DNA of 20,000 bases. It comes from an uncultured virus (IMG/VR IMGVR_UViG_3300035204_001483) (taxonomy: Duplodnaviria > Heunggongvirae > Uroviricota > Caudoviricetes). Position 1 is the stretch's first letter. Every line of letters starts with the position of its first letter. The stretch lies in IMG/VR virus record IMGVR_UViG_3300035204_001483. One strand, given 5' to 3'. The notes below the pieces were generated by a model. That model was not told the origin of the DNA and ran no database searches. It was given only the letters and a program-made list of their open reading frames with translations. Shown piece by piece: positions 1 through 20,000 of the stretch. Both the position numbers and the translations under genes were made by a program.

Positions 1-237
1 ATACTCCTCGAAATCATAACGAGGACTATGCCACTCGTTGCTATTCCAATACTCTTTGATGATACCGAGTCTTGCACCGCTCCATTCTGGTTTGCCCCGT
101 GCTGGGCCGAGGGTTTTCTCGTTGTCCCATTGGTGCTTGTATCCTTGAAAAGATACTGCCCAATATTCACCGAGGCTCATGTAGAGTAATTCTGATTCGT
201 CTATGCGAAAGTGATTTGAATTGTTAGTGTATCCCAT
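1..237 (-). CDS. hypothetical protein, runs off the left edge (MGYTNNSNHFRIDESELLYMSLGEYWAVSFQGYKHQW...)
   Basis: Hand translation: frame open from ATG at 237 to the window edge; strong SD GGAGGTG just upstream; overlaps the end of the 224..481 ORF. Confidence 0.75.
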   Translation of the reverse strand, partial: MGYTNNSNHFRIDESELLYMSLGEYWAVSFQGYKHQWDNEKTLGPARGKPEWSGARLGIIKEYWNSNEWHSPRYDFEEY

Positions 238-481
238 TTTCACCTCCTACGTTTTTAATTTCGTCTGCCGTCATTGGTGTGCAGCCTTCCAGTAAACCTC
301 CATCTTCTACTATGGCCCAATCTACCTCCCATGAGCCTTCTACATACTCACCGTTGTCTGGTAGGCCAATGCCCATGTCTGATTCCGCAATTTCTGCGGC
401 GTGTTGAAGTGTATCCGCTTCTACGGTAACATAACCGTACATTTGCCAAGATACTGGAACTTTGAATGATTTGCCTTTCAT
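224..481 (-). CDS. hypothetical acidic phage protein
   Basis: 85-aa ORF directly behind a sigma70-type promoter; no recognisable family. Confidence 0.75.
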   Translation of the reverse strand: MKGKSFKVPVSWQMYGYVTVEADTLQHAAEIAESDMGIGLPDNGEYVEGSWEVDWAIVEDGGLLEGCTPMTADEIKNVGGENGIH

Positions 482-488
482 AAGGAAG

Positions 489-516
489 AGAGTACCACGC
501 TCTTGTCTTTTGTCAA
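489..516 (-). promoter_or_regulatory. sigma70-type promoter, probably leaderless transcript
   Basis: Minus strand TTGACA-N16-TACTCT with extended -10 TG, then CTTCCTT and the ATG at 481. Confidence 0.65.
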
Positions 517-541
517 GGAGATTTTATGTTTTAAAAAACTT

Positions 542-553
542 TAAGTGTAATAA
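542..553 (+). promoter_or_regulatory. putative phage-specific promoter motif TAAGTGTAATAA
   Basis: Identical 12-mer at 542 and 5072, each exactly 5 nt before an ATG. Confidence 0.55.
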
Positions 554-558
554 ACTGT

Positions 559-882
559 ATGCACGACTCTAAAGATTTGAACCTTTTGCTGGAAGACCTA
601 CAGGTAGACGCAAGAAAAAATGGATTTGAGTTGGTCGTTGAACCTTCAAACGATAAAGACTTATTCGTTCTAGCTAACTCCCTTAGTCAGAAGGCTGTCG
701 TCTTAGGTTTGACAGAAATTAACTATCAAAAAGTTATAGTCTCCTACTCCATCAGCTTACAAAGGTACGGGTACTACAGAGATGAAGGGTTCGATAGTAA
801 CCAAATGTCAGATATGCCAATAAGGGATGATATTTTTGACTTTATCCTTGTTGATAAAATAATCGAATATTTAAAAAAATAA
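559..882 (+). CDS. hypothetical protein
   Basis: 107-aa ORF, preceded by the TAAGTGTAATAA motif, convergent with the FkbM gene. Confidence 0.7.
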   Translation: MHDSKDLNLLLEDLQVDARKNGFELVVEPSNDKDLFVLANSLSQKAVVLGLTEINYQKVIVSYSISLQRYGYYRDEGFDSNQMSDMPIRDDIFDFILVDKIIEYLKK

Positions 883-884
883 AT

Positions 885-1643
885 TTAAAGATTCCCAAGA
901 TAGCCTCGATCAAGGGACATGATTGAACCATCAAGTTCAACAGAATCAGCTACCTCTATTGGGTTAACCTGAATACGAACGCCATTCTCGCGGAGTAGAT
1001 ACATTAACGCTTCTATTGAGTGTCCGTTTTTCTTCAATCTCCCATTGATGTGAAACTCTCCAAGAAAATTTTCGATCTTGTGTCTAAAACTGTAAGACTT
1101 AATTATTTCATGCTCCGAACACTCACAATCCATCTTCATTACTTTGCATTTTTTGATGTTGTTTTGTTCAAAGATTTCGTCAAGAGTTGTGGATTTGGCT
1201 GAATGAAAAGACATATACTCCGATTCTTCTGCCGCCAAAAAATCTGTAATATTTGCGCCACCAGTATTTCCACGGGGCTGACATAATTCTACATCTCTTC
1301 CGTCAGCAGTAACCGCTAAATTAAACGCTTTTACATTTGTTACGTTATTGGCTTCAATATTTGCCTGTAACGCTTCATAATTTTCCGCAACTGGCTCATA
1401 AGTGTAAATCTTTAACTCAGGAAAAAACTTCGCATAAAACACGCTAACAACCCCGCAATGCCCACCAATATCAATCATTACGTCTCCTTCTTCTACCTCC
1501 AACCCCTCCAGCGTGTATTGAGAAGAAAGTTCTCCCAATGCTATTCCACGAACAGCAGAAGATTGGGGGGATGAATCAGTTAACGTAAGAACTGCTGGCT
1601 TGGTGTTTTCGTCCCAATAAACAGTGTAATCATGGAAGTCCAT
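885..1643 (-). CDS. FkbM-family SAM-dependent methyltransferase
   Basis: Motifs MIDIGGHCG, YTYEPVAENY, NLAV, KMDCECSE (KxDxEGxE-like). Start placed at ATG 1643 (MDFHD) because the TTG extension to 1712 runs through the repeat array. Confidence 0.85.
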   Translation of the reverse strand: MDFHDYTVYWDENTKPAVLTLTDSSPQSSAVRGIALGELSSQYTLEGLEVEEGDVMIDIGGHCGVVSVFYAKFFPELKIYTYEPVAENYEALQANIEANNVTNVKAFNLAVTADGRDVELCQPRGNTGGANITDFLAAEESEYMSFHSAKSTTLDEIFEQNNIKKCKVMKMDCECSEHEIIKSYSFRHKIENFLGEFHINGRLKKNGHSIEALMYLLRENGVRIQVNPIEVADSVELDGSIMSLDRGYLGNL

Positions 1644-1662
1644 ATTTCTATAGTTACGGCGA

Positions 1663-1976
1663 ATGTTACAATCCTCTAAAAACCATCCGGTGCGGGATGT
1701 TGCAATCCTCAAAAACCACTTTCATCAGGTGATGTTGTTATCCTCTAAAATTACATCTATCATTCATGTTCTAATCCTCTACAAAGGTAGTACGTGTTGT
1801 TGTAATCCTTCTTTTTGTTAAATGTTCTAATCCTCTAATCGATTTCGTGGTATGTTGTAGTCCTATTTAAGGTTATGTTGTTTCCCCCTATTCGTTCAGC
1901 GTGTAGTTGATATCACCAATCAATGTTCTAATCCTCAAGATCATAAACATATTTGCACGTATGTTGCAATCCTAAA
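1663..1976 (-). repeat. interspaced short-repeat array 1 (about 10 copies, unique spacers)
   Basis: Plus-strand copies of ATGTT(G/C/A)(T/C)AATCCTC at 1663, 1697, 1732, 1766, 1797, 1822, 1852, 1875 (degenerate), 1923, 1961; mostly 23-38 nt period; intervening sequences differ. Confidence 0.9.
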
Positions 1977-1977
1977 A

Positions 1978-2388
1978 TGGTGGAGGCGGTGGGAGTCGAA
2001 CCCACGTCTTTAAAACCGTCTGCTCAGATATACTACAAGTTTAGTCGGTGACATACTTGTTAGTTGACCACCGACAGACTAACTAACAAGGTTGGAGGCA
2101 CTTTATTTATACTAGACTCCTCACCCTTCCTAGTTTTTTTTGCTCGCTATCGACGCCCTAGCTCCTTAACGAGCATCCAGAGTAGGACGGGGTAGAACTA
2201 AGCTACCAGCGCAGCCTCTTCGGCCCAACCGAAACGAGCGAGAATCTCGTCTGCTTCAGCCAGTGAAGGAGCTACCATGTCAACGTCATTGTTGGCATAT
2301 ATGTTTTTGATAGAATTTTTAAGAGGCCAACTATCATCCTCTACTTGCAATCTTGCGTAAGGCTCCAAATCGAAACCAGTACGCCCCC
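1978..2388 (-). ncRNA. ssrA: tmRNA (transfer-messenger RNA)
   Basis: 5' GGGGGCGTACTGGTTTCGA; 3' GACGTGGGTTCGACTCCCACCGCCTCCACCA with T-loop and encoded CCA; acceptor stem has the G3-U alanine identity pair; internal tag frame ANNDV...AALVA-stop (2296..2198). Confidence 0.95.
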
Positions 2389-2393
2389 ATAAA

Positions 2394-2404
2394 TTATTAT
2401 ACAC
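2394..2404 (-). promoter_or_regulatory. putative tmRNA promoter (GTGTATAATAA)
   Basis: Contains TATAAT and resembles the GTGTAATAA motif; ends 5 nt before the tmRNA 5' G. Confidence 0.5.
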
Positions 2405-2409
2405 CATTA

Positions 2410-2673
2410 CTACAGTTTGTCATACTGATTTGACCATTTTTTTAAATTGACCAAGGCGATCTTTGAGCGTAAAATTTCCCGCCTCGCTGCTGCGTCATGC
2501 TCCGCAGACTTCAATCTACCCCTGTAATTAGGGTCAGCTTCAGCTTCTTCAAGATTAGTTTCCAGATGACGCAGAACGTGAAGGAATAGGCAGCAATACT
2601 TTTTCTTTTCCCCATCAGTGAGGTTATCGTACTTTTCATCAAGCTCTAAAATGTCTATGTTTTCCAACGACAT
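2410..2673 (-). CDS. hypothetical protein
   Basis: 87-aa ORF tightly packed in a minus-strand gene string. Confidence 0.65.
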   Translation of the reverse strand: MSLENIDILELDEKYDNLTDGEKKKYCCLFLHVLRHLETNLEEAEADPNYRGRLKSAEHDAAARREILRSKIALVNLKKWSNQYDKL

Positions 2674-2675
2674 GA

Positions 2676-2909
2676 TTAGTTCGCTCTAAGCTTTTCTTTT
2701 TCTTTTATTTTTTTTATAATTTTTAATCCCTGTCTGGCGAATGACTGACAATGCTCTGCAAAATCCTTATCCGCTCCAGCTTTTACAGCACCCAAATAAG
2801 AATATAAAACTATAGCAAAGTTGTTTCGTCCAGCCATCTTACATTCGTCAGCCAAGTTTTCAACAACCTCCAATAATTCAAGCTCTTTGTTTGTTTCTTT
2901 TTCTCTCAT
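2676..2909 (-). CDS. hypothetical protein
   Basis: 77-aa ORF with upstream SD GAGGA. Confidence 0.7.
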   Translation of the reverse strand: MREKETNKELELLEVVENLADECKMAGRNNFAIVLYSYLGAVKAGADKDFAEHCQSFARQGLKIIKKIKEKEKLRAN

Positions 2910-2919
2910 AGTTTATTCC

Positions 2920-3087
2920 TCATTCGCAAATCCCAAAACGATTATGTCCCTCACCAAAGTAGCTATTAGGTTGGTGATCGTAAGGGTTTTTGCGTCGATC
3001 TGCGCTCTTATTTGGCGTTTTTGAATTTTGCGGGGTCTTGCGCGTACGTTTATTTGGCTTTTTTATTTTTGTGGGGGTTTTTTTCAT
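2920..3087 (-). CDS. small basic hypothetical protein (MKKTPTKIKK...)
   Basis: Fills the gap between neighbours; start at the second Met avoids overlap. Confidence 0.5.
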   Translation of the reverse strand: MKKTPTKIKKPNKRTRKTPQNSKTPNKSADRRKNPYDHQPNSYFGEGHNRFGICE

Positions 3088-3089
3088 AT

Positions 3090-3296
3090 TTATTTTTCCT
3101 TGCTTTCTGCCCACAAATATAATTTATAGCCAGCAATTTCAGCCTCTCTACTTGTAATGGAGGAATCCGAATGCTGCAAGAATAAAAGAATATTTTCCGC
3201 TAGTTCCCTCTCGCTCATCTTGAGGGCTGATTGCCTTATCCATTCTTTTTCGTGAGGCTCTATCTCTCCATATTCAACTTCGCTCATCTTTTTCAA
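3090..3296 (-). CDS. hypothetical protein
   Basis: 68-aa ORF overlapping the end of the methyltransferase. Confidence 0.6.
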   Translation of the reverse strand: MKKMSEVEYGEIEPHEKEWIRQSALKMSERELAENILLFLQHSDSSITSREAEIAGYKLYLWAESKEK

Positions 3297-3927
3297 AAAT
3301 ACAGGTTAATATGTTATTTGGTTCAGGACTTTTCCTAATGATATCTTCAACGTGGGAAGAGGCAAGTAAATTGTAACTCAACTCTCTCATAAAATTAGTA
3401 AGGCTTTCTTCGTTAAAGTGCCATAAATGCTCATCGGGTCTTCTGTGTTTCCAATTTTCAAACCAATGATCTGAAAGGTAATGGCACTCGGGAACAGAAA
3501 CGCAAATGTATTTGGTCTTTAGCTTCTGTATATCGTATATATCGTCTAGATGCTCTAAGGTGTCAAAAAAACAAACAAGATCAAAGCTCTCCAAATATAT
3601 ATCGTCTACAAATCTGCATCCCTTCGGAATTGGGTAGCTATTTATATCAAACCCGCAACGATCTTCAAATGCTCCTTCAGAGTAGCTTAAGAAATCACCA
3701 TTACCATATCCTACATCAAGGATTTTATGAAGCTCCGTTGAGATGACCCCCTTTATGAACCCCAACCTTAAAAACGACATCCTAATGGAGGCTTCCCCGT
3801 ATGAATCGTATCTCTTTTTTATGTAATCGAGGTTGTATTCTCTTTTCTTAACAAAAAAACTTTTTTGTTTTATTACTCCATTGCTTAGTTGCTCATAATT
3901 ATCAAGCATACTACTTTTTTTTGCCAA
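3274..3927 (-). CDS. class I SAM-dependent methyltransferase (Methyltransf_23-like)
   Basis: ILDVGYGNGDF motif I, FDLVCFFDTLEHL, and PDEHLWHF typical of glycan-associated methyltransferases. Confidence 0.85.
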   Translation of the reverse strand: MAKKSSMLDNYEQLSNGVIKQKSFFVKKREYNLDYIKKRYDSYGEASIRMSFLRLGFIKGVISTELHKILDVGYGNGDFLSYSEGAFEDRCGFDINSYPIPKGCRFVDDIYLESFDLVCFFDTLEHLDDIYDIQKLKTKYICVSVPECHYLSDHWFENWKHRRPDEHLWHFNEESLTNFMRELSYNLLASSHVEDIIRKSPEPNNILTCIFEKDERS

Positions 3928-3962
3928 TAAATTCTATTTGGCAAATTGTATCCCCCCAAGGA

Positions 3963-4823
3963 TTAATCCCCGTCTGATTTTTTCTTTGATCTCTCTGCGA
4001 GTTTATTGTCGGCCCAAACGCCTCCTAATTCGGGGATATAATTATCATGTTTTGAAAAGTTCTCTTTGGCCGTAATCACCCTCAGATTATCTTGATGATG
4101 CGCCCCGCCAATAGATAGTGGAATAATGTGGTCTACATGATATTTTTCACCGTGCTTCTTCGTCATATCGTCTCTTTGTTTGTAAAGATTTTCAATAAGT
4201 TTGTAGTCGGTTGTGGGTAACAGGGCTGTAATCTTTAAGGCTCTTCTTTTGCCCTCCCTTGCTCTTATCTTTTCTGGATTCGCTTTAGCGTATTCTTTAG
4301 CTTTCCTGTTAAGCTCTTCCCTGTGGGCTTCGCGATAAGCTTTGCCTTGCGCCAACCCCTTTTCCCTGTTCTTTTTTCTGTAAGCTTTATTCGTCGCCTT
4401 TATCTTCTCCTCGTTGGCTTCGTTGTAAATCTTTTGATACTCTCTAATTTTTTCCTTATTGGCTTGGCGGTAAGCTTTTCTATATTCTGCAATTTCCCCT
4501 TCGTTGGCTTTTCTGTAAGCCTTTATTTTTTCTTTGTTGGCTTTACGGTAAGCCCTGTTACGTGCATCGCACTTTTCCTTGTTGCGAGCATAGTAGGCTT
4601 TGCCTCTTTCGGCGCATTCTTTCCGGTATTCAGGATCGGCCATTTTCTTTTTATGCCTAGCCTTTGACCTAGCCTTACCCGCTTCTCTGACTTCAGGTCT
4701 TTTTTGGTATTCTGCTCGGTATTCTTTAGTTCGCTCTTTTATTCTTTCTTTATTCTCCTCGTAATACCTTTTGCTACTTGCCTTCCTACGCCGATGTCTT
4801 TCCTCCTCGCTCAATTTTTTCAT
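3963..4823 (-). CDS. HNH endonuclease with long K/R/E-rich helical repeat N-terminus (putative homing endonuclease)
   Basis: C-terminal YHVDHIIPL...GGAHHQDNLRVITAKENFSK; N-terminal YRxAN/KEKI repeats of about 15 aa. Confidence 0.9.
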   Translation of the reverse strand: MKKLSEEERHRRRKASSKRYYEENKERIKERTKEYRAEYQKRPEVREAGKARSKARHKKKMADPEYRKECAERGKAYYARNKEKCDARNRAYRKANKEKIKAYRKANEGEIAEYRKAYRQANKEKIREYQKIYNEANEEKIKATNKAYRKKNREKGLAQGKAYREAHREELNRKAKEYAKANPEKIRAREGKRRALKITALLPTTDYKLIENLYKQRDDMTKKHGEKYHVDHIIPLSIGGAHHQDNLRVITAKENFSKHDNYIPELGGVWADNKLAERSKKKSDGD

Positions 4824-4839
4824 TTTATATAAATAATCC

Positions 4840-5022
4840 TCAATTTAATTGAGACTGTATCTCGTCTAAGTCTTCTTTTACCTGAATACAGCGACCATCA
4901 ACAAGACAAACTTCGCAATATACATTGCCAAACGAGTCAACGGTATCAGTAACGTAAGCTACGTTATCCCAGTTAAAAATGACAGGTTGATCTGATGTTT
5001 TTGTTAGTTTTACCATCTTCAT
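4840..5022 (-). CDS. small protein resembling the FlbD/SwrD family
   Basis: Pattern MVKLT...VIFNWDNVAYV...VCLVDGRCIQVKEDLDEI resembles FlbD (IxLT..N.d.I..i....l.nG....VkEs.eeI); recognised from memory. Confidence 0.55.
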   Translation of the reverse strand: MKMVKLTKTSDQPVIFNWDNVAYVTDTVDSFGNVYCEVCLVDGRCIQVKEDLDEIQSQLN

Positions 5023-5028
5023 AAGGAA

Positions 5029-5056
5029 ATTATATCCCTTTTTGACACTGAGTCAA
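5029..5056 (-). promoter_or_regulatory. sigma70-type promoter, probably leaderless transcript
   Basis: Minus strand TTGACT-N16-TATAAT followed by TTCCTT-ATG (5022); same layout as 489-516. Confidence 0.7.
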
Positions 5057-5071
5057 GAAAAATACGCTAAA

Positions 5072-5083
5072 TAAGTGTAATAA
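5072..5083 (+). promoter_or_regulatory. putative phage-specific promoter motif TAAGTGTAATAA
   Basis: Exact copy of 542-553, 5 nt before ATG 5089. Confidence 0.55.
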
Positions 5084-5088
5084 CTAAT

Positions 5089-5523
5089 ATGCCGTTTGAA
5101 CTGATAACCATGATTGGAGGAGCAGTTACGGGCTTTATTTTTCGGTTTATGGCTGAAAGAGCTAAAGAAAGAGCGCGGCTATGGGAGATGGCTCTAGGCA
5201 AGAAAAAAGCAGAAGATGATAGTGCTGACAAAGCCGCAAAAAGAGTACCTATAGACGCTGGAAAATGGGTTAGGAGGGTAATTGTCGTATGCGTTTTATT
5301 TGGCGTAATATTGGCTCCGTTTATTTTATCTCTCTTGGGTTACTCTACGATAGTAGAGGTAGAAGAAACTGACCCTACATGGTTTTTTGGATTATTTGGT
5401 GGTGGAACTGAAATTACGTTTGTTGAACTTCCAGCCTATCTAATGGTATCAGAAGTAAGACAAACATTAACCGCAATCATTGGTTTCTATTTTGGAAACG
5501 CATCAGCATCGTGTAAAACATAA
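5089..5523 (+). CDS. membrane protein, holin-like (3-TM holin type)
   Basis: N-terminal hydrophobic segment, central TM after WVRRVI, C-terminal AIIGFYFG motif typical of 3-TM phage holin-like proteins. Confidence 0.5.
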   Translation: MPFELITMIGGAVTGFIFRFMAERAKERARLWEMALGKKKAEDDSADKAAKRVPIDAGKWVRRVIVVCVLFGVILAPFILSLLGYSTIVEVEETDPTWFFGLFGGGTEITFVELPAYLMVSEVRQTLTAIIGFYFGNASASCKT

Positions 5524-5666
5524 TGGCAATAAGAAAATCATTTAAGTACGAACACAAAAGTGTCAAAAAGAAAACCCGCCAAGGCTGTGGAATCCACAGT
5601 AAAGGAATGAAAAAGTATAGAGGGCAAGGCGGCCCACGCAAGAGAAGTAAACTTCCTAAGAAATGA
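5523..5666 (+). CDS. small basic phage protein with KKTRQG...KKYRGQG motif (47 aa)
   Basis: Hand translation MAIRKSFKYEHKSVKKKTRQGCGIHSKGMKKYRGQGGPRKRSKLPKK; TAATG and ATGA overlaps with neighbours; YRGQG motif recalled from marine myoviruses. Confidence 0.7.
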   Translation: MAIRKSFKYEHKSVKKKTRQGCGIHSKGMKKYRGQGGPRKRSKLPKK

Positions 5667-5833
5667 AAACGTACAAATCCAAATTGAATATCAAATTCGG
5701 TGACCATATGGGAGCAATAGTCCTCTGGTGTATAGCTATAATTTGCACGTTAGGATTTGCAGCTATCCCATTCCAACTCTGGTTAGCTAAACTGGTTTTG
5801 GATAATTGGGAAGTGGAGGTACACGAAAAATGA
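5663..5833 (+). CDS. small membrane protein (56 aa)
   Basis: Hand translation MKTYKSKLNIKFGDHMGAIVLWCIAIICTLGFAAIPFQLWLAKLVLDNWEVEVHEK; ATGA overlaps at both ends. Confidence 0.7.
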   Translation: MKTYKSKLNIKFGDHMGAIVLWCIAIICTLGFAAIPFQLWLAKLVLDNWEVEVHEK

Positions 5834-5916
5834 GTTCATGGTGGTTGACATTATTGTGGTTGCCGTTTTTTTGCTTAATGCTTTGGCTACTACATATAAC
5901 TAAAGATAAAAAATGA
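5830..5916 (+). CDS. 28-aa single-TM microprotein
   Basis: MSSWWLTLLWLPFFCLMLWLLHITKDKK; upstream GGAGG, ATGA overlaps at both ends. Confidence 0.55.
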   Translation: MSSWWLTLLWLPFFCLMLWLLHITKDKK

Positions 5917-6695
5917 AAAACCCTTATCCCAGAGTATTTCCAATATGGCTCATCCCTTTGCTGGTGCTTATCGCGTTCTCCTTAATGCAGTGCGGGTGCA
6001 GAACAGGGGGTACACGACTAAACCCAAACTCTGCTGGTACAGTTATCATACCTCAAACCCCTCAAGAAATTAACGAGCGCAACAATGAAGCAATAGAGTT
6101 ACCCCCGTTTGAACCACTAGCACCTATTCCCATCGTTCCTCCAGCTAGAAAACATACAAACGCTGCAAGGTCTAACCCTGTTATACCAGAACCTCAATCA
6201 GCTAAAGCTAACCCTGTCGCCTCCAACCCTAAAGCGTCGGGAGCATCAACGTCATTCTCTCCAACTGTTAGCACCAACCTATTAACAAAGCTACCACCAG
6301 CAAAAGCAAAAAAACTACCCCCTAAAATTATAGAGGGAGATGGGGGATGCGTTGTTATTACGGACAATCCAAAAAACCCGCAAACGAACAACAAGGCAGC
6401 AACCGAGACGAACGGTTTTCTATTATGCGACCCAATGGAAAAACCAAAAGAGAAACAGGCGGGTACTAACTGGTTAAGCTTATTTACGTTTTATATAACG
6501 TGTTTTTTGGGTTTAATTATTCTCTGGGTAATATATGATATTATAAAAGACGCCATTGAAATGAAGAAGCAAGGCTCACCTATGAAAAAACATCTAGAGA
6601 ATTTAAAAAAGCCAGCTAAAGGAACAAGAGCGGCTAGAAAACCAACAAAGAAAAAACCAACAAAGAAAAAATCAACAAAGAAAAAACCAAAATGA
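5913..6695 (+). CDS. putative lipoprotein with Pro-rich linker, C-terminal TM and Lys-rich tail
   Basis: Hydrophobic signal ending MQCGC, long P/A/N-rich region, TM (WLSLFTFY...WVIY), KKPTK repeats. Confidence 0.75.
   Translation: MKNPYPRVFPIWLIPLLVLIAFSLMQCGCRTGGTRLNPNSAGTVIIPQTPQEINERNNEAIELPPFEPLAPIPIVPPARKHTNAARSNPVIPEPQSAKANPVASNPKASGASTSFSPTVSTNLLTKLPPAKAKKLPPKIIEGDGGCVVITDNPKNPQTNNKAATETNGFLLCDPMEKPKEKQAGTNWLSLFTFYITCFLGLIILWVIYDIIKDAIEMKKQGSPMKKHLENLKKPAKGTRAARKPTKKKPTKKKSTKKKPK
6638..6690 (+). repeat. 15-bp tandem repeat encoding KKPTK/KKSTK
   Basis: aaaccaacaaagaaa-like unit about 3.5 times inside the CDS tail. Confidence 0.7.
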
Positions 6696-6841
6696 AAAAA
6701 CTAATTATATTATTTGTAAGCGTATTCGCAATTGCCTGTAACTGGGGCAATTCTAGCTGTGATAAATGTTCATGTGACGCGGGCTGTTGTGACTCTGGAG
6801 CTTGCTCCGCTGATGACTGCGCTTGTGTTTGTAAAAAGTAG
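6692..6841 (+). CDS. small Cys-rich, metallothionein-like putative lipoprotein (49 aa)
   Basis: Hand translation MKKLIILFVSVFAIAC-NWGNSSCDKCSCDAGCCDSGACSADDCACVCKK; lipobox-like AIAC followed by 9 more Cys; ATGA overlap with the upstream gene. Confidence 0.75.
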   Translation: MKKLIILFVSVFAIACNWGNSSCDKCSCDAGCCDSGACSADDCACVCKK

Positions 6842-6847
6842 AACGAT

Positions 6848-7018
6848 ATGAGTAGCACATGGAGTTCAGGAATCGGAAGGTTTCCCAAGCGCGACCCCGA
6901 ACACGGAAAGTGGTGGCGATGGCTAAAGGATAATTGGAAGGGGTTTTGGGAAGCTTCCAACAGGAAATGTAAAAAAAACTGTAAATGTAAAAATGAAAAA
7001 ACTTTGGAAAAAAATTAA
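6848..7018 (+). CDS. small Trp/Lys/Cys-rich hypothetical protein (56 aa)
   Basis: Hand translation MSSTWSSGIGRFPKRDPEHGKWWRWLKDNWKGFWEASNRKCKKNCKCKNEKTLEKN; fills the gap in the plus-strand string. Confidence 0.5.
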   Translation: MSSTWSSGIGRFPKRDPEHGKWWRWLKDNWKGFWEASNRKCKKNCKCKNEKTLEKN

Positions 7019-7211
7019 ACATTGGTGCTGTAAAGTAGGCTTATGTAATTTAGACAAATGCGTTTGTGATTGTCACGAGCAACCTAAAGGGCGCAGCAAA
7101 GCTTATTACAAAACGACAACTCCACCCCCACTTAAAGCAAAAGCCTCAACGCCCGAAAAAGCCCCCAAGAAGAAAAACCGCAGTTGGCGTGACGGCCCAA
7201 CCCCCAACTAA
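6993..7211 (+). CDS. small basic Cys-rich hypothetical protein
   Basis: 72 aa, CC-x4-C-x4-CxCxCH cluster, last gene of the plus-strand string. Confidence 0.6.
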   Translation: MKKLWKKIKHWCCKVGLCNLDKCVCDCHEQPKGRSKAYYKTTTPPPLKAKASTPEKAPKKKNRSWRDGPTPN

Positions 7212-8323
7212 ACGTTAAGACCAAGAGCATTCAATCTGCCTCTAAACTTATCGTAGGGAACATGATTGTAAGATAAGTTTTTGGGGTAGGGTATCCAATA
7301 ATCTCTACGTTGCTCCATATCTTTATCGAAAATTCCTTCGGCCATTAAGCTGGCTACGCTAGAAATAGGAAACGCTGTTGCTTTTTGCATGGCGGAAAAT
7401 CCATCTAAATCTCCAAAAATGGCTAGTTCTTCTTTCCATTCTACTTTTTCTCCGTCTACAAATACCTTAACTAAAACAACGTCACCTGTATCGTGTGTAT
7501 CTTTGCACCCTTTTTCAAAAGCTTCTCTAACGCATTCCTCGCTCTGATTTCTGATTAAAAATCTGACTATGTCCCTATGCCCCTCGTATCTTAAGGTTTT
7601 ATAATAGCATTTTTCAACCCCCTTGTCTTTCATGCTAAGGATGGTGTGGGATGCCCCGCCGCTAGTGCAAAACGCTTCTAACTGCCCTAATATACCGCAG
7701 TCTACAGTTTCTCGGTGGCTCATTCCCTCTACTATTTTTATTTGCCCGTCCTCTAACACTTCACAGTCATCTTTATATTCATTTATGAGTCCGTCAATAG
7801 ACCAAGTGACAACGTAATCTAACGGGTGATTTACTTTTGAGGTCGGCAACCCCCCCACCATCATCTTGACTGACGTCACCTGTCTGTGTAATTGTTTGTA
7901 CCCATGTTCCGCTAAAATATTCGCCCATCCAGGGGCCAAACCAAGATCAGTGAACACAGGTTTAGTCGCGTTTTCCTTGGCGTAACTGTTGATGTGATGA
8001 GAGACATCTACTCTGCCGCCCAAGTCACAATAACGAAATCCATTATCTACACACCAGTAAGCAATCTCTTCAGTTTGATGATAAGGCAAGCTACTAATTA
8101 CCACATCTGGTTTTTCATGGGTAAGTAGGACGGTCTCCATCATCTTGTTGGCATCGTTTTGATCCGTTAAATAAAATGCTCCTTCCTTACCTTCAATGTG
8201 CTTCCTGAAATTATTAGCAGCACCCTCATACGAATCTAAACCAACGACATAGAAACCTAGTTTCTTCATGGCGTAGCATATAGCTTCTCCCATTCTGCCT
8301 ACGCCAAGTATTGCCGCTTTCAC
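7208..8323 (-). CDS. saccharopine dehydrogenase family protein (lysine 6-dehydrogenase-like)
   Basis: Rossmann GVGRMG, SSLPY, YCDLGG, DLGLAPGW, VTWSIDGLINEY, YKTLRYEGH, SAMQKATAFP. Confidence 0.88.
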   Translation of the reverse strand: MKAAILGVGRMGEAICYAMKKLGFYVVGLDSYEGAANNFRKHIEGKEGAFYLTDQNDANKMMETVLLTHEKPDVVISSLPYHQTEEIAYWCVDNGFRYCDLGGRVDVSHHINSYAKENATKPVFTDLGLAPGWANILAEHGYKQLHRQVTSVKMMVGGLPTSKVNHPLDYVVTWSIDGLINEYKDDCEVLEDGQIKIVEGMSHRETVDCGILGQLEAFCTSGGASHTILSMKDKGVEKCYYKTLRYEGHRDIVRFLIRNQSEECVREAFEKGCKDTHDTGDVVLVKVFVDGEKVEWKEELAIFGDLDGFSAMQKATAFPISSVASLMAEGIFDKDMEQRRDYWIPYPKNLSYNHVPYDKFRGRLNALGLNV

Positions 8324-8719
8324 TTATTCCCTCCAAGATAATTTTATTAAGTTGTCACCTAAAAATTCCTGCGTGTACCTGATGGCATCCATTGGATCAA
8401 AAGCTTTACAAGTATAGATATCAACAGAAAAAAACCTAGGAGTCCTGTTATCCCAAGTGTAAATATGCATTCCGCTTTCTTTCCAATGAACAAAAGCGCA
8501 CCACCCGTACCTAGGTTCATGATTTAGAACGGGAGAAGTGATTAGCTCCATATTTAATACCGAACTAATCTCCTTAGCGTATTGAGTCATATCTTCAGGT
8601 AAGAAAATATTATGCAACGTACCCTCAATAACCAAACGCTGCCTACAAATGTCGGGAGCTAAATCTACCCAAGTTTCGCCTTTCGGCCCAGCTACCCCTT
8701 TGTGACCTGCCCAACTCAT
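8324..8719 (-). CDS. pyruvoyl-dependent decarboxylase proenzyme (AdoMetDC/SpeD-SpeH fold)
   Basis: E-S autocleavage motif (WKESGMHIYTW) and downstream SVDIYTCKAFD. Confidence 0.75.
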   Translation of the reverse strand: MSWAGHKGVAGPKGETWVDLAPDICRQRLVIEGTLHNIFLPEDMTQYAKEISSVLNMELITSPVLNHEPRYGWCAFVHWKESGMHIYTWDNRTPRFFSVDIYTCKAFDPMDAIRYTQEFLGDNLIKLSWRE

Positions 8720-8732
8720 TATCTACGTCTCC

Positions 8733-9128
8733 TCATAGCTCTTCAATCCTTTTTGCTTTGTCATCGATTACCATATCGCAAGCGGGCTTTATGTATTTAC
8801 CTTTTGATCCCGTGGAAAGGTCATGGAACTTACACCCCCAAAACTCTAGTTGGCTCCAAGTGAACTCATAGTAGCATTTTCCCAAAGCTCTAGATTTTTT
8901 TGAGCCACCCCTAGCTGTCCAGTAAATAACGTACCAACCCTCATCATATAATTTATTTATTTTGGCTATGTTCTCTTGGTTTGGTTCTGCAAGATCATAT
9001 TGCCTCTTGCCTGAGTAAAAGCAAATTGTTTCGTCTATGTCTACCAATACTACGCGCCTGTCATCGGAAGAAAACTTCTTTGATTCGTGAAATTCCATAT
9101 ATTGTGCTGCTTCTGGGTGTTGGTACAT
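8733..9128 (-). CDS. small HAD-superfamily phosphatase
   Basis: Motif I VDIDETI, motif II WTARG, KP and IDDK motifs. Confidence 0.8.
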   Translation of the reverse strand: MYQHPEAAQYMEFHESKKFSSDDRRVVLVDIDETICFYSGKRQYDLAEPNQENIAKINKLYDEGWYVIYWTARGGSKKSRALGKCYYEFTWSQLEFWGCKFHDLSTGSKGKYIKPACDMVIDDKAKRIEEL

Positions 9129-9130
9129 TC

Positions 9131-9406
9131 TTATTCGTTTTTTTGTCTAAATCTTTTTACTCCATACCTTATGGCAAATAAAACTGTTAAGGTGATGGCG
9201 CAATACAGAAGTAAATTTGTTACCGTCTTCGTGGTGACGGGTACTTTATGTGTCGGTGGAACAATTATTTTCTTTGGCTGCTCCGTCCGCTCAACCTTTT
9301 CTCCCTTATCCCAGCCAACTAAGTTTTTGACAGCTTTGCATCCCGTGAAGCAGAAAATCGCACACAATAAATATATTTTTATATTTTTAATACTATCCCT
9401 TTTCAT
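9131..9406 (-). CDS. putative lipoprotein with C-terminal TM helix
   Basis: Lipobox FTGC, short Pro-containing linker, TM LLLYCAITLTVLFAI, basic tail. Confidence 0.7.
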   Translation of the reverse strand: MKRDSIKNIKIYLLCAIFCFTGCKAVKNLVGWDKGEKVERTEQPKKIIVPPTHKVPVTTKTVTNLLLYCAITLTVLFAIRYGVKRFRQKNE

Positions 9407-9407
9407 G

Positions 9408-10922
9408 TCACTTCATTCCTTGTGGGAAAGTAAGCGTATCTGCATGGTTAACCGTCCAGCTTACTTCGTGAGTCACCGCTCTATATGTTCTAGCTGCGCT
9501 TGGGAAACCGTTTCCAGATTTTTTGACCCCGCCAAACGCAAGGTGTGATTCAGCGGCAATTGAGCCTCCGTTCCAATAAATCATTCCTGCGTCACACTCT
9601 TCCCTCATTATTCTCGCTTTTCTAAAGTCATTCGTTAGAACTCCCACGGCAAGGCCATAGTCAGTATCATTATAGATACGTATTGCATCATCAATCGTGT
9701 CAAAAGGAATAATGGCTACGTGAGGCCCAAAAACCTCGTTTTTTAAATATGGTACATCTCTCCACTCGGTCTGATAAACCAAAGGGGTAGAATAAAAAGC
9801 TTTACCGTTTATAGAGTCATAACTTGGACGCAGTAAGACTTCTACATCTCCATCATCCAAAACCATGCTATTATATTTTTCAACCTTTTCAAACCCCTGC
9901 TTGTTAACGATAGGGCCATAAAAAACGCTTTCATCAATATCGTAATCTTCCCAAGATGGTTGGTCATGACCACTCTTTAGGAATGGGTTGCCCGTTTTTA
10001 ATTCTTGAGCCTTTCTGGCGAACTTATGAGCAAAATCGTCGTAAATATCTCTTTGCACTATCATCCTGCCGGAAGAAACACACCTTTGACCGGAAAGCTT
10101 AAAAGCACTAGCTACCGCTGAAGATACAGCTAAGTCAGGTTCGACATCATTAAAAATGATACACGCAGATTTACTGCCCATTTCGCAAGATGTAGTTTTG
10201 TGCCAACTCGCGGCAGCTACTTTTCTAATATGTTGGCCAACTTCGGCACTACCAGTAAAACAAATATGATCAACATTATCGCGAGCCAAAAGGTCACCAG
10301 TATTCCCATCGCCATGAACCAAATTAATGACTCCATGAGGAAGACCAGCTTCTTCATAAATTTCCACAGCCATTTGTGTTGACATCGGCGCATCTTCACT
10401 AGGTTTAATCACAACCGTATTTCCCTCAACGATGGCTGGGGCAGCGCACCAGTAAGCTCCGATAGCTAGAGGAAAATTAAACGGAGATATAATAGCTATT
10501 ACACCCTTGGGCTTACGTAACATATAAGAATCTTTATCTTCTATCTCGGAAGAGACAGCTTCCCCGTGAGAATACCTACCAGAACTAAAAGCGAATTGAG
10601 CCATATGAAGAGCTTCGTTTACTTCAGCTATGCTTTCGTTATAGTTTTTGCCTGTTTCTAAGGAAATTACTGTAGCTAGTTCTTCTTTGCGTCTTTCTAT
10701 TATTTTAGAAACTTTATACATATAGTCAGAGCGCACAAAACGACTGACCTTCTTCCATTTATGAAAGGTTCGTCTTGCTAACCCCACCGCTTTTGATACA
10801 CCATTAAGTTCAGTTTGAGGAAAGACTCCTAAAGTTTCTCCCGTGGAAGGATTTAACTTTGTATACATTTCTGATGTAACTTCCCACTTTCCGTCAATAT
10901 AATTTTTTCCTTCTAACTCCAT
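9408..10922 (-). CDS. NAD(P)+-dependent aldehyde dehydrogenase
   Basis: SPFNFP, KPSE, FTGSAEVG, catalytic Glu in CEMGSK, catalytic Cys in SGQRC, EVFGP, FGGVKKSGNG. Confidence 0.95.
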   Translation of the reverse strand: MELEGKNYIDGKWEVTSEMYTKLNPSTGETLGVFPQTELNGVSKAVGLARRTFHKWKKVSRFVRSDYMYKVSKIIERRKEELATVISLETGKNYNESIAEVNEALHMAQFAFSSGRYSHGEAVSSEIEDKDSYMLRKPKGVIAIISPFNFPLAIGAYWCAAPAIVEGNTVVIKPSEDAPMSTQMAVEIYEEAGLPHGVINLVHGDGNTGDLLARDNVDHICFTGSAEVGQHIRKVAAASWHKTTSCEMGSKSACIIFNDVEPDLAVSSAVASAFKLSGQRCVSSGRMIVQRDIYDDFAHKFARKAQELKTGNPFLKSGHDQPSWEDYDIDESVFYGPIVNKQGFEKVEKYNSMVLDDGDVEVLLRPSYDSINGKAFYSTPLVYQTEWRDVPYLKNEVFGPHVAIIPFDTIDDAIRIYNDTDYGLAVGVLTNDFRKARIMREECDAGMIYWNGGSIAAESHLAFGGVKKSGNGFPSAARTYRAVTHEVSWTVNHADTLTFPQGMK

Positions 10923-10923
10923 T

Positions 10924-11487
10924 TTATTGTCCCTTTGTGCTTTCCATTAGGTTTTTGACGTTATCTTTGCAAAACCCCTGCCCAGTCCTATTAATAAGCT
11001 CGTAAATGACTCCCGTCAACTCAGAAGGCTTTGTAAAGACCTGTGTTAACCCAGGACATTGCAGAGGCTCTTCAGAAAGAAACTCAGCATACCCCAACTC
11101 CTTCCATGAGTCCATTGTAGTTTGTACGTCATCGACTTGATAAGCTATATGGTGAATGCCTCCTACGCCTCCTCGCTCCGCCACCCAATCACCAACAATT
11201 GAACCAAGAAGGCCATCGCTAACAAAAATTTCAGGTGGCGCATGATATCCATGAAATTTGACCTCCTCATCGGAAGACTTTGTGGGTTGATCCGCTAGTA
11301 ACACGTCCCACTCAACTGTATCTGGATGACGCTCCTCTGGAGGGGTCAACGCTAGGCAGTCTGCCTTCGACTTATCATCAAATTCAATTTGAAATTCAGT
11401 TCCCACATTATACCCAAAAGCCTCCCTAAAGAATTTGGCGGTCTTAAGCCTGTCTTTCGTACGGTAAGCTATGTGGTCAAGTCTCAT
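10924..11487 (-). CDS. VOC (glyoxalase/HPPD/HglS-like) superfamily metalloenzyme
   Basis: RLDHIAY, GGIHHIAYQVDDV, IYELINR...GF...LMEST: metal-ligand H/H/E pattern of VOC dioxygenases. Confidence 0.8.
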   Translation of the reverse strand: MRLDHIAYRTKDRLKTAKFFREAFGYNVGTEFQIEFDDKSKADCLALTPPEERHPDTVEWDVLLADQPTKSSDEEVKFHGYHAPPEIFVSDGLLGSIVGDWVAERGGVGGIHHIAYQVDDVQTTMDSWKELGYAEFLSEEPLQCPGLTQVFTKPSELTGVIYELINRTGQGFCKDNVKNLMESTKGQ

Positions 11488-11554
11488 GTTTATTATATTA
11501 GTCTTACTTTTATTTTCTACTTAGAAATAGGAACCCCGCATTAATATTATACTT

Positions 11555-11965
11555 ATGCCCAAAAAGCGTAGGAAAAAGAATCCTTGGAAAAAGCTGATGG
11601 GTAATTTACGCCTAAATGGGCATAAGAAAAAAGAACATGGCAGAGGTAATCCAAATCACGGGATATTAGGCTCTTCGCCAAGAAGAATTATAAATGTCAC
11701 AGAAAAGGACTTAAAACAAGTATACGAAAACCAAAAGGGGGAATGTTATTGGTTCGGAATAAAATTAAACCCTATGGACATTTTTATCACCCATAACCCA
11801 ATGGCAATGAGCGTAGACAGAATAGATAACAGCAAAGACTACCTCAAAGACAATATCGTTATTTGTTGCCGCATGGCGAACTTAGGCCGAAGCACTTGTG
11901 ATTATAAAAAATTTAAAAAAATAATAAAAAACTTAAAAAATGAAATCTCGCAAAATAATAAATAG
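11555..11965 (+). CDS. HNH-like (His-Me finger) nuclease-family protein
   Basis: QKGECYWFG...SVDRIDNSKDYLKDNIVICC...N motif common in phage HNH-like proteins. Confidence 0.75.
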   Translation: MPKKRRKKNPWKKLMGNLRLNGHKKKEHGRGNPNHGILGSSPRRIINVTEKDLKQVYENQKGECYWFGIKLNPMDIFITHNPMAMSVDRIDNSKDYLKDNIVICCRMANLGRSTCDYKKFKKIIKNLKNEISQNNK

Positions 11966-12473
11966 CCTGTGGAGAATAGCCGCTTTATTTTTATTTCTTT
12001 ATGTTATTTTTGGCTATCAATTCCGACTCACCTACAACAAGGGAGAAAGTATGGAGCCAACCTATTCAAATGGAGAGTGGATGATTGTAGAGAAAAGAAA
12101 TTGCTTACCAAAAAACTGGGCTCCTCAAAGACACGACATTATTATTATAGAAGAGGATGGGCTTAACGAAAATCTCTGCAAAAGAGTAATAGGAACCCCA
12201 GGGGATAAGCTAGAAATCAAGAGGGGCTATATCTTTTTAAATGAAAAAAAATTGCAAGACCCTTTTGGTAAAGGAGCAATATCTTATTATTTAACCGACG
12301 AAAACGATGAAGACTTATACTACTGGGGTACGCGAGACAAAGTCATACAATACGTAGATCAAAAACAAATGACTATACCTGAGGGGTTCGTCTGGGTAAT
12401 TGGAGATAACAGAGAAGCCTCTTGGTTTGGACTACTCCCAATAAAAAACATCAAGGGGCTGGTCGCCCTCTAA
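11940..12473 (+). CDS. lepB: signal peptidase I (peptidase S26)
   Basis: N-terminal TM, GESMEPT (catalytic Ser), KRVIG (catalytic Lys), GDNREAS box E. Confidence 0.92.
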   Translation: MKSRKIINSLWRIAALFLFLYVIFGYQFRLTYNKGESMEPTYSNGEWMIVEKRNCLPKNWAPQRHDIIIIEEDGLNENLCKRVIGTPGDKLEIKRGYIFLNEKKLQDPFGKGAISYYLTDENDEDLYYWGTRDKVIQYVDQKQMTIPEGFVWVIGDNREASWFGLLPIKNIKGLVAL

Positions 12474-13063
12474 CCCTGAAGCATCGCTGTCCAAGTAAAG
12501 TAGACGTTTTCCTCCGTCTCTTCTGGGGGGAAAACCATAAACCTTTGAAGCCACGAAGGAATCACTATCATCTTCCCCTCATGTAGCTCCATAACAAAAA
12601 CGTCAGAATTAAAAACGTTTACATTAGTGATATTTGGCCTAATTGCCCAAGCTTGCATACGTGGGTCATTCAAAATTACTCTACCCCCTCCAGCCTTAAG
12701 GCAATAAATCCCACTAAAAACGTTATTAGAATAAACCTCTGGAGGCGATCTGTCTGCCTCTGTGACTGTATGAGCGGTAAGGCTTGTCAATGAAACCTCA
12801 TCATACTGAAAAGATAAGAAATCTAAAGCGTGCCGCACGGACTCCAAAGCACATTTTTTGAATTTTTCAAAGTCCTCACTCATGTGCAAGGTGTTCTGGG
12901 TAGACCAATTAGGTAACCCGCTCGGATTTTTAATCTTCTGCAAGGCATCAAATAAAGAATCGTTCAGGTCTTCCGATTCTTCCACATCGAGCTCGAAAAC
13001 GTTCGTTGGAAAAATGGGGATATGTTTTGGGCCTTTCGGCGTTTCTTCACTTTTATTCTCCAT
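12470..13063 (-). CDS. TIGR02466-like 2OG-Fe(II) oxygenase-fold protein with degenerate metal ligands
   Basis: IFPT, FSGIYCL, DPR, EGKMIVIPSWL match the family, but HxH is replaced by EVY and the distal His by R. Confidence 0.7.
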   Translation of the reverse strand: MENKSEETPKGPKHIPIFPTNVFELDVEESEDLNDSLFDALQKIKNPSGLPNWSTQNTLHMSEDFEKFKKCALESVRHALDFLSFQYDEVSLTSLTAHTVTEADRSPPEVYSNNVFSGIYCLKAGGGRVILNDPRMQAWAIRPNITNVNVFNSDVFVMELHEGKMIVIPSWLQRFMVFPPEETEENVYFTWTAMLQG

Positions 13064-13325
13064 AATTAAATCCTTCTACTCCCTTACCGTTCCAAGGGTA
13101 CTCTCCGTCGTGAGTTTTTACAACTTTATTTTTGTGGTTTAGCTTTAAGTACTTTATTGTTCCAACGGAGTCCAATAGGGTATCTACGTCTTTAATTGCT
13201 ACCGTAGCCCTCTTCTTTTCGTCATCACGGAAAAGTATATGGGTTGCCCCTGTGGGAGGACGGGGCAAATATATATCTCCGACTTTCCTATAAGGCTTCT
13301 TTTTAAACGGCATCTGCTTCCTCAA
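13053..13325 (-). CDS. hypothetical protein
   Basis: 90-aa ORF overlapping both neighbours. Confidence 0.65.
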   Translation of the reverse strand: MRKQMPFKKKPYRKVGDIYLPRPPTGATHILFRDDEKKRATVAIKDVDTLLDSVGTIKYLKLNHKNKVVKTHDGEYPWNGKGVEGFNYGE

Positions 13326-14241
13326 AAAAATGCTGCAAGTCTTTTTTTCTTTTCTGCAAAGTAAAACGTAACTTACGAAAAGCTATCGCCTCAATTTGCC
13401 TAATTCGTTCTCGCGTGACTTTATATTTTTTCCCAATTTTTTCAAGGGTGTTTTTGTCTCTTACTCCAAACCCAAAACGAAGTTTTAAGATGTCCATCTC
13501 TCTTCTGGTAAGTCTTTCCTCCATTAATTTACGTAACTGTTTGAATCTATCATTCATCTCCGCCTCTTTGTCTGGGCTCAAGAAAGAAATGTCAGGAATT
13601 AAATCTCCTATCTCTTGATCCTCTTCTTCTCCTATTTTCTTATCCAAAGAAACGATTCCCTCTCTCGTAAATACTATGTTTTCAACCTGCAAAAGCGTCA
13701 TCTTTAAGCCTATCGCGATCTCATCAGGCGAGGGGTCTTGATCAAACTGATCTTTGTACTTTTGAATAAACTCAAAGACCTTTTTTGTTTTGCCTTGATA
13801 GTGAACGGGTAGTCTAATTAAATTTCCCTTATTTGCTATGGCTCTCAAAATGTTTTGCTTAATCCACCAAACCGCATAAGTAGAAAATTTTACGGTATTG
13901 CCATTTTTAGCTACTATTCCAGGTTTGTATTTATCTGCTGCTGTAGCAAGCCCGATATTGCCCTCGCTTATCAAATCGATATCATCCATCCTGCCTTTGT
14001 ATTTTCTGGCAACGCTTACTACGAGGCGCAAGTTGGACAGTATCATCTTTTCTCTGGCCGCTATGCCAGCTTTACGAGTGTATTGACCAGCTTTTCTGTT
14101 GTTTTTCCATTTTTGAATTTTAGTTGCAAGAATCTGCTCTTCCTCTCTTTTTAAAAGCGGGGTATTCAAAGCTTGGTTCGAGTACATAGTCATTAAGTCT
14201 CGGCTTTGGCTTAAGCTTTCGTATGGTTCAGTCTCTCCCAT
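13303..14241 (-). CDS. RNA polymerase sigma-70 factor, RpoD/RpoS-like (regions 1.2-4, no region 1.1)
   Basis: PLLKREEE (1.2), SNLRLVVSVARKY, DLISEGNIGL, KFSTYAVWWIKQ, IRLPVH, TRERIRQIE; start set at ATG 14241 (TAATG overlap with upstream gene). Confidence 0.95.
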   Translation of the reverse strand: MGETEPYESLSQSRDLMTMYSNQALNTPLLKREEEQILATKIQKWKNNRKAGQYTRKAGIAAREKMILSNLRLVVSVARKYKGRMDDIDLISEGNIGLATAADKYKPGIVAKNGNTVKFSTYAVWWIKQNILRAIANKGNLIRLPVHYQGKTKKVFEFIQKYKDQFDQDPSPDEIAIGLKMTLLQVENIVFTREGIVSLDKKIGEEEDQEIGDLIPDISFLSPDKEAEMNDRFKQLRKLMEERLTRREMDILKLRFGFGVRDKNTLEKIGKKYKVTRERIRQIEAIAFRKLRFTLQKRKKDLQHFFEEADAV

Positions 14242-14780
14242 TATCTTAATTCCTTTCTCAAAAGTCTCCATCTATCGCTGTCTATTTTTTTCTCACCACT
14301 ATCTATGCTTTTTAACATAGACACAACCTCTTCAACACTATCGTAAATGTAATGATGCGGAAGCATACCCATAATCCAAAGGGGGGTTGCATGTTTGCCA
14401 CCTTCCATAGAAATGAAAATTGGTTTTTTCATTCTAACAGCGGTAACGAGTTCTTCTGCGCTCCCCCAACTAGCGACCTCTGGCAAAAGGTGGGCTATAA
14501 TAAAATCAGACCTATCAACAAGATTTAAATCGTAACTGCGAACAAGGCTCATTCTCTCTGCTACGTCGTTGAAATAACCGTGTTTCTGACAATGATCTAA
14601 TGAAAGACGGGTGTCTTCGTCTTCTTTTACATCTTTAACGAATGGCTTTTTATAAGGGTTAAAAGTGACGATATTTAATCCCGCCAACTCCTCTTCAACG
14701 TACTCCCTCCAGTCACGACCATTAGCGTATTGCATGTGGCCCACTAAGTAGGTACGAGTTTTATACAAAACATTTTCCAT
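14241..14780 (-). CDS. nucleoside 2-deoxyribosyltransferase-like protein
   Basis: TYLVGHM, WRE, FNPY, DLNLVDRSD, SWGSAEE, KPI motifs of the NDT/RCL fold. Confidence 0.75.
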   Translation of the reverse strand: MENVLYKTRTYLVGHMQYANGRDWREYVEEELAGLNIVTFNPYKKPFVKDVKEDEDTRLSLDHCQKHGYFNDVAERMSLVRSYDLNLVDRSDFIIAHLLPEVASWGSAEELVTAVRMKKPIFISMEGGKHATPLWIMGMLPHHYIYDSVEEVVSMLKSIDSGEKKIDSDRWRLLRKELR

Positions 14781-14820
14781 TACCGTTCTAAAAGAAAGGT
14801 AAAACGTTTCGGAAAATATG

Positions 14821-15030
14821 TCAAGCGAAATTTCTCTTCAAAGACTCCAAACAGTCCTCGGCGTTGGCTAATGACTCTAACTGTTTAGCCATTTCCTCCA
14901 CGATTTGTGGGTGCTCCCCAATACCAGCGGCGTTTTTATAATAAACGTCCAAGGTCGCAAGGGCTTCTGCCTTTTGTGCTTCGTACTTTGATTTTAAAGC
15001 ATTATATAATAATTTATTATTTTTTTTCAT
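14821..15030 (-). CDS. conserved phage hypothetical protein (GIGEH motif)
   Basis: AGIGEHPQI motif flanked by helices, recalled from marine myovirus hypotheticals. Confidence 0.7.
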   Translation of the reverse strand: MKKNNKLLYNALKSKYEAQKAEALATLDVYYKNAAGIGEHPQIVEEMAKQLESLANAEDCLESLKRNFA

Positions 15031-15400
15031 ATTCTAATTCTAGTGTTTGCTTCTCTTTCTCCCTCGTAATAAAATTATACATAGCTTTAGCCAAATCCTC
15101 TGGGGTGTTTTTGTCGTCACCTTCGGGTTGTACGTACCCATTTGAGTTAGTATAACCCATTAGATACCATAACGTATTATGAACCTCACTCAGAATCTCT
15201 TCGTCTGATAGTGTCCAATTACGAAATAAAGTCTGTAGTCTTAATTTTTCGTCGGGTGCTGCATCTGGCACATAATAATTAACTTGTTCGTGCGAAACGT
15301 AACCTTGCACTTCTGCCACTTTGAACAGTTCATTCACTCTTGCGTTGAGAGGTTTTTTCAACAACTTCTCTCGGTCTGGATAATCAAAAAAGTCAGGCAT
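15017..15400 (-). CDS. hypothetical protein containing a sigma70 region 1.1-like segment
   Basis: VNELFKVAEVQGYVSHEQVNYYVPD resembles the region 1.1 pattern (vkeLi..gk.qGylty.eine.lP); start at ATG 15400 just after the upstream stop. Confidence 0.55.
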   Translation of the reverse strand: MPDFFDYPDREKLLKKPLNARVNELFKVAEVQGYVSHEQVNYYVPDAAPDEKLRLQTLFRNWTLSDEEILSEVHNTLWYLMGYTNSNGYVQPEGDDKNTPEDLAKAMYNFITREKEKQTLELEYEKK

Positions 15401-15404
15401 TTTA

Positions 15405-16421
15405 TTAATGGGAAAGTATCCCCGCTTGATATGCTCCAACCTCCTTTTTCGCTTCCTTAAGGGTACAGGGCATAACGGTTTTCACAAAGCAAAAGTCTTC
15501 TTCCTGTGAAGAATAAATTATTTGATCTAAATCTCTATTTGACAATTTTCTAAGCCCTCCAGTGCCATCTTCTTTCACTCTTTTCTCTAATTTTCTGCAC
15601 ATTTCTTCCTTCAGGCGAGTCTCTCGTGATTGTTGAAGCTCAAAATCCGAAAGGCGACAACCGCCCAATTTGGATGCTCTTTTTATTTCATCGTCGAATT
15701 CTTCAAGCTCTCGATTGGTTAGTGGAGACTCAACCATCGCTACAAGTTTATAAAAATTCCCACCATCCTTCATGAGCCATGTACCCTCCGTAACCCTTCC
15801 GTTAACTATATTATTCGCGGTATTCCAAGCAATTGGGCACATTTTGCAAAAATTAAACTGATCTCGTGTCCATTGTGAATCATCGTAGGTATAATTATGG
15901 CATCCCTCATCGATAACATGATCTAAATACTTTGCTTCCTCAACGAGACCTGCGGCTCTTTCATAAAGCTTTTCTTCGTAAGTCGGAGCAAAGTTTCTAA
16001 CTCTATCACGTAGGCTAATTTTAGAGTCGTGTTTTTCTGCTTTTTTTTCATTGTATTCCCACGACACATATTCACCTGCGAAACCTTCGTTAAAAACCCC
16101 TGCCTCGATTAAAGAATTCAGCCTTTCTTCTTCGGCTTCAGAAATGGGGTTGTAATAACTTGGTAATTCCGTATTCTCCTCCTTGCTTCTGTCTATAACC
16201 TCTTGCCAGTGCCGCTTTAATACTGTTGGGTGTACTCCCCATTTGGCTCCACGCCCTTCACTTGATTTTTTATGAGGATAAAGAGGGAAAGGTATTTGGT
16301 GGGTTCTCGATTTCTTTAAGGCATGGTCACTATAATAAACCTGAATCAAGCAATCTTTTGGAACGAAACTGCATTCACCGTCCCTTCTATTAAACCTTAA
16401 TTTATTATTTGCTGTCTTCAT
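15405..16421 (-). CDS. hypothetical protein (338 aa)
   Basis: Long ORF abutting neighbours; no family recognised. Confidence 0.8.
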   Translation of the reverse strand: MKTANNKLRFNRRDGECSFVPKDCLIQVYYSDHALKKSRTHQIPFPLYPHKKSSEGRGAKWGVHPTVLKRHWQEVIDRSKEENTELPSYYNPISEAEEERLNSLIEAGVFNEGFAGEYVSWEYNEKKAEKHDSKISLRDRVRNFAPTYEEKLYERAAGLVEEAKYLDHVIDEGCHNYTYDDSQWTRDQFNFCKMCPIAWNTANNIVNGRVTEGTWLMKDGGNFYKLVAMVESPLTNRELEEFDDEIKRASKLGGCRLSDFELQQSRETRLKEEMCRKLEKRVKEDGTGGLRKLSNRDLDQIIYSSQEEDFCFVKTVMPCTLKEAKKEVGAYQAGILSH

Positions 16422-16646
16422 TTATTTCCTTTCATCCTCCGACGTAGGTCCAGTTGTGTTGTTGTCCTCTTTAATAATAACTTCCTTCACTATTACTAAT
16501 GACGAGGGTATTCTGCCTTGAGATATCAAATAAAGAAATGCCGTCTGAAATGACGCCAAAAACAAAAGAACGCAAATGAGTGTCCTTTGAGTTCTAACTT
16601 TTTTTCTTAACTCTTCCACAGTTTTGTTTCGATTTAATGCAGACAT
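16422..16646 (-). CDS. small single-TM membrane protein
   Basis: Basic N-terminus, hydrophobic LICVLLFLASFQTAFLYLI. Confidence 0.6.
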   Translation of the reverse strand: MSALNRNKTVEELRKKVRTQRTLICVLLFLASFQTAFLYLISQGRIPSSLVIVKEVIIKEDNNTTGPTSEDERK

Positions 16647-16776
16647 CCAAACTGTTCATGGCGTTTCTAAGGTAACGTTGCTCACTCTCGGAATGCTTGC
16701 CGACTTCAGCTATTTTTTCCAGTTTGATGTAAGTCTTTTTTAGCTCTGGAAGATGTACTTTTTGCCCTCTAATCAT
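16594..16776 (-). CDS. hypothetical protein
   Basis: 60-aa ORF in the minus-strand string; 53-nt overlap with the next ORF lowers confidence. Confidence 0.45.
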   Translation of the reverse strand: MIRGQKVHLPELKKTYIKLEKIAEVGKHSESEQRYLRNAMNSLDVCIKSKQNCGRVKKKS

Positions 16777-16800
16777 TGTAAGTCGCCATTAAAGTGTCGT

Positions 16801-16973
16801 ATGTCATAATCCTCTAAAAACTTTTTGTGCTCATGTCGTAATCCCCGTGCGATTGTGTAGGTTGTGTTATAACCCTCAAAAACTCTAGACCTTCGCATAT
16901 GTTGTAATCCTCACACATCATTTGCTGTTTGTGGTAATCCTCCGATGACAAGGGCTATATGTTGCAATCCCTT
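16801..16973 (-). repeat. interspaced short-repeat array 2 (6 copies)
   Basis: Copies at 16801, 16833, 16864, 16899, 16929, 16959 (periods 32, 31, 35, 30, 30); same consensus and orientation as array 1. Confidence 0.88.
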
Positions 16974-17187
16974 AACGAGCCTTCTCAACTTGTTTAGCTA
17001 CGTCGCTAAAAGCGTTCTTACAGTAATGTTCTCCACCATCAGTGACTACTACCGTACCTGTCTTATCGTTCTTTTTGAAAGAATAGTATTCGATAAGTTT
17101 CTCTGGTTTGACGGCGTAATCATCGGTTAGTGACCGTAAATTGCCGTAACTGTTGGATTTGTATTTTTTTAGTTTTAGCGTCTTCAT
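16972..17187 (-). CDS. hypothetical protein
   Basis: 71-aa ORF between the terminator hairpin and array 2. Confidence 0.6.
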   Translation of the reverse strand: MKTLKLKKYKSNSYGNLRSLTDDYAVKPEKLIEYYSFKKNDKTGTVVVTDGGEHYCKNAFSDVAKQVEKAR

Positions 17188-17193
17188 TTTTTT

Positions 17194-17242
17194 AAAAAAT
17201 TAAAAGCGAGAGCAAGGATGAAAGGCAAGCCTTGCCCTCGCT
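17194..17242 (-). terminator. intrinsic terminator-like hairpin
   Basis: Minus strand AGCGAGGGCAAGG-N12-CCTTGCTCTCGCT (13-bp stem with one G-U) followed by TTTAATTTTTT. Confidence 0.7.
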
Positions 17243-17283
17243 ATGCATAGTTCTGCGTGACACTTCCCTATACATAAATTAAT

Positions 17284-17447
17284 GGGAGAGAGGATTCTCA
17301 TTTACCTCTATCGTTTCGGGGTCACAGCTTGAGTTTCGTGAGAAACCCTACTTTGAACCAGCCCTTATAAGCCCCCAGAGACGGTTATCTCCTGCTTACA
17401 AGCCCTGTACCTTAACTGCCGCGACAGCAGTTTATTCGGTCACTCCC
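17284..17447 (-). ncRNA. structured RNA resembling the manA RNA motif
   Basis: 5' GGGAG pairs with 3' CTCCC; starts GGGAGTGACCGAATAAAC-hairpin-GTTAAGGT; 3' stem AGAGG/CCTCT whose loop TGAGAA can pair with upstream TTCTCA. Family assignment from memory of manA, not a search. Confidence 0.6.
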
Positions 17448-17477
17448 TCCACTGGTGATCAACCAGTAGAAATTATT

Positions 17478-17822
17478 TTAAAGAACAAATATTTTAGAAT
17501 CTTCTATGAAGACTCTGGGATGATATTGATCAATATCTTTCCCGTTTTTTAAATTTACAAATTTGGGAGTCTTTCCCTTCTGTCTCTTGACCCTCACTTG
17601 GTGCTTCCACTTCGGGCGAGGGCTTTTCTTTTCTTCCAAAGAGCGAATGTCGTCTAAATCTACTTTTCCAGTAAGTGTTTGCTTGGTAATGGAAACTTCT
17701 CCCATTTCTAAAGCGTGGGTACGTTTAAGTACCGCTGGCTTATCAGCGTAACGAGCATTCTCTTTCCTGCCCTTAACTTCCAAGCACTTCTTTTTTGGGT
17801 TGTAAATTACTACTACTTGCAC
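17478..17822 (-). CDS. basic hypothetical protein
   Basis: 114 aa, GTG start preceded by AGGA. Confidence 0.65.
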   Translation of the reverse strand: MQVVVIYNPKKKCLEVKGRKENARYADKPAVLKRTHALEMGEVSITKQTLTGKVDLDDIRSLEEKKSPRPKWKHQVRVKRQKGKTPKFVNLKNGKDIDQYHPRVFIEDSKIFVL

Positions 17823-17845
17823 GTCGTTATTCCTGTGTTGTCCAG

Positions 17846-17926
17846 TTGTTGTAATCCTCTATAAATCGGATAAGGGGCAATGTTCTAATCCTCATTAGGC
17901 TCGTTCATGTGGTGTTGTAATCGCTC
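17846..17926 (-). repeat. interspaced short-repeat array 3 (3 copies, plus a degenerate one near 17821)
   Basis: Copies at 17846, 17880, 17912 (periods 34, 32). Confidence 0.8.
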
Positions 17927-18345
17927 TCTTCTAAATAGTTATCTACTTCTTCCTTTGAGGCAAAAAGCATATTCTGCCCGTCAATATAAAACGTTGCTCC
18001 ATGATACTTCATTGTGCGAATTTTCCCCCCGCTCAAAGGGGTATAAACGTCTCCAACGTATTTAGCGCATAAACCCAAATCCCTAACCTTGTAAATTTTA
18101 CCAGCTACAGGCCCATGAACCTGCTCAAAGGCTAAGGTTATTTCTTCGACATATTCTTCGGCATATTCTTCGATATCCTCGTCTACCTCTTTGGTTACCG
18201 CTTCGCATCTACCGGAAAAATCAAAATTCTCTTCTATATCTTCGTCAGTAAGGTCGCCATACTTCCAAGGTGGCGCAGCGGGTAATTTGGCTACGGGCTT
18301 TTCTTCGTAATAAACTTCAATACCCACTAGACTAGATTTTTTCAT
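17905..18345 (-). CDS. acidic hypothetical protein
   Basis: 146-aa ORF overlapping the end of the ECF sigma gene. Confidence 0.7.
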   Translation of the reverse strand: MKKSSLVGIEVYYEEKPVAKLPAAPPWKYGDLTDEDIEENFDFSGRCEAVTKEVDEDIEEYAEEYVEEITLAFEQVHGPVAGKIYKVRDLGLCAKYVGDVYTPLSGGKIRTMKYHGATFYIDGQNMLFASKEEVDNYLEESDYNTT

Positions 18346-18964
18346 GATCGATTTCTAAAACTTTTTGGGCTCTTTGTCTAGCGTAAAATAATCTAGACAT
18401 AACGGTTCCAACTGAGCACTTCATCGCTTTTGCTGCTTCTTTGTAAGTCATCTCTTCTTCTAAAACTAATTCCACTGTCTTCGCTTGGGCTGGATTAAGT
18501 TTCTTTTTTATTTTTTTAAAAATTTTATTTAAATCCCTAGCTTTTTCTTTTGCTTCTAAGTTCAAGCTGGGAAGCTTATCACTGGAAAACAGTGTACCAT
18601 CACCTTGTAAGAAGTCAAGGGGTTTTTTTTCATCATCGTCGTCTCTAGTTAAATCAGAAAAGCAGACTTCCCTTCCTCTTTTTTTGATGGTTCGCCTAAG
18701 TAAGTCGTAATGGTTGTTTTTTAGCACCCTGTAAATCCAAGTTTTGAAACTGCTTTTGAACTTAAAGGTGCTTATTTTTTGCCAACATTTTATGTAAGTT
18801 ATTTGTAGTACCTCTTCCACTTCAAAGTTTCCGTTTTTCAGAGCGGAAGAAAGAATGAACGACGAGTGCCTTTCCATCAAGACCTCAAAGGCAATTTTAT
18901 CTTTTTTCTGGCTTTTCCTGACTAGCTTTTCGTCAGAAAGTGCTTCGAGTTTTTCTCGTTTCAT
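18332..18964 (-). CDS. ECF-family RNA polymerase sigma factor (RpoE-like)
   Basis: SDEKLV, AFEVL, FKFKSSFKTWIYRV (region 2), MTYKEAAKAMKCSVGTVMSRLFYAR (region 4.2). Confidence 0.92.
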   Translation of the reverse strand: MKREKLEALSDEKLVRKSQKKDKIAFEVLMERHSSFILSSALKNGNFEVEEVLQITYIKCWQKISTFKFKSSFKTWIYRVLKNNHYDLLRRTIKKRGREVCFSDLTRDDDDEKKPLDFLQGDGTLFSSDKLPSLNLEAKEKARDLNKIFKKIKKKLNPAQAKTVELVLEEEMTYKEAAKAMKCSVGTVMSRLFYARQRAQKVLEIDHEKI

Positions 18965-18999
18965 TCAAAATTAGCCTCTCAAGTTGTCTTATCCAAAGT

Positions 19000-19014
19000 G
19001 TGTTGTAATCCTCT
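19000..19014 (-). repeat. solo copy of the array repeat
   Basis: gtgttgtaatcctct, near-consensus, intergenic upstream of the ECF sigma gene. Confidence 0.7.
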
Positions 19015-19039
19015 TCGCTCACACCGAATGAGAATATGA

Positions 19040-19255
19040 TCAACGTTTCTTTGGGGCTTTTTTTGAAGCTTTTTTTGAAGCTTTTTTCGGAAGGACTTTT
19101 TTGGAGGAAGCTTTCCTCTTTTTCCAGAGATTTTTTGCGCCGTGAGCCTTGCACAAATCATCCCACCAATCGTGGTCTTTCTTGATCTCAGGATTGTCCA
19201 TTGGGATGGTGGTTCTATGTTTGTAAACGCCTTGGTGATTGCCGTTATCGTTCAT
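19040..19255 (-). CDS. small basic protein with histone H1-like KKAS/KKAP tail
   Basis: C-terminus KKASKKASKKAPKKR encoded by 12-bp tandem repeats; sigma70-like promoter upstream. Confidence 0.6.
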   Translation of the reverse strand: MNDNGNHQGVYKHRTTIPMDNPEIKKDHDWWDDLCKAHGAKNLWKKRKASSKKVLPKKASKKASKKAPKKR

Positions 19256-19266
19256 AAATCTACATT

Positions 19267-19294
19267 AGAATACCATTTCGCAACAATAAAGCAA
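19267..19294 (-). promoter_or_regulatory. sigma70-type promoter
   Basis: Minus strand TTGCTT-N16-TATTCT with extended -10 TG. Confidence 0.45.
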
Positions 19295-19867
19295 TTAATT
19301 TTCTGGTTTTTTGTGTATTTCTGAGGGTAATAGCTCGTGAAAATGCCATTCTTGCTCTTGAGATTCGCTACCACCGCCATCTTTATTTGATTTTCCTTCT
19401 CCCCTTTGGCTTTGGCCAGCCCCTTTCTTCAACTTTCCCACGACAGGTTGCCCGCTTTTGAGCCTCGGCATAACCCCTCTCTGCAACTGTTCATGAAGCC
19501 CTCGGCTGTATTTTAACCCATGTAAGCGAGGTTCTACCTTTTCTTTTTGGTAGCCAAAAAACCTAGCTAAAAGATTAGATTCAGGTTCGCCCGCCGACTC
19601 CAACAGAACATAAATTCTACCGTCAAATTCAGTAAATTTATTTGGCTCTTTGATGATAACCCAGTGAATGAGTACCTTTTCTGGTATGTCGCCTTCGTTA
19701 GCTGGCCACCCCAAAAAAGAGTGGATAGATGACCAGAAAATAATAGTAAAAATACAAAAAACAGAGATACACGCTGTCTTAATGTACCACTTCAACGACG
19801 ATTCGTTTAATACCCAAAAGGTCAAGCCACCAAACACTAATAATAAAATTGGTAATGCTATATTCAT
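19295..19867 (-). CDS. membrane-anchored hypothetical protein (2 N-terminal TMs)
   Basis: 190 aa, two hydrophobic helices then a soluble domain (GWP, KEP, EPR). Confidence 0.75.
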   Translation of the reverse strand: MNIALPILLLVFGGLTFWVLNESSLKWYIKTACISVFCIFTIIFWSSIHSFLGWPANEGDIPEKVLIHWVIIKEPNKFTEFDGRIYVLLESAGEPESNLLARFFGYQKEKVEPRLHGLKYSRGLHEQLQRGVMPRLKSGQPVVGKLKKGAGQSQRGEGKSNKDGGGSESQEQEWHFHELLPSEIHKKPEN

Positions 19868-20000
19868 TCTTTTCTCGTGCTTTCCATAAGAGCCTTGACG
19901 CTTTTAACACAAAAGCCTTTATTCGTTGAGCCTCGTTTAATAAGCTCATAGATTACCCCCGTCAGTTCCGAGGGCTGAGAGAAGACTTGTACGAGATTAT
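19864..20000 (-). CDS. C-terminal part of a second VOC/HglS-like protein (paralog of 10924..11487), 5' end outside the window
   Basis: Hand translation ...NLVQVFSQPSELTGVIYELIKRGSTNKGFCVKSVKALMESTRKE-stop aligns with LTQVFTKPSELTGVIYELINRTGQGFCKDNVKNLMESTKGQ. Confidence 0.85.
   Translation of the reverse strand, partial: NLVQVFSQPSELTGVIYELIKRGSTNKGFCVKSVKALMESTRKE

Follow-up and report, generated by a model that had tools for sequence, protein, structure and literature searches.

Strand-specific repeat-spacer arrays dispersed through uncultured marine phages, one of them behind a phage tmRNA: possible decoys of the CRISPR RNA handle

The window under study, a stretch of 20,000 nt from an uncultured virus of the Caudoviricetes (IMG/VR record IMGVR_UViG_3300035204_001483), carries on its minus strand a phage tmRNA gene (1978-2388) that is recognized by ARAGORN, with a tag of 32 residues, and by the Rfam covariance model RF00023 at 148.7 bits against a cut-off of 47 bits, the sole Rfam match in the window. 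Just upstream lies a sigma-70-type promoter-like site, ATGACA-16-TATAAT (2396-2423, minus strand; 11 of 12 matches in a consensus scan), which likely marks the start of a transcript comprising both the tmRNA and the repeat array behind it. This array (array 1; 1663-1977, minus strand), delineated by sequence reading and a motif scan, is composed of 10 units that each join an AU-rich stretch to the motif (A)GAGGATT-R-N-AACA-Y. Along the minus strand, the tmRNA CCA ends at 1978 and is followed by TTT and then by unit 1, TAGGATTGCAACAT (1974-1961), after which come unit 2 (1923-1936), unit 3, a degenerate copy reading TAGGGGGAAACAACAT (1875-1890), and units 4 to 10 (1852-1865, 1822-1835, 1797-1810, 1766-1779, 1732-1745, 1697-1710 and 1663-1676, all minus strand). 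Nine of the ten copies lie within 2 mismatches of GAGGATTNNAACAT, four of the ten show 1-4 mismatches, and the spacers of this array are 11-57 nt long. An initial annotation had described about ten minus-strand copies with unlike spacers, a first copy close to the tmRNA CCA and greater regularity at the distal end, and it is borne out by the ten copies found, the 3-nt gap and the start-to-start distances of 34, 35 and 34 nt at the three copies most distant from the tmRNA. Its remark that no terminator separates the tmRNA from the array also holds, in that a consensus scan returned no convincing site, and none on the minus strand from 1978 down to 1700; the single terminator-like site within array 1, a weak 5-bp hairpin with a T-run at 1699-1684, is without weight because the window total of 18 such sites is close to that of shuffled sequence (16.2 +/- 3.9). 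Logan contigs from four metatranscriptome runs cover only the tmRNA (~1978-2400), with loose ends at 1975-1978, and such contigs can reveal neither the absence of a transcript nor the position of RNA ends.

An FkbM-type methyltransferase gene (885-1643, minus strand; Pfam PF05050 at 1e-9, PHROG 8156) begins 19 nt past the last unit of array 1, and this last unit, together with its leader ACATTCGCCGTARCT..., is found again ahead of an ECF-like sigma gene in a related phage, G001, and in the metagenome contig L193. Further motif sites, all on the minus strand and located by motif scan, had been overlooked in the initial annotation. Array 2 (16801-16972) consists of 6 units flanked by a 71-aa ORF, the stop codon of which abuts the first unit, and a 60-aa ORF, while array 3 (17846-17893) consists of 2 units upstream of a 114-aa ORF and is syntenic with a 2-unit site in G001 (77124-77171). 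A single unit at 19000-19013 lies 35 nt upstream of an ECF-like sigma factor gene (18332-18964, minus strand; Pfam), one of 2 sigma genes in the window, compared to 4 sigma-like genes in G001. The neighbours of the arrays are small ORFs of no known family, the tmRNA, and methyltransferase and sigma genes; for two of the array-adjacent ORFs of no recognized family, Protein Atlas returned no usable match.

The array at 1663-1977 belongs to a family of repeat-spacer arrays that are strand-specific and scattered over the genomes of a group of uncultured marine phages. A unit opens with ~10 nt that are AU-rich and C-poor, continues with a conserved core of 14-16 nt, (A)GAGGAUU-R-N-AACA-Y, and closes with ~8-15 unconstrained nt. 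With up to 2 mismatches allowed, AGGATTRNAACAT matches the window 22 times where 5.01 +/- 2.17 matches are expected, a total of 22 that 0 of 200 shuffles attained, and the 14-mer at the same tolerance occurs 20 times on the minus strand and 0 times on the plus strand. The same bias is displayed by the relatives. G001, a phage genome of 158 kb (91% complete) that is 73.6% identical to the window across 9,980 aligned nt, contains 43 copies on one strand and 0 on the other at no more than 1 mismatch, where the reversed-pattern control gives 1 and 1, and the corresponding counts are 10 and 0 in G002 and 8 and 0 in G003. G001 has arrays at about 8 loci and the window at 4, with 2-18 units per array; they always run on the strand of the flanking ORFs, and they follow promoters or the tmRNA or stand between early genes. 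The tmRNA-then-array order recurs in G001 (74% identical), whose tmRNA scores 123.9 bits with Infernal at a locus with no ARAGORN call; a 16-nt pattern of the tmRNA end occurs at no fewer than 116 loci, and among 80 of these examined, 2 or more units follow only in G001. The fusion to the tmRNA, by which the initial annotation had described the array, is one setting of several and not the defining feature.

Approximately 25 marine metagenome contigs carry the motif. These were retained as the family from 53 metagenome loci with at least 4 motif copies; left out by eye were loci with constant periods of 12-39 nt, which are simple tandem repeats (five examples), and high-GC loci, mostly true CRISPR arrays (four examples). 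Statistics on adjacent spacers and on spacing were drawn from 16 non-redundant family loci together with the window and G001-G003. Unit spacings range over 25-54 nt with a floor of ~30 nt that is respected by 129 of 134, and they display neither helical phasing (Rayleigh p = 0.17 at 10.5 bp over the 134 spacings; p = 0.10-0.25 across 10-11 bp) nor a 6-nt periodicity (p = 0.28). Decay of a tandem duplication, which the initial annotation had named as an outcome that would count against its reading, is not apparent, with adjacent spacers scoring a mean of -0.158 compared to -0.176 for random pairs (89 adjacent pairs, p = 0.11). Predicted folding of the arrays is no better than that of shuffles (z = -0.13 and +0.47), with no hairpin predicted in the core or in the arrays, and the core is therefore predicted to be single-stranded.

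The window sequence or its close relatives occur in sequencing runs from 13 studies. Among cultured phages, only 98 nt of Synechococcus phage S-SM2 matched in a comparison of the first 8 kb of the window, the nearest rIIA, in roseophages, is 27.5% identical, and the G001 array has no match among 50,697 GenBank phage records. No description of such arrays was found in the literature on phage tmRNA, sigma factors, rIIA and Shine-Dalgarno-like tandem-repeat sponges.

One of the G001 arrays stands alone. A promoter, TTGACT-17-TATACT, lies 7 nt ahead of its first unit, some 350 nt of array follow without an ORF, and an intrinsic terminator is located ~120 nt past the last unit. The junction of promoter and first unit is kept in 6 contigs, namely G001, G002 and four metagenome contigs, and the first unit reads GTGGATTACAAC, placed at the predicted transcription start and devoid of the GAGG half of the core. 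Since relatives conserve this ORF-free unit of promoter, array and terminator, a function at the RNA level is the favoured option, in keeping with the initial annotation, and we infer it from sequence for the arrays at large. Downstream of the stand-alone array comes a small RNA gene with GGACCACCUCCU, a sequence close to the 3' end of 16S rRNA. Rfam gave no credible match for the stand-alone array loci or the adjacent small RNAs, with a best E-value of 0.017 that is far below the gathering score. In RNAduplex comparisons of four unit variants, pairing of the core with neighbouring small RNAs or with the tmRNA was no better than with shuffles in 7 of 8 tests, with p values of 0.035-0.47 and a best p of 0.035.

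The spacers of the family have a median length of 22 nt (10th-90th percentile, 16-31) and form 135 clusters, and the core is kept while most spacers differ between the window and G001. A few are conserved at or near 100% across phages with flanks just 71-79% identical: ACCACGAAATCGATTA is shared by the window, G001 and L193, GCACCTCATGTAACYGAA... is found in 8 contigs, and AGTACTTCCARTYGGTRTA is a further kept spacer beside them. Their order is shuffled between relatives, and one conserved spacer contains the palindrome AATCGATT. Searches for targets among the phages' own sequences, with 128 spacer clusters set against 467 kb of the array-masked window and G001-G003 on both strands, gave longest exact matches distributed as those of shuffled spacers, and the best-kept spacer (21 nt) matches nothing in IMG/VR but G001 itself. 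Conversely, 2,367 spacers from 108 or more CRISPR arrays, and 233 spacers (163 distinct) from CRISPR arrays on viral contigs, gave only chance matches of 15-20 nt to the phage family, or self matches.

The initial annotation had remarked on a resemblance to the ends of CRISPR repeats, and this resemblance is borne out. The fixed letters of the motif coincide with the final 12 nt, at the 3' end, of a class of CRISPR repeat that is very common, GAGG followed by the 8-nt crRNA handle ATTGAAAC. A scan of one genome per species for GAGGATTRNAAC occurring twice at CRISPR spacing returned at least 123 loci; among the matches listed, 108 loci from more than 100 species have 3 or more copies at a ~72-nt period, and in these arrays a 36-37-nt hairpin repeat ends precisely with the motif, which makes up its final 12 nt. 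Among the 108 listed arrays, 101 have the handle ATTGAAAC and 5 have ATTGGAAC, while ATTAAAAC and ATTATAAC occur in 1 each. The commonest variants in the phages are ATTACAAC, ATTAAAAC and ATTAGAAC, with variation at handle positions 4-5 and less at 6; ATTACAAC occurs in 0 of the 108 listed genome-scan arrays and is present only in a targeted scan of viral contigs. A second scan recovered real CRISPR arrays ending in GTGGATTACAAC with a period of 66, beside cas5, cas7 and cas3, as well as three repeat families ending in GGATTAAAAC, so the first unit of the promoter-driven phage array is identical to a real type I repeat end in the letters GTGGATTACAAC. The likeness was noticed post hoc, and since the scans started from the phage motif, the finding of CRISPR arrays that carry it is partly by construction. 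Thermus repeats are described as ending in GAGGATTGAAAC or GGGGATTGCGAC, with an 8-nt 5' handle that is left by Cas6, is occupied by Cas5b and is thought to recruit type III proteins (PMC12102369). For type I-C, an 11-nt 3' overhang of the repeat is reported to become the handle, and Cas5c is described as recognizing the cut site together with this downstream handle (PMC8524198).

The reading ranked first, tentatively and at less than an even chance, is that the arrays are transcribed, hairpin-less decoys of the crRNA handle, possibly cut by RNase E between GAGG and AUU; it corresponds to the option of a CRISPR-repeat mimic or protein sponge in the initial annotation. The core would be a copy of the class 1 CRISPR repeat 3' end without its hairpin, that is GAGG with the 8-nt 5' handle AUUGAAAC, or alternatively a copy of the 11-nt type I-C handle UGGAUUNNAAC. 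Early in infection many copies would be transcribed, and the units would present or release crRNA look-alikes that could occupy the handle-reading proteins of the host, namely Cas5/Cas5c, Csm4/Cmr3 and the Cas7 backbone polymerizing from the handle, and the proposal is that real crRNA complexes would be diluted as a consequence. Such an RNA anti-CRISPR would be new in design and independent of Cas6. No cut would be needed for the first handle of the stand-alone array, which lies 1-5 nt from the predicted transcription start, and the first unit after the tmRNA would be set free by 3' maturation at CCA. Units would most likely be released by host RNase E, since GAGG followed by AUU in unstructured RNA agrees with the A(-3)/G(-2)/U(+2) signature of that enzyme. 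For RNase E cleavage of single-stranded RNA, a cyanobacterium is reported to show A at -3 together with U at +2, and Salmonella and Vibrio G at -2 together with U at +2 (PMC8682795), and in the Synechocystis III-Bv system RNase E is described as acting in place of Cas6 on the AU-rich part of the repeat (PMC12464536). Known viral repeat mimics are likewise reported directly behind promoters and without cas genes (PMC10651486), and multiplexed viral crRNA-like arrays with spacers of 21-24 nt have been described (bioRxiv 10.1101/2024.10.29.618823).

Several observations weigh against handle decoys. The core exceeds the CRISPR likeness, with an A before GAGG, A-Y after AAC and the AU-rich lead-in, and it resembles the phage's own ribosome-binding sites, such as GGAGGATTAAATTATG before rIIB. 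The commonest phage variants differ from the commonest natural handle, and the host may lack CRISPR or use another handle. There is no hairpin for Cas6 or Cas5c, and in the type I-F Racr that was studied in depth, the stem-loop is reported as essential and a handle-only RNA as giving no inhibition (PMC10651486). Unit spacing lacks the 6-nt periodicity, the spacers of the CRISPR arrays examined show just chance matches to the phage family, and the spread over 4-8 loci, some between genes, is hard to explain, as cutting there would break mRNAs.

A non-Cas sponge or cis-regulatory array, in which each unit would be an initiation region devoid of a start codon that binds the 30S subunit or a phage or host RNA-binding protein, is possible and on balance doubtful. 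Its parts would be an AU-rich S1 site, a GAGGA Shine-Dalgarno core, a 7-nt gap and AU, and it would serve to stabilize, rank or shut off the translation of early transcripts. A ribosome covers ~30 nt of mRNA, the length of the floor between units, and the combination of GAGGA with an AU-rich lead-in has close variants at real genes, GGAGGATTAAATTATG before rIIB and AAGGATTATAATTATG before a TnpB-like gene of G001, while on an unrelated contig of 55% GC, GAGGATTGAAACATG and GAGGATTGAAACAATG have the look of ordinary ribosome-binding sites. An SD-like tetramer lies upstream of just 24 of 94 long G001 ORFs (starts guessed, longest ORF), and strong SD copies would therefore stand out; the small RNA with the 16S-like GGACCACCUCCU also fits. 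Against this, SD pairing accounts for GAGG(A) only, and a ribosome-binding site would not be expected to show a near-invariant AUU and AAC at a set distance. ACAU is followed by G in about one fifth of the copies (list read by eye), so there is neither enrichment nor avoidance of start codons. Searches of the 35 window ORFs (PHROGs, Pfam) and of G001 (150 ORFs against PHROGs, 147 PHROGs-unannotated ORFs against Pfam) turned up no CsrA, Hfq or other RNA-binding family, core pairing with the small RNAs or the tmRNA was no better than with shuffles in 7 of 8 tests, and sequestration of 30S would harm the phage as well. Stacked optimal entry sites for RNase E, with no link to CRISPR, are unlikely; they would trim the 3' trailer of the tmRNA, punctuate polycistronic early RNA or titrate RNase E in protection of phage mRNA. 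E. coli tmRNA 3' ends are matured by RNase E, and the array begins right at the tmRNA CCA in both the window and G001. The units are AU-rich and unstructured, and GAGG followed by AUU fits the cleavage signature (PMC8682795), but only a few loose positions are needed for cleavage, which leaves the 14-16-nt core, the invariant AAC 6-8 nt past the cut and the stand-alone promoter-driven array unexplained.

Equally improbable are DNA sites, that is, operators or iterons on which a phage regulator, sigma factor, replication or partition protein would build nucleoprotein complexes. Clustered direct repeats of 14-20 bp, several per genome, do look iteron- or operator-like, the palindrome in one conserved spacer and the sigma genes of the window and G001 are compatible with such a role, and ECF sigma promoters have AAC-containing -35 boxes. 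However, helical phasing is absent (p = 0.17 at 10.5 bp), the orientation is always that of transcription, and the arrays lie downstream rather than upstream of the conserved promoter, with a first unit that lacks the GAGG half; the spacing varies too much for each unit to be a two-box promoter, and neither rep nor par genes were seen beside the arrays (PHROGs and Pfam; window and G001). True guide arrays, with each unit a minimal guide for a TnpB/Cas12u-like protein, another phage effector or, in the manner of Cracr, host Cas complexes, are the least probable of the readings weighed. The absence of cas genes noted in the initial annotation was confirmed for the window (no Cas family in 35 ORFs with PHROGs and Pfam, or in 26 with PADLOC), and in G001 the sole match (150 ORFs against PHROGs, 147 against Pfam, 110 against PADLOC) is a TnpB/Cas12u4-like gene of 492 aa with Pfam OrfB_IS605 and Cas12f TNB domains and a PADLOC Cas12u4 E-value of 1.3e-47. 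The largest array of G001, of 18 units, lies ~240 nt downstream of this gene, a few spacers are preserved and reordered between phages with diverged flanks, and viral Cracr spacers are described as similarly short, at 21-24 nt. Yet an 80-aa CxxC ORF, not an obvious guide scaffold, separates the TnpB-like gene from the array, the 20-kb window has 4 array sites and no TnpB, compared to about 8 array loci in G001, and a search for TnpB relatives beside arrays recovered the query alone. The spacers are irregular in length (11-57 nt in the window, family median 22 nt), their matches within the phages' own 230 kb are no better than those of shuffles, the best-kept one matches nothing else in IMG/VR, the arrays do not have the TIGR anatomy, and the Nop domain is missing from 4 of 4 related records; the guide function suggested in the initial annotation fares poorly on the irregular spacers, the lack of targets and an effector candidate in one relative only.

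A variant that combines guides with the favoured handle decoys is also a long shot, namely that the arrays are working mini-guide arrays devoid of cas genes, whose units are loaded into class 1 effector proteins of the host. Each 30-40-nt unit would be a minimal crRNA, with an 8-11-nt handle and a 16-28-nt guide, produced without Cas6 through the transcription start, tmRNA maturation or RNase E. Most units would be junk that jams the system, the spacers kept at ~100% could steer hijacked Cas complexes to host defence genes or rival phages, and the mix of handle variants in one array might cover several CRISPR systems of the host population.

Taken together, the initial annotation is partly supported: its CRISPR likeness stands and its RNA-level role is favoured, and its tmRNA specificity and a TIGR or guide role find no support. 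If the arrays are handle decoys, then the phage would attack CRISPR immunity with a mere 12-nt piece of the repeat, in cheap hairpin-less copies that are carried on early transcripts and processed by housekeeping RNases; the classes of RNA anti-CRISPR would be extended to the handle family of types I-B, I-C and III, and a search rule would follow, namely coding-strand copies of the handle with 4 further nt, spaced 30 nt or more from one another. If they are instead a ribosome or RNase E sponge beside a 16S-tail-like small RNA, they would point to an undescribed phage takeover of translation or RNA decay. Such elements escape CRISPR finders, screens for whole-repeat mimics and Rfam, and either way they are a conserved, abundant and unannotated family of non-coding RNA in widespread marine phages.

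Among known systems, the CsrB/RsmZ sponges and ToxI arrays also present tandem copies of a short protein-binding RNA motif on a non-coding transcript. Csr sites consist of a GGA placed in a hairpin loop and do without a 14-nt core, and ToxI has fully conserved ~34-36-nt repeats beside an endoribonuclease toxin gene. The phage core contains GGA too, with no CsrA partner found, and half of each phage unit is unconstrained, with no toxin match in PADLOC or Pfam, in disagreement with a ToxI-like antitoxin. The lack of 10-11-bp phasing and of a rep or par neighbour speaks against an iteron or operator array. A CRISPR array in the usual sense would have near-identical repeats of ~23-50 nt, uniform spacers of ~26-72 nt and cas genes, while the phage arrays have a 14-16-nt core with a loose AU-rich lead-in and no hairpin, spacers of 11-57 nt in the window and, apart from the one TnpB/Cas12u4-like match in G001, no such gene among the ORFs. 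TIGR arrays (Faure et al. 2025, PMC12045711) are alike in their short repeats and spacers, ~35-nt units and carriage by phages, and are described as having two kinds of repeat, each 8-12 nt long, that alternate and contain UG...CCA boxes, a pair of 9-nt spacers in every 36-nt unit, and a Nop protein encoded alongside. The one contiguous repeat per phage unit and spacings of 25-54 nt rule out that fixed 36-nt anatomy, and Nop (PF01798) has 0 matches in 4 of 4 related records, where control genomes were positive, and none among the window ORFs (Pfam), so the TIGR-like reading of the initial annotation fails on both counts. Cracr arrays (bioRxiv 10.1101/2024.10.29.618823) share multiplexed units and short spacers, and some phage-array spacers are conserved, which is compatible with their having targets; as described, Cracr arrays have a hairpin repeat cut by Cas6 and 2-3 spacers that match cas or toxin promoters of known hosts.

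The closest likenesses are to class 1 repeats and to Racr. With the class 1 repeat 3' end, GAGG and ATTGAAAC as reported for Thermus I-B and III (PMC12102369), 10 of 12 letters are fixed and identical, the natural handles vary at the same positions as the phage core, and unconstrained sequence begins right after AAC, as compared to 2 nt later in the phage units. The class 1 repeats have a hairpin and lie 66-75 nt apart, whereas the phage units have no hairpin, stand 30-50 nt apart without cas genes, and have an extra conserved A-Y after AAC and the AU-rich lead-in. Racr (Camara-Wilpert et al. 2023, PMC10651486) is described as a solitary whole repeat with the Cas6 stem-loop, whereas the phage arrays present only the last 12 nt, hairpin-less, at several loci, and these 12 nt match a repeat class rather than a full repeat with its stem-loop. 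Both are non-coding, repeat-like and phage-borne, behind a promoter and with no cas genes nearby, an arrangement found in 6 contigs, while the array of the window follows the tmRNA promoter and gene, and they are alike in the proposed mode of action, a competition for Cas proteins.

The window is phage-like, with 40% G+C and nearly all of its ORFs on the minus strand, and its genes include two sigma factors, methyltransferases, HNH endonucleases, polyamine genes and an aldehyde dehydrogenase; this sequence or close relatives are contained in seawater and marine metagenome runs from 13 studies. The tmRNA gene (1978-2388, minus strand), on which ARAGORN and Rfam are concordant, lies behind a predicted promoter-like site (ATGACA-16-TATAAT) that ends 8 nt before it. 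On the minus strand, the tmRNA CCA (1980-1978) is succeeded by TTT and then by TAGGATTGCAACAT, and positions 1663-1977 are filled by nine copies that differ from GAGGATTNNAACAT at no more than 2 positions and one degenerate copy (1875-1890). The anatomy given in the initial annotation is right: the ten units in 1663-1977 begin 3 nt after the CCA, and the three tmRNA-distal copies have spacings of 34, 35 and 34 nt. Motif matches number 22 against 5.0 +/- 2.2 expected, a count reached in 0 of 200 shuffles, and the ATG of an FkbM-type methyltransferase gene (885-1643) stands 19 nt past the last unit. The tmRNA tag is unusually long, at 32 residues (ANNDVDMVAPSLAEADEILARFGWAEEAALVA), and four metatranscriptome runs, of marine or vent origin, contain tmRNA-like contigs at high depth.

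The arrays are a dispersed family rather than an appendage of the tmRNA. The proposed link between the two holds insofar as an array adjoins the tmRNA both in the window and in G001, a related IMG/VR phage record, but the motif also occupies three other window sites, all on the minus strand: a 6-unit array (16801-16972), a pair (17846-17893) and a single copy (19000). At no more than 2 mismatches, the window holds 20 copies on the minus strand and 0 on the plus. G001 (158 kb, 91% complete; 73.6% identical to the window across 9,980 alignable nt) encodes rIIA/B, ribonucleotide reductase, a Pol III-like polymerase, tubulin, terminase and four sigma-like genes, and bears 43 copies on one strand and 0 on the other, compared with 1 and 1 for a reversed-pattern control; these fall in about eight clusters within 36.9-46.7 kb and 75.8-87.8 kb, and its tmRNA (Infernal 123.9 bits) is followed directly by a 6-unit array. 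Scanning IMG/VR for a pattern of two units gave 10 loci distributed over 6 contigs, and the same scan of metagenome contigs gave at least 4 copies in 53 of the 122 distinct loci listed (124 rows), 25 of which were retained as family after simple tandem repeats and high-GC true CRISPR arrays were left out. The family has no Rfam match, the G001 array has no match among GenBank phage records and a literature search found no account of such arrays; marine phages carry a genuine, conserved and undescribed non-coding array family.

Several other features of the window are shared with G001, whose tmRNA is 86% identical to that of the window over 318 nt. The window encodes a group-1-like sigma factor with regions 1.2-4 (13303-14271, minus) and an ECF-like one (18332-18964, minus), and an array or a lone motif copy stands before the latter gene in the window, in G001 and in the array-bearing contig L193; G001 has 4 sigma-like ORFs. 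A metabolic block syntenic with G001 (7208-10922, minus) comprises a saccharopine/carboxynorspermidine dehydrogenase-like gene, S-adenosylmethionine decarboxylase, a HAD phosphatase-like gene, aldehyde dehydrogenase (Pfam 6.5e-123) and a glyoxalase-fold protein. HNH/endonuclease VII-like genes lie at 3963-4823 (minus) and at 11555-11965 (plus), the second amid metabolic genes on the other strand, as in G001. The tubulin/FtsZ-family protein of G001 (12745-13908, minus; L013) has 387 aa (Pfam Tubulin 1.4e-9), and two more of its ORFs, 2,315 and 2,344 aa long, are without a match in Pfam, PHROG or PADLOC.

The unit core drawn from 76 clustered copies is A-GAGGATT-A/G-N-A(G)-AC-A-Y, a conservation inflated by selection of the copies with the core pattern itself; the ten window copies, read by eye, give the same profile. 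A lead-in of ~10 nt, rich in A and U, poor in C and frequently TTTAAGTATAA or TTTTTA, precedes the core, and the 8-15 nt 3' of it are random in composition. Units are at least 30 nt apart in 129 of 134 distances (median 36), which display no 10.5-, 6- or 3-nt periodicity, and predicted array folding is no better than that of shuffles. The stand-alone array of G001 has a predicted promoter (TTGACT-17-TATACT, A/T-rich upstream) 7 nt before its first unit, ~350 nt of array without an ORF and a predicted intrinsic terminator ~120 nt past the last unit. The promoter/first-unit junction (TATACT-tcttgta-GTGGATTACAACAT or GTTGATT...) is kept in six contigs with differing spacers behind it, and the first unit, which would lie at the 5' terminus of the predicted RNA, is without the GAGG half and the AU-rich lead-in. 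Directly 3' of this array (L015:2530-2790, minus) are two small non-coding genes with no Rfam family match, each with its own predicted TATAAT-type promoter and intrinsic terminator, a layout also found in L208, L183, L236 and the related record G002; the second carries a conserved GGACCACCUCC(U), which presumably resembles the 16S rRNA 3' end (anti-Shine-Dalgarno).

The spacers form 135 clusters, mostly confined to a single contig, and no relatedness was detected between spacers that adjoin one another (p = 0.11), so that the decayed tandem duplication named as a contrary outcome in the initial annotation was not found. Flanks are 71-79% identical among relatives, and at this level neutral divergence alone could explain most spacer differences. 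A few spacers are kept, in an order that differs among relatives: ACCACGAAATCGATTA (16/16 in the window, G001 and L193), GCACCTCATGTAACYGAATTTAAGTATWA (eight contigs, in two different arrays) and AGTACTTCC... (G001 and L193). The best kept, ACCACGAAATCGATTA (window 1822-1851, minus; G001 and L193 arrays), holds a perfect palindrome, AATCGATT, that includes ATCGAT. The last unit and its leader (ACATTCGCCGTARCT) precede the methyltransferase gene in the window and the ECF-like sigma gene in G001 and L193, and units therefore move by recombination.

The CRISPR likeness of the core is, as judged from sequence, real and specific. Two scans, both built from the phage motif, bear on this likeness, the first seeking two occurrences of GAGGATTRNAAC at a distance of 46-66 nt in a single genome from each prokaryote species. 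There, 108 of the 123 loci listed have 3 to 125 copies at a ~72-nt period, and there the final 12 nt of a 36-37-nt repeat (GTWGC-hairpin-GAGGATTGAAAC) coincide exactly with the motif, with the handle, or 5' piece of the crRNA left from the repeat, being ATTGAAAC in 101 of the 108 arrays listed. Thermus thermophilus repeats are given as ending in GAGGATTGAAAC or GGGGATTGCGAC in PMC12102369, which also describes an 8-nt 5' handle left by Cas6 as the site of Cas5b and the probable recruitment point for type III proteins. The second scan, of viral contigs, found real CRISPR arrays with repeats ending GTGGATTACAAC, the form also of the first unit in the promoter-driven phage array; their repeat, GATGTCTCTCATAGTAATATGAGAGTGGATTACAAC (period 66), adjoins cas5, cas7 and cas3 and has the 11-nt tail after the hairpin of the type I-C layout, and three further repeat families end GGATTAAAAC. 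Compared with natural handles, the phage core keeps their kept letters (AUU...AAC and the preceding GG) and varies where they vary.

Two further records bear CRISPR arrays. The first (G005, behind L438; L481:6646-15272) has an operon of cas5, a 652-aa ORF, a 125-aa ORF, cas7 and cas3, then a 25-repeat array with repeats ending GTGGATTACAAC. Genes for a NikA-like mobilisation protein, a DNA methylase and a LAGLIDADG endonuclease lie on the same contig, so that the type I system may be borne by a mobile element. The second, a 64.7-kb phage genome (G008, behind L413) with direct terminal repeats and 100% complete by CheckV, has a 7-repeat array (GTAACAGAATATATTCCAGTTGAACAAGGATTAAAAC, period 73) without cas1; the repeat recurs in about ten other low-GC viral contigs, and these look like phage-borne orphan CRISPR arrays.

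Tentatively, and with a likelihood well short of even, the arrays would act as crRNA-handle decoys that dilute real crRNA complexes. The arrays would be transcribed early, driven by host-type promoters or the tmRNA promoter or as part of early operons, and RNase E would free the units between GAGG and AUU, the first unit needing no cut. The site fits two signatures of RNase E described in PMC8682795, A(-3)/U(+2) and G(-2)/U(+2), and according to PMC12464536 the enzyme takes over the role of Cas6 in a type III-Bv system of a cyanobacterium, where it cuts within the AU-rich portion of the repeat. The handle-bearing RNAs would then associate with Cas5/Cas5c or Csm4/Cmr3 and nucleate Cas7 filaments, and real crRNA complexes would be diluted.

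Each unit also reads as a ribosome-binding site without a start codon (AU-rich, GAGGA, 7 nt, AU), resembling the phage's own strongest sites and spaced with a 30-nt floor equal to the ribosome footprint; this accounts for GAGGA but leaves the invariant AUU and AAC unexplained. RNase E punctuation or titration is possible, as are DNA operators, although the layout of promoter, ORF-less array and terminator, the agreement of every array with the strand of neighbouring genes and the lack of helical phasing together favour, from sequence features, action as RNA over DNA sites. True guide arrays are possible as well, with the kept spacers and a TnpB-like protein on their side. This 492-aa protein (G001 81130-82608, minus; L017:1130-2608; Pfam OrfB_IS605 and Cas12f TNB domains; PADLOC Cas12u4 1.3e-47) was the sole match of a Cas search of G001, and its gene is just upstream of an 18-unit array, the largest in that genome, with an overlapping 80-aa CxxC ORF between. 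Both ORFs contain one motif copy each. The TnpB-like gene could be an insertion sequence that landed beside the array, or could be more than that.

Among known systems, a CRISPR array was rejected, the repeats being too short and loose and the spacers irregular, and the absence of cas genes reported at the outset was borne out, with no Cas family found in the window. In TIGR arrays, according to PMC12045711, two repeats of 8-12 nt alternate, spacers measure 9 nt, the unit is fixed at 36 nt and a Nop protein is present; the phage arrays have none of these features, and a PF01798 search of four related records gave no match; the TIGR-like guide is accordingly the worst fit of the three interpretations first offered. 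CRISPR repeats are without the extra conserved letters that the phage core carries, and the commonest phage variant, ATTACAAC, is absent from the 108 genome arrays listed. The candidate reading as a CRISPR mimic or sponge is the best fit of the three.
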